Source of the DNA: an uncultured Chloroflexia bacterium
GTDB taxonomy: Bacteria > Chloroflexota > Dehalococcoidia > UBA2247 > RBG-13-53-26
Reading direction: 5' to 3'
NCBI GenBank assembly: GCA_963720375.1
Contig: CAVRFM010000015.1
Coordinates: 39,988 to 103,987, forward strand
Length of the DNA stretch: 64,000 nt
Below are positions 1 to 64,000 of the stretch, one piece after another. Within the stretch, counting starts at the first letter, position 1; each line of letters begins with the position of its first letter. The position numbers and the translations under genes were made by a program. The notes below the pieces were generated by a model. That model was not told where the DNA came from. It did not search any database and worked only from the letters and a program-made list of their open reading frames with translations.

Positions 1-2026
1 GAGCCTGGCCGCCCCGAGCGGACGATAGGCCACACCACGCAGGGCTAATGGAATGAGTGCCATGATAATCAGAGCATTGAATATCACCGCCGACATAGAC
101 AGCACTCTGCGGCGTGGCCAAATGCATGAAATTCAGCGTTTTCAGGGCGGGGTAAGTGCTGGCAAAGGCTGCCGGGATAATGGCAAAATACTTGGACACG
201 TCATTGGCGATGCTAAACGTGGTCAAAGCCCCCCGCGTCATCAGCAGTTGCTTGCCTGTCTCCACAATGTCGATCAACTTGGTGGGATTGCTATCCAGAT
301 CGATCATATTGGCAGCTTCGCGAGCCGGCTGTGTCCCGGTATGCATTGCCACACCCACGTCGGCCTGTGCCAATGCCGGAGCATCGTTCGTGCCGTCGCC
401 GGTCATAGCTACAAGCCGTCCGCCAGTCTGATGCTCACGTATCAACTGGAGCTTAGTCTCAGGAGTGGCCTGCGCCAGGAAGTCATCCACTCCCGCTTCA
501 GCAGCAATCGCAGTTGCCGTGAGTGGATTATCGCCGGTAATCATAACTGTTTTTATGCCCATCCTTCGCAGTTGCGCAAAACGTTCCTTGATGCCGCCTT
601 TGACAATATCCCTCAGATGAACTATCCCCACGACTTCACCGTTGCGTGTCACCACCAGCGGTGTGCCACCGGCACGGGCAATGTGATCCACTCTGGTTTG
701 CACTTCCGGCGGCATTTGTTTTCCCTGCCCTTCAAGGTAAGCCCTGATGGCATCAACAGCGCCTTTGCGGATGCTCAGTCCCTCCATATCCACACCACTC
801 ATACGAGTCTGCGCCGAGAACGGCGTAAAATGCATGTCCTGAGGTCCAACGCCATCGGCACCTCCTCGCAGCCCATACCTTTCCTTTGCCAACAGCACTA
901 TGCTGCGACCCTCAGGGGTTTCGTCAGCCAGTGAAGCCAGTTGCGCCACTTCGGCCAGTTCATGGTCGCTCACACCCTCAACTGGTATGAATGCCACCGC
1001 CTGGCGGTTACCCAGAGTGATAGTGCCTGTCTTGTCCAGCAACAGTACATCCACGTCTCCCGCTGCTTCCACCGCACGGCCGGATAGGGCAATGACATTG
1101 CGGCGGATAAGGCGATCCATCCCGGCAATGCCGATGGCCGGCAGCAACCCGCCGATGGTGGTTGGGATAAGGCAGACCAGTAATGCCACGAGCACCGTGA
1201 TGGTGATCGGTGTGCCCTGATGATTCACTTCAGTACTGTACAGTGAGTACGGCAGCAGCGTGGTGCAGACAATGAGAAAGACAATAGTAAATGCCGCTAA
1301 CAGGATGTTGAGAGCGATCTCGTTGGGCGTCTTCTGCCGCTTTGCTCCCTCCACAAGGCTGATCATATGCTCGAGGAAGCCTTCTCCAGGATTGGCCGTT
1401 ACTTGCACGACCAGCCAGTCTGACAGCACGCGCGTCCCGCCGGTGACAGCACTCCGGTCCCCACCCGATTCACGAATAACGGGGGCGCTCTCGCCAGTGA
1501 CAGCGCTCTCATCCACCGAGGCGATCCCCTCGATTATCGCGCCATCAGCCGGGATAACATCACCGGCCTCTACCAGGAACGTATCGTCCTGCCGCAGTAG
1601 AGTAGAAGGAACCAGATCATATTCAGCCCCGTGCTTCGGACGCCTGAGCTTTTTAGCCTGAGTCTCCTGGCGTGTACGGCGCAGTGCAGCAGCCTGGGCT
1701 TTGCCCCGACCTTCAGCCAACGCTTCAGAGAAGTTGGCGAAGACCACACAAAGCCATAGCCAGAGCGACACGCCACCAATGAAGCTGGCTTTAGCCTCAC
1801 CATGCCCGAGAAGTGCCTGCACGAACAAGATGAGAGTCAATACACCGCCCACTTCGGTGACGAACATGACCGGGTTGCGTACCATGTAGCGGGGATTGAG
1901 TTTCAGGAAAGCATCAATAATCGCCTGGCGATAGATTTGCCATCCGAAAGCAGCTTGCTTTTTCAGAGACCCGGTTGCCGTGTCTTTGATTGGTTTGTCA
2001 CCTGTTATCTGTATGTCTTGCGCCAT
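1..2026 (-). CDS. kdpB: Potassium-transporting P-type ATPase subunit KdpB (3' end runs off the window; apparent frameshift near 100-106)
   Basis: Minus-strand translation from ATG 2024-2026 gives the [13 protein letters not shown] and [21 protein letters not shown] motifs and the [13 protein letters not shown] segment. After ...HLATPQSA the KdpB C-terminal motif [24 protein letters not shown] continues in a different frame. Confidence 0.85.
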
Positions 2027-2032
2027 CGGCTG

Positions 2033-3773
2033 TTACCTCAACATCAGGTGTTCTACAATAGGTCCCAGAGACAGGGCAGGCAAGAAGCTCAGGGCACCCA
2101 CAATAATGACCACCGCGATAAGCCAGGCGATGAATAGTGGCCCGTGTGTGGGGAGCGTGCCGGAGCTAGAGGGCACCTTCTTCTCACCCACCAGCGAACC
2201 AGCTATCGCCAGCGCCGGAATGGCCAGCCAGTACCGGCCGATGAGCATGGCAAAGCCCAGGGCGATATTGTAGAAGGGGGTATTCGTCCCGAGACCGGCG
2301 AAGGCACTGCCGTTGTTGTTACCTGCTGAAGAAAAGGCATAGAGCACCTCGCTGAAGCCATGCGCACCGGGGTTAAACACCGCCGCCCTACCCGCAGATA
2401 TGGACACGGCAATCGCCGTGCCGAGCAGCACGATCAGCACCGGGATCGAGTACCATGAGAGAAGCCATCTTCATTTCGTAGGCGCCGATCTTCTTGCCCA
2501 GATATTCGGGAGTACGCCCGATCATCAGCCCGGCGACGAACACCGCAATGATGACAAAAGCCAGCATGCCGTAGAGACCGGAGCCCACCCCGCCGTACAC
2601 CACTTCTCCCAGCTCCATAAGCCACATCGGCACTAAGCCACCGAGCGGTGTATATGAGTCATGCATGGAGTTCACCGAGCCGTTTGACGCCGAGGTGGTA
2701 GCAGTAGCCCACAAGGCTGAGTTGCCGATTCCGAAGCGCACCTCCTTGCCCTCCATATTGCCACCGGACTGCAGGTCGCTGGCCTTCTGGTCCACGCCAA
2801 GTTCGGTTAAAGTCGGATTACCGCGCTGTTCTGCCCAGACAGTTACGGACAGGCAGGCTACAAAGATAATGGTCATGGCGGCCAGTATCGCCCAGCCTTT
2901 GCGTGTGTCGCCCACCATCTTGCCGAAGGTATAGCACAGCGCAGCAGGGATGAGCAGGATTGCCAGCATCTCCAGGAAGTTCGAGAGGGGGGTAGGGTTT
3001 TCAAAGGGATGCGCCGAGTTAACGTTGAAGAAGCCGCCACCGTTCGTTCCGAGCATCTTAATGGCAACCTGAGAAGCAGCCGGGCCCAGCGCCAGGATCT
3101 GTCCACTAACGCTCTGGCCACTGGCATTGTCGGTCGACTGTAGAAGTGTCACTTCATGAGCGCCACTTAATGTCTGCACCACACCCTGCGATACCAGGAC
3201 CAGCGCCAGCACAAACGAGAGAGGCAGCAGGATGTACAGAATGCTTCGAGTCATGTCAACCCAAAAATTGCCTAACACCTTGCTGGAGTGCCTCACGAAG
3301 CCGCGTATCACGGCAATCAGTACCGCCATGCCTATAGCTGCAGAGACAAAGTTTTGCACCGTAAGTCCAACCATCTGGGTCAAATAGCTCATAGTGGTCT
3401 CGCCGCTGTAACTCTGCCAGTTGGTGTTGGTGACGAAGCTGGCCGCCGTATTGAAGGCCAGATCAGGTTTGACCGCCCCCAAATGCTGGGGATTGAGCGG
3501 CAGGACAGACTGAAGACGCTGCAGACCGTATAGCGCCAGCAGCCCCACAAAACTGAAGAGCAGCATGGCAATGGCATAAGTCTTCCAGTCCATCTCTTCA
3601 TCGGGGCGCATACCTACGATACGATAGATGAGGCGCTCGACAGGTCCGACAATACGGCCAAAGAACGTGCGCTCGCCCGCATAGACGCGCGCCATATAAG
3701 CTCCCAGCGGCTTAACAAGCAACAGCAGAACAACCAGATATAGCCCGAGTTGAAGCCACGTGAGGGTCGTCAT
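2033..3773 (-). pseudogene. kdpA: Potassium-transporting ATPase subunit KdpA, split by one frameshift near 2441-2450 (ORFs 2388..3782 and 2033..2440)
   Basis: The 464-aa ORF matches KdpA along its length ([38 protein letters not shown]). The 135-aa ORF supplies the KdpA C-terminus ([28 protein letters not shown]...GTLPTHG). Removing 1 nt near GATCCCGG joins them as ...[16 protein letters not shown].... Confidence 0.85.
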
Positions 3774-3862
3774 TTGAACCAATCCGGTTTCAAAAGCGCT
3801 AAGACGAGGTATACCAGCAGGCCTACAGAAATTACGCCTGAAACAATGTAGAGGACGTTCAT
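3770..3862 (-). CDS. kdpF: KdpF-like small membrane peptide (30 aa), stop overlaps the kdpA start as ATGA
   Basis: Translation [30 protein letters not shown] has the KdpF-like GxLxxYLVxAL...F pattern. Its stop is translationally coupled to the kdpA ATG. Confidence 0.6.
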
Positions 3863-3864
3863 AT

Positions 3865-3954
3865 TCACTTCATCAGGCGCAGAGTGGCCAGTAGCAGTCC
3901 CAGGGTCGCCAGGAAAAACAGCACGATGAGGATCAGAAAGAGCAGGTCGTTCAT
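3865..3954 (-). CDS. Second small hydrophobic peptide (29 aa) upstream of kdpF: [29 protein letters not shown]
   Basis: ATG is preceded by a GGGAAGGGGG ribosome-binding site. One predicted transmembrane helix. It is the first ORF of the kdp transcript. Confidence 0.4.
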
Positions 3955-4012
3955 AGGAACCCCCTTCCCGCCATCAAGTTTCCCATTGTAGCAAATTAGA
4001 GATCAAAGGGTT

Positions 4013-4055
4013 GTCAAGAAAGAAGTACAGGCAGTCAAGAAAGTGTCAAGAAAGC
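4013..4055 (-). promoter_or_regulatory. Three direct repeats GTCAAGAAAG (4013-4022, 4034-4043, 4046-4055) upstream of the kdp operon, above a TACAAT -10 at 3985-3990 (minus sense). Candidate OmpR/KdpE-type response-regulator site.
   Basis: Exact 10-bp repeat three times within 43 bp, overlapping the -35 region of the kdpF-A-B promoter. Confidence 0.45.
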
Positions 4056-4185
4056 GGACACTGCTCCCTTCCGCAAGAGTGTTTAGAGGCGGGGGTTGTG
4101 GATTGCTCGGGCAATAGGCGGGCACTAAGCCGCGCCTCCACCATCTCACATCTTTGAAGTCTCCCTCAACGTCCTCTCCAGTCCG

Positions 4186-6360
4186 TCATGCCACATTCCC
4201 CTCAGCCCGCTCCAGCTCGACGTCGATGAGCCCTTCAACAACAAACCTCCTGCCTCCCACCACCCCCAACTTTCTCATACCGATGCCATGCCGGGTTGCT
4301 TCCTTCTTCAGGCCAGCCACCCTCGCCGGGGCCACCGATACCACAAACCTCGAAGGCATCTCACCGTAAAGGGCGGCGTCCAACCTGCCCTTGATCTTCC
4401 AACCCCCTCTGAACCCGATGCCTCCGAAGAAGCAGCACTCAGCCAGGGCCACTGCCAGCCCGCCATCGGAGCAGTCATGAGCAGATTTGATGACACCGCT
4501 CCGGATCAGCGATAGGCAGCATCGCTGCACCCCTTTCTCCAGTTCCAGGTCTATCAAGGGTCTGCCGAGCACTAACCCGTGTATCAGCTCCAGATATTCA
4601 CTCCCCGCCAGCCCGCCTTCATTCAGGTCTCCCAGAAGAAACACCAGGTCGCCCTCATTCTTAAAGCCGCTGGTGCAGTATCTATCCACATCCTCAATCA
4701 AACCCACCATCCCCACCACAGGGGTAGGATAAACAGCCCGGCCCTTCGTCTCGTTATACAGGCTCACATTGCCGCTGATGACGGGGATATTGAGTCGGCG
4801 GCAGGCCGCAGCCATTCCCCTTATACACTCCTTGAGCTGGTAATAGATATCGGCCCTCTCCGGATTGCCAAAATTGAGGCAGTCAGTAATAGCCAGCGGC
4901 TCAGCCCCGGTGCAGACCAGGTTACGGGCCGCTTCAGCCACTGCCATCGCCCCCCCGTTAAAGGGGTCCAGATAGCAGTATCGTCCGTTTCCATCAGCGG
5001 TCAGGGAAATCGCCTTCGTAGTGTCTTTGATGCGCAGCACCGCCCCATCGCCTCCGGGAGGCACCACCGTATTGGTCTGTACTTGATGATCATACTGGCG
5101 ATATACCCATTCCTTGCTGGCAATATTAGGGCTCTCGAGCAATCTCAGCAGGACCGGCTGGCACTCCTTCGGAGAAAGATCGGGGACAGTCTCCAGGTCA
5201 AAGCGCTGCAGTTTTGTCAGCCATCCTGGTTTACGGCAGGGGACACGGTAGAAGGGAGGCTCCGACAGGAGTTTCACCGGCACCTCGGCGACCACCCTTT
5301 TCCCCTCTCTGATCCGCGCTATGCCATCATCAGTGACTTGTCCTATGATGTCTGAATGCAAACCCCAACGATCAAAAAGTCCCTTGACCTTATCTTCGCA
5401 TCCTCTCCTGACAACAACCAGCATCCGTTCCTGGGACTCGGAGAGCATCACCTCATAGGGATTCATCCCCTGTTCACGGCGGGGGACTTTGGCTGTATCC
5501 ACCTCTATCCCGCTGCCGCCTTTGGAGGCAGATTCCACAGCACTGCTGGTCAGCCCAGCTGCTCCCAGGTCCTGCACCCCCACAATCCAGTCGGTCTCGG
5601 CCAGTTCCAGGCAGGCCTCAATGAGCAATTTCTCCAGAAAGGGATTGCCTACCTGCACGGCAGAGCGCAACTCCCTTTGTTCCTCAAACGTCCGTGACGC
5701 CAGGCCGGAGGCACCGTGAAGGCCATCCCGGCCAGTGTCCGCTCCCACCAGCATCAAAAGGTTGCCGGAGCCAGCAGCTCTTGCCGTGACCAGTCTGTCG
5801 CTTTTGACAATGCCGACGCACATGGCGTTCACCAGGGGATTGTCCGAGTAGAAGGGAGAGAAATAGATTTCACCGCCCACATCCGGGATGCCCAGGCAGT
5901 TGCCGTAGGCAGCGATTCCCCCCACCACACCGTTGAAGAGATAGCGGTTGCGGGGTTCCTTCAGGGGCCCGAATCTCAAGGAGTTGAGCAGAGCAATGGG
6001 GCGCGCCCCCATGGTGAAGATGTCTCTCACAATTCCGCCTACCCCCGTGGCCGCCCCCTGGAAAGGCTCAATAGCCGAGGGATGATTGTGGGACTCCATC
6101 TTCATCACCACGGACAGTCCCTCACCGATGTCTACTGCCCCAGCATTCTCCTCCCCCGCCTTAACCAGGACCCTCTTGCCTGTGGTAGGGAAGAGCTTCA
6201 GCAGCAGCTTGGAGTGCTTGTAGCCGCAGTGCTCGCTCCACAGTGAGCCGAACATCCCCAGCTCTACTTCGGTGGGCTCTCTGCCCAGCCTCTGGACTAT
6301 GAGCTGGTATTCTGCTTCACTGAGGGCGACTTCATCGAGGGCTTCTTTGGAAACAGGCAT
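4186..6360 (-). CDS. purL: Phosphoribosylformylglycinamidine synthase subunit PurL
   Basis: 724-aa ORF with PurL / AIRS-like domains throughout. Confidence 0.93.
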   Translation of the reverse strand: MPVSKEALDEVALSEAEYQLIVQRLGREPTEVELGMFGSLWSEHCGYKHSKLLLKLFPTTGKRVLVKAGEENAGAVDIGEGLSVVMKMESHNHPSAIEPFQGAATGVGGIVRDIFTMGARPIALLNSLRFGPLKEPRNRYLFNGVVGGIAAYGNCLGIPDVGGEIYFSPFYSDNPLVNAMCVGIVKSDRLVTARAAGSGNLLMLVGADTGRDGLHGASGLASRTFEEQRELRSAVQVGNPFLEKLLIEACLELAETDWIVGVQDLGAAGLTSSAVESASKGGSGIEVDTAKVPRREQGMNPYEVMLSESQERMLVVVRRGCEDKVKGLFDRWGLHSDIIGQVTDDGIARIREGKRVVAEVPVKLLSEPPFYRVPCRKPGWLTKLQRFDLETVPDLSPKECQPVLLRLLESPNIASKEWVYRQYDHQVQTNTVVPPGGDGAVLRIKDTTKAISLTADGNGRYCYLDPFNGGAMAVAEAARNLVCTGAEPLAITDCLNFGNPERADIYYQLKECIRGMAAACRRLNIPVISGNVSLYNETKGRAVYPTPVVGMVGLIEDVDRYCTSGFKNEGDLVFLLGDLNEGGLAGSEYLELIHGLVLGRPLIDLELEKGVQRCCLSLIRSGVIKSAHDCSDGGLAVALAECCFFGGIGFRGGWKIKGRLDAALYGEMPSRFVVSVAPARVAGLKKEATRHGIGMRKLGVVGGRRFVVEGLIDVELERAEGNVA

Positions 6361-6434
6361 ACCTTTATCTTCACCTACTCTAATGGGGGCAATTGATAGA
6401 ACCAGTGGCGTTTGGTCTTAATCAAAGACATCAG

Positions 6435-7382
6435 CTACGTTTGTGGGCTAGGTTTGCGGACAAAAGGCAACCAAGAGAAGAATCTCCGCCATTCACCTTT
6501 ATCCCAGACTATTAACAATTGGCTCGCATTACAAACCGAGCTGTAGGTGCCAGTAACAACACCGATCAGAAGAACAAGAGTGAAGTTGTGAATAGTGCCC
6601 CCGACAAGAAGAAGCAGCGTTAGGAGAACCAGGAACACGGTCAGTGACGTATTCAGTGAGCGGGTCAATGTCTGCACAATACTAATGTTCACCGTTTCCT
6701 CGAAGTCATTGCCTATATGCTTACTCATGTTCTCTCGAATGCGGTCGAAAACCACAATCGTGTCATGAACGCTGTAGCCAGCCACGGTAAGCATTCCGGT
6801 AATAAACATTACATCGACTTTCACCCCGACCACCCAACCAAGAATAGAGAAGATGCCCATAACTACCAGGATATCGTGAATCAAGGCAATGATGGCGCAG
6901 ACACCCCAGCGGAAAGGACTGGGCATTTTCCTAAAAGCAAAGGTGATGTAAAGTAGAATGCCAACAGCGGCGATGGCAACGGCTATGGCTGCATTGCGGG
7001 CTGTCTCACTGGCTACCATGGGAGACACAACCAAGTACTCCGGTTGTTGATCTGCCGGGAAAGTATACTGGAATTCGCTCTCAATGCCCGTTGTAATTCT
7101 CTCTTCGTCCGAAGTAGCAAGAATGCCTGGAATCGTTATGTAGAACGAGTTATCGCCCGTATTCTGAACAAGATAATCAGTGTATCCCAAAGACGACATC
7201 TCACCACGAAGGTCACCCTCTGACACAGTGACATTGTCGCCCAAAGTGAGCGTGATGGAGGTGCCACTCTTGAAGTCGACCCCTGGCTTGAGTCCAAAAA
7301 CCGCCAGAGAGATTATCCCGGGAATAATAACCAAGGCTGAGAGAAGGAAGAACCAGTACCTCTTGCCGACGAAATCAATCAT
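6435..7382 (-). CDS. secF: Protein translocase subunit SecF (the ORF extends to 7418; the start is probably the MIDFVGKRYWFF methionine)
   Basis: SecF transmembrane pattern and position after secD. Confidence 0.88.
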   Translation of the reverse strand: MIDFVGKRYWFFLLSALVIIPGIISLAVFGLKPGVDFKSGTSITLTLGDNVTVSEGDLRGEMSSLGYTDYLVQNTGDNSFYITIPGILATSDEERITTGIESEFQYTFPADQQPEYLVVSPMVASETARNAAIAVAIAAVGILLYITFAFRKMPSPFRWGVCAIIALIHDILVVMGIFSILGWVVGVKVDVMFITGMLTVAGYSVHDTIVVFDRIRENMSKHIGNDFEETVNISIVQTLTRSLNTSLTVFLVLLTLLLLVGGTIHNFTLVLLIGVVTGTYSSVCNASQLLIVWDKGEWRRFFSWLPFVRKPSPQT

Positions 7383-9042
7383 CTTCTGCCCCTGCCGCAG
7401 GCTTCGTTTCCACTCCAAACCAGTTCAGATTCCTGGTAGCCCGAGATCCGGAGAGGAAGGTCAAAAGTAGAGTCCGTGAGATTACGACGGCGCTGAACAT
7501 GCTCACAGCAACTCCAATAAACAGCGTCAGAGCAAAGCCCTTCACGGTTGAACTGGCGACTATATGGCTACCAAACCAGTATAGGATGATGCAGGTGATA
7601 AAGGTACTGATATTGCTGTCACGAATCGAAGGCCACGCTCGGCTGAAGCCAGCGTCTATAGCTGCTTTGAGAGTGCTCCCCGCCCGCAACTCCTCTTTCA
7701 TCCTTTCGAAGATGAGCACGTTGGCGTCCACAGCCATACCCATGGATACGACAAAGCCAGCAATCCCAGCCAAGGTTAATGTCACCGGAATCAGTTTGTA
7801 GATGGACAGAACGATCAGCGTATAGATAATAAGAGCCGCTGTGGCTACAACACCTGGCAGTCGATAGTACAAGATCATGAACAACGCCACTATCAGCAGC
7901 CCAACCATGCCGGCCACGAAAGCCTTGCGTACAAAATCTGCGCCGAGGGTGGCTGAGATTTGACTTTCAAAGAGCGTCTTCAGGGGAACCGGCAGAGCGC
8001 CTGAGACCAGCTGGACCGCCAGATCTTGAGACGAATTAGCATCGAAGTTCCCAGTGATCTGGTCATTGCCGGCAGATGCCGACTCTTCCATCTGAGGGCT
8101 GGAGATTAACTTACCATCAAGCACAATACCCAGCAGACTACGCGGATCCGCCGAGCCAGAGCTATAGTACGCGTTAAGGCGAGCTGCGATCTGGTTGAAG
8201 ATGGTGGTTCCGTCACTATTCCAACCAATGCCGACTGCATAAGTGACAGCGCCTAGTGAGTTTGTGCTTACCTGCCTCTTGGCGCTTGTAAGATATGATC
8301 CGGTGAGCTGTGTTACCACCCCATTCAGGGTCCCGGTAGCCGGCTCCCAGCTCAGGGCTGCCGTGTCGCTCGATCCCAGCGCAGACAGATTATCGGCTAG
8401 GACGTTCCCATCTTCGTCAGCCTGGTAAAGAACATTCCCGCTGTTGTCCGTTAACGTACGAGTTCCATTGTCCCCTACATTGAAAACGGCCACAGGGTCC
8501 TGGCTCGCAGAGGTGTAGAATATACGGCTGCCCGGGACACTCGTCTCGAAGAATGCGGCGAAGTTTTCACTCATATAGTCATTGAGGGTAACCGTACTGC
8601 TATCTGCGGGCTTCCGTTCGACCTCCCTGAACTCAAGGAAGGCCGTCGCTTCTATCACGCTCTTGGCTGTCTCAACATCGGTTATGCCTGGCAACTCCAC
8701 CAGGATACGGTCTGCCCCTTGCTTCTGTATGACGGGCTCAACTACGCCCAGGCCATTTACACGGCTCTCAATGCTCTTAATAGCGCCGTCTACAGCATCC
8801 GCCTTCTGCGTATCTGTCAAATTCTCTGTAAGTTTTGAAAAGTCAGCCTGATAGACCAGTTGCACGCCGCCCTTCAGGTCCAGCCCCAGTCGCAGTCCCA
8901 GGTCGTCCGACTCATGGTGAAGAGCACTAGAGCCGCTGGGAGACATCAACCAGATGGATACGCCGATGATGACTATGATAAGGAGTAGAAACCAGCGGTT
9001 CCAGAGAAATCGCTTCGCTGTCCTTGTTGGTCGCTTCATCAT
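7375..9042 (-). CDS. secD: Protein translocase subunit SecD
   Basis: 555-aa ORF with the SecD periplasmic domain and C-terminal transmembrane bundle, followed by secF. Confidence 0.92.
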   Translation of the reverse strand: MMKRPTRTAKRFLWNRWFLLLIIVIIGVSIWLMSPSGSSALHHESDDLGLRLGLDLKGGVQLVYQADFSKLTENLTDTQKADAVDGAIKSIESRVNGLGVVEPVIQKQGADRILVELPGITDVETAKSVIEATAFLEFREVERKPADSSTVTLNDYMSENFAAFFETSVPGSRIFYTSASQDPVAVFNVGDNGTRTLTDNSGNVLYQADEDGNVLADNLSALGSSDTAALSWEPATGTLNGVVTQLTGSYLTSAKRQVSTNSLGAVTYAVGIGWNSDGTTIFNQIAARLNAYYSSGSADPRSLLGIVLDGKLISSPQMEESASAGNDQITGNFDANSSQDLAVQLVSGALPVPLKTLFESQISATLGADFVRKAFVAGMVGLLIVALFMILYYRLPGVVATAALIIYTLIVLSIYKLIPVTLTLAGIAGFVVSMGMAVDANVLIFERMKEELRAGSTLKAAIDAGFSRAWPSIRDSNISTFITCIILYWFGSHIVASSTVKGFALTLFIGVAVSMFSAVVISRTLLLTFLSGSRATRNLNWFGVETKPAAGAEDD

Positions 9043-9104
9043 GAGGCTATCTGCATGTTCTTAATTTCAGATACGCATCCTGGAAATGGTACAAATTGCG
9101 TTTA

Positions 9105-10604
9105 TCATACCACTTTTTCAGCGGGTTTGTCTTGAGCCAGCCGTCTCTGGGCAAAGGCCAGGGCTTCTTCCCTGGTAGCAATCTCGCCTGCCCCCTGGGC
9201 TTCGCGCACTGCTTCCAGAAGTTCACCCACCTTCGGGCCAGGCTTCAAGCCAAGGATTTTCATCAGGTCATCCCCATCGAGCAGCTTCGGGGGCCTCACT
9301 AAAGCTTCATCTTCCTCACGCTGCGACAATACATACTCCATCATGCCGCAGTGCCGTCTCCATTCCGTCAGGTCCAGATTCGGTCCCTGAGTGGCCAGGA
9401 AATCAGCCAGAGTGAGGAACATGATATCGATGCTTACGTCACCGGTATCACGGAAATAGCGGTAGATAGCCCGCCGGGTAGGCATTCCCTGGTCACCCCC
9501 CATCTGCCACAGCCGCAGATGGGCCTCTATCATCTTCTGCACCATTCCTGTTTCTCTGTTGCTGAACCTGAGCCGCTGGAGGATATCGCCAGCTATCGAA
9601 GCCCCCTCCTTGGTGTGCCCCAGGAAGCGGGCTCTGCCATCCGCCTCCATAGTCTTGGTTTGTGGCTTGGCAATATCGTGGAGAAGGGCAGCCAGCTTCA
9701 TCAGAACAGCCCTGGTCACACCAATGCCGATCTCTTCCTCAAAACCCTCAATATGGGGCACCAGGTGCGGGGCAAGGGCAAGAAATTCAATTTCTTTCTC
9801 CCTGTTTAGCAGCCGTTCCAGGGCAGCTACCGCCTCTATCGAGTGATGAAATACGTCCCAATAATGTTCTCTGGGCTGCTCTACCCCCTTGGTCGCGGTC
9901 AGTTCAGGGATAATGGCAGTCAGCAATCCCAGGCGGTCCAGATAGAATAGAAAATGGGCCGCATTCCGGCTGGCGAGTATGCGGCAGAGTTCCTCTCTCA
10001 CCCTCTCACCAGCCACCTGGCGGATAAGCTGGCCCTGTTTGCTGAGCAGGATTTCGGTCTCCTCCTCTATCGTAAAACCATACGCCGCTGCCAGCCTCAC
10101 TGCCCGTATCAAGCGGGCCGGGTCATCTTCAAAGGCAGTATCACCCACCGCCCTGATTGACCTCTTCTCCAGGTCTCGCTTCCCCTGGAAGGGGTCAATC
10201 AGGGAAGCAGAGCCGTCCTCTCCCACTTCCCTCAAGTCAATCGCCATAGCATCGATGGTGAAATCTCGGCGGGAAAGGTCTGCCTCAATGTTTCCTCGAA
10301 TAGTTGAGAGGTCAAGATGCCACTGAGACTCTCCGGCTGCATCACCGGCAGCCACTACTACCCTGGCTATACCGTTGGCCTCATCTAAAAGCACATACCT
10401 GCCATGAAGCGCCTCCGCCAGCTTCTGTGCCACTTGCGGGGCCGCCTCTGCCACGGCTATGTCAATGTCCCTGGTAGCCCGACCGAGCAACGTGTCACGA
10501 ATGTATCCGCCAACGAGATAAGAATCGATGCCCTGTCGAACAAGGAAGTCCGCTGCCCCCGCCAGTATCGAAGGGACATCCCTCCCCAAAGAAACCCTGG
10601 TCAT
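9105..10604 (-). CDS. cca: CCA-adding tRNA nucleotidyltransferase (PolyA_pol head plus HD domain)
   Basis: GGYIRDTLLGRATRDIDIAV nucleotidyltransferase motif with a C-terminal HD domain. Confidence 0.85.
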   Translation of the reverse strand: MTRVSLGRDVPSILAGAADFLVRQGIDSYLVGGYIRDTLLGRATRDIDIAVAEAAPQVAQKLAEALHGRYVLLDEANGIARVVVAAGDAAGESQWHLDLSTIRGNIEADLSRRDFTIDAMAIDLREVGEDGSASLIDPFQGKRDLEKRSIRAVGDTAFEDDPARLIRAVRLAAAYGFTIEEETEILLSKQGQLIRQVAGERVREELCRILASRNAAHFLFYLDRLGLLTAIIPELTATKGVEQPREHYWDVFHHSIEAVAALERLLNREKEIEFLALAPHLVPHIEGFEEEIGIGVTRAVLMKLAALLHDIAKPQTKTMEADGRARFLGHTKEGASIAGDILQRLRFSNRETGMVQKMIEAHLRLWQMGGDQGMPTRRAIYRYFRDTGDVSIDIMFLTLADFLATQGPNLDLTEWRRHCGMMEYVLSQREEDEALVRPPKLLDGDDLMKILGLKPGPKVGELLEAVREAQGAGEIATREEALAFAQRRLAQDKPAEKVV

Positions 10605-11089
10605 AAGCCTTGCTCTTCTTCAGGCTCAATTTTATATAGCTTATCCGGGCTCTCCAGATGGTCGATATACAGCACACCATTGAGGTGGTCTAATTCATGT
10701 TCCAGAACCTGGGCCAGGAGCTCTGTACCCCTTATGCGAGTCTCTTTCCCACTGCGATCGCGTGCCTTGACTATCACTGAAACTGAGCGTTTAATCTCCC
10801 CCCTGTATCCCGGTATGCTGAGGCAGCCTTCCTCTACAACGCGCTCCCCTGATCTCTTGACGATCTCCGGATTAACCAGCACGATGGGCTCTTCCTCAGG
10901 GAGTCCGATCACAGCTATTCGGAGAGAAATGCCAACTTGTGGAGCAGCCAATCCCGCACCACAGGCGGCCGGCATAGTCTCCAGCATATCGTCAATCAGC
11001 CTCTGTACTGACCCATCGAGGTTGCTTACTCGCTTGGCTTTCCGTCGCAGCACCGGGTCAGGAGCAAAACGGAGTGGCAAAACCGCCAT
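10601..11089 (-). CDS. def: Peptide deformylase
   Basis: EGCLSIPG and HELDHLNG metal-binding motifs. Confidence 0.93.
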   Translation of the reverse strand: MAVLPLRFAPDPVLRRKAKRVSNLDGSVQRLIDDMLETMPAACGAGLAAPQVGISLRIAVIGLPEEEPIVLVNPEIVKRSGERVVEEGCLSIPGYRGEIKRSVSVIVKARDRSGKETRIRGTELLAQVLEHELDHLNGVLYIDHLESPDKLYKIEPEEEQGL

Positions 11090-11215
11090 CCTGAAGCCTC
11101 CTGGGAATGTATAGTCTCACAAGAAGAATTATAGGTTCGTGCGATCGAACCCGCAAATCTACGGACTGGCTAGAATGATATCTGAGAGATGGCTTCTGGC
11201 AAGACCTGGCTGGTC

Positions 11216-11575
11216 CTACCAGTTCTTAATGATCTTATCTTCAGCATCCTTGGCATATCCTGATACCGCATAAATGAAGTCGACCAGCGCCCAGATCCAC
11301 ACAGGTATGAGAAGAATCAATCCCAGGCCAAAGATCCATATGGTGGCCCACCCCACGATATCCATTACAAGCATTACAACTGCCGTGCTGATCTTGCCCG
11401 TATAGAACCGATGTGCACCGAATTGCCCCAGGAACACGGCAAACAGAGTAGTAGCCAACCTCGATTTCGGTGATACGCCTTCCATCGACTCTGCCGCCAG
11501 CCTTGTACCGCAATTGGAGCAGAATGCCGGATTATCCGTTATCTCTTTCCCGCAGTTCCTGCAAAACATCGTCAC
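11216..11575 (-). CDS. Zinc-ribbon / TM2-domain membrane protein
   Basis: N-terminal CxxC...CxxC ribbon followed by a two-helix TM2-like segment. Confidence 0.6.
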   Translation of the reverse strand: MTMFCRNCGKEITDNPAFCSNCGTRLAAESMEGVSPKSRLATTLFAVFLGQFGAHRFYTGKISTAVVMLVMDIVGWATIWIFGLGLILLIPVWIWALVDFIYAVSGYAKDAEDKIIKNW

Positions 11576-11620
11576 CCTCCCTTGTAAATCACTTGCACTC
11601 GCACAGGATACAAGAGGTCA

Positions 11621-14053
11621 TCATAACAGGCCAATCGGGTCGACGTCCACTGCCCAGTCTCGTGGCAAAGGCAGGCCGTCCAGGAGACGGGTGGGGTCAG
11701 CGCCCCGCAATATGATCTGCCACCGGTATCGACCTCGTATTCTTCCAAAGAACATCGGGGAAGGACCGATCAGGTCTACATCTATGCCCTCAGATTTCCT
11801 CTTTGCCATCAGTCGCTGATGCATTCTTTCCGCCCCTTGACGGCACGCTTCAGCATTAGTATGCGTATAAACAAGAGAAACCAACCGACTGAAAGGAGGA
11901 TTCTTATACTGTCGCCGATAGCCGATCTCCTGACGGTAGAAGGAGGCATAATCATGCTTTGCGCCACTGGTAATGGCATAGTGCTCCGGAGTATATGTCT
12001 GCACCACAACCCGCCCCGGACTGGAACCACGTCCGGCCCTCCCCGCCACCTGGCTCAGAAGTTGAAAGGTGCGCTCACAGGAGCGAATATCAGGAAAATG
12101 AAGCGCCGTGTCAGCCGAGATTACCCCCACCAGGGTTACCAGGGGCAGGTCCAGCCCCTTGGCAATCATCTGCGTCCCGATAAGGATGTCTGCCTGATGA
12201 GAGAGGAACTTGCTCAGGATCCTCTCGTGTGCGTCTTTCCCTCCGGTGGCGTCCCGGTCCCAGCGTAGTAACCTTGCCTCAGGGAAGGCTTGGGCTATCT
12301 CCTCTGCCACCCTCTGGGTTCCAATACCCAGGAATCTGATCCGCCTGCTTGAGCACTCAGGGCAGACCGTGGGAACCGGCTTTCTGTAGTTGCACTGGTG
12401 ACAGACCAGTGTCTCCTCCTCAGCATGATACGTCAGTGCTAAGTCGCAGCGATGGCACTTCATTACAAAACCGCAATTCCGGCACTGGACAAAAGTGGCA
12501 GTGCCCCGCCGATTGAGGAAGAGGATAACCTGCTCTTCCGCAGACAAAGTCTCGGCTACGGACCTACTCAACAATCGACTGAAGATGCTCCGGTTTCCTG
12601 CCTTAAGCTCCTCACGCATATCCACCAGCTTCACCTCAGGGAGAGGTGACTCCCCCCTCGAGGTGATCCGCTGAGGGAGTCGCAGCAATCTGTACCTGCC
12701 TGTCTGAGCGCGATGGTAACTTTCGACATCGGGGGTAGCACTGCCAAGGATGGTCACCGCACCACTGAGTTCCGCCAGCTTGAGAGCCACTTCCCGGGCA
12801 TGGTAGCGGGGCGATTGCTCGTGCTGCTTGTAATTCCACTCATGTTCCTCATCGATAATAATGAGCCCCAGATCCGGCTGAGGGGCAAAGATCGCCCCGC
12901 GAGGACCGATGACTACATCGAAAGCTCCTTCCTTTATCCTTTGCCACTCATCAAACTGCTCCCCCAGAGACAGTTTGCTGTGGAGAACAGCCACTCGATG
13001 GGGGAAGCGAGAGGCAAAACGCTCGATCGTCTGCGGCGTAAGAGATATCTCCGGCACTAGGACAATAGCGCGCTTGCCCAGAGCCACGGCTTCTGCCAGA
13101 GCTTGCATATAGACCTCTGTCTTGCCACTGCCGGTGACTCCATGAAGAAGAAACACCGCCGGGCTGCTCCCCCCTGGCTGCCTCAAACTGATACGAATCT
13201 GATCTAAAGCTGCCTCCTGTGCCGCAGTAAGGGGAGGGGGGGCACTGGGAGAGAAGCTGCGATCCAAAAGGGGATCACGCCACACCTGGACACCCTCTAT
13301 GGAAATCAACCCTTTACCCTGCAATGCCTTGGCTATGGCAGGGGTACAATGAGCCGCCTCCCTGACTTCTGCGAGAGAAACGGGCTTCCGTCTGCTTGCG
13401 AGGAACTCGAGCAGTGCCGCTTGCTTCGGGGCTCTAGCAACCAGGTGCCTCGCCTCCTGTCTCGCTGCCTCAACATCAACTCCCAGGTGTAAATAAGGTA
13501 GAACCCTGGGCTTTACCCTCACCCCTTCCAGTTCCTGGCTCCTGGTCACCAATCCCTTGCTGAGGAGCTGCCCCAAGGCCAAATCGGCCTTCTTCTTACC
13601 CAGAACCCTCTCCAACACTCCCAGAGCTACCTTTTCTCCTCTCCCCAGGAGGTTCAGCACTTGCCTTTCTTCAGGGGTCAGTGAAGCAGAAGCCACCGAA
13701 GAATACTCGGGAGATAAATGGAAGTAAGTGACCAGCCTTCGCTCAAACCCCGGTGGCAGCATCAGAGCAACGGCATCGAAAAGAGGGGCTAGATAATACT
13801 CGCTTATCCAGCGAGCCAGTTCAATCTGAACGGGTGAGAGGAGGGGGTGGGGATCTATAACACCAACTACCTCTCTCGTTTCCTCAACCCCAGGGTAGTC
13901 GGTCAGTTGTAAGACGATACCTTGAAGCACCTTGGAACCGAAGGGGACCCAAAGCGCTTGTCCGACAGCGAGATCAACAGAGGGCGGGATGCTGTAACTG
14001 AAGGTTCGACGCTGAGCTATCGGCGAGTTAACGGCAACTTCGGCATAGCCCAT
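11621..14053 (-). CDS. priA: Primosomal protein N' (replication restart helicase PriA)
   Basis: 810 aa with Walker A GVTGSGKTEVY, DEAH-type helicase and the PriA cysteine-rich zinc-binding region (CRNCGF...CHRCD...CHQC...CPEC). Confidence 0.92.
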   Translation of the reverse strand: MGYAEVAVNSPIAQRRTFSYSIPPSVDLAVGQALWVPFGSKVLQGIVLQLTDYPGVEETREVVGVIDPHPLLSPVQIELARWISEYYLAPLFDAVALMLPPGFERRLVTYFHLSPEYSSVASASLTPEERQVLNLLGRGEKVALGVLERVLGKKKADLALGQLLSKGLVTRSQELEGVRVKPRVLPYLHLGVDVEAARQEARHLVARAPKQAALLEFLASRRKPVSLAEVREAAHCTPAIAKALQGKGLISIEGVQVWRDPLLDRSFSPSAPPPLTAAQEAALDQIRISLRQPGGSSPAVFLLHGVTGSGKTEVYMQALAEAVALGKRAIVLVPEISLTPQTIERFASRFPHRVAVLHSKLSLGEQFDEWQRIKEGAFDVVIGPRGAIFAPQPDLGLIIIDEEHEWNYKQHEQSPRYHAREVALKLAELSGAVTILGSATPDVESYHRAQTGRYRLLRLPQRITSRGESPLPEVKLVDMREELKAGNRSIFSRLLSRSVAETLSAEEQVILFLNRRGTATFVQCRNCGFVMKCHRCDLALTYHAEEETLVCHQCNYRKPVPTVCPECSSRRIRFLGIGTQRVAEEIAQAFPEARLLRWDRDATGGKDAHERILSKFLSHQADILIGTQMIAKGLDLPLVTLVGVISADTALHFPDIRSCERTFQLLSQVAGRAGRGSSPGRVVVQTYTPEHYAITSGAKHDYASFYRQEIGYRRQYKNPPFSRLVSLVYTHTNAEACRQGAERMHQRLMAKRKSEGIDVDLIGPSPMFFGRIRGRYRWQIILRGADPTRLLDGLPLPRDWAVDVDPIGLL

Positions 14054-14074
14054 GTCTCCCTTCCCATTCTCGTA

Positions 14075-14515
14075 TTATTCCTTCGGTTCCGGCTGCTCTT
14101 CCGGCTGTTGTTCCACAATAAGCTCTTGTTCCTCTTGCGCCTCCACTTGCAGCTCCGGCGCTACTTTGGCCTTGGACTTCAACTTGGCGCGAGTGGCCTT
14201 GCTGCTAAGCCCACGCAGGTAATAGAGCCTCGCCCGACGCACGTCCCCCTCCTGTATCACTTCTACCTTCTCCACATAGGGGGAATTCAGGAAAAAGGTT
14301 CGCTCCACCCCTATACCATGAGCCACGTGCCTCACTGTAAAGTTGGCACTATTGGCACCCTTCCGCACCCGAATGACCACCCCCTGGAAGACCTGAGTGC
14401 GCTCTTTCTCGCCCTCTTTAGCCTTCACGCTCACCTTCACTCTGTCACCAGGGTGAATCGGAGGAATATTCGGATTGGGTTTAGTCTCGACTAGCCAGCT
14501 AATATTCTTGGTCAA
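14075..14515 (-). CDS. rplS: 50S ribosomal protein L19 with an acidic, low-complexity C-terminal tail
   Basis: PGDRVKV...FQGVVI...FTVR...GVER core. Confidence 0.9.
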
Positions 14516-15258
14516 TTGAACCCCCTTCTCGCCTTTATTCTGTCCGCCAGCTTCTTCTCCTCTTCAGACAAAACAGCCTTTCTGAAGAGGTCGGGACGAC
14601 GCAGCAATGTGCGTTCGATAGCCTGCTCGCATCGCCATCTGGCAATCTCCTGATGATCTCCTGAAAGCAACACCGGCGGTATTTCCCATCCCCTATATAC
14701 ACGCGGCCGGGTATACTGCGGATATTCCAGAAAACCCCTGGCATAAGAATCATCCTCTACCGCTTGTTCCGACCCCAGTGCGCCAGGTAGCAACCTGACT
14801 ACAGCATCTACCACCACCATAGCCGCCAGTTCTCCACCAGTGATCACATATTCCCCAATACTGATCTCATCCGTAACCAGATACTGCCTTACCCTCTCAT
14901 CTACTCCCTCGTAATGCCCGCAAATGAGAATCAGGTTTCTTTGCTTTGACAACTCCTGAGCAATCTGATGACAGAAGAGCCGCCCCTGCGGTGTAAGCAG
15001 GATGACCGGAACAGAGCTATCATTTATCATTCCCTTAATCGACTCTACGGCCTCAAAAAGAGGCTCAGGCTTCAGTACCATTCCTCCTCCGCCACCATAG
15101 GGACAATCATCTACTGTGTGATGCTTATCATGCGCATAATCCCGGAAATTGTGAATAGATATGTTCACCAAGCCATTATCAACCGCCCTCTTCACAATGC
15201 TCTCGCCAAAAGGGCCATCAAACATCTTTGGAAACAGGCTGACTATATCAATGCGCAT
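14512..15258 (-). CDS. trmD: tRNA (guanine37-N1)-methyltransferase TrmD (start taken at MRIDIV)
   Basis: TrmD SPOUT-fold motifs. Gene order trmD-rplS. Confidence 0.9.
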
Positions 15259-15272
15259 GCTGTCCCGTCCGC

Positions 15273-15761
15273 CTACCTCTGGGCACACTCGGCCGCTTGC
15301 CCTCTAACGGTCTCTACAGCATGAGGGAGGGCAGGCAATATTGCTTCAAGACATTCCTTTACCGCTTTAGGACTGCCGGGCAAATTGATAATCAGGGTCT
15401 TCTTGCGAATACCGGCTACAGCCCGGCTCAGCATGGCCCGAGGGGTCAACTTGAGGCTCTGTGCCCGCATTGCCTCGGTAAAACCAGGGGCAACCCTGTC
15501 CAGTATGTCAAGCGTAGCTTCCGGGGTCACATCCCTGGGGGCTAATCCGGTCCCCCCGGTAGTGAGAATAAGATCCAGGCCCTCATCGGCCCACTCCTTG
15601 AGCTTATCCGAAATAGCCTCCCTTTCGTCAGGCACAATGCTATACTTCGTCCGCTGTATCCCAAGGGAGGCCAGGCATTCCTGAATCACTTTGCCGCTCT
15701 CATCTACACGCTCTCCCCTCGATCCCTTGTCACTCACAGTGAGAACGCCTGCAGTAAACAT
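15273..15761 (-). CDS. mog: Molybdopterin adenylyltransferase MogA/MoaB family
   Basis: GVLTVSDK...TTGGTG...motifs of the MoCF_biosynth family. Confidence 0.8.
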
Positions 15762-15886
15762 AAAATCCTCATCGTAATGATACCATAGCAGGTTCATATT
15801 GCAAAGATTTGCATCGTAAAAGTATCCTATGCTATCTTGGGCGGTAGTTCAGGACCTGAAAAGGATAGACAAGGCTTTAGCTGCGA

Positions 15887-17314
15887 TTGGAGGGAGAAGT
15901 GCCAAGAAAATATGACGTCATTATCGTCGGTGGTGGGCCAGCGGGTATATTTGCCGCCCTTGAGCTATCCCAGGCAGCAGGGATTAAAACCCTCCTCCTG
16001 GAGAAGGGCAAGGACCTGGAAAACCGTAATTGCCTTGTATCGGACAAGAACGACAAGAACGTTAAATGCCTCTCCTGCGCTCCCTGCAACCTGGTAAGCG
16101 GTCTGGGAGGAGCAGGTGCCTTCAGCGATGGCAAAATGACCCTCTCCCCACACGTCGGGGGGCACCTGAAGGAATACCTCGGGGAGGAAAAGGCGTTTGA
16201 ACTCATCCGCTATGTAGATGAGATCTACCTCCGGTTTGGGGCAACGAACAGACTCTACGGCGTGGGTGAGAAGGTAGAGCAACTGTCCCGGAAAGCGATT
16301 CTGGCTGAGTTGCACCTTATTCCGGTAGCCATCCGCCATCTTGGCACGGAACATTGCCGTGAGATTCTCAGGTCAATGCACGACTTTCTTTCCAGCCGGG
16401 TAGACATCGAAGTAGAGAAGGCAGCATCCATCATCCTGGCAGACAACACCGGTGTAAAAGGAATCCAGACTGAAGACGGTGAGCAGATGGAGTGTGCTTA
16501 TCTGATCCTCGCTCCAGGCAGAGAGGGTGCCGACTGGTTGGTTCAGGAAGCCAATCGATTGAAGCTCACCCTGTATAACAACCCCGTTGACGTGGGCGTC
16601 AGGGTGGAGTTACCCAGTGCTGTGCTGGAGGAGTTGACCGATACATTATATGAGCCAAAGCTGGAGTTCTTCACCAATACCTTTGATGATCGCGTGAGGA
16701 CCTTCTGCATGTGCCCCGGCGGAGAGGTGACTCTGGAGTCTACAGGCGGAAGTGATCCCGTGGTCACCGTAAATGGACATAGTTACGCTCACCGCAAGAC
16801 GAGTAACACCAATTTTGCTCTTCTAGTCAGCACCGCCTTCACTCATCCATTCCGAGAACCTATAGCCTACGGTAAATACCTCGCCCGTCTGGCCAATATC
16901 CTCGGTGATGGTGTACTCGTGCAGCGACTTGGAGACCTTCAGGAAGGACGCAGGTCTACCCCGGAGCGCTTAGAGCGGAGCATTGTCCAACCTACCCTGA
17001 AGAACGCGACACCGGGTGACCTCAGCTTCGTCCTCCCTTACCGCCATCTCAAAGGCATTGTAGAGATGCTGCAGGCCATGGATAAACTCTGCCCCGGGGT
17101 TGCCTCACGCCATACCCTCCTTTATGGAGTCGAGGTCAAATTTTACTCTTGCCGACTTCAGATCAGCCAGAATATGGAGACTGAGATACCCGGCGTGTTT
17201 GCTATCGGGGATGGGGCCGGAGTCAGCCGCGGACTGGTTCAAGCCTCGGCTTCCGGCGTCATAGCCGCCCGTGAGATACTGAGAAAGATCGGATCTCCTA
17301 TAGCCACACACTAG
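15887..17314 (+). CDS. Uncharacterised FAD-dependent dehydrogenase (COG2509-like)
   Basis: N-terminal VIIVGGGPAGIFAA Rossmann dinucleotide motif and a C-terminal GDGAG motif. Confidence 0.7.
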   Translation: MEGEVPRKYDVIIVGGGPAGIFAALELSQAAGIKTLLLEKGKDLENRNCLVSDKNDKNVKCLSCAPCNLVSGLGGAGAFSDGKMTLSPHVGGHLKEYLGEEKAFELIRYVDEIYLRFGATNRLYGVGEKVEQLSRKAILAELHLIPVAIRHLGTEHCREILRSMHDFLSSRVDIEVEKAASIILADNTGVKGIQTEDGEQMECAYLILAPGREGADWLVQEANRLKLTLYNNPVDVGVRVELPSAVLEELTDTLYEPKLEFFTNTFDDRVRTFCMCPGGEVTLESTGGSDPVVTVNGHSYAHRKTSNTNFALLVSTAFTHPFREPIAYGKYLARLANILGDGVLVQRLGDLQEGRRSTPERLERSIVQPTLKNATPGDLSFVLPYRHLKGIVEMLQAMDKLCPGVASRHTLLYGVEVKFYSCRLQISQNMETEIPGVFAIGDGAGVSRGLVQASASGVIAAREILRKIGSPIATH

Positions 17315-17607
17315 CCTCCCATGATTGGAGGCGATTTTATCCCTCCCTACATAGCCAACTTCAACCACGACCTCTGTGATGCGGCAATCGCCGCAATCTG
17401 CACAGCCTATCTGCACGACCGGAATGAAACAGAGCAAATAAGCAACCCTCTTTTCAACTAATGAGACTGTTTAGCAACTGGGGAGTGCAGAGGGGCTTCT
17501 GCCCCTTTGCTGGGGGATTGGGAGTATCCTCCACCTTTAAATGTCCCCCAAGACTGGGGGACAACAGGGGGCTGAAGGAGTTGATAAACGACCTCAGCTA
17601 GTCTTAG

Positions 17608-17636
17608 TTGACGCTTTCTGTCCTAGAATATACAAT
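17608..17636 (+). promoter_or_regulatory. Near-consensus sigma-70-type promoter for rpsU (TTGACG-17 nt-TACAAT)
   Basis: -35 at 17608-17613, -10 at 17631-17636, about 65 nt upstream of the rpsU GTG start. Confidence 0.5.
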
Positions 17637-17700
17637 ACATTACACTAAAAACAATAAAGGCAAAGCAAAATCAAATCCTGACCGGGAGGGGGGATGATAT

Positions 17701-17907
17701 GTGGCCGACGTAAACATCGGTGATAATGAGAGCTTCGAGAGCATGCTGCGCAGGTTCAATAGAAGAGTGCAGCAGGATGGTATCCTCGCTGAGATCAGAC
17801 GCCGAGGATCCTACGAGAAGCCCAGCGTAAAGCGCAAGAAAAAAGAGGCTACCAAGAAACGCAAGAGCGGCAGAGGCCCAAGGACCTTCGTTCCACGAGA
17901 ACAGTAA
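17701..17907 (+). CDS. rpsU: 30S ribosomal protein S21 (GTG start)
   Basis: Typical S21 sequence with a basic C-terminus. A GGGAGGGGGG ribosome-binding site lies upstream. Confidence 0.88.
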
Positions 17908-17916
17908 GAGGGTAAA

Positions 17917-18372
17917 GTGTCTTTACTACAACGGTTGAGAGATGACCTCAACCATACCCTGAAAGCAGGCGATAAAGCCCGTCTTTCAGTTCTTCGTTTG
18001 TTGATAGCAAACATTAACAACGCTCAGATCGCCAAAGGCAAAGATACCCCCATGGATGATGGCGACGTTCTAGCCGTCATTAACAAACAGGCGAAACAAC
18101 ATCGGGAAAGCATAGATGCCTTTCGCAAGGGAAACCGTGGTGACCTGGTCGCTAAAGAGGAGCGTGAGCTTGCCGTTCTGCTGGAATATCTGCCTCAACA
18201 GATGTCCAGAGAGGAAATCCTGGTTGCCGCTCGCCAGGTGATCAAAGAGGTGGGGGCACAGGGCCCCGGTGACAAAGGCAAGGTGATGTCGAAGCTTATG
18301 GCTCAACTCAAGGGAAAGGCACCGGGCGCTGAAGTAGGTAACATAGTATCGGAGCTGCTAGCTGGTTCATGA
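17917..18372 (+). CDS. yqeY: GatB/YqeY-domain protein
   Basis: YqeY-family sequence, located directly after rpsU as in many bacteria. Confidence 0.8.
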   Translation: MSLLQRLRDDLNHTLKAGDKARLSVLRLLIANINNAQIAKGKDTPMDDGDVLAVINKQAKQHRESIDAFRKGNRGDLVAKEERELAVLLEYLPQQMSREEILVAARQVIKEVGAQGPGDKGKVMSKLMAQLKGKAPGAEVGNIVSELLAGS

Positions 18373-18485
18373 AGCATCAGACTGTAGAATAGCTCCTTAC
18401 TTATGAAATCACTCAACCTGAAGTTGAAGCACTCTTGCGAGAATAGCCCGTGTATCCCCCCTATTGAGCTGGCGGAAGTAATACG

Positions 18486-19190
18486 TTGAAATTCGGCGTA
18501 ATTGTGTTCCCCGGCACCTGGAGCGATACGGACTGCTACTATGTCATTGACAAGATCCTTGCTCAGCCAGTGAACTATATCTGGCACCGGGATATAGATC
18601 TCTCCGGCTACGACTGCGTTCTCCTCCCCGGTGGCTTTTCCTATGGCGACTACCTCCGCCCTGGCGCTATTGCCCGCTTCTCACCTATAATGGCCGAAGT
18701 GGAGCGTTTCGCCAGCCGCGGCGGCCTTGTCTTCGGCATCTGCAATGGCTTCCAGATTCTCTGCGAGTCAGGGCTGCTCCCCGGCTGCCTTATGACCAAC
18801 AACCACCTCCAATATAGATGTCAGCCAGTTTACCTGAGGGTGGAAAACACCTCCTTACCCTTCACCTCACAATGCAGGAAGGGCCAGGTACTTCGCATCC
18901 CAATTTCACACTACGACGGGAATTACTACGCCGATGAAGCCACTCTACAGGAGTTGGAGACGAATAAACAGATCGCCTTCCGTTACTCCAGCCCGAAAGG
19001 CGAGATAACCCGGGAGGCAAACCCCAACGGCTCTCTGCATAACATCGCCGGTATCACCAATAAGGAAGGCAATGTGCTTGGGATGATGCCTCACCCCGAG
19101 CGTTCTTGCGAAGAGATAATCGGCGGAGTGGATGGGAATTTTATCTTCAAGTCTCTGGTAACAAATTGGCAAAGGCGAGCGAGGGTCTAG
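18486..19190 (+). CDS. purQ: Phosphoribosylformylglycinamidine synthase glutaminase subunit PurQ (TTG start)
   Basis: GICNGFQIL catalytic-Cys motif and class-I glutamine amidotransferase His/Glu region. Confidence 0.9.
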   Translation: MKFGVIVFPGTWSDTDCYYVIDKILAQPVNYIWHRDIDLSGYDCVLLPGGFSYGDYLRPGAIARFSPIMAEVERFASRGGLVFGICNGFQILCESGLLPGCLMTNNHLQYRCQPVYLRVENTSLPFTSQCRKGQVLRIPISHYDGNYYADEATLQELETNKQIAFRYSSPKGEITREANPNGSLHNIAGITNKEGNVLGMMPHPERSCEEIIGGVDGNFIFKSLVTNWQRRARV

Positions 19191-19236
19191 CACATTTCAA
19201 CATCATGAGGCAGGACGCCCCGAGAGGATAAGGAGT

Positions 19237-19809
19237 GTGGCAGCAATGGAAATCTCAGAGGTAACGAAGAATACGAAGCTCCTGATCGATGGCGCTCCAT
19301 TCGCTGTAGAGGATGTCAATTTTGTGAAACCCGGGAAAGGCCGCGCCATATATCGCCTTAAGCTCCGCAACCTTTTTGACAGCACTAACAAGGAGTTGAC
19401 CTATCATTCTGGGGAGAAGGTTGAGGAGGTCAGCATTACCAGCCATGATATGCAGTATCTCTATGAGGAAGGCGGACAATTTACCTTCATGGATACTGAG
19501 ACCTTCGAGCAGCACTCTCTGAGTAAAGACCAGGTCGGAACAAGAGCGGCCTTCCTCAAGGAAGGCTTCGTAGTCGCCGCGCTCAGTATGCATGGCAAGA
19601 TTATCGATATAAACCTGCCGAAGTTCGTCGAATTGGCAGTGGTCGAAAGCGCCATTACCACTAAGACGGATACCGTCACCGCTCAGCAGAAGATGGTCGT
19701 TCTGGAAACAGGCGCCACAGTAACGGTACCCCCCTTCGTGAAAGAGGGAGACATCATCAAAGTGGATACCCGAACAGGCACCTATGTGGAACGCACCGGT
19801 AAAAAATAA
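19237..19809 (+). CDS. efp: Elongation factor P
   Basis: VKPGKGRAIYRLKLRNL loop carrying the conserved modifiable Lys. Three OB-fold domains. Confidence 0.93.
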   Translation: MAAMEISEVTKNTKLLIDGAPFAVEDVNFVKPGKGRAIYRLKLRNLFDSTNKELTYHSGEKVEEVSITSHDMQYLYEEGGQFTFMDTETFEQHSLSKDQVGTRAAFLKEGFVVAALSMHGKIIDINLPKFVELAVVESAITTKTDTVTAQQKMVVLETGATVTVPPFVKEGDIIKVDTRTGTYVERTGKK

Positions 19810-19812
19810 GTC

Positions 19813-20742
19813 ATGACTCGGGCGGAATCCCTGCGCCTAATCCAAATCAAGACCAATCTTGAGCGTCGTGCCTTTATTCTCGATGCCATTCGCGCCTTCT
19901 TCAAGAACGAAGGCTTCTTAGAAGTGGAGACACCCCTCCTGGTGCCCACAGTCGCCCCGGAACAATATATCACACCCTTTGCAGTCAATGGCTGGTTCCT
20001 TTCAACGTCGCCGGAGATGCACATGAAGCGCCTGCTTGCCGCTGGTTATGGGAACATCTTTCAGATCTGCCAATGTTTCCGTAAGGGAGAACGTGGCAGA
20101 TTACATAATCCGGAATTCACCATGCTCGAATGGTACCGCCGTAACGCCGAGTACATGCAGATTATCCAGGATACTGAATGCCTGGTACTCTCCATTGCCA
20201 CTAATCTGCATCTGGGCTCAACTATCCACTTCCAGGGCAGAGCCATTGATCTGACTCCGCCGTGGCCCAGCACGACTGTGCGCCAGGCTTTCCTTGATCA
20301 CGCTCGCTGGGATCCCACTTCCAACCCCGACCCGGAGCGGTTTGACATCGACCTGGTCGACAAGGTAATGCCAAACTTTGCGCCTAACCGGCCTACAGTA
20401 CTCCTGGATTATCCTGCTGCCAATGCCTCCATGGCTCGGCTGAAGTCCACAGATCCACTGGTGGCTGAACGGGCCGAGGTGTTTATAGGTGGGCTTGAGA
20501 TAGCTAATGCTTACAGCGAACTCACCAATGCCACCGAACTGGAACAGCGCTTTCATTCAGAGATTGAGCGGCTGGAGCAAGAGGGGAGTCAACACATCCT
20601 TATGCCCCGGCGCTTTCTGAAGGCCGTAGCCGACCTCCCCCCATGCGGAGGCAATGCCCTCGGCGTAGACCGACTGGTCATGCTGTTTTGTGATGCCAAT
20701 TCCATCGACAATGTCATGGCCTTCCCCCGCGAAATGGCGTAG
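19813..20742 (+). CDS. epmA: EF-P lysine lysyltransferase EpmA (GenX/PoxA, truncated class-II LysRS paralogue)
   Basis: 309 aa with class-II aaRS motifs and no anticodon-binding domain, immediately downstream of efp. Confidence 0.85.
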   Translation: MTRAESLRLIQIKTNLERRAFILDAIRAFFKNEGFLEVETPLLVPTVAPEQYITPFAVNGWFLSTSPEMHMKRLLAAGYGNIFQICQCFRKGERGRLHNPEFTMLEWYRRNAEYMQIIQDTECLVLSIATNLHLGSTIHFQGRAIDLTPPWPSTTVRQAFLDHARWDPTSNPDPERFDIDLVDKVMPNFAPNRPTVLLDYPAANASMARLKSTDPLVAERAEVFIGGLEIANAYSELTNATELEQRFHSEIERLEQEGSQHILMPRRFLKAVADLPPCGGNALGVDRLVMLFCDANSIDNVMAFPREMA

Positions 20743-20855
20743 CACCGGGTAAACACAAAGTCAAACGGCATCCCAAGTGCTGCGCACACCACATCACAAG
20801 ATGTCTTCACTTCTAAGAAATGATCAGATAATGGCCAAGGAATGGGGGCTAAAAG

Positions 20856-21638
20856 CTATCTGGCGAAGATGAATTCCTCGATAGCTCTGAAATAGGCCTG
20901 CGTATCCGTCATCATGATGTCATTGTGGTCAGCCCCAGGGATGATCACCAGTCGCTTACCTTTGGCAGCCGCGTTCTCAAAGAGGTCTTTGGCTTCCTCA
21001 AAAGGTATGAGGCTGTCACACTCGGCGTGAATGATCAGAGTCGGCAGGGTGATGGTCCGGATCTTCGATAGATTGGGGAATCCGAAGTCTTTTATGCCCA
21101 GTACGTCCCTTGGGAAGCCCAGGCGTGTCATCAGCCTCACTGTGCTGGCAAACCCGCTCTCAATAACCAGGCCACTGATTTTGTCCTCATAACGCGAGGC
21201 TAGCTCAATGGCAGGCACACTCCCCAGAGAGCGCCCCATCACAAAGGTCTTACCGCTGTAACCGCCCTTAAGCAGAGCCGCTATGAAATATTCGAATATG
21301 CGATGGGAATCAGCCACCATACTGCTGAAGGTAGGCCTGCCACCGCTCGCACCATAACCCCGATAGTCAGCCACAAACAGATTCACTCCCAGTCGATTGT
21401 AGATAGGAGCAATATAGTCATAATCGCTGACCACCTCACCATTGCCGTGAAAAAATAGCACAGAGGGTGATCTCCGATCATGCACATGAAAGCGACAGGA
21501 AATCGACACATCCTCATCCACGGCGATGAGGTGATCAGTCGCATTGGGAGGAGGGGTCGTGAAATCCTTCCTCGGATAAAAGACAAACTGAAGAAGTTCC
21601 GGTCTATCTAATGCGGAGTAATCATCATGATGAGACAT
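20856..21638 (-). CDS. Alpha/beta-fold hydrolase
   Basis: GRSLGS nucleophile elbow with downstream Asp/His. Confidence 0.7.
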   Translation of the reverse strand: MSHHDDYSALDRPELLQFVFYPRKDFTTPPPNATDHLIAVDEDVSISCRFHVHDRRSPSVLFFHGNGEVVSDYDYIAPIYNRLGVNLFVADYRGYGASGGRPTFSSMVADSHRIFEYFIAALLKGGYSGKTFVMGRSLGSVPAIELASRYEDKISGLVIESGFASTVRLMTRLGFPRDVLGIKDFGFPNLSKIRTITLPTLIIHAECDSLIPFEEAKDLFENAAAKGKRLVIIPGADHNDIMMTDTQAYFRAIEEFIFAR

Positions 21639-21650
21639 ACTGGCCCTGGC

Positions 21651-22079
21651 TCATTGACCCGGCCTGCCCGGCGTTTCATATCCAGGGAAAAATAGCTTGA
21701 TCTCCTTCCGGGCGTTCTCTTCAGAATCAGAGCCATGAATCAGGTTCTGGCCGATGTCCAATCCGAAGTCCCCTCTTATTGTTCCAGGCGCAGCTTTGAT
21801 GGGATCTGTGTCACCCATCATCTGGCGCACTACTTCCACAGCTCTTTCACCTTCAACCACCGCCGCCACGATGGGGCCCGAGGTTATGAAGTCCACCAAG
21901 CCGGGGAAAAAGGGCTTCCCCTCATGGACAGCATAGTGGCGTTTGGCCATAGCCTTATCCATCCGGAGCATCCTCAGAGCGACAATCTTCAGCCCCTTCT
22001 TCTCCAGGCGTGAAATTATCTCCCCTGTGAGGCCCCTTTGTACCCCATCAGGTTTAACCAGTACCAGGGTTCTCAGCAC
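21651..22079 (-). CDS. ndk: Nucleoside diphosphate kinase
   Basis: NIIHGSD active-site histidine region. Confidence 0.93.
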
Positions 22080-22082
22080 TTT

Positions 22083-23075
22083 CTAGCCCCCTTTCTTAAA
22101 ATGGTCCCACCCTTTCTTATCGACACGGAAAGGCTTCCCATCCTTTCCAACCACAGACATCTGCAACCCGCTGATTATCTCACCAATTACAGTCACAGGA
22201 CAGTCGACCTCAGGCGAATTTCTCACATTGTCGATAGTCTCTTTGTTGGCAGCAAATAAGAGCTCGTAATCTTCACCACCAGTCAAAGCAAAATTAATGG
22301 AGTCTTCCGGGAAAGCTGCCTTCACCGTGGGGTGGATGGGGATCTGGCCTTCCCTCACGATGGCACCAACCCTGCTCGCTTCGCACAGATGACCAAGGTC
22401 AGCCATCAATCCGTCGCTGATGTCCATACCTGCCCGCACCCCTTGTCTCACCAAAAGCTGCCCTTGAACAACCCTCGGCTGTGGTTGAAGATAGGCCTTC
22501 CTCAGAAAGTCAGCGGTTTCCGGAGCGAACCGGAGATTGTGGGTTAGCATCATCAACCCCCCTGCCGAAGACCCCAGATAGCCCGTGACAGCTATCAGGT
22601 CACCCGGCGCTGCCGCCGATCTGGTCAGCATACCCTCGCTCCGGGCCTGTCCTATCACCGTCACAGTGATCATCACCACTGGCGCACTGGTAGTATTCCC
22701 ACCCACAATAGCCACGTTGAATTGGTTTGCCAACTCCGCCATACCCCGGTAAAGCTGGACCACGTTATCCACCTCAGTATCTGCTGGCAGAGAAAGCGCC
22801 ACCAGAGCATACCGCGGCACACCACCCATAGCAGCAATATCACTTAAGTTGACTGCCATAGCCTTCCAGCCCAGCTCCCACCAAGGACTCCCTACCATAA
22901 AGTGCACCCCTTGGACCAGAGCATCGGTAGTCGCCAGCACAGTGGAACCATCGCCCCGCCAGGCTGCAGCATCATCACCAATACCTACCACAACTTTGTG
23001 CTCTCTGCCGCCCTGAGGAACTATCCCCGAAAGAAGCTCAATCAGTCCAAATTCACCGAGTTCAGAGACCTTCAT
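22083..23075 (-). CDS. thiL: Thiamine-monophosphate kinase ThiL (start taken at MKVSELGEFGLI)
   Basis: AIRS-like N and C domains. GDDAA motif. Confidence 0.85.
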   Translation of the reverse strand: MKVSELGEFGLIELLSGIVPQGGREHKVVVGIGDDAAAWRGDGSTVLATTDALVQGVHFMVGSPWWELGWKAMAVNLSDIAAMGGVPRYALVALSLPADTEVDNVVQLYRGMAELANQFNVAIVGGNTTSAPVVMITVTVIGQARSEGMLTRSAAAPGDLIAVTGYLGSSAGGLMMLTHNLRFAPETADFLRKAYLQPQPRVVQGQLLVRQGVRAGMDISDGLMADLGHLCEASRVGAIVREGQIPIHPTVKAAFPEDSINFALTGGEDYELLFAANKETIDNVRNSPEVDCPVTVIGEIISGLQMSVVGKDGKPFRVDKKGWDHFKKGG

Positions 23076-23190
23076 CGGCAAGATTATAGCCAATCGAAGC
23101 TTGAACCTCAATCGTAGCCATAACAGATTCTCCCACCAGTAATCTTGGCCAAGAGGCACCAAACCTGCTATAGTTACCCTGGCTTTCGAG

Positions 23191-23925
23191 ATGCGCTATG
23201 CTATCCTGGCTGACATTCACAGTAACCTGGCAGCTTTCCAGGCCGTACTGGAGGATTTGAAGAATAGGGGCGGAGCTGAGGAAATATGGTGCCTCGGCGA
23301 TGTGGTCGGCTACGGTCCTGACCCGCATGAATGCATACAGCTTCTGCGTCAGCATCGTCACCTTTGCGTTGCCGGCAATCACGACTGGGCAGCCATAGGC
23401 AACATAGATACCTCATTTTTCAATCCCGAGGCTGCGGCTGCTTGTCACTGGACTGCTGAAAGGCTGACCCGTGAAGATATCGCTTACCTGCATAGTCTAC
23501 CCCTAACCCTGTGCCAGGGCGATTTCACCCTCGTACACGGCAGCCCCAGAGAGCCCATCTGGGAGTACATCCTCTCTACGGAATCCGCGCTGGACAACTT
23601 CGACTACTTTGATACCAGATTCTGCTTTATAGGCCACTCCCATGCACCGCTGGTTTTCGAGCTTGATCAGGATAACCTCTGCCAGCTTCACCACCTGCCC
23701 GGCGAATTACCCCTGAAACAGGGAAGAAACCGCCTCGTCATCAATTGCGGTGGAGTAGGGCAGCCAAGAGATGGTAACCCCAAGGCCAGCTACGCCATCC
23801 TTGACATCGAAGAGGGGCTACTCCATCACTACCGCGTCGAATATGATATCTCGCTCACCCAACAAAAGATGATGGATACAGACCTGCCCCTCAGCCTGGC
23901 TAACCGTTTGAGTGTGGGGTGGTAA
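23191..23925 (+). CDS. Calcineurin-like metallophosphoesterase
   Basis: DIHSN...GDVVGYG...GNHD metal-binding motifs. Confidence 0.8.
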   Translation: MRYAILADIHSNLAAFQAVLEDLKNRGGAEEIWCLGDVVGYGPDPHECIQLLRQHRHLCVAGNHDWAAIGNIDTSFFNPEAAAACHWTAERLTREDIAYLHSLPLTLCQGDFTLVHGSPREPIWEYILSTESALDNFDYFDTRFCFIGHSHAPLVFELDQDNLCQLHHLPGELPLKQGRNRLVINCGGVGQPRDGNPKASYAILDIEEGLLHHYRVEYDISLTQQKMMDTDLPLSLANRLSVGW

Positions 23926-23964
23926 TATCTTCCCAAGTTGTGATAAAATAGTCAGAGTATCGGT

Positions 23965-24765
23965 ATGGAGAAACAAGGCTTTACCCTGGAAGCGGTAGCC
24001 CTGGCCTTTCTTACTTCACTGCCACCAGAAGAAAGAAAAGAAAAGCAGCAAGAAGTAAATAAATTTGTCCTCTGGTATGGCAAGGAACGTCTCATCAGTC
24101 AGGTCACCCCTGTGGTAGTAGCCAACTACGCTGAGTCGGTAGCCGCATCGACTGGTGATGCTACCAAGAAGCTTGAGCCGGTGAGATCCCTGCTAACCTA
24201 TGCCAAGAAGGAGAAGCTCATCAAGACCAGCTTGGCTCCACACCTCAGGATAAAACAGACCTCGTCCAAGACTCCCATACCCACCAAGCCAAAGCAGCAG
24301 ATCGCTCTGACAGCCGAGGACTATGCCCTGTTGAAGTCACAACTTTCTTCCCTGGAGGAAGAGCGTGTACACGTCGCAGAGGAGATGCGCATAGCCGCCG
24401 CCGACAAGGATTTTCGCGAAAATGCCCCGCTGCACGCAGCTAGAGAGCACCGCGATCACATAGAAGCCCAAATGAAAGAAATACAGACTGCCATCACCAC
24501 CGGAGTAATAGTCGAGGCAGACAAACCAATGGAAACCCCTACCGTTACCGTGAGGCTGAGAACCAAGGTCGTTCTACGCGATATCGCTTCCGGGAAAGAG
24601 CTGACTTATACCCTGGTCACTAAGAACGAGGCTAACCCGGCAAATGGCAAGATCTCGATCATCTCCCCCATAGGCAAAGCGCTCTTGAACCAACCCCAGG
24701 GCGCCGTGGTGAAAGTAATCGCCCCGGCAGGTGAACTGCACTATCAGATCCAGCACATCGAATAG
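23965..24765 (+). CDS. greA: GreA-like transcript cleavage factor with an N-terminal extension of about 100 aa
   Basis: Residues from about 103 onward have the GreA coiled-coil (DFRENAPLHAAREHRDHIEAQMKEIQ) and the C-terminal FKBP-like domain (ISIISPIGKALLNQPQGAVVKV). The N-terminal third is unique. Confidence 0.8.
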   Translation: MEKQGFTLEAVALAFLTSLPPEERKEKQQEVNKFVLWYGKERLISQVTPVVVANYAESVAASTGDATKKLEPVRSLLTYAKKEKLIKTSLAPHLRIKQTSSKTPIPTKPKQQIALTAEDYALLKSQLSSLEEERVHVAEEMRIAAADKDFRENAPLHAAREHRDHIEAQMKEIQTAITTGVIVEADKPMETPTVTVRLRTKVVLRDIASGKELTYTLVTKNEANPANGKISIISPIGKALLNQPQGAVVKVIAPAGELHYQIQHIE

Positions 24766-24949
24766 CCCGAAGAAAAGCCCAAACCCACACTACCGCAACA
24801 CACTCTTTACTAAGCTTTTGGCCCAAGAAGACTAAGAGAATTACATTCTGCTTCCACATCAAGGAACGCCACCCCAATCTATGAACTGGCTCGGGCACTG
24901 CACACCAGCGTGCTTATCCGGTTCATCAGATGCTATATTATGAAGTGAG

Positions 24950-26287
24950 ATGTACCAGGATACCATCGCTGCCATATCCACACCCTTAGGTGAAGGTGGC
25001 GTGGGGATTGTCCGCCTCAGCGGCACCGAGGCTCGCCGCATTGCGGAGGCTGTCTTCCGAGGCAAGCTTTCCAACCGCCGCCTTAGCTATGGACACATTG
25101 TCGATCCTGAAACCAGCGAGGTGATAGATGAGGTGCTGGTCTCTTATATGGCCGCACCTCATACATATACCAGAGAAGATGTAGTGGAGATCAACTGTCA
25201 TGGGGGGCCCTTGCCCCTTCAGCAAATACTGAAACTGGCGCTGCACCACGGGGCAAGGCTGGCCTATCCCGGGGAGTTCACATTGAGGGCCTTCCTTAAC
25301 GGCAGGATAGATCTGGCTCAGGCTGAGTCAGTCCTGGATATAGTCCGTGCCAGGACTGATGCTAGCCTGCGGCTGGCTATCCAGGGACTCGAGGGTCGCC
25401 TCTCCGTAGCCATCAAGACCATCCGTACCAGATTAATGTCAGTCCTGGCCTATCTCACCGCCAGAATAGATTTCCCTGAAGATGAGATAGAACCACAAGA
25501 AGTAATTCGACCATTAAATGAAGCTTTGCAAAGCCTGCGAGAGCTGCTCGCCACTGCAGATACCGGCATGGTCTATCGCTTGGGCATGAGAACCGCTATC
25601 GTAGGACGCCCCAACGTGGGCAAGTCAAGCCTGCTGAACCAGCTTCTCCGCGAAGACCGCTCTATTGTCACCCCAATCCCCGGAACCACCCGAGACACCA
25701 TAGAAGAGGTGTCAAATATAGACGGCGTTCCTTTTATCCTGGTGGATACTGCTGGAATTATCCATAGCCAGGATATTATAGAATCCCTGGGGGTAGGGCG
25801 TAGCCAAAAGGCAATAGAGCAGGCTGACCTTGTTCTTGCAGTCATTGATATGAGTCAGCCGATAACAAAGGCCGACAAAGAGATACTGGATCTCATAGGC
25901 AACAAGGCAGCTTTAATAGTGGCCAATAAGTGTGATTTGCCCCACCAGGCCAAGCCTGGTGAATTAGGACGGGAGGTAGTCTTTATCTCAGCCCTTTCGG
26001 GGGAGGGTATCGCCCAACTCGAGGAAAGGATGGTCAGGATGGCCCTCGGGGGAAAGGTTTTTGTCTCCGATGCCCCTATTGTGAACAATCCTCGCCACAA
26101 AGATGCCTTGGAAAGAGCCGAGAGGAGTCTAATCCAGGCCTTGTCAGACATAGACTCAGGTATGCCTGACGACTTCGTCACCATTGATCTGACTGCCGCC
26201 CTCAACGCCCTCGGTGAGATTACCGGCGAGACAGTTCAGGAAGACCTCCTGGAGACTATTTTCAGCAACTTCTGCATTGGGAAATAG
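24950..26287 (+). CDS. mnmE: tRNA modification GTPase MnmE
   Basis: GRPNVGKSSLLN G-domain and the C-terminal CIGK motif. Confidence 0.93.
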   Translation: MYQDTIAAISTPLGEGGVGIVRLSGTEARRIAEAVFRGKLSNRRLSYGHIVDPETSEVIDEVLVSYMAAPHTYTREDVVEINCHGGPLPLQQILKLALHHGARLAYPGEFTLRAFLNGRIDLAQAESVLDIVRARTDASLRLAIQGLEGRLSVAIKTIRTRLMSVLAYLTARIDFPEDEIEPQEVIRPLNEALQSLRELLATADTGMVYRLGMRTAIVGRPNVGKSSLLNQLLREDRSIVTPIPGTTRDTIEEVSNIDGVPFILVDTAGIIHSQDIIESLGVGRSQKAIEQADLVLAVIDMSQPITKADKEILDLIGNKAALIVANKCDLPHQAKPGELGREVVFISALSGEGIAQLEERMVRMALGGKVFVSDAPIVNNPRHKDALERAERSLIQALSDIDSGMPDDFVTIDLTAALNALGEITGETVQEDLLETIFSNFCIGK

Positions 26288-26325
26288 CGAACACTTCATA
26301 AGAAGCTGCACGAAGGCCGCCAGCT

Positions 26326-27120
26326 CTATTTGTTATCAAGAGATTTAAGGGCCTCCTCGTATCTATCCATTAGCCTGGTCTTGGCCAGTTCAATGGCCCG
26401 TTCAACCGCAGGTCTCCCTCTCAACAGAGCCCGTTCTTCTGCAGCCTGAAGAACAGCCTCGTCCCTATTCATACTGCTCACCAAGATATTCCTCAGCTCA
26501 GCAATCTTCGCCTCATCTCCTGGATTTGCTGCCCTTATGCGCGCAGTCAGTTCCTCCATTTTCTTCAGATGGGCACTGAATCGCGCGGCCAGTTCTTCCA
26601 GTCCCTCGGTGCGGCCTTGCTCGGCCATTCGCACCATCTCCGCAACCCGCCGGCCAGCAAATTCGGCCTGAAGCTTTGCCTTGGCAGTATCTGAGAAGGT
26701 CATACTCAACCACACCCGCTCAGTCGCCGTCTTCACCGGGTAGAGGGTATCGCCGGGGAGGCTGCTGGAGGAGGCAGCCACTGTGCCACTGCCAGCCAGA
26801 AGAATCACCAGAAAAACAGCAGCCACCACAGCCGCCCATCGAGGCACCCAGCTAACCAGAGGAAGCCTCCTCGGCCCGGCCTTCTGCCTCTTGGCATGGA
26901 GCAATGACTCAATCTGATACCTGGCCTGCGCCTTGAACTCCGCGCGTGGCTCAACAGCAGACGTCCTCTGCGCAGCTATCGCAACTCGAAGTAATGGCTC
27001 CAATTGCACTGCATGCTCTGGATAGCGCTCCAGACATTGCCCTACACTCTCCCCCCGGAGTACTCGGTCAATACACTCGTTTAAGATATGCTCAAATCGC
27101 TCAGACATCGGCTTATCCAC
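26326..27120 (-). CDS. Membrane anti-sigma factor (DUF5667-like extracytoplasmic domain)
   Basis: Located immediately downstream of the ECF sigma gene. Single TM segment and a coiled-coil periplasmic domain. Confidence 0.65.
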   Translation of the reverse strand: MDKPMSERFEHILNECIDRVLRGESVGQCLERYPEHAVQLEPLLRVAIAAQRTSAVEPRAEFKAQARYQIESLLHAKRQKAGPRRLPLVSWVPRWAAVVAAVFLVILLAGSGTVAASSSSLPGDTLYPVKTATERVWLSMTFSDTAKAKLQAEFAGRRVAEMVRMAEQGRTEGLEELAARFSAHLKKMEELTARIRAANPGDEAKIAELRNILVSSMNRDEAVLQAAEERALLRGRPAVERAIELAKTRLMDRYEEALKSLDNK

Positions 27121-27238
27121 CGCTCCCTAACCTATATAACGAAAAACTCCGCCAAAGGTTAGCACCTTCTTGATCAAGAACCCCAGCCTCTTTGCCAGAC
27201 GAATACGAACCCAGCAAAAAGGAGCACCACCAAAAACA

Positions 27239-27805
27239 CTAGTCACCGGATTCCTCTTCGCTTAAGCCAAGGATTCGGCGCAGCTTTACCAGTGCAGCAT
27301 GTTGCAAAACCTTGACCGCACCCTCGCTCTTGCCCATGACCCTGGCTGCCTCTGCTACAGACAATCCACCAGCAAAGCGCAGGAAGATAACCTCCCGCTG
27401 TCCATCAGAAAGCCGCTCACAAGCTGCAGCTAGCTGTTCCAGGCTGAGTTTCTGCTCGGCAAGCATTGCGGGGTCATCCGAAGGCAACGTTTTTGCTTCG
27501 TCAATCTCATCCAAAGGAATCACCCTGGCCTTCTCCCTGCTCTTCTTCTTCCAATGATCCACCACCTGATTATGGGCTATCCGGAAAAGCCAGGAGGAAA
27601 AGGGCATCCCCTTATGGCGATAGGAACCGATATGGTCCAGGGCCTTGAGGAAGACCTGCTGGGTCAAATCCTCAGCATCCGCCTGGTTTCTCACCCTGAG
27701 CACAATATACCGGTATATCCTGTCGAAGTGCTCCTCATAGAGCTGCCCAAAGGCCTCCGGATCCTGCCCTTGAGCCCGGCGTACCAGATCTTCTTCCTTT
27801 TGCAC
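27239..27805 (-). CDS. ECF-family RNA polymerase sigma factor
   Basis: Sigma-70 region 2 (LTQQVFLKALDHIGSY) and region 4 HTH (LSVAEAARVMGKSEGAVKVLQHAALVKLR). Confidence 0.88.
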   Translation of the reverse strand: MQKEEDLVRRAQGQDPEAFGQLYEEHFDRIYRYIVLRVRNQADAEDLTQQVFLKALDHIGSYRHKGMPFSSWLFRIAHNQVVDHWKKKSREKARVIPLDEIDEAKTLPSDDPAMLAEQKLSLEQLAAACERLSDGQREVIFLRFAGGLSVAEAARVMGKSEGAVKVLQHAALVKLRRILGLSEEESGD

Positions 27806-27952
27806 CTAATAATCCCAAATTCAAGCTTGCGCAGGATAAGTCGCCATCACCTTCAGATTATATAACACCAGGAGAGGCAACGGGCCAGCTATAGTTGGCT
27901 GGCCGTCTCCAAATAGACACACCTGATTTGTCCATGCTATATTAAGCCCGCC

Positions 27953-29416
27953 ATGACCTATGAAACCATCATCGGCCTGGAGGTTCATACTCAGCTGCTG
28001 ACTCGGAGCAAGATGTTCTGCCGCTGTTCCGCAGATTACGCCAATGCTCCACCCAACACCCATGTTTGCCCCATCTGTTTGGGCATGCCAGGGGTATTGC
28101 CTACCATCAACAAGAGGGCGGTGGAGTACACCGTAATGACTGCGTTAGCCCTGAACTGCACCATACCGCAATTCACCAAATTTGATCGGAAGAACTATCC
28201 CTATCCCGATCTCATGAAGGGATACCAGATTTCCCAATACGACGCCCCTATCAGTGTTCAGGGCCGGATATTGCTCGAAACCGAGGGGGAGAAGAGACTA
28301 GTGAATATCAGGCGGGTACACCTAGAGGAGGATGTGGCCAAATTGGTGCACCGCACCAGCTCCTTCGGAGAGTCCTATAGCCTGATCGATGTCAACCGCT
28401 CCGGGGTACCCTTGATGGAGATTGTCACCGAGCCTGATTTACGTTCACCCGAAGAGGCTAGACAGTTCCTTATGAAGCTGCGCACCATACTGCAGTACCT
28501 TGGAGTATCTACAGGAAACATGGAGGAAGGCAGTTTCAGGTGCGACGCCAACATAAGCATACGCCCAGCAGGCTCGCCTGAAACCCTTGCCAAGGTCGAA
28601 GTGAAGAATATGAACAGCTTCAAGGCAGTCTACCGCGCCCTTGAGTTCGAGGCCAACCGTCAGAGAAAAGTAGCCGAGGAGGGAGGTCGCCTGGCCCAAG
28701 AAACCAGGGGGTGGGTGGAGGAGAAGGGTATAACCCAATCGCAGCGCAGTAAGGAATATGCCCACGACTACCGCTATTTCCCCGAGCCTGATCTTCCCCC
28801 TTTGATATTGAGCCCAGCCTGGGTAGAGGAGACCAAGTCGAATCTGCCTGAACTTCCAGAGTCGAGGCGAGATCGGTTTATGTCCCAGTATGGTTTGCCC
28901 CTTTATGACGCCAATATCCTTACCAACTCCAAGGCCCTGGCCGATTATTTCGAAACCTGCCTGAGATTGTCTCAAGATGCACCCTTAGAAAAGAGAGCCA
29001 AGCGCGTGAGCAACTGGCTGTTGGGCGACTTTGCCCACTGGCTCAACTCAGCCGATATCGAGATCCACCAATCCAAGGTTGCCCCCAGCCATCTGGCAGA
29101 ATTGCTAGATATGACCGACCGGAGCATTATTAGCGGACCCGCTGCCAAGAAGGTCTTCGAAGAGATGTTCCGTACTGGCAAAGGGCCTAAGGAGATTGCG
29201 ACCCAGCTAGGGCTGGGGCAAATCAGTGACACCTCAGCAGTGGAACAAGTAGTAAGGGAGATAATTGCAGCAAACACCCAAGCAGTGGTAGACTTCAAGG
29301 CGGGTAAGGAGCAGGCACTGACTTTCTTAGTGGGTCAGGCTATGAGAGCAACCAAGGGTCGGGCAAATCCCAAGCTGGTGAGTGAGATACTGCAAAAGGA
29401 GCTTGAAAGAGTCTAG
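27953..29416 (+). CDS. gatB: Aspartyl/glutamyl-tRNA amidotransferase subunit B
   Basis: IGLEVHTQL...CPICLGMPG N-terminus and the GatB/YqeY C-terminal domain. Confidence 0.93.
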   Translation: MTYETIIGLEVHTQLLTRSKMFCRCSADYANAPPNTHVCPICLGMPGVLPTINKRAVEYTVMTALALNCTIPQFTKFDRKNYPYPDLMKGYQISQYDAPISVQGRILLETEGEKRLVNIRRVHLEEDVAKLVHRTSSFGESYSLIDVNRSGVPLMEIVTEPDLRSPEEARQFLMKLRTILQYLGVSTGNMEEGSFRCDANISIRPAGSPETLAKVEVKNMNSFKAVYRALEFEANRQRKVAEEGGRLAQETRGWVEEKGITQSQRSKEYAHDYRYFPEPDLPPLILSPAWVEETKSNLPELPESRRDRFMSQYGLPLYDANILTNSKALADYFETCLRLSQDAPLEKRAKRVSNWLLGDFAHWLNSADIEIHQSKVAPSHLAELLDMTDRSIISGPAAKKVFEEMFRTGKGPKEIATQLGLGQISDTSAVEQVVREIIAANTQAVVDFKAGKEQALTFLVGQAMRATKGRANPKLVSEILQKELERV

Positions 29417-29634
29417 TGAGAACCTATTTTGACATCGCGCAGATAATACTCGCCATAGTAATGATCATGGTTATCTTACTTCAGGTAAGAGGAGGAGGAC
29501 TGGGGGGCATCTTTGGACAACCCGACTCTACGTTCCGCACCAGAAGAGGACTCGAAAAGGCGCTGTTCCGATTCACCATTGTCTTGGTGTTGATATTTGT
29601 TGTCCTTTCCATAGTTAGCCTCAGGCTGACTTAG
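29416..29634 (+). CDS. secG: Preprotein translocase subunit SecG
   Basis: 72-aa protein with two TM helices and the LLQVRGGGLGGIFG motif. Confidence 0.85.
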   Translation: MRTYFDIAQIILAIVMIMVILLQVRGGGLGGIFGQPDSTFRTRRGLEKALFRFTIVLVLIFVVLSIVSLRLT

Positions 29635-29654
29635 TCCCCAGATCCCGCACAACA

Positions 29655-30476
29655 GTGGAAAGAATCATCACCCTGACCACAGATTTTGGCACCGAAGATG
29701 CCTATGTGGCAGCTATGAAAGGGACTATTCTGGGCATAAACCCCAGAGTCACACTGGTTGACATTTCCCACTCTATCGAGCCACAAAATATCGCCCAGGG
29801 AGCTTTCGTGCTGAGTACCGCCTACTCCTATTTCCCCGACGGTACTATCCATATGGTCATCATTGACCCTGAAGTAGGCAGCCAGCGCAGGTCGATTATC
29901 GTTAAGACCCCAAAGTCTATCTTTGTTGCCCCGGACAACGGTGTACTAAGCTACATTCTCTATCACGCTTCTCCAATAGGGTATCATCCCGAGGCACAAC
30001 CCAAAGGACTACCGCCTGGCCTTCTGGCATTCGAGATTACCAATCCAATATTCTGGCACCATCCGGTTAGCTCTACCTTTCACGGCCGTGACATATTCGC
30101 TCCAGTAGTTGCCCATATCTCCCTTGGTGTACCTCTTGAGGAATTCGGCAAGCCCATCAGCTCTATTAACGTCTTTCCCATCCCCCAGCCACAAGTTGCA
30201 GAAAGCGGAGACTTGATAGGCCACGTCCTCCATATCGACCGTTTTGGGAATATAATCACAGACATCCAGAGAGAAAGCATCCCTCTCAGCAAATTTCGCC
30301 TCGAGATCGCCGGACAACGAATCGATTCACTAAGCTCAGCGTACGATCAGGCTAATCGCTTACTGGCTCTTATTGGCAGCAGCGGATATCTGGAAATAGC
30401 CCTAAAGAACAGCAGCGCAGCTCACTTGCTTGATGTCAAAATCGGTGATGAAGTAAGGATAAGAAAAGGTCAATAA
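29655..30476 (+). CDS. S-adenosyl-L-methionine hydroxide adenosyltransferase (SAM hydrolase, DUF62)
   Basis: ITLTTDFGTEDAYVAAMKG N-terminus characteristic of the SalL/FlA-fold SAM hydrolases. Confidence 0.8.
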   Translation: MERIITLTTDFGTEDAYVAAMKGTILGINPRVTLVDISHSIEPQNIAQGAFVLSTAYSYFPDGTIHMVIIDPEVGSQRRSIIVKTPKSIFVAPDNGVLSYILYHASPIGYHPEAQPKGLPPGLLAFEITNPIFWHHPVSSTFHGRDIFAPVVAHISLGVPLEEFGKPISSINVFPIPQPQVAESGDLIGHVLHIDRFGNIITDIQRESIPLSKFRLEIAGQRIDSLSSAYDQANRLLALIGSSGYLEIALKNSSAAHLLDVKIGDEVRIRKGQ

Positions 30477-30627
30477 GCCAGCCAATAATGAGAGAATCGA
30501 AACAGGTTACAGATCGCCTGACACCTGTAATGGAGCCTGGAAAGAAGCAGCACTATTGTGCACAATGTGCCGTTTGTGTGCATATCATGTGCAAGAGTGT
30601 AGAGCACTCGGGGCCAACCGGTAGAAA

Positions 30628-31314
30628 ATGACAACTAAGCCAGCATACATCCATAGAATGTTTTCAGCCATAGCCGACAGGTATGACCTTCTTAATACCT
30701 TGCTCAGTTTTAACAGGGATAAATACTGGCGCAGATTTACTGTGTCCAGCCTCGGGTTAAAAGGAGATGAGGTTATCCTGGATGTAGCCACTGGAACAGG
30801 AAAGCTGGCCCAGGAACTGGTCAAAGGGGTCGGAGCAAAAGGCAGAGTTGTCGGGATCGATTTCTGTAAAAGGATGCTTTATATAGCCAAAAACAAGAGC
30901 CCAAACACAGAGCTTGCACTTGCAACCTCAGAGAGCCTGCCCTTCCCAGACAACACTTTTGATTGCGCCACCATCGCCTTTGCCCTTCGAAACGTCCCTG
31001 ATGTCGAAAAGACACTGCGGGAAACAACCAGAGTAGTTAAGAGGGGGGGGAAGGTAATCTGCCTCGAGTTTTCCCGGCCTCGGCATCGGCTCTTCCGGAA
31101 GGTCCATCAGCTTTATCTCTTCCGCATCCTGCCACTCATTGGCTGGGCCCTATCCAGAGACAGGGAGGCTTATATCTATCTTCCTCGTTCCATTGCGGAG
31201 TTCTACGAGCCAAGCGAATTAAAGCAAATCATGGAGCATACTGGCTTAAAGGACACCCACTTCCATCCTCTAACCTGGGGTATTGTTACCATACACGCTG
31301 GAATAAAAAGCTAG
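30628..31314 (+). CDS. ubiE: Demethylmenaquinone / ubiquinone-menaquinone C-methyltransferase
   Basis: RMFSAIADRYDLLNTLLSF start and a LDVATGTG SAM-binding motif. Confidence 0.88.
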   Translation: MTTKPAYIHRMFSAIADRYDLLNTLLSFNRDKYWRRFTVSSLGLKGDEVILDVATGTGKLAQELVKGVGAKGRVVGIDFCKRMLYIAKNKSPNTELALATSESLPFPDNTFDCATIAFALRNVPDVEKTLRETTRVVKRGGKVICLEFSRPRHRLFRKVHQLYLFRILPLIGWALSRDREAYIYLPRSIAEFYEPSELKQIMEHTGLKDTHFHPLTWGIVTIHAGIKS

Positions 31315-31510
31315 CCAACCACTGCCACCCTGTTCTGAAGTCCGCGCTTTTGGCATGACCGGCTTAAGTTGCCCCAATGACTCTAAGACATCCCCCACTA
31401 AAGATCCGGCCCTTCTGAGAACTCCCCCAAAAAACACTGCGCCAGCACCCCGAATTCTCAACTCAGGAACGGAGTGCTGGCGAAAAAACAATATCCAACC
31501 AGACCGGGGG

Positions 31511-32068
31511 TTACTTTGATTTTGCTGCAACTGTGGCAGCGCCGGCCTTACTCTGGCCTGTGTGATAGCCTTTTAACACACTCTTCCAATGGGCTATCAA
31601 CTCAGGTTGCCACTCAATCGTAGGTGGAACAGGCCTTGCTTCAGTTCCAAGCTCCCGCAACGAAAGATCACGCAAACCCTTCAGATACTTGTCAAATTGC
31701 TTGATCTCTTTGTCGGAGAAGCGGGCCACCAGGATATCACGGGCATAGCCCAATATGACTGGCAGTGCTCGGTCAAGAAGTTCTTTCCCTTTGGGCTGTA
31801 TCTGTATCTTTACCACCCTCTGATCCTTCTTGCTCCTGACCTTTCTAACATAGCCAGCCCTCTGCATGCGAGACAGCAGCGCAGAGACACTATGTTTCTC
31901 CCGGAACACATAAGAAGATATCTCACCGGGGCTAAGAGGGACTTTGCTCATGCTCAAGATGAGCAGAACATCCGTTTGGGCAAGTGTAGTTTGCCGCTTG
32001 CCAAGCTCGATTTCCATAGCCCTCATCGCAGCTTCAGCGGCCTGGCGCAACCGAACCCAGGTAGTCAT
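31511..32068 (-). CDS. MarR-family winged-helix transcriptional regulator with a C-terminal extension
   Basis: LTLAQTDVLLILS...LSPGEISSYVFREKHSVSALLSRMQRAGYV wHTH. Confidence 0.7.
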   Translation of the reverse strand: MTTWVRLRQAAEAAMRAMEIELGKRQTTLAQTDVLLILSMSKVPLSPGEISSYVFREKHSVSALLSRMQRAGYVRKVRSKKDQRVVKIQIQPKGKELLDRALPVILGYARDILVARFSDKEIKQFDKYLKGLRDLSLRELGTEARPVPPTIEWQPELIAHWKSVLKGYHTGQSKAGAATVAAKSK

Positions 32069-32285
32069 ATACGGATCACCAGTTTCCCAATTGTGCACCT
32101 TCTCCTCCTTATTAGCAGTTCTCCCTGCTGCTCAGCCTGCCCGAATCTATGTCCGGTCAGCCCTCCCTTTTACCGCAGGATTTTATGAAATTGTAACATC
32201 CCATAGGAACTATGTCAAATGGCTACAGACCTTATAGAGAAATCAGGATCACGGCAAGAATGAAGCCTGAATCCGCAACCGCCCC

Positions 32286-33665
32286 TCACCCCACCGGTTT
32301 CTCATACTTCCAAATAGTTCCTTGAGGCGTGTCCTCGAGAACTATCCCCAGATCCTTCAAGCACGAGCGGACTCTGTCAGCCATCCGCCACTGCTTCTCG
32401 TTCCTCAGTTCAGCCCGAATCGAAATCAGCAAGTCAATGAAGGGCTCGGCAGCCAACTTCATTGACTTCTCTTGAAAGGTAAACCCCAGAACGCTTCCCA
32501 GTTCAATCAGATTCTCTCGAGCCTGTCGCACATCAGCACCTTGACTTATACCCCGGTTAATCTCCCTGGCCAGGTCGAATAGGACCGCCACGGCCTGAGC
32601 TGTATTGAAGTCAGCATCCATAGCGTCGATGAACCTCTGCCGAAACAATTCGGTGTCAATTGCTCCTGTCAATCCCTTCTCCTCACACTGACCATTATCA
32701 AGGGCTGATTGACGCAGTCTTTCCACACCCTTTTCCGCAGCCGCCAGGTTCTCCTCGCTGAAGCTGATCGGGCTACGATAGTGGGAGCTCAGGATGAAGA
32801 ACCGTATCGCATCAGGAGTAAAGCGTTCCAAGACCTCCTTGATGGTAACAAGAATCCCCAGGGACTTGCTCATCTTTTCTCCACCCAGTTGCACGAAACC
32901 ATTATGCATCCAGTACTTGACGAAGGGGGTGACCCCGGTAAAGCTTTCCGATTGGGCTATCTCATTCTCATGATGCGGAAAGATCAGGTCCTGTCCTCCG
33001 CCATGTATGTCTAAGGTCTCACCCAGGTGTCTCAGGGACATGGCGCTGCATTCAATGTGCCAGCCAGGTCTCCCCTTGCCCCAAGGGCTTTCCCACCACG
33101 GCTCACCGGGCTTCGCCGCCTTCCACAAGGCAAAATCCAGAGGATGTTCCTTGCCAACTCCTACTTCTACACGCGCTCCCGCTTGCAGAGCTTCAAGGCC
33201 CTGGTGGCTGAGCTTTCCATAATCCGGAGCACTGCTCACTCTGAAGTAGACATCGCCACCTGCCTGGTAGGCATGCCCCCTGTCAACCAAGCCCTGAACT
33301 ACTTCAATAATTTTGGGTATCTCTTCAGTAGCTCTAGGATACACGTGAGCCCTCTTAATATTCAGCTTATCCATATCAACAAAGTATTGGGAAATAAACT
33401 TTTCAGCTAGCTCGGCAGGAGAAGTGCCCGATTTGTGCGCTCGATCGATAATCTTGTCGTCAATATCGGTAAAGTTTTGCACATGCTTCACCTTGTATCC
33501 CTTAAACTCCAGGTAGCGTCGCACCACGTCGAAGATTACATAGCTCATAGCATGGCCAAGATGGCACTCAGCGTAAGGAGTAACCCCACAGACATACATC
33601 CTCACCACCTCACCCTGAGGCACGAACTCTTCTTCCCGTCCCGAAAGAGTGTTATATATCTTCAC
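32286..33665 (-). CDS. cysS: Cysteine--tRNA ligase
   Basis: HLGHA and KMSKS class-I motifs. 459 aa. Confidence 0.93.
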   Translation of the reverse strand: MKIYNTLSGREEEFVPQGEVVRMYVCGVTPYAECHLGHAMSYVIFDVVRRYLEFKGYKVKHVQNFTDIDDKIIDRAHKSGTSPAELAEKFISQYFVDMDKLNIKRAHVYPRATEEIPKIIEVVQGLVDRGHAYQAGGDVYFRVSSAPDYGKLSHQGLEALQAGARVEVGVGKEHPLDFALWKAAKPGEPWWESPWGKGRPGWHIECSAMSLRHLGETLDIHGGGQDLIFPHHENEIAQSESFTGVTPFVKYWMHNGFVQLGGEKMSKSLGILVTIKEVLERFTPDAIRFFILSSHYRSPISFSEENLAAAEKGVERLRQSALDNGQCEEKGLTGAIDTELFRQRFIDAMDADFNTAQAVAVLFDLAREINRGISQGADVRQARENLIELGSVLGFTFQEKSMKLAAEPFIDLLISIRAELRNEKQWRMADRVRSCLKDLGIVLEDTPQGTIWKYEKPVG

Positions 33666-33723
33666 GATCGCTCCTTAACCTGGACTGTTTAATATCAATA
33701 GCCCGAATAGACTCTCAGTGTCC

Positions 33724-34215
33724 TCAGGTTTTGACCTCATGTGCGACCTTGTCCACCAAGGCCACAGCATACGCAGCTATCGCCTTCTCTTCCCCCAAAA
33801 AGCCGAGCCCTTTAGAAGTGGTGCTTTTTACCCCAACCTGCTCTATGCTGATACCCAGGGTCTGACCGATCAATTTCCGCATCTGGGGGACAAAGGGGGA
33901 CAGGTGAGGCTTTTCCGCCACTATGGTAGCGTCAACATTACACACCTGCCATCCTTCCGTTTGGAGCAGCGTGGCTACCTGGCGAAGAAGAGTGATACTG
34001 TAGATGTCCTTATACCTCGGATCAGAGGAGGGAAAGTGAATCCCTATATCCCCTAAACCAGCTGCGCCTAACAGAGCATCGATGATGGCATGCACCAGAA
34101 CATCGGCGTCGCTATGGCCATCAAGCCCCTTGTCAAAGGGTATCTCTATACCCCCTAACAGAAGCCTTCTTCCCTGCACTAAAGGGTGAACATCATAGCC
34201 GATGCCAACCCTCAT
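33724..34215 (-). CDS. ispF: 2-C-methyl-D-erythritol 2,4-cyclodiphosphate synthase
   Basis: GIGYDVH...GHSDADV motifs. Confidence 0.93.
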   Translation of the reverse strand: MRVGIGYDVHPLVQGRRLLLGGIEIPFDKGLDGHSDADVLVHAIIDALLGAAGLGDIGIHFPSSDPRYKDIYSITLLRQVATLLQTEGWQVCNVDATIVAEKPHLSPFVPQMRKLIGQTLGISIEQVGVKSTTSKGLGFLGEEKAIAAYAVALVDKVAHEVKT

Positions 34216-34921
34216 GCCTCTTCCTCAAAATGATCTCTGCCAGGGCCAAGTCCTCCAGCGTGGTAATCTTAATATTATCATAGGAGCCCATGTAGACTCT
34301 GACCTTATACCCAAGTGCCTCCACCAGAGCGGCATCATCCGTCACTTCCCCTTTAGCCTGCCGATATGCCTCCGTTATTATATCAAAGCGAAACACCTGC
34401 GGGGTCTGTGCTACCCAGAGGTTTTCTCGCCGAGGGGTATTCCGGATTGTCCCCTCGGCTTCAACTATTTTTACGGTTTCCTTTACAGGTACCGCCGCAA
34501 TAGCCGCCCCGGTCTGACGGGCCTCCTCTAGCCCCTGCTCTATCAGATCAGGAGTGATGCAAGGACGCGCCCCATCATGAATCACCACCCAGTGGCAACC
34601 TCCCAGCCCTTTCAGCCCCTCGGCTACCGAATCCTGGCGCCGTTCTCCACCGGCGCATACCTGCGCCACCTTCTGAAACCTTCCTTCCTTTACCACCTCC
34701 CGCCCTCGCTCCAAGCTCACTTCATTCAGCACGATCACCACCTGATCCACTGCACCACATTTCTCAAACACTTCAAGCACATGAGCCAGGACCGATTTGC
34801 CAGCGATGTCAGCAAAAATCTTGTCCACCCCACCCATCCGCCGGCTACTGCCAGCGGCAGCAACAACAGCCCCCACCTTCTCCCGAGATAGCTTCCTCAC
34901 CTTGATAACCGCCTCCTGCAA
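34193..34921 (-). CDS. ispD: 2-C-methyl-D-erythritol 4-phosphate cytidylyltransferase
   Basis: VVAAAGSSRRMG motif. Overlaps ispF in the usual ispDF arrangement. Confidence 0.9.
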   Translation of the reverse strand: MQEAVIKVRKLSREKVGAVVAAAGSSRRMGGVDKIFADIAGKSVLAHVLEVFEKCGAVDQVVIVLNEVSLERGREVVKEGRFQKVAQVCAGGERRQDSVAEGLKGLGGCHWVVIHDGARPCITPDLIEQGLEEARQTGAAIAAVPVKETVKIVEAEGTIRNTPRRENLWVAQTPQVFRFDIITEAYRQAKGEVTDDAALVEALGYKVRVYMGSYDNIKITTLEDLALAEIILRKRHEGWHRL

Positions 34922-34939
34922 ATGCTAGAATGGCCTCGT

Positions 34940-35017
34940 GGTGGGCGTAGCCCAGCGGTTTAAGGCGCCAGGTTGTGGCCCTGGAGATCGAGGGTTCGAA
35001 TCCCTCCGTCCACCCCA
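34940..35017 (+). tRNA. tRNA-His (anticodon GTG) with genome-encoded G-1 and CCA
   Basis: Acceptor stem G-1/GTGGGCG pairs with CGTCCAC-C. Anticodon stem CCAGG/CCTGG with loop TTGTGGC. T-arm GAGGG-TTCGAAT-CCCTC. 3' CCA. Confidence 0.85.
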
Positions 35018-35094
35018 GCGCCTATAGCTCAGCGGATCAGAGCATCGGTCTTCGGAACCGAGGGTCGAGGGTTCGAATCCCTCTAGGCGCGCCA
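35018..35094 (+). tRNA. tRNA-Arg (anticodon TCG), starts at the base after the CCA of tRNA-His
   Basis: Acceptor GCGCCTA/TAGGCGC. D-stem GCTC/GAGC. Anticodon stem TCGGT/ACCGA with loop CTTCGGA. T-arm GAGGG-TTCGAAT-CCCTC. 3' GCCA. Confidence 0.85.
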
Positions 35095-35684
35095 TCTCTA
35101 CGAGCCAAGTTATGCCCATATTCGTGTCCATATTCCCTCACAAAATGCCCCTGATCAATGTCGCCGTCAGCATATTCTGACACTTTTGCTAACAATTTGC
35201 TAACCACCATACACACGGCCGATTCCATGCAGATCTTTTGCACACCCCCCGCAGCTTTGGGCTACCTCTATTATCCTCGCTGTTGCACACAATAGCATCT
35301 GCTTACTATCACTACTAAATAGGCCTGCTATCCATCCACAGAACGAAGAGAAATAGTGCAGTGATACTCATAATGCAGCTAATGTGCAGTGCTGCTGGCA
35401 CTGCCGAGATCATAGGAGTGAAAATGAGGACGTTCCTTAATTACTACTGATCTTTTGATCTTTGCCTGTTGCCTTCTCCAACTCTAGTAGGGTCTTTTAT
35501 CGACGGATTGCCCAAGGGTGTCAGCCCTATCTAGAGCGCTGATTTAGCCAAGGTAGCATTACATGAAGACTTACTGGGCTGTGCCCTGCAAATCAGACCA
35601 TCATTGAACCAACATGCGGCGGCTTGCCTGTGCTGGTGTCCTTTGTACGGAAGAAGAGGTGTGACTCCAAGGTCTAGAAACAAG

Positions 35685-36077
35685 CTATGCGTTTGCTGAG
35701 TGGGGCTTCTTTATTTTCATTACGCTGGCTCTAAAACGAAGATACTTCAAGTACTCTGTCAGTTCCTCAATTTCGTTAGGCGTGGCGGTTGAGAGAATAT
35801 CTGGTTGTGATTGGGGAGGCGTGTGGAAGGATATAATCCAGTCGAACTCGGGTGTGTAGCCAGCTTTCTTCTGCAAAACTTGCACTGGCACGCCGAGTAT
35901 GATTGCGAGTTGAAGTAACTCAGGTTGCCTCGGGCGCCTGTCACCTTTCTCCCATCGGCAGACGGTGCTGAGAGATCTGTGCACCTTCTCACCCAAGTCA
36001 TCCTGTGACATTGGGACTGGCTGTCCAAGCCTAGTCTCACGGAGAAGATCTCCGAATTCTTTCCAGCGGTTAGGCAT
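35685..36077 (-). CDS. HTH_XRE-family transcriptional regulator with a C-terminal extension, divergent from the HD-protein operon
   Basis: MSQDDLGEKVHRSLSTVCRWEKGDRRP...LLQLAIILGVPVQVL helix-turn-helix. Confidence 0.75.
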   Translation of the reverse strand: MPNRWKEFGDLLRETRLGQPVPMSQDDLGEKVHRSLSTVCRWEKGDRRPRQPELLQLAIILGVPVQVLQKKAGYTPEFDWIISFHTPPQSQPDILSTATPNEIEELTEYLKYLRFRASVMKIKKPHSANA

Positions 36078-36132
36078 GATGGTGAGACTCCTTGTTGATA
36101 CTGCGTTGCGATTTTATGTTCTTTTTTACTCT

Positions 36133-36173
36133 TTGTCAATACTTACGGCAACAATATTGACAAAATGTATAAT
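36133..36173 (+). promoter_or_regulatory. Perfect 9-bp inverted repeat TTGTCAATA-N13-TATTGACAA (candidate operator) abutting a TG-TATAAT extended -10 element for the downstream 146-aa / HD operon
   Basis: Inverted-repeat arms at 36133-36141 and 36155-36163. TG at 36166-36167 and TATAAT at 36168-36173. Lies in the divergent intergenic region between the XRE regulator and the operon. Confidence 0.5.
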
Positions 36174-36264
36174 AGTGGTAATCTGTTTGTTGTAAGGGCG
36201 TGGTTCCCCTATAATTGGAGCCCCACCGTCAGTCCGGTGGTCTCAGGAAGAAGGAGGTGGGATC

Positions 36265-36705
36265 TTGCCTAGGACAGTTAGTGCGGATTCCCAAACTGGG
36301 CACCTCACGCTCTATGATAGTGTTGTAGCAGCGATAGGGGGGATCCACGAGGATCAAGCTAGCATGCAAGATCAGAGGATCCCCGTGGAGGATTGCTACC
36401 GTGCCTTCAGCCTTCTTGCATCCGAGTTTCCAGAGAGCTTTCCGGGTGTCTATTTTTCCCGGCGGAGCGGAGTCCCATATTCCAGAGATATCGAGGACGT
36501 GTTGTTCCAGGCAGGGGCATGGAGGCTCATCGAAGATAATAACCCTGACTACCGATATTTCACAGTACCCGCGGCGACCAGAAGACTGATCAAGGAACAG
36601 CTGAGCAAGATTCACAGTGGCAAGACGGGGGATCTTGAGCAAGTCTCCCTACGATTCAAATCTGTGCTAGAGGAACTGAAGCGGGTTGAGTCCCACAGCC
36701 TGTGA
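36265..36705 (+). CDS. Hypothetical protein (146 aa) whose 3' end overlaps the start of the HD-domain gene
   Basis: ORF follows the extended -10 promoter. Overlaps the next ORF by 20 nt in a different frame, suggesting co-transcription. No recognisable motif. Confidence 0.55.
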   Translation: MPRTVSADSQTGHLTLYDSVVAAIGGIHEDQASMQDQRIPVEDCYRAFSLLASEFPESFPGVYFSRRSGVPYSRDIEDVLFQAGAWRLIEDNNPDYRYFTVPAATRRLIKEQLSKIHSGKTGDLEQVSLRFKSVLEELKRVESHSL

Positions 36706-38215
36706 CGCCCTAGCAGAAGAAGTGAACTCCGCGGTTACGGAGATCCTCGGTGACTATAAGCCAAGAAAGATCAGGGACCCCAAGGTCATCCGAGACACCG
36801 CATTTGGCTTTAACCTGTTCCACAAGCATGAGATCAACTTGCTCGATTCGCCGCTTATGCAGCGGTTGCGGCAAGTACGTCAGACGGCTCTAGCCTTCTA
36901 CACCTATCCCTCATCAGTGCATACGCGCTTCGAACATTCCCTTGGTGTCACTGTACTCGCGCAACGCATGCTAGATGCCCTTCGGCAGCGTAAACCCTCC
37001 ACCGCTAGTGATGTCGCCTGCATGGAGGTTCGCCTAGCTGCATTATTGCACGATGTCGGTCATGGTCCATTCTCCCACGCATCTGAAAAGGTCTACAGTT
37101 CCCTCGACCAAATTAAGCGGGCAAAGGAAGAGAACCCCCTGCTAAAAGACAATGAGGCGCACGAAATCCTTTCCTACTTTGTGATCAAGTCATCCAAGTT
37201 CAACGAACTGTGGAGCACCATTCTTGCGAAGTATCAATTGGGTGATAACCCCATCAACCTTGGCGAGATACGCCTTGATCATGTTGCCGAGATGATTCTT
37301 GGTCATCATCCAACGCCCCAACTTAAGTACTTAGCCCAGATTGTGAACGGTCCTCATGATGCGGACAAGCTTGATTACATTACGCGCGATGGTTATTTCA
37401 CTGGTTTACGAACGGCGATCGATCTAGATAGGCTCTTCCTATGTCTGGGGGTCTACGAAAGCGACTCCGGCGAATGCCAATTGTGTGTAGATTTGAGTGG
37501 TGTGACGGCACTTGAGCAGATGCTATTCAACAAGATGCAACTCTATACATCAGTCTATCATCACCATAAGGTTCGCGCGGCTTTCCGTTCGTGTGTTGCC
37601 ATCATTGATGCATGCCGTAACAAGAAGCTGAAGGCGATCGGAGGATCGGAACTCGGTAGTCCGGTTGATTTCATGAGGATCGACGACGGCGCTATTTTGA
37701 GCGCCCGATCGACAGGGGATGCTGACCTCGACAAATGTCTTGCCAATTTGCGAAATCGCATTCTTCCGATGCGTGCTCTGGTACTGTGCTCAGACTCAGT
37801 GGATGATAACGCCTCTCGTTTTCTTCTGGCACGTATGCGGCGGGATACCTCCACAGCCAACGCTCTGCGCGAAGAAATCGCAACCAGAGCTAAAGTCGAC
37901 AACTCGCACATTCTAGTTGATTTTCCGGAAGAGCCACGTTTCATGAGCACAGCGCTCGGCAGTCTTGTTAGGGTCAGTCCTCAAGATGTAGTCCGCCTCA
38001 ACTCGATATTTCCAGTAGGGGGATGGGTGAGAGGTCATGCTGAACACAGATACAGAGTGTATGTATTCAGTCCCTATGAGTCGGAAGAGGCAGTGGCGAA
38101 AGCAGCATACGCCATACTGAGAGAAAAGTACGGGATCAAACCAAACAAAATGGCCTTCTTCCTTGCCAACCATACGCCGACATTCGTGGCATCGCTCCAA
38201 CTGGGGAATTCGTGA
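36686..38215 (+). CDS. HD-domain dNTP triphosphohydrolase-like protein (dGTPase / SAMHD1-type HD phosphohydrolase), 509 aa
   Basis: HTRFEHSLGV...LLHDVGHGPFSH and GPHDADKLDYITRD motifs of the dGTPase-like HD family. N-terminal IRDTAFGF...QRLRQVRQ segment as in this family. Lower-GC context. Confidence 0.8.
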   Translation: MSPTACDALAEEVNSAVTEILGDYKPRKIRDPKVIRDTAFGFNLFHKHEINLLDSPLMQRLRQVRQTALAFYTYPSSVHTRFEHSLGVTVLAQRMLDALRQRKPSTASDVACMEVRLAALLHDVGHGPFSHASEKVYSSLDQIKRAKEENPLLKDNEAHEILSYFVIKSSKFNELWSTILAKYQLGDNPINLGEIRLDHVAEMILGHHPTPQLKYLAQIVNGPHDADKLDYITRDGYFTGLRTAIDLDRLFLCLGVYESDSGECQLCVDLSGVTALEQMLFNKMQLYTSVYHHHKVRAAFRSCVAIIDACRNKKLKAIGGSELGSPVDFMRIDDGAILSARSTGDADLDKCLANLRNRILPMRALVLCSDSVDDNASRFLLARMRRDTSTANALREEIATRAKVDNSHILVDFPEEPRFMSTALGSLVRVSPQDVVRLNSIFPVGGWVRGHAEHRYRVYVFSPYESEEAVAKAAYAILREKYGIKPNKMAFFLANHTPTFVASLQLGNS

Positions 38216-38285
38216 GATCGCAAGCGGTGCCAGTGCGATGGTACTACATTCGCCGCCTAAGTCCGTCAGCTTGCCCGCTATCCCT

Positions 38286-39200
38286 CTAGAGATCAACCTG
38301 GACGGAATTGTTGGTGCCGGCGCGTACCGCCATCATTTGTGAAGCATAACTCTCTGGCACTCGCATTTGATGGCCGAGTGCCGTCTTCTCATCAAAGCGA
38401 TGCACGGCGGCTTGCTGTAAACCCGGTGCAATATGGCTGTACGTGTCGAGCAAAAGTGATGGATATACTGGAATGCCACAGCTTGCCTTAAACGACTTTT
38501 GGGGTGTATTCCCTATTTGCCATATGGATGTAGACATAATCTCCAGGACTTGACGTCCTCTGCTAGCCGTCTGATATCATCCGAGGTGACTTCCAGTTAC
38601 ACGCATCCCGATAGTGCTTTTACACAACAAGTGCCCAATTGGGGCAAGGGCAAGACTACTCATCAAAGGGGGAGGTAGCAAATGGCGAGACAGTGTAAAA
38701 CAGTAGAGATAGTGTACAACGCAAGAGGTCGAGATGTCTTGACATGGTGTATAAAGACAGCTTTTCTCTCCTTGATAACACTGGGGTTCTACTTGCCTGT
38801 TGCCGCAAATAAGCTTGTGAGATATCTGTGCGAGCACACAAAGATACGCATAGACGAGTCAGAGGTCTCAGGAACGTAGTTCGCAGCCTTGGCTGCTAGC
38901 AACCTGCTGAACATGAAATGGCATTGGTTGGTATTTTACAGATCGAGTGTGTCACTACAGAGAGAATCTCATATCAGTCAACAAGACATAAAGTAAACCC
39001 CTTGACCTGGGAAACAGGGACGGTTGTAAACTCATGAAAGGCTTTTCGGGGGCAACCCTTCTAAATATAAATGGAACCAATCCTCAAGAGCAACGCAACA
39101 TAAAGATAAGCCCTTGACCAGCCCAAGGAGGGCAGTTCTATACTTATCAAGCCGCATCCTCGGAGAGAAGGCTTTATTCGGTAATTTCTCGCTTCTTAAC
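38286..39200 (-). pseudogene. Decayed tyrosine recombinase (phage-type integrase) gene remnant
   Basis: Minus-strand frames give ...PKVV*GKLWHSSISIT (LGHSSI box with an in-frame TAA), then a shifted frame gives LLDTYSHIAPGLQQAAVHRFDE (catalytic-Tyr box). Upstream frames are broken. No intact ORF over 90 aa. Confidence 0.5.
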
Positions 39201-39253
39201 TAATTCCGAATCCTCACGTCGCAGAGCAAGACTTTTTAGCTCTAAAGGGGGGT

Positions 39254-40570
39254 ATGAAAACAGCTAAAGAGACTTGGGAGACTGCCAAAGGGGCCCTTCA
39301 GGTTCAGGTTAGCAAAGCCAACTTCGACACTTGGCTAAAGGACACTGTAGGGATCAGTCACCAAGGAAATCAATTTGTAATCGGAACTCCCAGCGCTTTC
39401 GCCAAGGAATGGCTGGAAAAGCGTCTTCATTCTTTGGTAACGAAGGTGCTCATCAGCATTGTAGGGCATGAGATTGAGGTTCAGTTCCAGGTCTGCCCGG
39501 ACCAGGACTCTGTCTGGCAGGGCCAGGACCACTCACAATCGAAGCTGCCATTGCCAGTGGGCAACCCGAGGTATACTTTCGAAAACTTCGTTGTCGGGGG
39601 TTCAAACCGTCTTGCCTACGCTGCTGCATTGGGGATATCTGAGGAGCCAGGGCGGCAGTACAATCCGCTTTTCATCCACGGTGGATCCGGCCTGGGAAAG
39701 ACCCATCTTTCCCACGCGATAGGGAATGAAGCTTCCGAAAACGGATTCAAGGTCGTTTATACTGGCAGCGAGCAATTCACCAATGAGTTCATAAGTTCAA
39801 TCAGGGAGAGAAGGACAGAGGAGTTTCGCAGCAAATTCAGGAACGCTGACATTCTCGTCATAGAGGACATCCAGTTCCTGGTTGGCAAACCCTCGACACA
39901 GGAAACACTGTTTCACACCTTCAATGAACTGCATGACACCAATCGCCAGTTGGTTATCACCAGCGATCGCCCTCCAAAGGCGATGACTACCCTGGAGAGC
40001 AGCTTATGTTCCCGCCTCGAAAGCGGGCTTATTGCCCAAGTTGAAGCACCTGACCTGGAAACACGTTTGGCCATCCTTCACGCAAGGGCCGAGGAACAGC
40101 AGGTTGTCATCGACGAAGCCGTATTCGATTTCATCGCCCAGCGTTGCCAGCGAAATGTCAGGGAACTAGAGGGAGCCCTGACTGCGCTTATCGCCGATGC
40201 AAAGATGTCACAGCAGCGTCCTACACTGGAGCTGGCGCAGGAGGCTCTGCGCGATATGCCTTCGGATAATTTAGGCTCATATGCTACTACCCCGGCATCG
40301 ATATTGAAGGCAGTGGCCGACCACTTCCAGGTGAGTTTAGAATCCCTGAAAGGCCGTAAGAGAGACAATCGATTAGCCATGGCGCGACACATCGCCATCT
40401 ACCTTGTACGAGAGAAGACAAATTGCCCCCTGCAGGATATCGGCAAATTGCTTGGCGGCAGAGACCACTCCACTATTCTCAGGGGCTATCATAGAATCGC
40501 CGGCACAGTTTCTACTGATCCCGCAGTGCAGAGAAACATCCATCAGATTGTGGCTAATCTTCCCACTTAG
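39254..40570 (+). CDS. dnaA: Chromosomal replication initiator protein DnaA
   Basis: Walker A GGSGLGKTHL, AAA+ sensor motifs and the C-terminal DNA-binding HTH (ARHIAIYLVREKT...LGGRDHSTIL). Confidence 0.95.
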   Translation: MKTAKETWETAKGALQVQVSKANFDTWLKDTVGISHQGNQFVIGTPSAFAKEWLEKRLHSLVTKVLISIVGHEIEVQFQVCPDQDSVWQGQDHSQSKLPLPVGNPRYTFENFVVGGSNRLAYAAALGISEEPGRQYNPLFIHGGSGLGKTHLSHAIGNEASENGFKVVYTGSEQFTNEFISSIRERRTEEFRSKFRNADILVIEDIQFLVGKPSTQETLFHTFNELHDTNRQLVITSDRPPKAMTTLESSLCSRLESGLIAQVEAPDLETRLAILHARAEEQQVVIDEAVFDFIAQRCQRNVRELEGALTALIADAKMSQQRPTLELAQEALRDMPSDNLGSYATTPASILKAVADHFQVSLESLKGRKRDNRLAMARHIAIYLVREKTNCPLQDIGKLLGGRDHSTILRGYHRIAGTVSTDPAVQRNIHQIVANLPT

Positions 40571-40767
40571 GTATATTACTATTATTATCTACTATCCAAA
40601 CATCACCCATTCTACTAGACTACTAATACACAATAAGATCCTGTGCATTCAATAAGTGCAGTCAGGCACAGTTGGGCATGTGCTACTAGCCATAACTTTG
40701 AGAGTGGGTGGGAGGGTAGGTATTATGTGCAAATCGTGCAGATGGTCTGTAAAGCAGTAAGACTGGC

Positions 40768-41373
40768 ATGAATATAGGGGTGTTTGGAGGCACCTTTGAT
40801 CCAGTCCACCGTGGACATATTGCTGCGGCCCAAAAGGTGAAAAGTGTTCTTGGCCTGGAGACGATTTTCTTTGTCCCGGCAGGGCAGCCTTGGCTCAAAG
40901 CAGATATTCCTGTTTCCCCGGCGAGGCACCGGGTAGAGATGGTACGTCTTGCCATTGCTGGTAAGAGATACTTCCAGATATCTACTACTGAGGTCGACAG
41001 GCCTGGCCCCTCCTTTACTGTTGACACCATTGATGTGCTGCAAAGGCAGCTGGGCGCCGCAGCAAACCTGTGGTTCATTTTGGGGAGTGACACGCTTTCA
41101 GACCTGCCGCGATGGAAGGAGCCGACCCGCCTCATACAGATTTGCCATCTGGTAGCATTCACCAGACCGGGTTTTGTCCCTCCTCCGCTGGAGTGGCTCG
41201 AATCATCTATCCCGGGTATTTCCAATCATGTTACTTTCGTAGAGGTACCGCAAATAAATGTCAGTGCCTCTGATATTCGACGCCGGGTAGCACAGGGTGC
41301 TTCCATTCGCCGGATGGTACCTGGAGCTGTGGAAAAGTATATCCTGGAACACGGATTGTATGTGTCCCCCTAG
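40768..41373 (+). CDS. nadD: Nicotinate-nucleotide adenylyltransferase
   Basis: GVFGGTFDPVHRGHI nucleotidyltransferase motif. Confidence 0.9.
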   Translation: MNIGVFGGTFDPVHRGHIAAAQKVKSVLGLETIFFVPAGQPWLKADIPVSPARHRVEMVRLAIAGKRYFQISTTEVDRPGPSFTVDTIDVLQRQLGAAANLWFILGSDTLSDLPRWKEPTRLIQICHLVAFTRPGFVPPPLEWLESSIPGISNHVTFVEVPQINVSASDIRRRVAQGASIRRMVPGAVEKYILEHGLYVSP

Positions 41374-41647
41374 GTTGTGTGGGCTGATCAAGTTGAGCGT
41401 TATTCATATACGGATACCCAAGAAACGTTGGTATAGTCCAAGAAGGTGGTGCTAAATGAGATGCCCCAAATGCGGTTATTGCAGCTTTGATGAGGGATGT
41501 AACCATGCCTCTAGCTGATAGAGACTACATGAGAAAAGAACATCCTCCTGCTTGCACCTGCGTTGAGTGCGAAAGGCGAAGGGCAAACAAGGGCAGACGG
41601 CGCACGGGGGAATCTCTCTGGAGTAGAACAATTGGGAGGCTGTTCTC

Positions 41648-42193
41648 TTGGATGCGCTGATGGATGGAGACGTATCAATGTCGCAGGAACGTGATAACGC
41701 TCTCACTAAGGTAGAACTGGCTCGCTACTTCCTCGAACTCATGAAACGTATTGAGAACAGCAGGGCACCTTTGCTACAGGGGAGCACTGCTCTGAGTGTC
41801 CTACAAGAGTACACTTCCTACTTGGATGGATTCTGGGCTGAGTGCTACAGTGCCACACGCTATTTCGATGATGTCAATCCTAAGTGTGCAAAGGCACTTA
41901 AAGACTTTCGAGAAAAAACGCAGGGAGATTTCTACGCATGGGGTACTGGTAAGCGTTCCATATCCGTTCACCACAAACCAGTTGAGCCAAAGAGGGAAGG
42001 CTATATGCCGCCACGAGGAGACAACATTGGTGGGCAACTCTTAGAATACGACCCCCCAAATTGGAACAAGATCAATTCCAAACTGAACGACTATTACTAC
42101 TTCACTGATGATCCTTCGGAGCAGCCGATAACTAGGCAGTGTGAGAGTCACTTAGCAGAACTAGAGAAGTTCATAAAGCAGAATTGTCCATGA
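41648..42193 (+). CDS. Hypothetical protein (181 aa; the start may be the Met at 41678)
   Basis: ORF with no recognisable motif. Lies upstream of, and co-oriented with, the protease gene. Confidence 0.5.
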   Translation: MDALMDGDVSMSQERDNALTKVELARYFLELMKRIENSRAPLLQGSTALSVLQEYTSYLDGFWAECYSATRYFDDVNPKCAKALKDFREKTQGDFYAWGTGKRSISVHHKPVEPKREGYMPPRGDNIGGQLLEYDPPNWNKINSKLNDYYYFTDDPSEQPITRQCESHLAELEKFIKQNCP

Positions 42194-42227
42194 CTGGCAC
42201 CTATGAGGCAAGATAAAATGAATATCA

Positions 42228-43088
42228 TTGATCGGGGATATCAATATGCGCGTACCTGACGAGGTTCGCCAATGCGTCGTGTTTGTGGGGCTTGGAGACG
42301 GCAAGGGAGGAGTGTCATTCAAAGGGACAGCTTTCTTCGTTAGTGTACCTTCCAAGAGCAAACCTGAAGTTAGTTACCTATACTTGGTAACAGCCAAACA
42401 TGTGGCAGCCTTACTGCAAGACAAACCATTCTTAATCCGAGCCAACACGAATGATGGGAAGTCATGCGTAATTGGAGGCGCAAGAGTACATTGGTGGTAT
42501 CATCCCACCGATCCTTTCGTAGATGTAGCCATCATCTCTTGGGTACACCCCGAAAACATGCCCCTTGACTATCTTGAATACAAACACATTCCAACTACAA
42601 TGTTTTTGTCCGATGAAGCTATATATAGTCGTGCTATCGGCACAGGGGATGAGGTATTCATCACTGGGCTTTTTGCACATCTGACAGGCTCATCAAGAAA
42701 CCTGCCAATAGTCCGCATTGGCAACATAGCCATGTTCCCTACAGAGCCAGTACCGACACGTATCGGCAACATCGAAGCTTATTTGATCGAAGCTAGATCA
42801 ATTGGAGGTTTAAGTGGTTCTCCTGCCTTTGTCATCCAAACAGCTCCACCTGAAGTTGGCAAGCTTTACCTTTTGGGATTGATGCATGGTCACTGGGATA
42901 TCCCCCCAGAGGCAAAGAACGACCAACTGGTAATGGACAATGATCACTATAAGCAGGTGAATATGGGCATAGCGATTGTAATTCCAGCTAAGAAGATATT
43001 GGAGGTTATGAACCAAGAAATACTAGACACATGGAGAAGACTAGAGGATCAGAAGATGCAGAAAGAACAAGTACCACCGCCAATGTGA
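42228..43088 (+). CDS. Trypsin-like (chymotrypsin-fold, S1-type) serine protease
   Basis: Catalytic-triad context VTAKHV (His), DVAII (Asp) and GGLSGSP (Ser). Confidence 0.65.
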   Translation: MIGDINMRVPDEVRQCVVFVGLGDGKGGVSFKGTAFFVSVPSKSKPEVSYLYLVTAKHVAALLQDKPFLIRANTNDGKSCVIGGARVHWWYHPTDPFVDVAIISWVHPENMPLDYLEYKHIPTTMFLSDEAIYSRAIGTGDEVFITGLFAHLTGSSRNLPIVRIGNIAMFPTEPVPTRIGNIEAYLIEARSIGGLSGSPAFVIQTAPPEVGKLYLLGLMHGHWDIPPEAKNDQLVMDNDHYKQVNMGIAIVIPAKKILEVMNQEILDTWRRLEDQKMQKEQVPPPM

Positions 43089-43223
43089 AGTATGAGGATT
43101 GAAATATGAATAACGCTGAAGTTGATGAAGCCTCGCTCTGAACACTATAATCTACTGGCTGGTCTAACCGAGAGTATTAGGGAATCGGACTCCATCTAAG
43201 TTAGACTACTCTAGTTAATCATT

Positions 43224-43679
43224 ATGCCTACTCTTGCAGTCAAGTTGGTCCATCCGGCCGCGAAGCCACCTGGGAAGATGACTCCAGGGAGTGCCGGCCT
43301 TGACCTTTACGCAGCGGAAAGTGTGGAGGTTCCGCCTACCCATTGCGAGCCCGATGGACGTGCTGAAGTCGGCAGAGCCCTTGTATCGACAGGAATTGTT
43401 ATAGAGTTGCCTCATGGAACGGTTGGCAGGATAGCATCCCGGTCCGGGCTGTCAGTTAGGGCAAATATAGAGGCGGGAGCCGGGTGGATTGACAGTGACT
43501 ACCGCGGAACGGTTATGGTGGAGTTGAAGAACTTCGGTTCGAATCCCTACCGCATCAACCAGGGAGACCGTATCGCTCAATTAATGGTACTACCGGTTGT
43601 GGACGTTGAAATAAGTGTTGTGACCGATATTAGAGAAACGGCACGAGGGTCATCAGGGTTTGGTTCGACTGGCCACTAG
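43224..43679 (+). CDS. dut: dUTP diphosphatase
   Basis: SAGLDL...RSGL...GWIDSDYRG...dUTPase motifs. Confidence 0.9.
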   Translation: MPTLAVKLVHPAAKPPGKMTPGSAGLDLYAAESVEVPPTHCEPDGRAEVGRALVSTGIVIELPHGTVGRIASRSGLSVRANIEAGAGWIDSDYRGTVMVELKNFGSNPYRINQGDRIAQLMVLPVVDVEISVVTDIRETARGSSGFGSTGH

Positions 43680-43778
43680 GTTTTAGGTATATCGTTCCAA
43701 GTTCTATTCTTGTTGGTGAAGACCGATTGCTGTCTCCCCTGTTTCTGACTGGCCGCTCTGGGTCGAAGCTACTGAAAA

Positions 43779-44483
43779 GTGGGGGAGAACCGAAGGCCGA
43801 GTCTTGAAAGGCTTATGACTATGACTGAGAAGTCTATGAGTGTGACATTGATTGAAGCCAGGGACCTGCCGGAAGCGTGGTTTCTCTGCCTGCGCAGCGT
43901 TCTCGCGGAGGGTTATGAGTACCGTATAGATCGAGGGAGTTTTGAGGGGCAGCGCAGAAAGGAACTTGACTTGGCTGTAGTTCAGATACGCCAACCGGGC
44001 ATACGGCCGCTGGTACCTGACGTACCGCAGGGTGTTCCCCCGCCAACGACTATGGAGTATGTCGAGGCCTACTTGCCCTATCTCATGACTTCCTGCAAAG
44101 AAAAAGGCGAGCAGTACACTTACGGAGAGGACCTTGAATCGCAGATTCCTGAAGTAATCCGGATGTATAAGGAGGGCGGCCACAATACAAATCAGGCGTA
44201 CATGGCGGTGGGCAGCCGGGAATCTATCTATCTGGGGGATCCACAATGCCTGAGAGGCATACACACCAGGATCCGTTATGGTCGCTTCCACTTTGTGGTT
44301 TACTTCAGATCCTGGGACCTATGGGGAGGCTTCCCGTCCAATCTTGCCGCGCTGCAACTTATGAAGGAGTATATGGCGACCGAGATCGGGGTTCCTGACG
44401 GTGAGTTGATTTGCATTAGCAGTGGGATGCATCTGTATGAACATAGTTGGGACTTGGCAAAGCTCGCGGCACGTATAGATTAA
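43779..44483 (+). CDS. Thymidylate synthase ThyA-family protein (short, archaeal-like form)
   Basis: HFVVYFRSWDLWGGFPSNLAALQLM aligns with the ThyA [23 protein letters not shown] segment. DPQCLRGIH aligns with the active-site PCH region. 234 aa. Confidence 0.65.
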   Translation: MGENRRPSLERLMTMTEKSMSVTLIEARDLPEAWFLCLRSVLAEGYEYRIDRGSFEGQRRKELDLAVVQIRQPGIRPLVPDVPQGVPPPTTMEYVEAYLPYLMTSCKEKGEQYTYGEDLESQIPEVIRMYKEGGHNTNQAYMAVGSRESIYLGDPQCLRGIHTRIRYGRFHFVVYFRSWDLWGGFPSNLAALQLMKEYMATEIGVPDGELICISSGMHLYEHSWDLAKLAARID

Positions 44484-44522
44484 GAGTAGTCCGAACATCT
44501 CCAAATTGTAAACCGACACGTA

Positions 44523-44777
44523 ATGGGATATACTAATCTTGATTTTCGTTTGGGAGGTGGTTTTGTGGAGCAATTCGTGCTGCCCAAATGTCAGAAGTGC
44601 AGTAGTGGCGATCTGGTGCCTCTATCTGATTTCGGTAGCCAGGGTGCGCCGATCCATTACAAGGCATGGGTATGTACAAATCCCGATTGTGGGTTCAACT
44701 TGAAGATAAGGAATGGTGACGTTTACATAAACGAGCCGGTTATCAGTGGGGCAATGCACAATTCCCGAGCACGTTAG
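44523..44777 (+). CDS. Small zinc-ribbon protein
   Basis: CQKC...CTNPDC four-cysteine arrangement. Confidence 0.4.
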   Translation: MGYTNLDFRLGGGFVEQFVLPKCQKCSSGDLVPLSDFGSQGAPIHYKAWVCTNPDCGFNLKIRNGDVYINEPVISGAMHNSRAR

Positions 44778-44798
44778 ACTGTATTGATCGGTTAGAAT

Positions 44799-45506
44799 GT
44801 GAGCTGGTGGGCCCAGGTAGGCGAGTTTAAGGGCAAGTTTGTCGATTTAGTCTTTCCACCCCGTTGTGTTGGCTGTGGGAAGGATGGTGCTTTCATCTGC
44901 TCGCCATGTTGCGGGACTATCGCTCGCCTTACGCCTCCGCTCTGTCCCATGTGCAGCAAGCCACTACTTCAGGAGGATTATTGTCCCTCTTGCCGGAGGT
45001 TAAGACTGGAGATCGATGGTATCCGTTCACCCTTCGTTTTTCAGGGCACGGTGCGTCGGGCCATTCATCAGTTCAAGTACAGGAACTTTAAGGCGCTGGC
45101 TCTTCCACTCTCGCAGTTGCTGGCTCAGTATTTGGAAACCAAGCCCCTGCCTGGGGATGTTCTTGTCCCGGTTCCGCTTCATTCCCGTCGGTTGCGTGAG
45201 CGAGGGTATAATCAATCCGGGCTCTTGTCTCGGGAACTCGGGAAACTGCTTGGTCTTCCAGTCGTAGAGGATTCGCTAGTCAGGCTTCGGGACACGCGGG
45301 CTCAAGCCAGGACTTCTGATGCCGAAGAGCGTCGAGGTAATGTACTGGGGGCCTTTAGCTGCCGAGATGAGAGGTTGAAAGGGAGACGGGTACTTCTCGT
45401 TGATGATGTGTGTACTACAGGGGCCACGTTGAATTCCTGTGCCATCGCCTTGAAGGGAGCTGGCGCCAGCTCTGTTTGGGGTTTGGCCTTAGCTAGGGAA
45501 GGATGA
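44799..45506 (+). CDS. ComF-family protein (double zinc ribbon plus phosphoribosyltransferase domain)
   Basis: CVGCG...CSPCC...CPMC...CPSC ribbons and a [14 protein letters not shown] PRTase motif. Confidence 0.8.
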
Positions 45507-46742
45507 GTATGAAAGAGTTGCCGAAGAAAGACCCGGAGATTGCCTCACTAATTAAGAGGGAAGAGGAACGGCAGCAACGCAAGCTGGTGTTCATCGCTGC
45601 TGAGAACCACACCACTCGGGCGGTACTGGAGGCACAGGGCTCTGTCCTTACCAACAAGTACGCCGAAGGCTACCCGGGGCGCCGCTACTACAGTGGTTGC
45701 CAGGAAGTAGATGAGGTGGAGAGAATAGCAGTTCTCAGGGCGAAGGAGCTCTTTCATGCTGAGCATGCCAATGTTCAGTCTCACAGTGGAAGTCAGGCCA
45801 ATGCGGCGGTTTATCTTGCCTTACTCAACCCCGGGGATAAGGTAATGAGCATGAGCCTGGCTCATGGGGGACACCTCACCCACGGAAGTCCGGTCAGTTT
45901 CTCTGGAAAGTTATATAGATTCATTCATTATGAAGTAAACCGGGAAACGGAGCGGCTTGACTATGACGAGGTGGAGCGCCTGGCCAAAGAACATAGACCG
46001 AAGCTGATTGTGGCGGGAGCCAGTGCCTATCCCAGGATTATTGACTTTGAGAGGTTTCATCATATTGCTGAAGAGGTGGGGGCGCAGCTTATGGTCGATA
46101 TGGCTCATATAGCTGGCCTGGTGGCTGCTGGAGTACATCCTTCACCGGTACCCTTGGGCGCAGGTAGTCACTGCGACCACACAAAAGACTCTGCGTGGGC
46201 CCCGGGGTGGCTTTCTTCTTGCTAAGCAGGGGTTGGGCAAAATCCTGGACTCCGCTGTTTTCCCTGGCACGCAGGGTGGCCCCCTGATGCACGTCATTGC
46301 TGCGAAGGCAGTGTGTTTCCATGAGGCAATGCAACCCGAGTTTGTTACTTACCAGCAAAAAATCCTGGAGAATGCCAGGGTTTTGGCTGATGAATTGCAG
46401 AAGTTGGGTTTCCGGATCGTTAGCGGAGGCACAGATAATCATCTCCTCCTTATCGACCTTCGCGGGACAGGGATAACGGGTAGGGTAGCGGAGGAAGCCC
46501 TTGATAGTGTTGGCGTCTCTGCCAACCGGAATGGCATCCCCTTTGATCCTCTTCCACCGCAAACCACGAGCGGATTGAGGCTTGGGACTCCTGCAGTGAC
46601 TACAAGGGGACTCGGTCCGCAGGAGATGAGACAAATAGCCTCGCTAATCCATAGAGTGCTGACCAATCTCGGGGATGAGAAGATAAAACTTGAGGCCTCT
46701 CAGGAAGTGGAGGGGATCACCCGCCGCTTTCCGCTGCCCTGA
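45503..46742 (+). pseudogene. glyA: Serine hydroxymethyltransferase GlyA, split by one frameshift near 46153-46157 (ORFs 45503..46225 and 46233..46742)
   Basis: ORF1 matches SHMT up to HPSPVP and then diverges. The +1 frame continues [22 protein letters not shown]...SAVFPGTQGGPLMH (PLP-lysine region) into ORF2. Confidence 0.85.
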
Positions 46743-46820
46743 GCTTGTAGATTCAGCCATTTGTGTGTTATAGTTTGTCCGACAACCTGCATTTCATTGG
46801 TAGTGGAGGGAGTAGAGAAG

Positions 46821-47105
46821 TTGCACGATTACGAAGTAACAGTGATTTTCAGTCCTGAGATTACTGAGGAGGATCTGCCTGTTGAAATCGAGAAGGTGAA
46901 GCAGTTCATCACCCAAAAAGGTGGTGTTGTTGGTGAAGTTAATCGATGGGGCAGAAGGAAACTGGCGTATCCGATAAAGAAATACAGAGAGGGGAATTAT
47001 GTACTGACCCCGTTCAAACTTCAGCCCGAAATGACATTGGAGCTGGAGAGGAACTTGCGGGGTTCAGAGCGGATATTGCGGTACTTGTTGGTGAGATTGG
47101 AGTAA
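46821..47105 (+). CDS. rpsF: 30S ribosomal protein S6 (TTG start at 46821)
   Basis: HDYEVTVIF...S6 fold. A GGAGGGAG ribosome-binding site lies upstream. Gene order rpsF-ssb-rpsR. Confidence 0.85.
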   Translation: MHDYEVTVIFSPEITEEDLPVEIEKVKQFITQKGGVVGEVNRWGRRKLAYPIKKYREGNYVLTPFKLQPEMTLELERNLRGSERILRYLLVRLE

Positions 47106-47118
47106 GAGAGAAGAGCCG

Positions 47119-47529
47119 ATGGCGAACTTGAACAAGGTGATGATTATTGGCAACGTGGGGACTGATCCGGAGATGCGCTTTACTCCCAATGGAAGCCCGG
47201 TGACCAGCTTTCGTATTGCTACCAGCAGAATGTTCAATAGCCCCGAAGGTGAACGGAAACAGGAGACGGAGTGGTTTACCGTGGTTACCTGGAATAAGTT
47301 GGCGGAGAGCTGTAACCAGTTCTTGACTAAAGGTAAGCGGGCTTATGTAGAGGGCAGGCTGCGAACGCGCAGTTGGGAAGGACAGGACGGACAGAAACGG
47401 AGCCGGGTGGAGATAGTGGCAGATAGGGTTCTCTTCCTTGACAGGCAAGCTGCTGCTCCACTTCCGGAAGGTGAGGCAAAGGTTGATAAGGTTGATGAGG
47501 CGGCGGTGGAAGAGGATCTCCCATTCTAG
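47119..47529 (+). CDS. ssb: Single-stranded DNA-binding protein
   Basis: OB fold NKVMIIGNVGTDPEMRFTPNG and an acidic C-terminal tip EEDLPF. Confidence 0.92.
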   Translation: MANLNKVMIIGNVGTDPEMRFTPNGSPVTSFRIATSRMFNSPEGERKQETEWFTVVTWNKLAESCNQFLTKGKRAYVEGRLRTRSWEGQDGQKRSRVEIVADRVLFLDRQAAAPLPEGEAKVDKVDEAAVEEDLPF

Positions 47530-47535
47530 GGAAAG

Positions 47536-47844
47536 GTGGCAAAGATGGCAGACATGAGAGGAGCGAGGACAACTAGAAGGCCGGCTCGGCCGAAGTATCT
47601 CCCCAAGCGGAGGGCATGCATTTTCTGTGCTGATAAGATAGATGACATAAACTATAAAGACCCGGCTCTACTGCGTCGTTACGTTTCGGATCGATGCAAG
47701 ATTGAGCCGCGACGCAGGACCGGCAATTGCGCTAAACATCAGCGAGCTCTGGCCCTGGCAATTAAGAGGGCGCGTCATCTGGCATTGCTACCCTTCACGC
47801 CAGCGCATATGCGTAAGATGGGGGTTACCAGTCTACGAGGGTAG
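47536..47844 (+). CDS. rpsR: 30S ribosomal protein S18
   Basis: [33 protein letters not shown]. Confidence 0.92.
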
Positions 47845-47918
47845 CTGCCTCCCCTACCTGCGTGTACCCAATCCCTTTTCCAGCTCATCAGAGTTCTTGT
47901 CTTTTGCAGAGGTAAGAC

Positions 47919-48944
47919 TTGGACAAGAAGCCAAAGATTGAAGGTTCGGCTCGTAAGGGAACGCCTGCGCGCAGGCGTTCCAGATGGGATAAGGAGAAGA
48001 GGTGGCTGTACATCATCGAGGCCATAATCGTGCTGACTATTGTTGCCGTTCCGGCGCTAGTTGGTTATGGCTATTATGACACCCATATCAAACCCTGGCA
48101 CCAGCCTATCTTGAAGGTGAATGACACCACCATCGAGATGACCTCCTTTGTCAAAATGCTGCGCTTGTATCAGAGTAATGCAAGCTACTATTCAGATAAT
48201 ACGAGTTGGGCTCAAGATGAGGCGACCACAATGGAAGAGAATGAGCTTATGAAGCAGGGGCTGAAGAAGGACTTTGGCATTGTTGTCAGCGACAATGCTA
48301 TCGAAGGGAAGTTGCAGGAGCTATTGACTTCGTACAGCATGACTGCGGACCAACTCAAGACGAATCTCGCCACGATGAAGATATCGGTGGAGGATTTCAA
48401 ACAAATGTACATAGAGCCATCCCTGGTGCAGTCTGATCTGCAGCAACAAATTGGTGACCAGGATTACCCCGCGGATCAGGAGTTTGATCATGTCAGAGTT
48501 CAGGCCATGCTTGTAGCAGGTGCAGATAATGCCACTGCGGTGAGAGACAGATGGCTCGCGGGCGAGGATTTCAATACACTGGTCACCGACTACTCGCCGT
48601 CCAAGTACTACCCCAGCACTTCCTCGGATAATACTACGGTAGAATGGATACCCCGGGGCATTGAGAGTACTGCCTTTGATGACTATGCCTTTGCCGACGG
48701 GTCTGAAAACAGCACAGTGAGTGATGCGATTCCTGAGAGCGAAGGCTCAGGGGACTACTGGCTGATAAAGGTGCTGGAAAAGGGGTCGAGGTTGCTCAGT
48801 GATGGTGACAGAAGTACGTTAATCAGCAATGCGTTTGACAAGTGGCTTCAGGATGCGGAGAGCGCCGAAGCTAATAAGATGGTGAATTATCTGGATAGCG
48901 CAGACGGTTACTCGAAAATCTACTGGGCTCTGGACCATATCTAG
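47919..48944 (+). CDS. Membrane-anchored parvulin-type peptidyl-prolyl isomerase (SurA/PpiD-like)
   Basis: Basic N-terminus and one TM helix. C-terminal PpiC-type rotamase-like segment (HVRVQAMLVAGADNATAVRDRWLAGEDFNTL). Confidence 0.6.
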   Translation: MDKKPKIEGSARKGTPARRRSRWDKEKRWLYIIEAIIVLTIVAVPALVGYGYYDTHIKPWHQPILKVNDTTIEMTSFVKMLRLYQSNASYYSDNTSWAQDEATTMEENELMKQGLKKDFGIVVSDNAIEGKLQELLTSYSMTADQLKTNLATMKISVEDFKQMYIEPSLVQSDLQQQIGDQDYPADQEFDHVRVQAMLVAGADNATAVRDRWLAGEDFNTLVTDYSPSKYYPSTSSDNTTVEWIPRGIESTAFDDYAFADGSENSTVSDAIPESEGSGDYWLIKVLEKGSRLLSDGDRSTLISNAFDKWLQDAESAEANKMVNYLDSADGYSKIYWALDHI

Positions 48945-48968
48945 ACGTAGGGAGAGATTGGGCGAAAA

Positions 48969-50261
48969 GTGAAGAAAAGCATCGGCATCGGGTTGATGGG
49001 GCTTGGGGTGGTAGGCGGAGGGGTAGCCAAGGCCTTCTTGGAAAAGGACAGGACTATAACTGAGGAGGTAGGCCGCCCGCTCGTGCTGAGGAAAGTCCTG
49101 GTCCGCGATCTGGTAAAGTCACGTTCAGCGCAGGTGGACTCTCGCCTTCTCACCCTTGATCCGCGGGAGATCCTGGCTGACCCGGAGATAGATATTGTGA
49201 TCGAGGTTATCGGGGGCGAGCACCCGGCGTTGGAGTACATTAGGGAAGCACTGTTGAATGGCAAGCACGTGGTGACTGCAAACAAGGAAGTAATTGCCAA
49301 GCATGGGATGGAGCTTCTGGGAGTTGCCCAAGAGAAGGGATTATCCCTCCTTTACGAGGCTAGCGTAGGTGGAGGAATTCCGTTGTTGCTTCCTCTTCAG
49401 CACGGCCTGCTGGCTAATGAGATAACCACGATATATGCCATCATCAATGGAACTACGAACTATATTCTTACCAGGATGTCCAGTGAAGGGGTAGACTTCA
49501 ACACTGCACTGAAGAAGGCTCAGGAGCTGGGTTATGCCGAGGCAGATGCTTCTAACGATATTGAGGGGAGAGATGCTGCCTATAAGCTGGCTATCCTGGC
49601 TACCGTTGTTTTTCATACTGATGTTCGCCCTGAGGATGTTTACTGCCAGGGTATTGCCCGTCTGTGCGAGTCAGACTTTCGCTATGCCAAGGAACTGGGT
49701 TATGAGATAAAGCTCTTGGCTATTGCAAAGCAGGGGGGTGGGGTGGTTGAGGTTAGAGTACACCCCGTCTTCATTCCGGCGGAATCTCTCTTGGCTAAGG
49801 TGGGCGGAGTCTATAATGCTGTGCAGATAGAGGGTGACTTGGTAGGCGAGGTGATTTTCTACGGCAGGGGAGCTGGCGCCCAGCCCACGGCCAGTGCAGT
49901 CATTTCAGATGTCATCGCTATTGGACAGGCCGTAAGTTCAGCGAAGAAGGGCTCTGTACAGCCGAGGCCACTCCGGCCGAAGGCCATCAAGCCCATTTCA
50001 GAACTGGAGACCTGCTACTATCTCAGGATGAGCATTGCCGATCGCCCCGGCGTTCTCGCCCAGATAGCCAAAATACTCGGCGATCGCTCTATCAGCATTG
50101 CTTCCGTCATACAGAAAGAGGCGAATGCTGCCACTCAAACGGCGGAGATAGTGATCATGACTCATCCGGCTCGAGAGCGATTCATGCAGCAATCCTTAAA
50201 CGACATGGGAAAGCTTCCCGCTGTTAAGGAAATATGTAATCTTATCAGAGTTGAAGGGTAG
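48969..50261 (+). CDS. hom: Homoserine dehydrogenase with a C-terminal ACT domain
   Basis: GLMGLGVVGGGV NAD-binding motif, catalytic domain and ACT domain. Confidence 0.9.
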   Translation: MKKSIGIGLMGLGVVGGGVAKAFLEKDRTITEEVGRPLVLRKVLVRDLVKSRSAQVDSRLLTLDPREILADPEIDIVIEVIGGEHPALEYIREALLNGKHVVTANKEVIAKHGMELLGVAQEKGLSLLYEASVGGGIPLLLPLQHGLLANEITTIYAIINGTTNYILTRMSSEGVDFNTALKKAQELGYAEADASNDIEGRDAAYKLAILATVVFHTDVRPEDVYCQGIARLCESDFRYAKELGYEIKLLAIAKQGGGVVEVRVHPVFIPAESLLAKVGGVYNAVQIEGDLVGEVIFYGRGAGAQPTASAVISDVIAIGQAVSSAKKGSVQPRPLRPKAIKPISELETCYYLRMSIADRPGVLAQIAKILGDRSISIASVIQKEANAATQTAEIVIMTHPARERFMQQSLNDMGKLPAVKEICNLIRVEG

Positions 50262-50272
50262 GTGGTTATCGA

Positions 50273-50479
50273 ATGGCGTCTTGGATTTCGGGAGTCATTG
50301 TCACTGGTGAGATAGAGTGTGGTGGATGTGGCAGGGTTATGAGACACCCTGAGAGGTATGCTTATGTCTCTGAGGACGAGAAACCGGTATTGCGTCTGTG
50401 CGAAAAGTGTTCTTGGGCCAGGGGATATTTGAAGCAGAGAAAGGATGAGAAGGGGCGCGAGATAGAGACTTTTCTCTGA
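50273..50479 (+). CDS. Small zinc-ribbon protein between hom and thrC
   Basis: CGGCG...CEKC pairs. 68 aa. Confidence 0.4.
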   Translation: MASWISGVIVTGEIECGGCGRVMRHPERYAYVSEDEKPVLRLCEKCSWARGYLKQRKDEKGREIETFL

Positions 50480-50482
50480 TGG

Positions 50483-51541
50483 ATGGAGATAATGGGCGTT
50501 GGTGTATTAGTCAAGTACAGCCATTTACTCCCTGTTACTCCTGCTACTCCTCGTATTAGCCTGGGTGAAGGGGATACTCCCCTGGTCAGGTCGCAGAACC
50601 TGGAGAAGGAGATAGGGTGCGGGGAGTTATATTTCAAACTGGAAGGGTGCAACCCTACCGGCTCCTTCAAGGATCGTGGTATGGTGGTGGCAGTGGCCAA
50701 AGCGCTGGAGGCGAAGAGTTCGGCCATTATCTGTGCTTCTACGGGAAACACCAGTGCCTCAGCAGCGGCCTACGGGGCGCGGTGCGGGCTCAACACCATC
50801 ATTGTAGTTCCCAAAGGGAATATCGCTTTAGGTAAACTGGCCCAGGCCATAGTGTATGGTGCCAGGATAGTGGCCATCGGCGGCAACTTTGACCAGGCCC
50901 TGGACATAGTGCGCACATTGGTGGAGAGGCACCCTGTCACTCTGGTCAATTCAGTTAACCCTTATCGTATTGAGGGACAGAAGACAGCTGCGTTTGAAGT
51001 CGTTGACGTCCTGGGTGAGGCTCCTGATTACCTGTTTATCCCGGTTGGCAATGCCGGCAATATCACCGCCTATTGGAAGGGATTTGTGGAATATCATCGG
51101 GCGGGCAAAGCCAGACAGACTCCGAAGATGATGGGATTCGAGGCGGAAGGGGCGGCGCCCATAGTCAGGGGCGAGAAGATTGCCCATCCTGAGACGGTGG
51201 CCACAGCAATACGTATCGGCAATCCGGCCAGTTGGAAGGGGGCGGTGGCAGCCCGGGATGAGTCCGGGGGCATTATTGACTGCGTGAGCGATAACGAGAT
51301 TCTGGCAGCATATCACCGCATGGCTACCAAAGAGGGTGTCTTTGGTGAACCGGCGTCGGCAGCTTCTGTCGCCGGTCTCATTAAGTGGGCCCCTCGCCTG
51401 GATTTATCGGGGAAAAGGGTGGTCTGTGTAGTGACCGGCAGCGGCCTGAAAGACCCGGACACTGCTATGAAAGGCGCTCCCTCTTTTGTAGAGGTGCCCC
51501 CTGAACTTGACAAGATAGAAAAGGCTCTTGGCTGGGGTTGA
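50483..51541 (+). CDS. thrC: Threonine synthase
   Basis: [13 protein letters not shown]-lysine motif. Follows hom. Confidence 0.9.
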
Positions 51542-51722
51542 AGCGCTGTCAGTAGATAGGGCTCTCTGCCCGGAATACTTCAATGGTCAAGGGCACCATA
51601 TTCTAAGGCCAGGAGAAATATTGGAGTCATACTGGTCCTTGCCTTGAATTGATGGCTATACAACCTTCTCTTGAAGCATATCCACTATTCTCTCTTCAGT
51701 CATTTCTGCGTGAGGAACTGCC

Positions 51723-52895
51723 ATGATTAAGCTGGCGCTGAGGAACCTCACCAGGCGGCGCACCCGAACCCTGCTCACCATTCTGGGTGTGGCTGTGGCC
51801 ATTACTTTTACTGTTGGCCTGCTGAGCATCACTGAAGGCTTTATGAACAGCTTTAATCAAACAACCAGGGAACGGGAGGAGGATATCTATGTCTTGCCCA
51901 GGCAGGCAGGAGGCAGCACCAGCCCTCTGCTTGAGTCCACTGGGGCAGTATTTCCTCAAGCCTACGTCGACGATATTCAGAAAATCGATAATGTGAAGGC
52001 TGTCTATCCTATATATACCCGCTCCATCTACCTTGGAGATGCTTCCGACTCCCTGATGGGGGATGTTGTTGTGCTAAATGGGGTGACTCCGCAGTTCCTG
52101 CCCGACCTCAGGCCTTCCCTGGAACTTGAGGACGGGAGACTTTTCGAAGAGGGGGAAGACGGTACCATTGTAGTTGGCGCGGCGGTGGCTGAGGCTCAGG
52201 GGCTGAAAGTGGGGGATACCTTTCCTCTCGGGGTGGAAGGCTACGAAATCAAGATAGTCGGCATTCTCAAGTCCACCGGCGGCTTTGAGGATATGATTGC
52301 CTATGCACCCCTTCAAGATGTGCAATTGGCACTAAATGAGACGGGCCGCATCACCAGCGCCGCAGTGACTGTAAGGGACCGGGACAAGACTAAGGAGACA
52401 GCCGATGCGATCACTGCTCTTCATCCAGAGGACATTGTAGGTCGGACAACCGAGGAACTGGCGGGGGTGGTGAGGAACCTCTTGTCCATGGCCCGTGCCA
52501 TCCACCTCAGTGTGGCCTCTATTGCCTTGCTCATAGGCGTTCTGTTTATCCTCTCTACTATGCTGATGGCTGTAAGCGAGCGGACGAAGGAAATAGGCAC
52601 CATGAGGGCAATGGGTGTGCGCCGAGCGACCATATTCCGGCTCATTATTACGGAATCACTGATTACCTGCATCATAGCGGGAGGACTGGGCTGCCTGGGA
52701 GGCGTTGGCCTGTCCAAGGTGATAACCTGGGCCATACACCGGTTTGCCGGTGTGGCCTTCCTCCAGGCTGTGGTCAGCCCCGGTATCTTTGGTGCTGGGC
52801 TGTTGATCGCTGTGCTCATCGGGGCCCTGGCTGGCCTTTATCCTGCCTGGAGGATCTCTAAGATAAACATAGTGGAGGCCCTCAGATATGAGTGA
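51723..52895 (+). CDS. ABC transporter permease, FtsX/MacB-type
   Basis: N-terminal TM helix, large periplasmic domain and a C-terminal FtsX 3-TM bundle. Confidence 0.85.
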   Translation: MIKLALRNLTRRRTRTLLTILGVAVAITFTVGLLSITEGFMNSFNQTTREREEDIYVLPRQAGGSTSPLLESTGAVFPQAYVDDIQKIDNVKAVYPIYTRSIYLGDASDSLMGDVVVLNGVTPQFLPDLRPSLELEDGRLFEEGEDGTIVVGAAVAEAQGLKVGDTFPLGVEGYEIKIVGILKSTGGFEDMIAYAPLQDVQLALNETGRITSAAVTVRDRDKTKETADAITALHPEDIVGRTTEELAGVVRNLLSMARAIHLSVASIALLIGVLFILSTMLMAVSERTKEIGTMRAMGVRRATIFRLIITESLITCIIAGGLGCLGGVGLSKVITWAIHRFAGVAFLQAVVSPGIFGAGLLIAVLIGALAGLYPAWRISKINIVEALRYE

Positions 52896-53562
52896 TGCGA
52901 TAGTAGAGGTCACTCACCTGTCAAAGGTGTACATGATGGGTGGTGAGGAGATCAGAGCTGTTGACAATGTTGACCTGATGATAAACAAGGGAGACTTTGT
53001 CAGTGTCATGGGTCCCTCTGGCTCCGGCAAGACGACCCTCCTCAACCTCATTGGCTGCATAGATCACCCCACTGGCGGGGCAATACGCTTTGAAGGTCAG
53101 GATGTATCGGAGTTGAAGGAGACCAGGTTGGACCGTCTGCGGATGAGGAAGATCGGTTTTGTCTTTCAGAGCTTCAACCTTATGCCCATAATGACAGCGC
53201 TGGAGAACGTGATGTTTCCTATGGAGATGGCTGGGGTTCCCAAAAAGGAGCAGATAAAGCGCGCCACCGAGTTGCTGGAGTGGGTTGGATTGCCCAAAAG
53301 GCTGCACCATAGGCCGCGGGAACTGAGCGCCGGGGAGAATCAGCGGGTTGGCATAGCCCGGGCTCTGGCCAATAACCCGGTAATATTGCTGGCTGACGAG
53401 CCAACCGGGAATCTTGACTCTAAGACTACGAAAGAGGTTGGCCTTTTGTTCAGACGCGTGAACAGTGAATACGGCATGTCTATTATGCTGATCACCCATA
53501 ATGAGACAGTGGCTGAGATAGCCAGCCGGTCTCTCAAGATGAGGGATGGGCGGATAATCTAA
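52888..53562 (+). CDS. ABC transporter ATP-binding protein (MacB/LolD-type)
   Basis: Walker [10 protein letters not shown], signature LSAGENQR and Walker [13 protein letters not shown]. Confidence 0.9.
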
Positions 53563-53579
53563 AGTGCAGGGAGGGCGAT

Positions 53580-54146
53580 ATGGTTGACCAGGCCAAAATT
53601 GAGCGGGCAGTTATCTCTATTATTGAGGCCATCGGCGAGAACCCGAAGCGGGAGGGTATGGTGGGCACGCCGCAGCGCGTTGCGGAAATGTATGCTGAGC
53701 TCTTCAGTGGCATCGACAAAGACCCCAAGCAGGAACTGGTGACTGGCTTTGGCGAGGGACATCGGGAAATGGTGATAGTAAAAGACATTCCTTTCTATTC
53801 TCTCTGTGAGCACCACCTTCTGCCCTTTTATGGCTCGGCCCATGTTGGTTACATTCCCAATGTCAATGGTCGGGTCGTCGGTGCCAGCAAGCTGGCCCGG
53901 GTGGTGGAGATAGTGGCGCATCGGCCCCAAATCCAGGAGCGCATGACCACCCAGATCGCTGAGGCCATTGTCGAGGCTCTCCAACCGGATGGGGTGGCAG
54001 TGGTCATCGAGGCGGAGCACCTCTGTATGATCATGCGCGGGATAAAGAAGCCTGGGAGCAACATCGTCACCTCGGCCAATCGGGGCGTCTTTCGGCGCAA
54101 AGCAGCCACCAGGGCCGAATTCCTCTCGCTGATAGCGCGGAAGTAG
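53580..54146 (+). CDS. folE: GTP cyclohydrolase I
   Basis: CEHHLLPF and HLCM motifs. Confidence 0.92.
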
Positions 54147-54271
54147 GTATCTCGGCTGAGAAAGTTGGTCTCTCAGCACGACGCTATATCTCACAACTGG
54201 CCTGGCACTGCTTATCTTCTTATCCGTAGAACTCGGTGGCATGACATCGGATAGCGTGATACTATCTAGAT

Positions 54272-55117
54272 ATGGACTCTATGATTGAAACTATCAAGAG
54301 GCGTGTCTCCGTCAGAACATATTTGGATCAGCCGATCGAAGCGGAAAAGAAGCGAAGAATAATCGATTTGCTTCATTCAAGCCACAAAGGTCCGTTCGGT
54401 CACGGAGTGAGATTTGAACTCGTTGATTTCTCGGAGATGGAGAGGAGTGAGATCAAGACGCTTGGAACCTATGGGTTTATCAGCGGGGCGAACTCATTCA
54501 TCGTGGGCGCCATCAAAGAAGATGTGGGAGCAATGGAGGATCTTGGGTATTGCTTTGAGAGAGTGATACTGGTGGCGACCTCTCTGGATTTAGGAACATG
54601 CTGGATGGGCGGCACATTCAAGCGAGCCAATTTCGCTAAGAAGATAAACGTCTCAGATGACGAAGTTGTTCCCGCGATCAGCCCGATTGGGTATGCACAT
54701 GACAAAAGGACTGTCAGAGAAAGGGTGCTCAGGCGCTTTGCCGGATCCGACCAGCGAAAGCCCTGGGAGCAACTGTTCTTTGATGGAGATATGAATACCC
54801 CTCTGGCGAGAGACTCAGCAGGCAAATATGCTCTGGTGCTTGATTGTGTGAGGCTGGGACCTTCCGCATCAAACAACCAGCCGTGGCGAATTGCCAAACA
54901 GAAAGACCGGGCTGCCTTTCACTTCTATCTGAAACGGACGAGGGGTTACGATAAGCTCTTGAGGGGCATAGACCTTCAACGTGTGGATATGGGGATTGCC
55001 ATGTGCCACTTCGAGCTTGCGGCCAGAGAGACGGGCCTCACCGGGAGATGGGTGGTGGCGAAACCTGATCTGGACGTGGGAAATGCCGAGTATATCCTGA
55101 GCTGGACGGAATCATGA
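54272..55117 (+). CDS. Nitroreductase-family protein
   Basis: KRRVSVRTY N-terminus typical of the nitroreductase fold. Confidence 0.7.
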   Translation: MDSMIETIKRRVSVRTYLDQPIEAEKKRRIIDLLHSSHKGPFGHGVRFELVDFSEMERSEIKTLGTYGFISGANSFIVGAIKEDVGAMEDLGYCFERVILVATSLDLGTCWMGGTFKRANFAKKINVSDDEVVPAISPIGYAHDKRTVRERVLRRFAGSDQRKPWEQLFFDGDMNTPLARDSAGKYALVLDCVRLGPSASNNQPWRIAKQKDRAAFHFYLKRTRGYDKLLRGIDLQRVDMGIAMCHFELAARETGLTGRWVVAKPDLDVGNAEYILSWTES

Positions 55118-55146
55118 CCGATGTCGTTCGAGTTGAGGGGCTCACC

Positions 55147-56011
55147 TCATATATGCAAAGAGAGGTTGTGAAGAATCCGGCTGACTGTCTCAGCGCGGTT
55201 AAGCGTATAGAAATGGAAGAAGCGGACTCCGTTTTGCCATAGATCTTCGCACTGCCTGGTGGCGAATTCTATGCCCATTCCCTCAACTTCATCCGGGGAA
55301 CTGGCGTTCTCCATCCGCTGGATGAGCGTAGTCGGCAGCGTCGCCCCGCAGGTCTTCGTAAACCGCTTTATCTTTGCCACATCTGTTATGGGCATAATGC
55401 CCGGGATAATCGGAATCCGAATCCCGACTGCCCCTGCCTTTTCCATAAGATTGTAGAAGAAGCGGTTGTCGAAGAACATCTGAGTGATGGCAAAGTCGGC
55501 TCCTGCTTCGATCTTCTGCTTGGTGTAGAGCAGGTCACTCTCAATACTGGAGGCCTCGAGGTGCCCTTCAGGATACACAGCGATCCCTATGGAGAATGCC
55601 TTGAAGGACGCTGCCAGCTTCACCACGTCAATGCCGTGGCGGCTGGTGACATCGGCGGTCACCCCCGGCTCCCCCTCCGGGAGATCTCCTCTGAGCGCGA
55701 GAATATTCTCCACGCCCAATTCCTGATAGTCTCGTAGCATACTCCTCAAGCCCTCATCGCTTTCACCGATACAGGTCACGTGTGGCATCGGGCTGAGGGC
55801 GGTTTCCTGCACGATCCGTTCTACCACATGTCTCGGTATTCTTGCGGGTACTGCCCCCGGCTCCATAGGTTACGGAGACGAAACCGGGCTTGAAGGCCTG
55901 TAACCTTCGAATAGTATCAAAAAGCTGCTTTTCACCCGCCTCCGTCTTCGGCGGGAAAAACTCAAATGAAATACCCTTGTTCTGATGCTCAAGAATATGC
56001 TTTATTCTCAT
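55147..56011 (-). pseudogene. metF: 5,10-methylenetetrahydrofolate reductase MetF, split by one frameshift near 55830-55836 (ORFs 55763..56011 and 55147..55866)
   Basis: ORF1 gives FEFFPPKT...[16 protein letters not shown] then nonsense. The other frame continues [22 protein letters not shown] and the rest of the MetF TIM barrel. Confidence 0.85.
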
Positions 56012-56099
56012 GTTCAGCCCGCAGCGTGTGTTATGGCAATCTTGAGGAGTGCTCCGGCTTTTCGGTGTGGGTAAGTTAAGTTTGGTGAACCATTTTGGT

Positions 56100-56133
56100 C
56101 AATAGACAGAACCCGAGAGATGGTTCTCTCGGA
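56100..56133 (-). terminator. Candidate intrinsic terminator after the 56178..56885 gene: CCGAGAGAACCATCTCTCGG hairpin followed by GTTCTGTCTATT on the minus strand
   Basis: Perfect 8-bp stem with a 4-nt loop. The downstream tract is only partly T-rich. Confidence 0.4.
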
Positions 56134-56177
56134 TCTTGTTGACAACGCCAGGGAGCTTCGGGGAGAAGGTCGGCTCC

Positions 56178-56885
56178 TTAGCGTAAGCCCTCTACCTCCT
56201 GCTTGTATTCATCGAGTAACTGGTTATATTGAGAGTCCAGGTGGGCTATGGTTCTGTGCCACTCTTCCTGGAATTGCGGCTGGCTCTCTATATTGACCTT
56301 TGTTCCGGGCGGCAGGCCCTGCTGCTGTAAGGCTTGCTGTATCCTCATCTGAAAGTCCTGTTTTAGCATCTCATAGGCCTGCCTTCTCTGCTGCTCTCCC
56401 TCTTGCGCGTAGTGATCAAAAACACGTCTCATTTTGCTGTAGATGTTCTCCAGGGCGCCCTTATCCCTTTTAATGGCCTTAAGGGCCTCCATGGCTTTCT
56501 TCGTGGTTTTCTTGGCAGGCTCATTCGCGGGGAGGGTTATATTTCTCAGCAAAACCTCCTCTGCTCCTTTGGCAACAAAGCGTCTCTCCTCTTCCTTGAA
56601 TTTTCCTAGCTCGGCGACCAGGTTGATGTCCTCTTTGAAATACTTTACCGCCAGTTTTTGCCCCTCAGGCATATACTTCCATTGCATAACCTCATCTTTT
56701 GATGGCTCTCCGAGGTTCGCTATCCTCTCCATCGCTCTCTCAGACGCGCTCTTGATGTCATCCATGGTGTCCTCCGGCCAGTCAGATTTCTTTGTGTAGT
56801 GTTTGATATTATACCAGTTTCCGTGAGAGTGCTGTGCTGGGGCGTGGTATTTGTGCTTATGGGCCTGTGGGGTATTGCATTGCAC
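56178..56885 (-). CDS. Hypothetical Gln/Glu/Lys-rich coiled-coil-like protein (235 aa)
   Basis: ORF with a His-rich N-terminus and a Q/E/K-rich remainder. No recognisable motif. Confidence 0.5.
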   Translation of the reverse strand: MQCNTPQAHKHKYHAPAQHSHGNWYNIKHYTKKSDWPEDTMDDIKSASERAMERIANLGEPSKDEVMQWKYMPEGQKLAVKYFKEDINLVAELGKFKEEERRFVAKGAEEVLLRNITLPANEPAKKTTKKAMEALKAIKRDKGALENIYSKMRRVFDHYAQEGEQQRRQAYEMLKQDFQMRIQQALQQQGLPPGTKVNIESQPQFQEEWHRTIAHLDSQYNQLLDEYKQEVEGLR

Positions 56886-57124
56886 AGATCATGGTATCGT
56901 CCTGGTTACTGCGCACAGGCGTTGTCCCAGGGAAAAGCCATCTGATATAATTGTGTCGCTCAGGAGATGATGCATCGCTGCGGAATGGATAGAAGGGCGT
57001 ACTCTTATCCCTGCGTCGGAGTTGCAGGTTATCCTGCGCTCAGGAGCTAGGGCCCGCACGATCTGGCTGCTAGCTTATCCCGCTGTTAGAGTAAGCCGTT
57101 TCCTCTGAAATCAGGAGAAATACT

Positions 57125-58682
57125 TTGAAGGTTGTTACCAGCGAGCAGATGCGAGAGATCGAGCAGCGTGCTGCTGCCATAGGTCTGCCCTCTGAAGTGC
57201 TGATGGAAAAGGCCGGGTTGGCTGTGGCACGGGAGGTGAAAGGGTGGCTGGGTGGTGTTGCCGGACGCCGTATCCTGGTTCTGGTAGGCCCGGGGAATAA
57301 CGGTGGTGATGGGTTGGTAGCTGCCCGGCACCTGCACGATTGGGGGGCCGACGTTTATCTCTACTTCCCGGGAAAGCGTGCGGATTCCGATATCAATTAT
57401 CAGCTTACTCAGAGGAGGGGCATTCATACCCTGTCAGCCATCCAGCGCGATAGTTCGGCTGCCCTCGATAGTCTGCTGCCGTCAATAGAGGTGGTTGTCG
57501 ATGCCCTGTTCGGTACCGGCAAGACGCGACCCATAGAGGGTGTTTTCAAACAGGCATTGTTGAAGAGTGATGGAGGCGAAGGAAAGGAATAGAAATCTCC
57601 GGCTTGTTGCCGTTGATCTTCCTTCGGGACTTAATGCAGATACAGGGGCCGTCGATGCTGCTTGCCCTGCCGCCGATTTTACTGTGACGCTTGGTTATCC
57701 CAAGCATGGGTTGTTTGCTTTCCCCGGTGCGGGTAAGGTTGGCAGGCTTGTTGTGGCTGATATTGGCATACCGTCAAAGCTGGCAGAGGATATTCCCACA
57801 GAGGTGGTTACCCGCGAGAAGGTAAGAGGGTTGCTTCCGGAGCGCCCGCCGAATGCCAATAAGGGTACCTTCGGCAGGATTCTTGTAGTCGGCGGCTCAA
57901 TCAATTACATCGGCGCAGTCTATCTTGCCTGCACCGCCGCTGCCAGGGTGGGGGTGGGACTGGTGACGCTCGCCACTGCTCGCAGCCTTCAGCCTATCCT
58001 GGCTTCGAAGCTGACAGAGGTGATCTATGCTCCATTGCCGGAATCAGAGCCGGGCATTGTGACGGCTGATGCGTTTGAAACCATTCGGCCATCACTGGCT
58101 AACTATAATGTCCTTCTCCTGGGTTGTGGCTCCGGACAAAGTCGATCTGTGGCTGAATTCATAAGATCAGTCTTTTCTTTGGCCGACTTGCCTGCCCTGG
58201 TTCTTGATGCTGATGCCCTCAACGCATTGGCTGGGATATCCCAATGGTGGCAGAAGCTGCCTTGCGATGCTGTGCTCACCCCGCATCCTGGGGAAATGGC
58301 GAGGCTCACTGGACTCTCTGTGGATGAAATCCAGTCCAGGCGGCTGAGCGTGGCCAGGGAGGCAGCCGTTTCATGGCAGAAAACCATCGTGCTCAAAGGG
58401 GCCTATACTATAGTGGCTGCGCCGGATGGCAGGACGGTGATCAACCCTACAGCGAACCCGGGGCTGGCTTCAGCAGGGACTGGAGATGTGCTCGCCGGAG
58501 CGATCGCCGGACTGGCAGCTCAGGGGCTCAGCCTCTTCGATGCTGCTATTGCAGGGGTATTCCTTCACAGCCAGGCCGGGGAGCTGGTGAGAAAGGATCT
58601 GGGGGATGCGGGAATGCTGGCCAGCGACCTTTTGCCTGTTCTGCCGGTAGTTATCAGCAGGCTCAAGGATGATTCTCTATGA
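57125..58682 (+). pseudogene. nnr: Bifunctional NAD(P)H-hydrate repair enzyme Nnr (YjeF-N epimerase plus YjeF-C dehydratase), split into ORFs 57125..57592 and 57567..58682 by an apparent frameshift near 57560-57590
   Basis: ORF1 ends DALFGTGKTRPIEG.... ORF2 starts in another frame with ...LRLVAVDLPSGLNADTG, the end of the epimerase domain, and runs through the carbohydrate-kinase-like dehydratase domain. The ORFs overlap by 26 nt. Confidence 0.75.
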
Positions 58683-58707
58683 AGTGGGGCTAATCGGAGG
58701 GTAACAG

Positions 58708-59475
58708 ATGCTATTAGCTATTGACATTGGAAACTCCAAGGTTGCCTACGGTATCTTCGATGGCGGGAAACTGAAGACCCACCTCTCTATAGCCACTGGT
58801 ATTCACCGCTCGTCGGACGAGTATGCTTCTTTGTTGATCAATCTGTTGCCTTACCACGGTGTGACCAAGGATGACATAAAAGAGGCCATTATGTGCAGTG
58901 TGGTGCCTCCCCTGGTTACTGTGTTTGAAGAGCTCTGCCAGCGTTATCTCGGGGTAAAGTTGCTGGTAGTGGAGCCGGGGCTAAAGACTGGAGTACGTAT
59001 CAATATGGACAATCCCCGGGAGGTTGGGGCGGATCGGATAGTCAACGCGGCCGCTGCGTATCGACTCTACGGTGGGCCGGCGATTGTCATTGATATGGGC
59101 ACCGCCACTACCTTCGACGTTATTTCTGAGGACGGCACTTATCTTGGCGGAGCTATAGCGCCTGGTATGGAGACAGCTACGGAAGCGCTATTCACCCGTA
59201 CGGCCAGGTTGCCTCGAATAGAGCTGGTGCGTCCCCCAAATGCCATTGGCAAGAGCACGGTTGCCGCCATGCAGTCAGGGGTCATTTTCGGCTACGTTGG
59301 GATGGTTGAAGGTCTGGTGGGTCGCCTCAGCCGGGAGTTGGGGGGGAAGGCCAAAGTGATTGCCACCGGCGGCTATGCGGATGTCATTGCCAGTGAGACG
59401 AAGGTAATAGAGGTGGTAAACCGTCATCTGACCCTGCTCGGGCTGCAGTTGATTTACGACTTGAATCAGTCCTGA
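58708..59475 (+). CDS. coaX: Type III pantothenate kinase
   Basis: LLAIDIGNS N-terminus. ASKHA fold. Confidence 0.9.
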   Translation: MLLAIDIGNSKVAYGIFDGGKLKTHLSIATGIHRSSDEYASLLINLLPYHGVTKDDIKEAIMCSVVPPLVTVFEELCQRYLGVKLLVVEPGLKTGVRINMDNPREVGADRIVNAAAAYRLYGGPAIVIDMGTATTFDVISEDGTYLGGAIAPGMETATEALFTRTARLPRIELVRPPNAIGKSTVAAMQSGVIFGYVGMVEGLVGRLSRELGGKAKVIATGGYADVIASETKVIEVVNRHLTLLGLQLIYDLNQS

Positions 59476-59537
59476 CCCTGTCGCACCAAGGGATTCAGAG
59501 ATTGAAAGTGTAGCGTTTTCAGCATCATTAGGTTAAT

Positions 59538-60740
59538 ATGGAGTCTGGTATGGTAAAGGATAAGACGGTAGTTCTGGGTGTGACTGGCAGCATTGCTGCC
59601 TATAAGGCGGTAGAACTGGCCAGCAAGCTGACGCAGGCTGGGGCCAAAGTGGACGTGGTCATGACCAAGTGTGCCACCGAGTTTGTCACTCCACTGACCT
59701 TTCGCAGCATCACTCACCGGCCGGTGGCTACCGATATGTTTGCTAACCCCGACGAGTATGATATCGAACACATTGCCCTGGCTGAACGGGCTGAGGTGAT
59801 GGTCATTGCCCCGGCTACGGCTGATATCATGGCCAAGCTGGCGGCAGGCATCGCCGACGATCTGCTCTGCTGTACGGTACTGGCCACAAAGGCGCCTATT
59901 GTCCTGGCGCCGGCGATGAACGTGCATATGTGGGAAAATGCGATTACCCAGGAGAACTTGACCAAGCTCCGCAACAGGGGATTCAAGATCGTGGAACCGG
60001 GCTATGGCGCTTTGGCTTGCGGGGAGACGGGCAAGGGGCGTCTGGCCGATGTTGAAGATATTCTGGCGGCCATTCGCCGGATTCTCGATAGGAAGAGCGA
60101 TCTGGCAGGGAAGCATGTCGTTGTTACTGCAGGGGGCACTCAGGAGCCCATTGATCCGGTTCGTCTTATCTGCAACAGGAGCTCGGGCAAGATGGGTTAC
60201 GCTCTGGCCGAGGCTGCCCGGGAACGGGGGGCAAAAGTAACCTTGATCAGTGCTCCTACCACACTTCCTGCTCCTGACGGGGTGGAGATGGTCCAGGTTC
60301 AAACAGCGCTCCAGATGCGGGAAGCGGTCCTGAAGTCTGTTCCTGGGGCAGATGCCCTGATCATGGCAGCAGCTGTGGCCGATTATCGCCCGGCGACCGC
60401 TGCTAAGAGCAAGTTGAAAAAAGAGGAGTTCCCCCTGATGCAGTTGGAGTTGATCAGAAACCCGGATATTATCAGCGAAGTAAAGGGAAATCTCATTAAG
60501 GTGGGGTTCGCTGCTGAAAGCGAGAACGCGGTGCAAAACGCGACTGTTAAGCTGAAGAATAAGGGGCTCCACCTTATCGTGGCTAACAATATCACTGAAG
60601 CGGGCAGCGGCTTTGGAGCTGATACCGATAAGGTGGCCCTGATCGATGCTCGAGGTAATGTGGATGATCTGCCCCTGATGCCAAAATCGGAGGTGGCTCA
60701 CAGGATTCTGGACAAGGTTGTCAGTCTATTGGCAGCTTAG
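59538..60740 (+). CDS. coaBC: Bifunctional phosphopantothenoylcysteine decarboxylase / phosphopantothenate--cysteine ligase
   Basis: Flavoprotein N-domain (VLGVTGSIAAYKA) and the DFP C-domain. Confidence 0.92.
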   Translation: MESGMVKDKTVVLGVTGSIAAYKAVELASKLTQAGAKVDVVMTKCATEFVTPLTFRSITHRPVATDMFANPDEYDIEHIALAERAEVMVIAPATADIMAKLAAGIADDLLCCTVLATKAPIVLAPAMNVHMWENAITQENLTKLRNRGFKIVEPGYGALACGETGKGRLADVEDILAAIRRILDRKSDLAGKHVVVTAGGTQEPIDPVRLICNRSSGKMGYALAEAARERGAKVTLISAPTTLPAPDGVEMVQVQTALQMREAVLKSVPGADALIMAAAVADYRPATAAKSKLKKEEFPLMQLELIRNPDIISEVKGNLIKVGFAAESENAVQNATVKLKNKGLHLIVANNITEAGSGFGADTDKVALIDARGNVDDLPLMPKSEVAHRILDKVVSLLAA

Positions 60741-60798
60741 CAGCCTGTAGGGTCAGGGCTTTAGCTCCGTCCGAATCCTCCGAAACCAAATGGCATTG

Positions 60799-60826
60799 GA
60801 CAGACCTTCAGGTCTGTCTTTACTGG
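60799..60826 (+). terminator. Intrinsic terminator after coaBC: GACAGACC-TTCA-GGTCTGTC hairpin followed by TTTACTGG
   Basis: Perfect 8-bp stem, a 4-nt loop and a T-rich 3' flank, 58 nt after the coaBC stop. Confidence 0.55.
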
Positions 60827-60852
60827 AAAGGAAATGATCAAAAAACAAAAGA

Positions 60853-63516
60853 ATGAATGTTAAGGGAATAGATCAAGCAGAACAGCTACCTAAAGCCTAC
60901 GAACCTGGTCAGGTTGAGGGTAGAATCTACGAATTCTGGGCCAGGAAAGGCTACTTCACCCCCAGGATAGACCACAGCAGGAAACCCTTCACCATTATCA
61001 TGCCCCCACCCAATGTTACCGGTGAATTGCATCTGGGGCATGCTTTGGTAGCTACCATCGAGGATATCATGGTTCGCTGGCATCGCATGAAAGGGGAGGC
61101 GGCTCTCTGGCTCCCGGGGGTTGACCATGCCAGCATTGCGGTTCACGTAGTCCTGGAGCGGCAACTGGCTGCTGAGGGATCAACCCGTTTCGACCTGGGG
61201 AGAGAGAAGTTCTTGCAGAGGGCATGGCAATGGGCCAACAAATGCCGGGAGACTGTCAGAGAGCAACATAGAAGAATGGGCGCCTCCTGCGATTGGACCA
61301 GGGAGACGTTCACTATGGATGAGAAGCCCAGCCGTGCGGTGGCCACCACTTTTGTTCGTCTATACGAGAAGGGGCTTATCTATCGAGGGGAGCGGATTAT
61401 CAACTGGTGTCCCCGCTGCCGGACGGCGCTCTCCGACCTGGAAACGGAACATCGAGAGATAGAAGGGCATCTTTATCACATCAACTACCCCCTGGTTGAT
61501 GAGCCGGGCCATGTCACTGTAGCCACCACTCGTCCTGAGACTATGTTCGGTGATACTGCTGTGGCGGTCAATCCTGCCGACAAACGTTTCAACAGCCTGA
61601 TAGGCAAGAGGGTGTCCATTCCCGTGATCTCCCGCCCCATACCGGTTATCGCTGATGAAGCTGTGGACATGGCCTTTGGTACAGGCGCACTGAAGGTTAC
61701 CCCCTCTCATGACCCCGTGGATTTTGAGATGGCCCAGCGGCATAAACTGCCTTCGGTAAACATATTTAACGCCGATGCTACTCTGAATAAGGAAGCAGGG
61801 CCTTACGATGGATACGACCGTTTCGATTGCCGCAAAGCCTTGCTGGCCCGACTGGAGAAGGACGGGCTCCTGCTGAAGATTGAACCACATCTTCAGTCCG
61901 TAGGGCACTGTACCCGGTGCGGCACCATCGTTGAACCCTGGGCCAGTCGCCAGTGGTTCGTCAAAACTCAGCCCTTAGCCGAGCCGGCTGTTAAGGCTGT
62001 GAGGGAAGGACGGATAACCATCATCCCTGAGCAATTCACCAAGGTCTATTTGCACTGGATGGAGAATATCCGTGATTGGTGCATCAGCCGCCAGCTTTGG
62101 TGGGGTCACCGGATCCCGGTATGGTATTGTGAAGCCTGCGGCCAACCCACGGTTACTGTCGATCAGCCCGGGAAATGTGCTCATTGTGGCTCAACGAAGA
62201 TCTACCAGGAGTCGGATATTCTTGATACCTGGTTCAGTTCCGGACTCTGGCCTCACTCTACCCTGGGCTGGCCTGAGGATACTGATGACTTCCGATACTT
62301 TTATCCTACCACCGTGATGGAAACAGGTTATGATATCCTTTTCTTCTGGGTAGCCAGGATGATCATGATGGGTATTGAGAATACGGGCGATATCCCCTTT
62401 CGCTGGGTCTATCTTCATGGCCTGGTAAGGGACGAGAAAGGGGATAAGATGAGCAAGATGAAAGGGAACGTTATCAACCCTGTGACGGCAATTGATGATT
62501 ATGGCGCTGATGCCCTACGCTTCGCTGTTACGACCGGCACTGCGCCGGGGAACGACGTCCAGGTAAGCAGCCAGAAGCTGGAGTCAGCTCGCAACTTCGC
62601 CAACAAGCTGTGGAATGCAGCCAGATTTGTAATAAGGAGTCTGCCGCCACAGATGGAAGAGGTGACACTGCAACACGGGAGGCCGGTAGAAGACCGATGG
62701 ATTCTGAGCCGCCTGGATCGGCTGGTAGCCAAAGTGAACAAGCTGCTGGACGACTTCCAATTTGGTGAGGCTGAAACACAGGTTCATGACTTTCTGTGGG
62801 GAGAATTCTGTGATTGGTATATTGAGCTGGCGAAGATCCGCCTTCGCGATGGGAGTTTGCCGTCACCCATCCCCGTCTTGTTTGACACTCTGGAGACCTC
62901 TTTGAGGCTGGCCCATCCCTTTATGCCCTTCATTACTGAAGAGATATGGCAAGCACTGGTTTCACACCTTCCGCAGGATGGAGCCCGGCCTGATTCTATT
63001 ATGATCGCTGCCTACCCTGCTGCCCGGGGGGCCATCGATACCCAGGCAGAGGAGGAGATGGGGACGGTCATTGATATAATCCACAGTATCCGCAATGCAC
63101 GGGCCGAGTCCAGGGTTGAGTCCGCTCGATGGACTGCAGCCCAGATCTATGCCGTGAATAAGTTAGCCATCGAGCCCCATCGCCAAGCGATTGAAACCCT
63201 GGCTCGAGTACAGCCCCTGGCTATTCTGGGTTATCAGGAAAGGACTGGGGGTAATCCGCAAGGTGCTACAGTACTGGTGTTGAAGGATGTTGAAATCATC
63301 CTGCCTATGATGGTTGACCTGGACTCAGAAAGGCGGCGCCTGGGAAAGGAACAGGAGTCTCTGCAGGCCAAGATAACCGGCCTTAAAGCCAGGCTTGGTG
63401 ATGATTCTTTCATGAGTAAAGCGCCGTCTTCGGTAATAGAAAAAGAGCGAGAGAAGCTCCTCGATTCTGAGGGCAGACTGGAAAAGATAAAACAAAGGCT
63501 GGCTCAACTGCCCTGA
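60853..63516 (+). CDS. valS: Valine--tRNA ligase
   Basis: 887 aa. HLGH class-I motif (PPPNVTGELHLGHA) and KMSKS (KMSKMKGN). C-terminal coiled coil. Confidence 0.95.
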   Translation: MNVKGIDQAEQLPKAYEPGQVEGRIYEFWARKGYFTPRIDHSRKPFTIIMPPPNVTGELHLGHALVATIEDIMVRWHRMKGEAALWLPGVDHASIAVHVVLERQLAAEGSTRFDLGREKFLQRAWQWANKCRETVREQHRRMGASCDWTRETFTMDEKPSRAVATTFVRLYEKGLIYRGERIINWCPRCRTALSDLETEHREIEGHLYHINYPLVDEPGHVTVATTRPETMFGDTAVAVNPADKRFNSLIGKRVSIPVISRPIPVIADEAVDMAFGTGALKVTPSHDPVDFEMAQRHKLPSVNIFNADATLNKEAGPYDGYDRFDCRKALLARLEKDGLLLKIEPHLQSVGHCTRCGTIVEPWASRQWFVKTQPLAEPAVKAVREGRITIIPEQFTKVYLHWMENIRDWCISRQLWWGHRIPVWYCEACGQPTVTVDQPGKCAHCGSTKIYQESDILDTWFSSGLWPHSTLGWPEDTDDFRYFYPTTVMETGYDILFFWVARMIMMGIENTGDIPFRWVYLHGLVRDEKGDKMSKMKGNVINPVTAIDDYGADALRFAVTTGTAPGNDVQVSSQKLESARNFANKLWNAARFVIRSLPPQMEEVTLQHGRPVEDRWILSRLDRLVAKVNKLLDDFQFGEAETQVHDFLWGEFCDWYIELAKIRLRDGSLPSPIPVLFDTLETSLRLAHPFMPFITEEIWQALVSHLPQDGARPDSIMIAAYPAARGAIDTQAEEEMGTVIDIIHSIRNARAESRVESARWTAAQIYAVNKLAIEPHRQAIETLARVQPLAILGYQERTGGNPQGATVLVLKDVEIILPMMVDLDSERRRLGKEQESLQAKITGLKARLGDDSFMSKAPSSVIEKEREKLLDSEGRLEKIKQRLAQLP

Positions 63517-63564
63517 GCAGAGACTTCTGGGAAATCTGATGGGGAAGGGGGTTTTGGATCAGGA

Positions 63565-64000
63565 ATGGCTATTGAACCAATTGAAAAGAAATTAGAAAAC
63601 CTTGCCAAACTCAGGGAACAGGCAAAGCAGGGCGGGGGTGCCAAGCGCATCGAAGCCCAGCACGCTAAGGGTAAACTTACTGCCAGGGAGAGGATCAACC
63701 TTCTTTTCGATCGCGGTACCTTTGAGGAGTTGGATTCCTTCGTTACTCATCGTTCGAGCGAATTCGGCCTGGATGAACAAAGATTCCTGGGGGATTCCGT
63801 AGTTACCGGCTACGGCAAGATTGATGGCAGGATGGCTTATGTCTATTCCCAGGATTTCACGGTAATTGGCGGCACGCTGTCACTGGTAGCATCAGAGAAA
63901 ATCTGCAAGGTGATGGACCTGGCAGCTAAGAATGGGGCTCCTTGCATTGGCTTGCTTGATTCGGGCGGAGCGCGGATTCAGGAGGGAGTGGACAGCCTTA
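63565..64000 (+). CDS. Acyl-CoA carboxyltransferase beta subunit (propionyl-CoA carboxylase / methylmalonyl-CoA decarboxylase alpha-type), 5' part; runs off the window
   Basis: [13 protein letters not shown]...[14 protein letters not shown]...GGTLS...SGGARIQEG carboxyltransferase N-domain motifs. Confidence 0.8.

What the first reader, a model, noticed from the sequence alone, without database searches (positions are those of the whole stretch)
38286..39200. Tyrosine-integrase gene decayed by a nonsense codon and a frameshift
Minus-strand translation shows the recombinase box II (KLWHSSISIT in place of LGHSSISIT) preceded by an in-frame TAA where Q/E is expected (PKVV*GKLWH). A frame change then occurs right before the catalytic-tyrosine box LLDTYSHIAPGLQQAAVHRFDE. 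The nonsense mutation cannot be a simple indel error, so this is real decay. It argues that the islet is an old, now immobilised, integrated element.
Basis: seen in the sequence. Interest (0 to 1): 0.55.

Follow-up and report, generated by a model that had tools for sequence, protein, structure and literature searches.

The report
Dead integrase stub beside dnaA
This is the broken last 15% of a phage-type integrase gene, left in a small foreign DNA island lodged between a tRNA-Arg gene and dnaA in an uncultured Dehalococcoidia genome; it is an ordinary relic of a mobile element that can no longer move.

Summary
The minus strand at 38346-38528 encodes the last ~59 codons of a tyrosine integrase (…K*GIHPKVV*GKLWHSSISIT/LLDTYSHIAPGLQQAAVHRFDE…).

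The lesions are worse than reported:
- two stop codons (TAG 38513-15, TAA 38488-90);
- two frameshifts (+1 nt in the run 38497-38504, +4 nt at 38451-54);
- a Gly→Trp change in the LGH motif;
- loss of the first ~330 codons. Nothing in 38529-39200 resembles integrase.

Two further assemblies of the same locus share both stops and both frameshifts, so they are not sequencing errors.

The three closest relatives keep ispD – tRNA-His – tRNA-Arg(TCG) – dnaA with only 189-638 bp between tRNA-Arg and dnaA. The window has 4159 bp there. The extra ~3.5-4 kb is therefore an inserted islet carrying an XRE regulator, a small ORF, an HD-domain protein and the integrase stub.

Ninety bases past the tRNA lies a tandem repeat, GTTAGCAAATTGTTAGCAAAA. 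In many phage contigs this repeat abuts the stop codon of integrases of this family, so it is probably an arm-type binding site. No second arm tandem or attR repeat survives.

Verdict: a degraded, immobilised island inserted next to a tRNA gene. It is ordinary biology. "Old" is not demonstrable.

The parts
34941..35094 (+). tRNA-His(GTG) 34941-35017 and tRNA-Arg(TCG) 35018-35094. The tRNA-Arg 3' end is the left boundary of the islet and the presumed attL core.
   Evidence: ARAGORN and Rfam. The tRNA pair is 97-98% identical in relatives L144 and L146, and their similarity to the window stops at or within 6 nt of the tRNA end.
35184..35207 (-). Tandem GTTAGCAAATTGTTAGCAAAA (11-nt period), a putative arm-type integrase binding site on the int-proximal att arm, 90 nt from the tRNA-Arg 3' end.
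   Evidence: 22/24 identical to L005 3236-3259, which overlaps that integrase's stop codon. 21/21 identical to the tandems in L252 and L278. In at least 13 IMG/VR loci the same tandem lies on the int strand within about 0-40 nt of the integrase end. It is one of only 6 such tandems in the window.
35685..36077 (-). XRE/HTH regulator (130 aa), islet cargo.
   Evidence: Pfam HTH_31 and HTH_3. PHROG repressor families. A TTGACA-17-TAAAAT promoter at 36139-36111 and the inverted repeat 36121-36175 lie upstream. Absent from relatives.
36265..36705 (+). 146-aa ORF without family match, overlapping the start of the HD gene; islet cargo.
   Evidence: No Pfam, PADLOC, NCBIfam or PHROG hit. A small ORF of 144-152 aa precedes HD homologues in L225, L226 and L227. 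It is frameshifted in L139.
36686..38215 (+). HD + HD_assoc_2 phosphohydrolase (509 aa), islet cargo and a possible defence gene.
   Evidence: Pfam PF01966 and PF19276. Weak dGTPase hits far below curated cut-offs. Some homologues are fused to TIR or SEFIR domains. Absent from relatives.
38346..38528 (-). Integrase stub: the last ~59 codons of a tyrosine integrase. It retains the LGH-motif His (38475-38473) and the catalytic Tyr (38441-38439).
38513..38515 (-). TAG in place of Gln in the LKQG motif.
   Evidence: shared by L139 and L224.
38497..38504 (-). One extra nucleotide in a CCCCAAAA run (+1 frameshift inside HPK).
   Evidence: shared by L139 and L224.
38488..38490 (-).
   Evidence: shared by L139 and L224.
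38476..38478 (-). TGG (Trp) where the family has Gly in LGH; specific to the window's strain.
   Evidence: L139 and L224 have GGG here.
38451..38454 (-).
   Evidence: shared by L139 and L224.
38529..38978 (.). About 450 nt with no detectable coding or integrase homology. It holds the unmapped right edge of the islet, and the deletion junction lies at or near its left end.
   Evidence: No HMM, tblastn, tblastx, PHROG or Rfam signal. No repeat of the tRNA-Arg 3' end.
38979..39253 (+). Ancestral dnaA upstream region with two conserved promoter-like motifs (38986-39009 and 39097-39133); it is not part of the islet.
   Evidence: blastn matches to the tRNA-Arg–dnaA spacers of L144, L145 and L146.
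39254..40570 (+). dnaA, the chromosomal gene to the right of the islet.
   Evidence: Pfam Bac_DnaA, Bac_DnaA_C and DnaA_N. The cumulative GC-skew minimum lies at about 35-38 kb.

Best explanation
A temperate element integrated at the 3' end of tRNA-Arg(TCG), immediately upstream of dnaA, in the ancestor of this Dehalococcoidia strain. Its integrase was a heterobivalent tyrosine integrase (arm-binding domain + SAM-like domain + catalytic domain).

The left junction survives. It consists of the tRNA, a 90-nt spacer and the GTTAGCAAA tandem that this integrase family carries next to its stop codon. A 3.1-kb cargo block (XRE regulator, 146-aa ORF, HD phosphohydrolase) lies between that tandem and the integrase gene, which reads towards the tRNA.

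A deletion then removed the first ~330 codons of the integrase, the rest of the element, the second arm tandem and attR. The remaining ~59 codons drifted, gaining two stops, two frameshifts and several replacements. The stub has no function, and the islet is fixed in place.

Shown: homology, lesions, their presence in three assemblies, absence of the islet from relatives, and the tandem with its association to this integrase family. Inferred: the arm-site role of the tandem, the one-element history, and the order of events.
For: 1. Integrase homology is confined to 38346-38528 and covers only HMM positions 333-370 of 378.
2. Both stops and both frameshifts are identical in L139 and L224, so they are real.
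3. The relatives L144, L146 and L145 (DnaA 72, 68 and 64% identical) keep cysS-ispF-ispD-tRNA-His-tRNA-Arg-dnaA. Their tRNA-Arg–dnaA spacers are 449, 638 and 189 bp against 4159 bp here. They contain no homologue of the HTH, ORF146 or HD genes and give no integrase HMM hit. Window 38979-39253 aligns to their dnaA upstream regions.
4. Members of this integrase family lie next to tRNA genes: L002, L005, L007 and L008. Other stubs lie next to tRNA-Arg(TCG) in L140/L141 and next to tRNA-Ser in L143.
5. Tandem repeats with an 11-12-nt period cluster at the integrase stop codon: at least 11 of 24 loci have a run of 8 nt or more, against 4.3% of random segments. The exact GTTAGCAAAnnGTTAGCA tandem abuts integrase genes in at least 13 IMG/VR loci. 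In five loci it occurs twice, 195-265 nt apart, as in an attP.
6. The window's copy is on the stub's strand, 90 nt from the tRNA end. The stub has no tandem of its own, and its homology ends at …VPESY, where family ORFs stop.
7. Intact relatives carry an Arm-DNA-bind_4 domain.
Against: - In every intact relative the tandem lies within about 40 nt of the integrase stop. Here 3.1 kb separates them, so an extra insertion event has to be assumed, and its mechanism is unknown (no transposase, no clear target duplication).
- No attR, second tandem or tRNA fragment was found, so the right edge of the islet is only bracketed (38529-38978).
- The left edge could lie anywhere in 35095-35183.
- The nearest genomes without the islet are distant (DnaA at most 72% identical), so the empty site is inferred across species rather than within a population.
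- The curated Pfam profile does not detect the fragment.
- In most relatives examined the neighbouring tRNA points the same way as int (L005, L007, L008, L140, L143). Here the tRNA and the stub converge, as in L002.
Confidence: 0.85

Rival explanations
1. Two elements integrated one after the other at the same tRNA-Arg. The stub belongs to an older element that was pushed away from the tRNA. The arm tandem and the HTH-ORF146-HD block belong to a newer element whose own integrase has been lost completely.
For: In intact relatives the tandem abuts the integrase stop, so a 3.1-kb gap is unusual. A 10-mer, ATCCCTCTAG (38280-38289), is identical to the T-arm/acceptor part of tRNA-Arg (35077-35086). 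It lies just 3' of the stub on the tRNA's strand, where an internal att relic would be expected. Only 11 of 2000 shuffles give a match this long, but the test was made post hoc. Tandem accretion at tRNA and ssrA sites is documented in Dehalococcoides (PMC2764846).
Against: The 8 nt that follow the 10-mer do not match the tRNA 3' end (GCGCGCCA), which an older attL should have supplied. The 10-mer is altered in L224. No arm tandem lies next to the stub, and there is no trace of a second integrase anywhere in the window. This history also needs more events than the single-element model.
Confidence: 0.12
2. The stub is kept because it does something. Possibilities are the 83-aa ORF 38286-38537, a terminator or regulatory RNA for the convergent HD gene, or a landing pad for incoming elements.
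For: Carboxy-terminal integrase stubs also persist beside tRNA genes in unrelated genomes (L140/L141, L143). The stub and its lesions are shared by three strains.
Against: The 83-aa ORF is a chimera of out-of-frame and in-frame integrase sequence and has no family match. Five of the six clustered positions at which the window differs from both other assemblies lie inside the stub and the sixth lies just upstream of it, while 36900-38000 is identical in all three. That is the opposite of constraint. No Rfam family or convincing terminator is present. Stub lengths in other genomes differ (about 59, 72 and 167 codons), as expected from random deletion end points.
Confidence: 0.02
3. The resemblance is due to chance, or the lesions are assembly errors in an intact gene.
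For: Pfam PF00589 gives no hit at E<=1 on the reconstructed fragment. One frameshift sits in a homopolymer run.
Against: E=2.8e-12 in a 5.8-billion-protein database. tblastn gives E=2.9e-6 without any reconstruction. Identical stops and frameshifts occur in two independent assemblies. No integrase-like sequence exists for the missing ~330 codons.
Confidence: 0.01

Closest known systems
Heterobivalent tyrosine integrases of temperate phages and integrative elements (lambda Int / Tn916 Int type; Pfam Arm-DNA-bind_4 PF14657 + Phage_int_SAM_3 PF14659 + Phage_integrase PF00589)
   Same: The stub aligns to the carboxy-terminal end of the catalytic domain, covering the LGH motif and the LDTYSH tyrosine box. 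Intact relatives have this three-domain architecture and lie next to tRNA genes. Tandem repeats beside int fit arm-type sites.
   Different: Only about 15% of the gene remains. The arm-binding and SAM-like domains, the box I Arg, the Lys and the HxxR motif are all absent. The reading frame is broken four times. It cannot encode a recombinase.
tRNA-integrated genomic islands of Dehalococcoides, for example the bvcAB island of strain BAV1 at tRNA-Arg with a 58-bp direct repeat and an integrase, and truncated recombinase homologues beside tRNA-Ala repeats (PMC2764846)
   Same: The class of organism is the same (Dehalococcoidia). A tRNA gene serves as the insertion site, a recombinase gene is associated with the island, and the location is near the replication origin, where plasticity is concentrated. 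The islet is absent from relatives.
   Different: No flanking direct repeat survives. The islet is tiny (about 3.5-4 kb), carries no reductive dehalogenase genes, and sits directly between the tRNA and dnaA rather than in the plasticity regions HPR1 or HPR2. This organism is only distantly related to Dehalococcoides (its DnaA is at most about 52% identical to any genome representative).
Cryptic or defective prophage remnants with integrase pseudogenes, as in E. coli K-12 (my own knowledge, not tested here)
   Same: The decay path is the same: deletion of most of the element, inactivating mutations in int, loss of one att site, and retention of a few cargo genes that may benefit the host.
   Different: The host phylum and the integrase lineage differ, and the remnant is much smaller.

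Membership tests
Tyrosine recombinase / phage integrase (PF00589) | Significant sequence similarity to the catalytic domain | tested here: met
   Best E=2.8e-12 against integrase C-termini; tblastn E=2.9e-6; the family HMM hits only this site. The curated Pfam model itself gives no hit at E<=1, and the PHROG integrase family gives E=0.024, because only about 40-59 residues remain.
Tyrosine recombinase / phage integrase (PF00589) | Complete catalytic set: Arg (box I), Lys, His-x-x-Arg, His/Trp, Tyr | tested here: not met
   Only the His of LGH (38475-38473) and the Tyr (38441-38439) are present. Sequence upstream of 38528 shows no similarity to the HDxRH region (score 19 against null 21.6±4.0).
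Tyrosine recombinase / phage integrase (PF00589) | Uninterrupted ORF of about 300-450 codons | tested here: not met
   There are two in-frame stops and two frameshifts within about 59 codons. The rest of the gene is absent.
Heterobivalent (arm-binding) integrases | N-terminal arm DNA-binding domain | tested here: not met
   It is present in the intact relatives L001, L002 and L005. No trace of it exists in the window.
Heterobivalent (arm-binding) integrases | Arm-type repeats flanking the core in the att site | tested here: inconclusive
   One tandem (35184-35207) lies in the expected orientation, 90 nt from the tRNA end. Its sequence matches tandems next to integrases of this family. Binding was not tested, and the second tandem is missing.
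tRNA-integrated genomic island / prophage remnant | Insertion adjacent to the 3' end of a tRNA gene | tested here: met
   Non-homologous sequence starts at or within 6 nt of the tRNA-Arg 3' end when compared with L144 and L146.
tRNA-integrated genomic island / prophage remnant | Absent from the same locus in related genomes | tested here: met
   The tRNA-Arg–dnaA spacer is 189-638 bp in L144-L146 against 4159 bp here, and those loci have no homologue of the islet genes.
tRNA-integrated genomic island / prophage remnant | Direct repeat of the tRNA 3' end at the far junction (attR) | tested here: not met
   There is no match with up to 3 mismatches. In 38519-38985 local alignment scores are at null level. 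Only a 10-mer at 38280-38289 was found.
tRNA-integrated genomic island / prophage remnant | Deviant base composition | tested here: inconclusive
   The islet has GC 0.498, against 0.530 for the whole window, 0.522 for the left flank and 0.509 for the right flank. The difference is small.
Anti-phage dGTPase (for the HD cargo gene) | Score above the curated cut-off of the dGTPase models | tested here: not met
   NCBIfam antiphage_dGTPase scores 22.7 bits against a cut-off of 400. PADLOC dGTPase gives E=4e-8 over about 80 residues of the HD motif only.

The most novel reading that the evidence does not exclude
The 3.1-kb XRE–ORF146–HD block may be a self-contained cassette that was inserted exactly between the integrase stop codon and its arm-site tandem. 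That junction would then be a cargo hotspot. The small-ORF + HD pair, which has TIR-fused homologues, may be a nucleotide-targeting defence module that is repeatedly placed next to dnaA: it lies upstream of dnaA here and just after dnaA-nadD in L226. A separate oddity also remains open. The window's strain carries five substitutions and one deletion within 72 bp at the 5' edge of the stub, which might reflect a single localised mutational event.
Probability: 0.1. Interest if true: 0.4.

Novelty: new member of a known kind. Interest (0 to 1): 0.14.

Why it matters
Its value is mainly for annotation. The 83-aa ORF at 38286-38537 should be labelled an integrase pseudogene fragment, not a gene. 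The stretch 35095 to about 38978 should be marked as a degraded integrated element at tRNA-Arg(TCG).

The locus also gives a clean example of a tRNA-targeted insertion directly upstream of the dnaA promoters, at the GC-skew switch of a Dehalococcoidia genome.

As a by-product, the analysis exposes a widespread tandem, GTTAGCAAAnnGTTAGCAAA, that flanks the att region of many integrases carrying an Arm-DNA-bind_4 domain. This tandem could help delimit prophage ends. None of this changes current understanding of site-specific recombination.

Tried and rejected
- **Pfam on the reconstructed fragment.** No hit at E<=1.
- **A tRNA or tRNA relic beside the stub.** ARAGORN at relaxed settings and Rfam at E<=10 found nothing credible.
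- **An attR repeat of the tRNA-Arg 3' end.** None found.
- **A second GTTAGCAAA tandem to the right of the stub.** Only a single one-mismatch copy, on the wrong strand, at 38674.
- **More integrase sequence in 38529-39253 or 35208-35685.** None found by tblastn, HMM, dynamic-programming alignment or tblastx. One further alignment script timed out.
- **E. coli-type DnaA boxes.** No cluster near dnaA.
- **Exact look-up of DnaA in public assemblies.** Not on record.
- **HD gene in viral contigs.** No relatives found.
- **Diversity-generating retroelement as the cause of the clustered differences.** Rejected, because the changes are not adenine-specific and include an indel.
- **A single gene-conversion tract from an intact paralogue.** Rejected, because the shared stops and a shared frameshift lie between the changed sites.
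- **Literature search for the tandem motif.** It returned only primer sequences.

Full report
**Setting.** The window comes from an uncultured Dehalococcoidia bacterium. Its DnaA (39254-40570) is at most about 52% identical to any of the 185,579 species representatives, and all the best matches are Dehalococcoidia/Chloroflexota MAGs. Cumulative GC skew reaches its minimum at about 35-38 kb, so the locus lies at the replication origin. The local gene order is:
- cysS (32286-33665, minus strand);
- ispF (33724-34215, minus strand);
- ispD (34193-34921, minus strand);
- tRNA-His (34941-35017) and tRNA-Arg(TCG) (35018-35094);
- an XRE-type regulator (35685-36077, minus strand);
- a 146-aa ORF (36265-36705);
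- an HD + HD_assoc_2 protein (36686-38215);
- the feature in question;
- dnaA, then nadD (40768-41373).

**The observation.** A frameshift-aware alignment to the family consensus reads:

K*GIH\PKVV*GKLWHSSISIT//LDTYSHIAPGLQQAAVHRFDE

against

KQGIH PKVVQERLGHSSISIT LDTYSHVAPGLQQAAAKRFDE.

The alignment shows these lesions:
- TAG at 38515-38513;
- one extra base in the CCCCAAAA run at 38504-38497;
- TAA at 38490-38488;
- Trp for Gly at 38478-38476;
- four extra bases at 38454-38451.

The catalytic Tyr codon is 38441-38439. The carboxy-terminal tail (…EKTALGHQMRVPESY, ending at 38346) still resembles family tails such as …VKVSHNDTVPEKVD. It ends where those ORFs stop.

**Is it more than chance?** The joined 53-aa peptide finds 164 proteins at E<=0.01 among 5.8 billion, with a best E of 2.8e-12. 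Every hit that carries a name is called integrase or tyrosine recombinase, apart from one 'hypothetical protein'. Without any manual joining, tblastn of 30 full-length integrases taken from IMG/VR gives E=2.9e-6 at 38456-38388. An HMM built from 13 of them hits only 38505-38388 in all six frames of the window. Curated generic profiles are too blunt for so short a piece: Pfam gives no hit at E<=1, and the PHROG integrase family gives E=0.024.

**How much of the gene is left?** All matches fall in HMM positions 333-370 of 378, which correspond to residues ~333-377 of ~390 in the intact proteins. Sequence upstream of the K*G codons aligns to the preceding 30 consensus residues, which include the HDxRH motif, no better than shuffled DNA (score 19 against 21.6±4.0). 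The remnant is therefore about 59 codons (38346-38528), roughly 15% of the gene. The mechanical 83-aa ORF 38286-38537 is a chimera of frames.

**Are the lesions real?** Two independent assemblies cover the locus. L139 (Logan, ERR11596056) is 99.7% identical over 35216-38641. L224 (ENA, ERZ25039519) also covers the stub. Both carry both stops and both frameshifts, so these are biological and predate the split of the three strains.

**The islet.** A metagenome scan with DnaA recovered closer relatives: L144 (72% identical), L146 (68%) and L145 (64%). All three keep ispF-ispD-tRNA-His-tRNA-Arg(TCG)-dnaA, and L144 and L146 also retain cysS. The spacer between tRNA-Arg and dnaA is 449, 638 and 189 bp in L144, L146 and L145, against 4159 bp in the window. 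None of them has a homologue of the XRE, ORF146 or HD genes, and none gives an integrase HMM hit.

Similarity to the window ends at the tRNA 3' end (or at most 6 nt beyond it). It resumes at 38979-39253, a stretch that holds two conserved promoter-like motifs upstream of dnaA. The window therefore carries about 3.5-4.0 kb of inserted DNA. Its left edge lies at 35095-35183 and its right edge somewhere in 38529-38978. Islet GC is 0.498 against 0.530 for the whole window.

**Link between the islet and this integrase family.**
- Where contigs extend past the stop codon, intact relatives have a tRNA gene 56-170 bp downstream: L002 tRNA-Val, L005 tRNA-Ser, L007 tRNA-Arg(TCG) and L008 tRNA-Lys.
- Some of the stub's closest database matches are themselves isolated carboxy-terminal stubs beside tRNA genes. 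P0002 lies next to tRNA-Arg(TCG) in L140/L141, and P0018 lies next to tRNA-Ser in L143.
- The family has tandem direct repeats with an 11-12-nt period at the integrase stop codon. Runs of 8 nt or more occur in at least 11 of 24 loci, against 4.3% of random segments.
- The window has such a tandem at 35184-35207. On the minus strand it reads GTTAGCAAATTGTTAGCAAAA. It lies 90 nt from the tRNA-Arg end, on the stub's strand, and is 22/24 identical to the tandem overlapping the L005 stop codon.
- An exact-pattern scan of IMG/VR found this tandem directly after integrase genes in at least 13 loci. In five loci it occurs twice, 195-265 nt apart, which is the layout of an attP with arm sites on both sides of a core. 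L252 and L278 carry the identical 21-mer.
- Intact relatives have an Arm-DNA-bind_4 domain.

I infer that the tandem is the int-proximal arm site and that 35018-35207 is a surviving attL.

**History.** The stub has no tandem of its own, and its homology ends at the position where family ORFs stop. The tandem sits 3.1 kb further along the same strand. The simplest reading is one element ordered tRNA – arm tandem – cargo (XRE, ORF146, HD) – int, followed by a deletion. That deletion removed the integrase 5' part, the rest of the element, the second tandem and attR.

The alternative is two elements in tandem, for which the main support is a 10-mer. ATCCCTCTAG at 38280-38289 equals tRNA-Arg 35077-35086, and only 11 of 2000 shuffles give as long a match, though the test was post hoc. 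Against it, the following 8 nt do not match the tRNA end, and the 10-mer is altered in L224. Either way the islet cannot excise.

**Comparison with what is known.** Islands integrated at tRNA genes, with integrases, direct repeats and truncated recombinase copies, are well described in Dehalococcoides near the origin (PMC2764846). This locus is a small, degraded example in a distant relative. It is homologous to the tyrosine integrase family but fails every test for a functional member.

**Cargo.** ORF146 + HD is a conserved gene pair (L225, L226, L227). Some HD homologues are fused to TIR or SEFIR domains. The dGTPase models match only the HD motif and score far below their cut-offs. A defence role is a lead, not a finding.

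**Verdict.** The biology is ordinary. Interest is low.

Noticed in passing
window 38478-38549: The window differs from both other assemblies (L139, L224) at six clustered positions (five substitutions and one 1-nt deletion) within 72 bp at the 5' edge of the integrase stub, while 36900-38000 is identical in all three. At two of the sites (Gly of LGH, S-M-M) L139 and L224 are nearer the integrase consensus, so the window looks derived there. Shared stops lie between the changed sites, which rules out one conversion tract from an intact gene. The cause is unknown.
   Followed up: partly
L224 versus window 35300-36900: The ENA contig is 15-20% divergent with many indels over the XRE gene, ORF146 and the start of the HD gene, yet identical over 36900-38000. 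This is either a mosaic strain or local assembly noise. Only the HD gene was called on that contig.
   Followed up: no
L231, L239, L241, L252, L254, L257-L259, L266, L270, L276-L279 (IMG/VR): A tandem GTTAGCAAAnnGTTAGCA(AA) lies directly after the stop codon of diverse integrases of this family (three intact relatives tested, L001, L002 and L005, carry Arm-DNA-bind_4). In five phage contigs it occurs twice, 195-265 nt apart, an attP-like layout. A literature search for the motif returned only primers.
   Followed up: partly
window 41374-43223: There is a second small insertion relative to relatives. Two ORFs (41648-42193, 181 aa with no match; 42228-43088, 286 aa with a PADLOC PDC-S45 hit at E=1e-14) lie between nadD and dut. 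Those two genes are only 135 bp apart in L146 and L148.
   Followed up: partly
window 38986-39009 and 39097-39133: Two copies of ACATAA(A/C)GnAAnCCCTTGAC, each followed about 17-19 nt later by TAAACT or TATACT, are conserved upstream of dnaA in L144, L145 and L146. They are probably tandem dnaA promoters. The tool's consensus scan missed them.
   Followed up: partly
window ~35000-38000: The cumulative GC-skew minimum places the replication origin here, so the islet sits at the skew switch. No cluster of E. coli-type DnaA boxes (TTATCCACA, up to 1 mismatch) occurs near dnaA.
   Followed up: no
L226 5320-7292; L225 1687-3640; L227 635-2607: A small ORF (144-152 aa) followed by an HD + HD_assoc_2 protein is a conserved two-gene cassette. 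In L226 it lies just after dnaA-nadD, so it is again next to the origin but at a different exact site. Homologues P0206, P0226, P0227 and P0238 carry TIR or SEFIR domains.
   Followed up: partly
L144 1595-1625: This relative lacks the islet, yet it has one TTGCTAAC copy and the word ATTCTGACAC about 54 nt after its tRNA-Arg. Both words also flank the tandem in the window (35172-35204). This may be a scar of a related element.
   Followed up: no
L140 4641-5311, L141, L143 4932-5315: Other genomes carry isolated carboxy-terminal integrase stubs (about 167 and 72 codons) 49-60 bp upstream of tRNA-Arg(TCG) or tRNA-Ser, in otherwise chromosomal context. Many 53-93-aa 'integrase' ORFs in the protein database are of this kind.
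   Followed up: partly
window 36111-36175: A strong promoter-like site (TTGACA-17-TAAAAT, minus strand) and a 21-nt inverted repeat lie in the divergent region between the XRE gene and ORF146. This looks like a repressor-operator arrangement.
   Followed up: no
window 36457 versus L139: L139 has a 1-nt deletion and a substitution inside ORF146, so that ORF is not called there. ORF146 may be decaying or may not be a real gene in this lineage.
   Followed up: no

What the first reader, a model, noticed from the sequence alone, without database searches (positions are those of the whole stretch)
41456..43088. Uncharacterised cluster: two cysteine-motif mini-ORFs, a 181-aa unknown protein and a trypsin-like serine protease
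Downstream of nadD the composition is again lower-GC. Two tiny ORFs (41456-41518, MRCPKCGYCSFDEGCNHASS; 41528-41659, MRKEHPPACTCVECERRRANKGRRR...) precede a 181-aa ORF with no recognisable family and a 286-aa protein with an S1-type catalytic triad (TAKHV / DVAII / GGLSGSP). There is no signal peptide or TM segment on the protease, so a cytoplasmic protease paired with an unknown partner could be a toxin-like or effector-type module rather than a housekeeping protease.
Basis: partly seen in the sequence, partly recalled or inferred. Interest (0 to 1): 0.55.

Follow-up and report, generated by a model that had tools for sequence, protein, structure and literature searches.

The report
Stray transposon-cargo serine protease gene
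The "cluster" is not one module: the protease is a strain-specific, single-gene insertion from a large unnamed family of cytoplasmic trypsin-fold proteases that in many other genomes rides inside an IS1595-type jumping gene. The genes next to it are an unrelated, very rare zinc-ribbon and 171-aa pair.

The parts
41456..41518 (+). Mini-ORF 1 (20 aa, MRCPKCGYCSFDEGCNHASS). Probably the N-terminal CxxC knuckle of a frameshifted Zn-ribbon gene.
   Evidence: ORF list. Its CPKCG codons align with the CPHCG codons of the intact single ORF in L086. The sequence is identical in L001, and the 41546-43164 stretch is identical in L088.
41487..41660 (+). Mini-ORF 2 (57 aa from TTG 41487, 43 aa from ATG 41529). 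It carries CTCVEC and the conserved C-terminus GESLWSRTIGRLFSWMR. It is the C-terminal half of the Zn-ribbon gene, in a different frame from mini-ORF 1.
   Evidence: Four of the 5 nucleotide differences from L086 in the last 17 codons are synonymous in this frame (read). Gene callers placed a 50-aa and a 59-aa gene at the same position upstream of the P0122 and P0123 homologues.
41678..42193 (+). Predicted helical, with a disordered middle. The C-terminal 30 residues are almost invariant.
   Evidence: Only 3 homologues were found and all start at MSQ. There is no Pfam, NCBIfam, PHROG, PADLOC or PDB match. The AF2 model is poor, with pLDDT 55. Against L001 there are 7 synonymous and 3 non-synonymous codon differences.
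42192..43099 (+). 908-bp strain-specific insertion that holds only the protease gene. It is replaced by 15 bp in L001.
   Evidence: blastn of the window against L001. The junctions were read. L086 is collinear with L001 and split against the window. GC is 45.6% against 53.0% for the window.
42202..42224 (+). Left copy of an imperfect direct repeat (TATGAGG...ATGAATA) at the insertion junction. The right copy is at 43091-43112.
   Evidence: Read. It could be a remnant target duplication or recombination microhomology, or it could be chance. It was not tested statistically.
42218..42245 (+). Possible out-of-frame remnant (MNIIDRGYQ) of the ~25-35-aa N-terminal extension (xxDxRLGxxxxYYLxxxxDIx) that many family members carry.
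   Evidence: Upstream regions and their translations were compared. The alignment is only convincing for the last ~12 nt before the ATG. The rest is suggestive.
42246..43088 (+). Cytoplasmic PA-clan (chymotrypsin-fold) serine protease, 280 aa. H52 is at 42399-42401, D93 at 42522-42524 and S190 at 42813-42815. A GGGGA Shine-Dalgarno-like sequence lies 7 nt upstream.
43122..43151 (+). Sigma-70-like promoter (TTGATG-18-TATAAT) of dut. It is conserved in L001 and L086, and it marks the right-hand core flank of the insertion site.
   Evidence: Promoter scan gave 10 of 12 matches. Conservation is shown.

Best explanation
The finding contains two unrelated units.

Unit A, 42192-43099. This is a single-gene insertion, acquired after the window strain split from its 98%-identical sister. 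It encodes a stand-alone cytoplasmic chymotrypsin-fold serine protease.
- The family is large, unnamed and horizontally mobile.
- In many genomes, mainly Acidobacteriota, the gene is the cargo of a 2.1-3.4-kb IS1595-family transposon. The layout is IRL, protease, then a convergent transposase, then IRR, flanked by 8-bp target duplications.
- The window copy is a stranded cargo gene. It has no inverted repeats and no transposase, and its N-terminal extension is destroyed. The catalytic residues and a ribosome-binding site are intact.
- All of the above is shown.
- Inferred: the gene persists intact without its transposon in most genomes, has no fixed partner, and is related to PDC-S45 and to a Lamassu LmuA model in PADLOC. 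It therefore most likely acts on its own as a latent intracellular protease in host/mobile-element/phage conflict. It would be abortive-infection-like, in the manner of the Lit protease, cleaving a host or invader protein when triggered. It would not be a housekeeping protease.

Unit B, 41456-42193. This is a frameshifted Zn-ribbon mini-gene plus a 171-aa helical protein. The pair is lineage-restricted, its function is unknown, and it sits upstream of dut in relatives that lack the protease.
For: Insertion:
- The window segment 42192-43099 is replaced by 15 bp in L001. The flanks are ~98% identical.
- The more distant L086 (94% identical in dut) has the same empty junction.
- The segment is low in GC.

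Fold and catalysis.

Family size and shape:
- 2,298 word-index hits.
- 9,564 clusters at 50% identity with E<=1e-3 and 3,007 with E<=1e-30. The 150 best listed are about 210-400 aa, consistent with a single-domain protein.
- Every source name is 'hypothetical protein'.

Patchy taxonomy: Dehalococcoidia, Bathyarchaeia, Acidobacteriota, Verrucomicrobia, CPR groups, Bradyrhizobium and Bifidobacteriaceae.

No conserved partner: the only recurrent neighbour is an IS1595 transposase, in 27 of 80 loci. Its identity was confirmed with NF033547 at 209 bits against a cut-off of 75.

Transposon structure:
- 25-27-bp terminal inverted repeats, GGTAATTATCCCTTGACAGTAGGTAT, enclose both genes.
- 8-bp target duplications flank nearly all of the 22 elements, each at a different site. 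Two are in one MAG (L034 and L072).

Link to the window's subfamily: L085 is 65% identical to the window protease and sits in a housekeeping context. It keeps an IRL-like sequence (19 of 25) at exactly the modal 77 nt upstream of Met1, with no transposase nearby.

Not a pair.

Defence relation:
- PDC-S45 matches every member tested, at E 1e-13 to 1e-22.
- A LmuA model matches at E down to 2e-7.
Against: Against the functional inference:
- PDC-S45 is one of 145 untested candidates, chosen because a homologue was seen embedded in a BREX, DISARM or type I RM locus. An IS-borne gene could be embedded there by transposition alone.
- The window protein's PDC-S45 score (52 bits) is far below that of true members (E about 1e-94 in PMC12429752).
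- Among 140 immediate neighbours in 80 loci I saw almost no defence genes: 2 Cas1 and 2 UvrD-like.
- No homologue was found in 50,697 phage records or 72,556 plasmid records by tblastn.

Against the 'stranded IS cargo' history of the window copy:
- No inverted repeat is present within 6 mismatches, and no transposase lies anywhere in the 64-kb window.
- The junctions are unusually tight: the insert ends 4-11 nt after the stop codon.
- The route of entry could therefore have been recombination rather than transposition.

No expression or activity data exist.
Confidence: 0.6

Rival explanations
1. One reading: the mini-ORFs, the 181-aa protein and the protease form one operon-like module, for example a toxin or effector with partners or an immunity protein.
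For: All are on the same strand with short gaps and a shared lower GC. No terminator was predicted between them on the + strand.
Against: The protease is absent from the 98%-identical L001 and from L086, while the other genes stay in place. The 181-aa protein has 3 homologues and the protease has thousands. No co-occurrence was seen in any other protease locus fetched. The closest protease homologues sit in quite different contexts: after prfA, after a RelA/SpoT gene, and next to a FecR-like gene.
Confidence: 0.04
2. The protease is primarily a transposon function: an accessory or regulatory factor for IS1595 transposition, or an addiction factor that stabilises the element. Under this view the window copy is a functionless relic on its way to decay.
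For: The cargo position is fixed. The reading frame is fixed relative to IRL, which reads in frame as GNYPLTVG followed by the extension. The distance is also conserved, with a mode of 77 nt. The window copy has lost its N-terminal extension.
Against: About two thirds of the loci (53 of 80) have no transposase within four genes. Even so, the catalytic His, Asp and Ser and about 25 other positions are kept in all 80 loci. The short form lacking the extension is shared by a whole subclade at 55-70% identity that includes Bathyarchaeia. That indicates long-term retention under selection rather than decay.
Confidence: 0.15
3. An ordinary lineage-specific cytoplasmic protease with a physiological role, such as regulated proteolysis or the stress response, that happens to be variably present.
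For: It is a single-domain enzyme with housekeeping neighbours in many loci. No defence-island signal was seen.
Against: The taxonomic distribution is extremely patchy, with 57% identity between Dehalococcoidia and Bathyarchaeia copies. The gene is carried by transposons. It differs in presence between strains that are 98% identical. Its GC is atypical.
Confidence: 0.15
4. The difference from L001 is a deletion in L001 rather than an insertion in the window lineage.
For: Short direct repeats (TATGAGG...ATGAATA) flank the segment and could mediate a deletion.
Against: The outgroup L086 has the same empty junction and is collinear with L001. The segment's GC is 7 points below the flanks.
Confidence: 0.08

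Closest known systems
PADLOC phage-defence candidate PDC-S45 (Payne et al., bioRxiv 10.1101/2024.01.29.577857)
   Same: A single-gene protein of about 290 aa. The homology is full length (window residues 27-261 against model positions 33-280 of 293, E=1.2e-14). Every family member tested hits it, at E 1e-13 to 1e-22.
   Different: The scores (47-78 bits) mark a sister subfamily, not membership. A true member in a Sinorhizobium meliloti prophage scores about 1e-94. PDC-S45 itself is untested. The window copy is not embedded in or next to any defence system.
IS1595-family insertion sequences that carry passenger genes. From memory of ISfinder, the ISNwi1 subgroup has ends of the form GGnnATTAT and gives 8-bp duplications. 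I could not check this here.
   Same: In 22-27 related loci the protease lies between 25-27-bp inverted repeats starting GGTAATTAT, alongside an IS1595 transposase (NF033547, PF12762 and PF12760), with 8-bp target duplications. A 684-bp cassette with the same type of inverted repeat and a 9-bp duplication carries a different gene in L001, 1.4 kb from the protease site.
   Different: The window copy has no inverted repeats, no transposase and no clean 8-bp duplication. I found no paper that describes a protease as IS1595 cargo.
HtrA/DegS/DegP and the MamO protease domain (MEROPS S1C), and picornavirus 3C proteases
   Different: Sequence identity is 12-21% and there is no sequence-level match to any PDB chain or Pfam model. 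It has no signal peptide, no TM segment and no PDZ domain. It has an extra C-terminal region (the HGHW motif and a long terminal helix) that the matched domains do not cover.
Lit protease of the E. coli e14 prophage (from textbook knowledge). This is a functional analogy only.
   Same: A single-gene cytoplasmic protease carried by a mobile element. It is dormant until it is triggered. That is the mechanism I infer here.
   Different: Lit is a zinc metalloprotease and is unrelated in fold. No trigger or substrate is known for the present family.
Lamassu LmuA with a protease-type effector domain (PADLOC model PDLC03855)
   Same: The N-terminal ~150 residues of that model match family members at E down to 2.3e-7. 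The window protein matches at E=0.0019.
   Different: The LmuA model is 425 positions long, and Lamassu also needs an LmuB SMC-like ATPase partner. Here the protein is the protease domain alone and there is no such neighbour.

Membership tests
PA-clan (chymotrypsin-fold) serine peptidase | Two-beta-barrel chymotrypsin fold | tested here: met
PA-clan (chymotrypsin-fold) serine peptidase | Catalytic His, Asp and Ser in that order, with a GxSGxP nucleophile motif | tested here: met
   H52, D93 and S190 (GLSGSP) are invariant in 35 close homologues and in all untruncated sequences from 80 genome loci. The triad geometry in the model was not inspected.
PA-clan (chymotrypsin-fold) serine peptidase | Proteolytic activity | not testable with these tools
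   This needs biochemistry.
Pfam Trypsin / Trypsin_2 (PF00089 / PF13365) | Score above the family gathering threshold | tested here: not met
   The window protein has no Pfam hit at E<=0.1. Only 2 of about 240 listed relatives carry a precomputed PF13365 hit.
HtrA/DegP-type housekeeping protease | Signal peptide or membrane anchor, plus C-terminal PDZ domain(s) | tested here: not met
   The maximum KD19 score is 1.13 and there is no hydrophobic N-terminus. There is no PDZ or other Pfam domain. There is no sequence-level match to HtrA chains in the PDB.
PADLOC PDC-S45 | Match to the PDC-S45 HMM at member-level score | tested here: inconclusive
   E=1.2e-14 at 52 bits, over the full length. A published member scores about 1e-94. 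PADLOC's own threshold is not available here.
PADLOC PDC-S45 | Demonstrated anti-phage activity | not testable with these tools
   The authors list the PDCs as untested candidates.
IS1595-family transposon (as cargo) | Terminal inverted repeats and an IS1595 transposase flanking the gene in this window | tested here: not met
   No IR-like sequence within 6 mismatches of 25, and no transposase by tblastn anywhere in the window. No flanking inverted repeat was found.
IS1595-family transposon (as cargo) | 8-bp target-site duplication at the insertion | tested here: inconclusive
   A 7-bp TATGAGG occurs at both junctions (42202-42208 and 43091-43097), but the empty sites in L001 and L086 do not contain it cleanly.
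IS1595-family transposon (as cargo) | Homologues lie inside complete elements (IRs, transposase and TSD) | tested here: met
   22 loci have both IRs, nearly all of them with 8-bp TSDs. 27 of 80 loci have the transposase.
Two-gene toxin/effector-partner module with the 181-aa protein | Co-occurrence of the two genes across genomes | tested here: not met
   The two genes are separated in L001 and L086. There is no 181-aa homologue in any other protease locus fetched.
Lamassu (LmuA effector) | Adjacent LmuB SMC-like ATPase, and full-length LmuA architecture | tested here: not met
   Only a weak partial LmuA hit (E=0.0019, residues 9-109). The neighbours are the 171-aa gene and dut.

The most novel reading that the evidence does not exclude
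This unnamed family of cytoplasmic chymotrypsin-fold proteases (about 9,500 clusters at 50% identity, in bacteria and archaea) is the dedicated cargo of an IS1595-type transposon, with its reading frame starting at the inner edge of the left inverted repeat. Under this reading it represents a new kind of transposon-borne, single-protein conflict system: a protease that is triggered by, or protects against, invading DNA or phage. It would also explain why its relative PDC-S45 turns up 'embedded' inside defence operons. The window would hold a domesticated short form that has shed both its transposon and its N-terminal regulatory peptide.
Probability: 0.25. Interest if true: 0.65.

Novelty: new member of a known kind. 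Interest (0 to 1): 0.4.

Why it matters
For this window the practical result is a corrected annotation. A supposed four-gene cluster turns out to be a strain-specific stray cargo gene next to a rare zinc-ribbon/171-aa pair. Both sit in a small plasticity zone around dnaA-nadD-dut.

More generally, three points came out:
- A very large "hypothetical protein" family can now be described as a cytoplasmic PA-clan serine protease.
- That family is frequently mobilised as IS1595 cargo.
- IS carriage gives an alternative, non-defence explanation for why a related protein became a "guilt-by-embedding" defence candidate. That is a useful caution for that discovery approach.

If the protease does act in phage or mobile-element conflict, it would be an unusually small, partner-less protease effector, and that is directly testable.

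Tried and rejected
Tried, with no useful result:
- Pfam, NCBIfam and PDB sequence searches found nothing for the protease or the 181-aa protein.
- The structure prediction of the 181-aa protein was too poor (pLDDT 55) to justify a fold search.
- The afdb50 fold library was not available.
- tblastn of the window protease and of the Bradyrhizobium homologue found nothing in phage records. In plasmid records it found only one weak hit, at 26% identity. IMG/VR gave one locus, with no IS features. BFVD gave only RNA-virus 3C-like proteases, which share the generic fold.
- Rfam found no RNA family in 38-45 kb.
- The literature searches found no description of the protease family, and none of a protease as IS1595 cargo. 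The ISfinder review I wanted for the subgroup end-consensus is not held.
- The DNA of the contig carrying P0122 (509-aa, then 50-aa, then 168-aa gene) could not be fetched. Whether that 509-aa neighbour resembles the window's 509-aa HD protein is unknown.

Considered and rejected:
- That the MNN... mini-ORF right of the insertion is a leftover protease N-terminus. It is the conserved dut promoter region.
- That the 83-aa ORF at 38286-38537 is an integrase remnant. That was my impression from its C-terminal motif, but it has no Pfam or phage tblastn support.
- That a second cargo gene is conserved between the protease and the transposase. The intervening ORFs are heterogeneous and mostly have no family.
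Full report
OBSERVATION

They sit between nadD (40768-41373) and dut (43224-43679), downstream of dnaA (39254-40570).

The lower-GC remark is correct. The protease segment is 45.6% GC and the mini-ORF/181-aa segment is 47.9%. The whole window is 53.0%, and the neighbouring core genes are 52-55%.

Several details need correcting:
- The ATG of the second mini-ORF is at 41529.
- The two mini-ORFs are in different frames.
- The '181-aa' protein most likely begins at ATG 41678, giving 171 aa. All three homologues start there, at MSQ.
- The protease most likely begins at ATG 42246, giving 280 aa. This is the start of the database copy and of most homologues. A GGGGA lies 7 nt upstream.
- None of the three products has a TM segment or signal-peptide-like N-terminus.

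THE KEY COMPARISON

The 181-aa protein has only three homologues among 5.8 billion proteins. One of them, 98% identical, lies on an 872-kb metagenomic contig (L001) that is ~98% identical to the window over more than 15 kb.

blastn shows three clean presence/absence differences around the replication-origin genes:
- Window 35135-38521 (3.4 kb) is replaced by 121 bp in L001.
- Window 42192-43099 (908 bp, exactly the protease gene plus its short leader) is replaced by 15 bp in L001.
- L001 carries an extra 684-bp cassette between the thyA-like gene and the next gene.

A third, more distant relative (L086, 94% identical in dut) also has Zn-ribbon ORF, then 170-aa gene, then dut, with no protease. 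Its junction matches L001's.

With the outgroup and the sister both empty, the protease is a recent insertion in the window lineage. An identical copy of 41546-43164 occurs in an independent read-set assembly (L088), so this is not an assembly artefact.

THE PROTEASE

It has no Pfam, NCBIfam or PDB sequence match.

An AlphaFold model built on 35 homologues is confident (pLDDT 88, pTM 0.87) and is unambiguously a chymotrypsin/PA-clan fold:
- Foldseek gives the same picture.

His52, Asp93 and Ser190 (G-L-S-G-S-P, the GxSGxP nucleophile motif) are invariant in the 35-sequence alignment and in all 80 genome loci. About 25 other positions are invariant too, including a family-specific GHW motif.

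The lack of HtrA features is also confirmed: no signal peptide and no PDZ domain.

THE FAMILY

- The word-index search found 2,298 homologues.
- An exhaustive profile search found 9,564 clusters at 50% identity with E<=1e-3 and 3,007 with E<=1e-30. The 150 best listed are about 210-400 aa, consistent with a single-domain protein.
- Every source name is 'hypothetical protein'.

In one genome per species, 229 loci were confirmed. The best 80 come from Dehalococcoidia, Bathyarchaeia (57% identical to the window protein), Acidobacteriota (the majority), Verrucomicrobia, Saccharibacteria, Peregrinibacteria, Bradyrhizobium, Bifidobacteriaceae and others.

The closest homologues (65-70% identical) sit alone in unrelated housekeeping contexts: after prfA, after a RelA/SpoT gene, and beside a FecR-like gene.

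I called ORFs crudely (longest ORF first) in the 80 loci and clustered the four genes on each side. Only one neighbour family recurred: a ~317-aa protein, in 27 of 80 loci. It is an IS1595-family transposase:
- Pfam DDE_Tnp_IS1595 plus Zn_ribbon_IS1595.
- NCBIfam NF033547 at 209 bits against a cut-off of 75.

Other immediate neighbours were miscellaneous. Defence genes were rare: 2 Cas1, both in Bathyarchaeia, and 2 UvrD-like, out of 140 neighbours.

THE PROTEASE IS TRANSPOSON CARGO

In these loci the protease and the transposase are convergent. Both are enclosed by near-perfect 25-27-bp terminal inverted repeats, GGTAATTATCCCTTGACAGTAGGTAT.

Twenty-two loci have both repeats, 2.1-3.4 kb apart. 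Nearly all are flanked by an 8-bp direct duplication of a different target sequence. Two copies lie at different sites in one MAG (L034 and L072). These are hallmarks of real transposition by an IS1595-type element.

The left repeat sits a conserved distance upstream of Met1 (mode 77 nt). It is usually in frame and reads GNYPLTVG. It is followed by a ~25-35-aa N-terminal extension, xxDxRLGxxPRYYLxxPxDIx, that is conserved at the protein level across phyla.

L085 links this to the window's subfamily. Its protease is 65% identical to the window's and sits in a housekeeping context. It keeps the extension and an IRL-like sequence (19 of 25) at exactly 77 nt, but has no transposase.

The window copy has gone further:
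- No IR within 6 mismatches.
- No transposase anywhere in the 64 kb.
- Only a possible out-of-frame stub of the extension, MNIIDRGYQ at 42218-42245.

An imperfect direct repeat (TATGAGG...ATGAATA) flanks the insert, but I cannot say whether it is a target duplication, a recombination footprint or chance.

The extra 684-bp cassette in L001, 1.4 kb away, is bounded by the same type of IR (24 nt, 83% complementary). It has a 9-bp duplication, ATTAAGAGT, and carries a different gene, a 215-aa Cys/His-rich protein with no transposase. IS1595-type elements or their transposase-less derivatives have therefore been active at this very locus in this lineage.

THE MINI-ORFs AND THE 171-aa PROTEIN

In L086 a single ORF encodes a Zn-ribbon...CPHCGSAKIYYNSHFRSWKCASCEKSFSSQGESLWSRTIGRLFSWLR.

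In the window and L001, which are identical here, the pieces are split:
- The CPKCG knuckle is in mini-ORF 1.
- The second Cys motif and the conserved C-terminus are in mini-ORF 2, one frame over.

Four of the five nucleotide differences in the last 17 codons are synonymous in that frame, as read. This argues that the C-terminal part is, or recently was, protein-coding.

Gene callers found a 50-aa and a 59-aa gene at the same position upstream of the other two 181-aa homologues.

So the conserved unit is Zn-ribbon mini-protein plus 171-aa protein. In the window the mini-gene is frameshifted, or it needs a frameshift to be read as one product. The 171-aa protein shows:
- No detectable family.
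- A low-confidence helical model.
- A near-invariant C-terminal 30 residues.
- 7 synonymous against 3 non-synonymous codon differences from L001.

Its function is unknown. I can only say that it is a lineage-restricted accessory pair, independent of the protease.

HOW THE PROTEASE MOST LIKELY WORKS

Shown: it is an intact, apparently translatable, cytoplasmic serine-protease gene. It is accessory, horizontally mobile, partner-less and often transposon-borne.

Inferred: it works alone as a latent intracellular protease in conflicts among host, mobile elements and phages, in an abortive-infection-like way. The Lit protease is the classic precedent, from textbook knowledge.

The support is indirect:
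- The catalytic residues are retained in the two thirds of loci that have lost the transposon. This argues for a benefit to the host rather than a purely transpositional role.
- Every member tested is a full-length relative of PADLOC candidate PDC-S45, at E 1e-13 to 1e-22. Several also match the N-terminal region of a Lamassu LmuA model.
- The window locus is a small plasticity zone that also holds a strain-specific XRE / 146-aa / HD-domain (dGTPase-like) insert.

Against this inference:
- PDC-S45 is one of 145 untested candidates. It was selected because a homologue was seen embedded in a BREX, DISARM or type I RM locus. An IS-borne gene could land there by transposition.
- I saw no defence-island enrichment among immediate neighbours.
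- The family is essentially absent from sequenced phages and plasmids.

The main rivals are a transposon-serving role and an ordinary physiological protease. I give the structural and evolutionary part high confidence and the defence-type mechanism roughly one chance in three.

COMPARISON WITH KNOWN SYSTEMS, AND NOVELTY

The protein is a member of the PA clan by fold and catalytic motif. It is not a member of Pfam Trypsin/Trypsin_2 by score, and it is not an HtrA/DegP-type protease. It is a relative of PDC-S45 rather than a member.

The transposons in related loci are IS1595-family by transposase, IR and 8-bp duplication. Their GGTAATTAT ends fit my recollection of the ISNwi1 subgroup in ISfinder, which I could not verify.

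I found no paper that describes this protease family or a protease as IS1595 cargo.

For the window itself this is a new member of a known kind: an accessory protease gene of mobile origin. The family-level observation of a dedicated IS1595 cargo protease is the more interesting by-product.

LIMITS

- Neighbour genes in fetched loci were called by a crude longest-ORF rule.
- Pfam and PADLOC neighbour counts cover only the nearest gene of at least 90 aa on each side.
- The 80 loci are the best of 229 found by a motif pre-scan, not a random sample.
- The model coordinates could not be inspected for triad geometry.
- No expression or activity data exist.

Noticed in passing
window 35135-38521: A 3.4-kb strain-specific insertion, replaced by 121 bp in L001. 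It carries an XRE-type HTH protein (35685-36077, minus strand), a 146-aa unknown protein (36265-36705), and a 509-aa HD + HD_assoc_2 protein (36686-38215). The HD protein has weak dGTPase and anti-phage-dGTPase hits. It may be a small defence-like module next to the origin region.
   Followed up: partly
L001 9947-10633 (the empty site in the window is at about 44476-44487): A 684-bp cassette bounded by 24-nt IS1595-type inverted repeats and a 9-bp duplication, ATTAAGAGT. It carries a 215-aa Cys/His-rich protein with an HNH-like motif by eye and no Pfam hit, and it has no transposase. It looks like a non-autonomous cargo element of the same IS type that carries the protease elsewhere.
   Followed up: partly
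window 45503-46742: glyA (SHMT) is split into two ORFs (45503-46225 and 46233-46742). L001 has an intact 412-aa gene. This is a frameshift, a pseudogene or a sequencing error.
   Followed up: no
window 38215-39253: About 1 kb upstream of dnaA has no long ORF. It contains a 65-aa C-terminal fragment of a DUF898 protein (38682-38879). It also contains an 83-aa ORF (38286-38537, minus strand) whose end (...DTYSHIAPGLQQAAV...) reminded me of a tyrosine-recombinase C-terminus. Neither Pfam nor phage tblastn supported that idea.
   Followed up: partly
L004 8807-9841 and L005 8811-9872: In two Bathyarchaeia MAGs the protease gene is convergent with, and abuts, a Cas1 gene (Pfam Cas_Cas1, E=5.8e-53). 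Whether this is a CRISPR locus, a casposon or coincidence was not examined.
   Followed up: no
L016-L081 (for example L045 7887-10353): In the IS-borne copies the left inverted repeat reads in frame (GNYPLTVG) into the protease's N-terminal extension, and in many loci the frame stays open beyond the repeat. The repeat also contains a perfect TTGACA. Either the start codon sits at the inner edge of the repeat, or long and short protease forms are made from different transcripts.
   Followed up: partly
L086 93-676 against window 41607-42191: The 170/171-aa gene is mosaic between lineages. Its middle is only about 50% identical at the protein level, while its last 30 codons, the end of the mini-ORF and the flanking DNA are 83-94% identical. 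This suggests allelic replacement or recombination within conserved flanks at this site.
   Followed up: no
window 43779-44483 and 44523-44777: The thymidylate-synthase-like gene matches only the archaeal/methanogen-type model, and well below its cut-off (TIGR03283, 77 bits against 175). It is followed by an 84-aa Zn-ribbon-like protein with no family.
   Followed up: no
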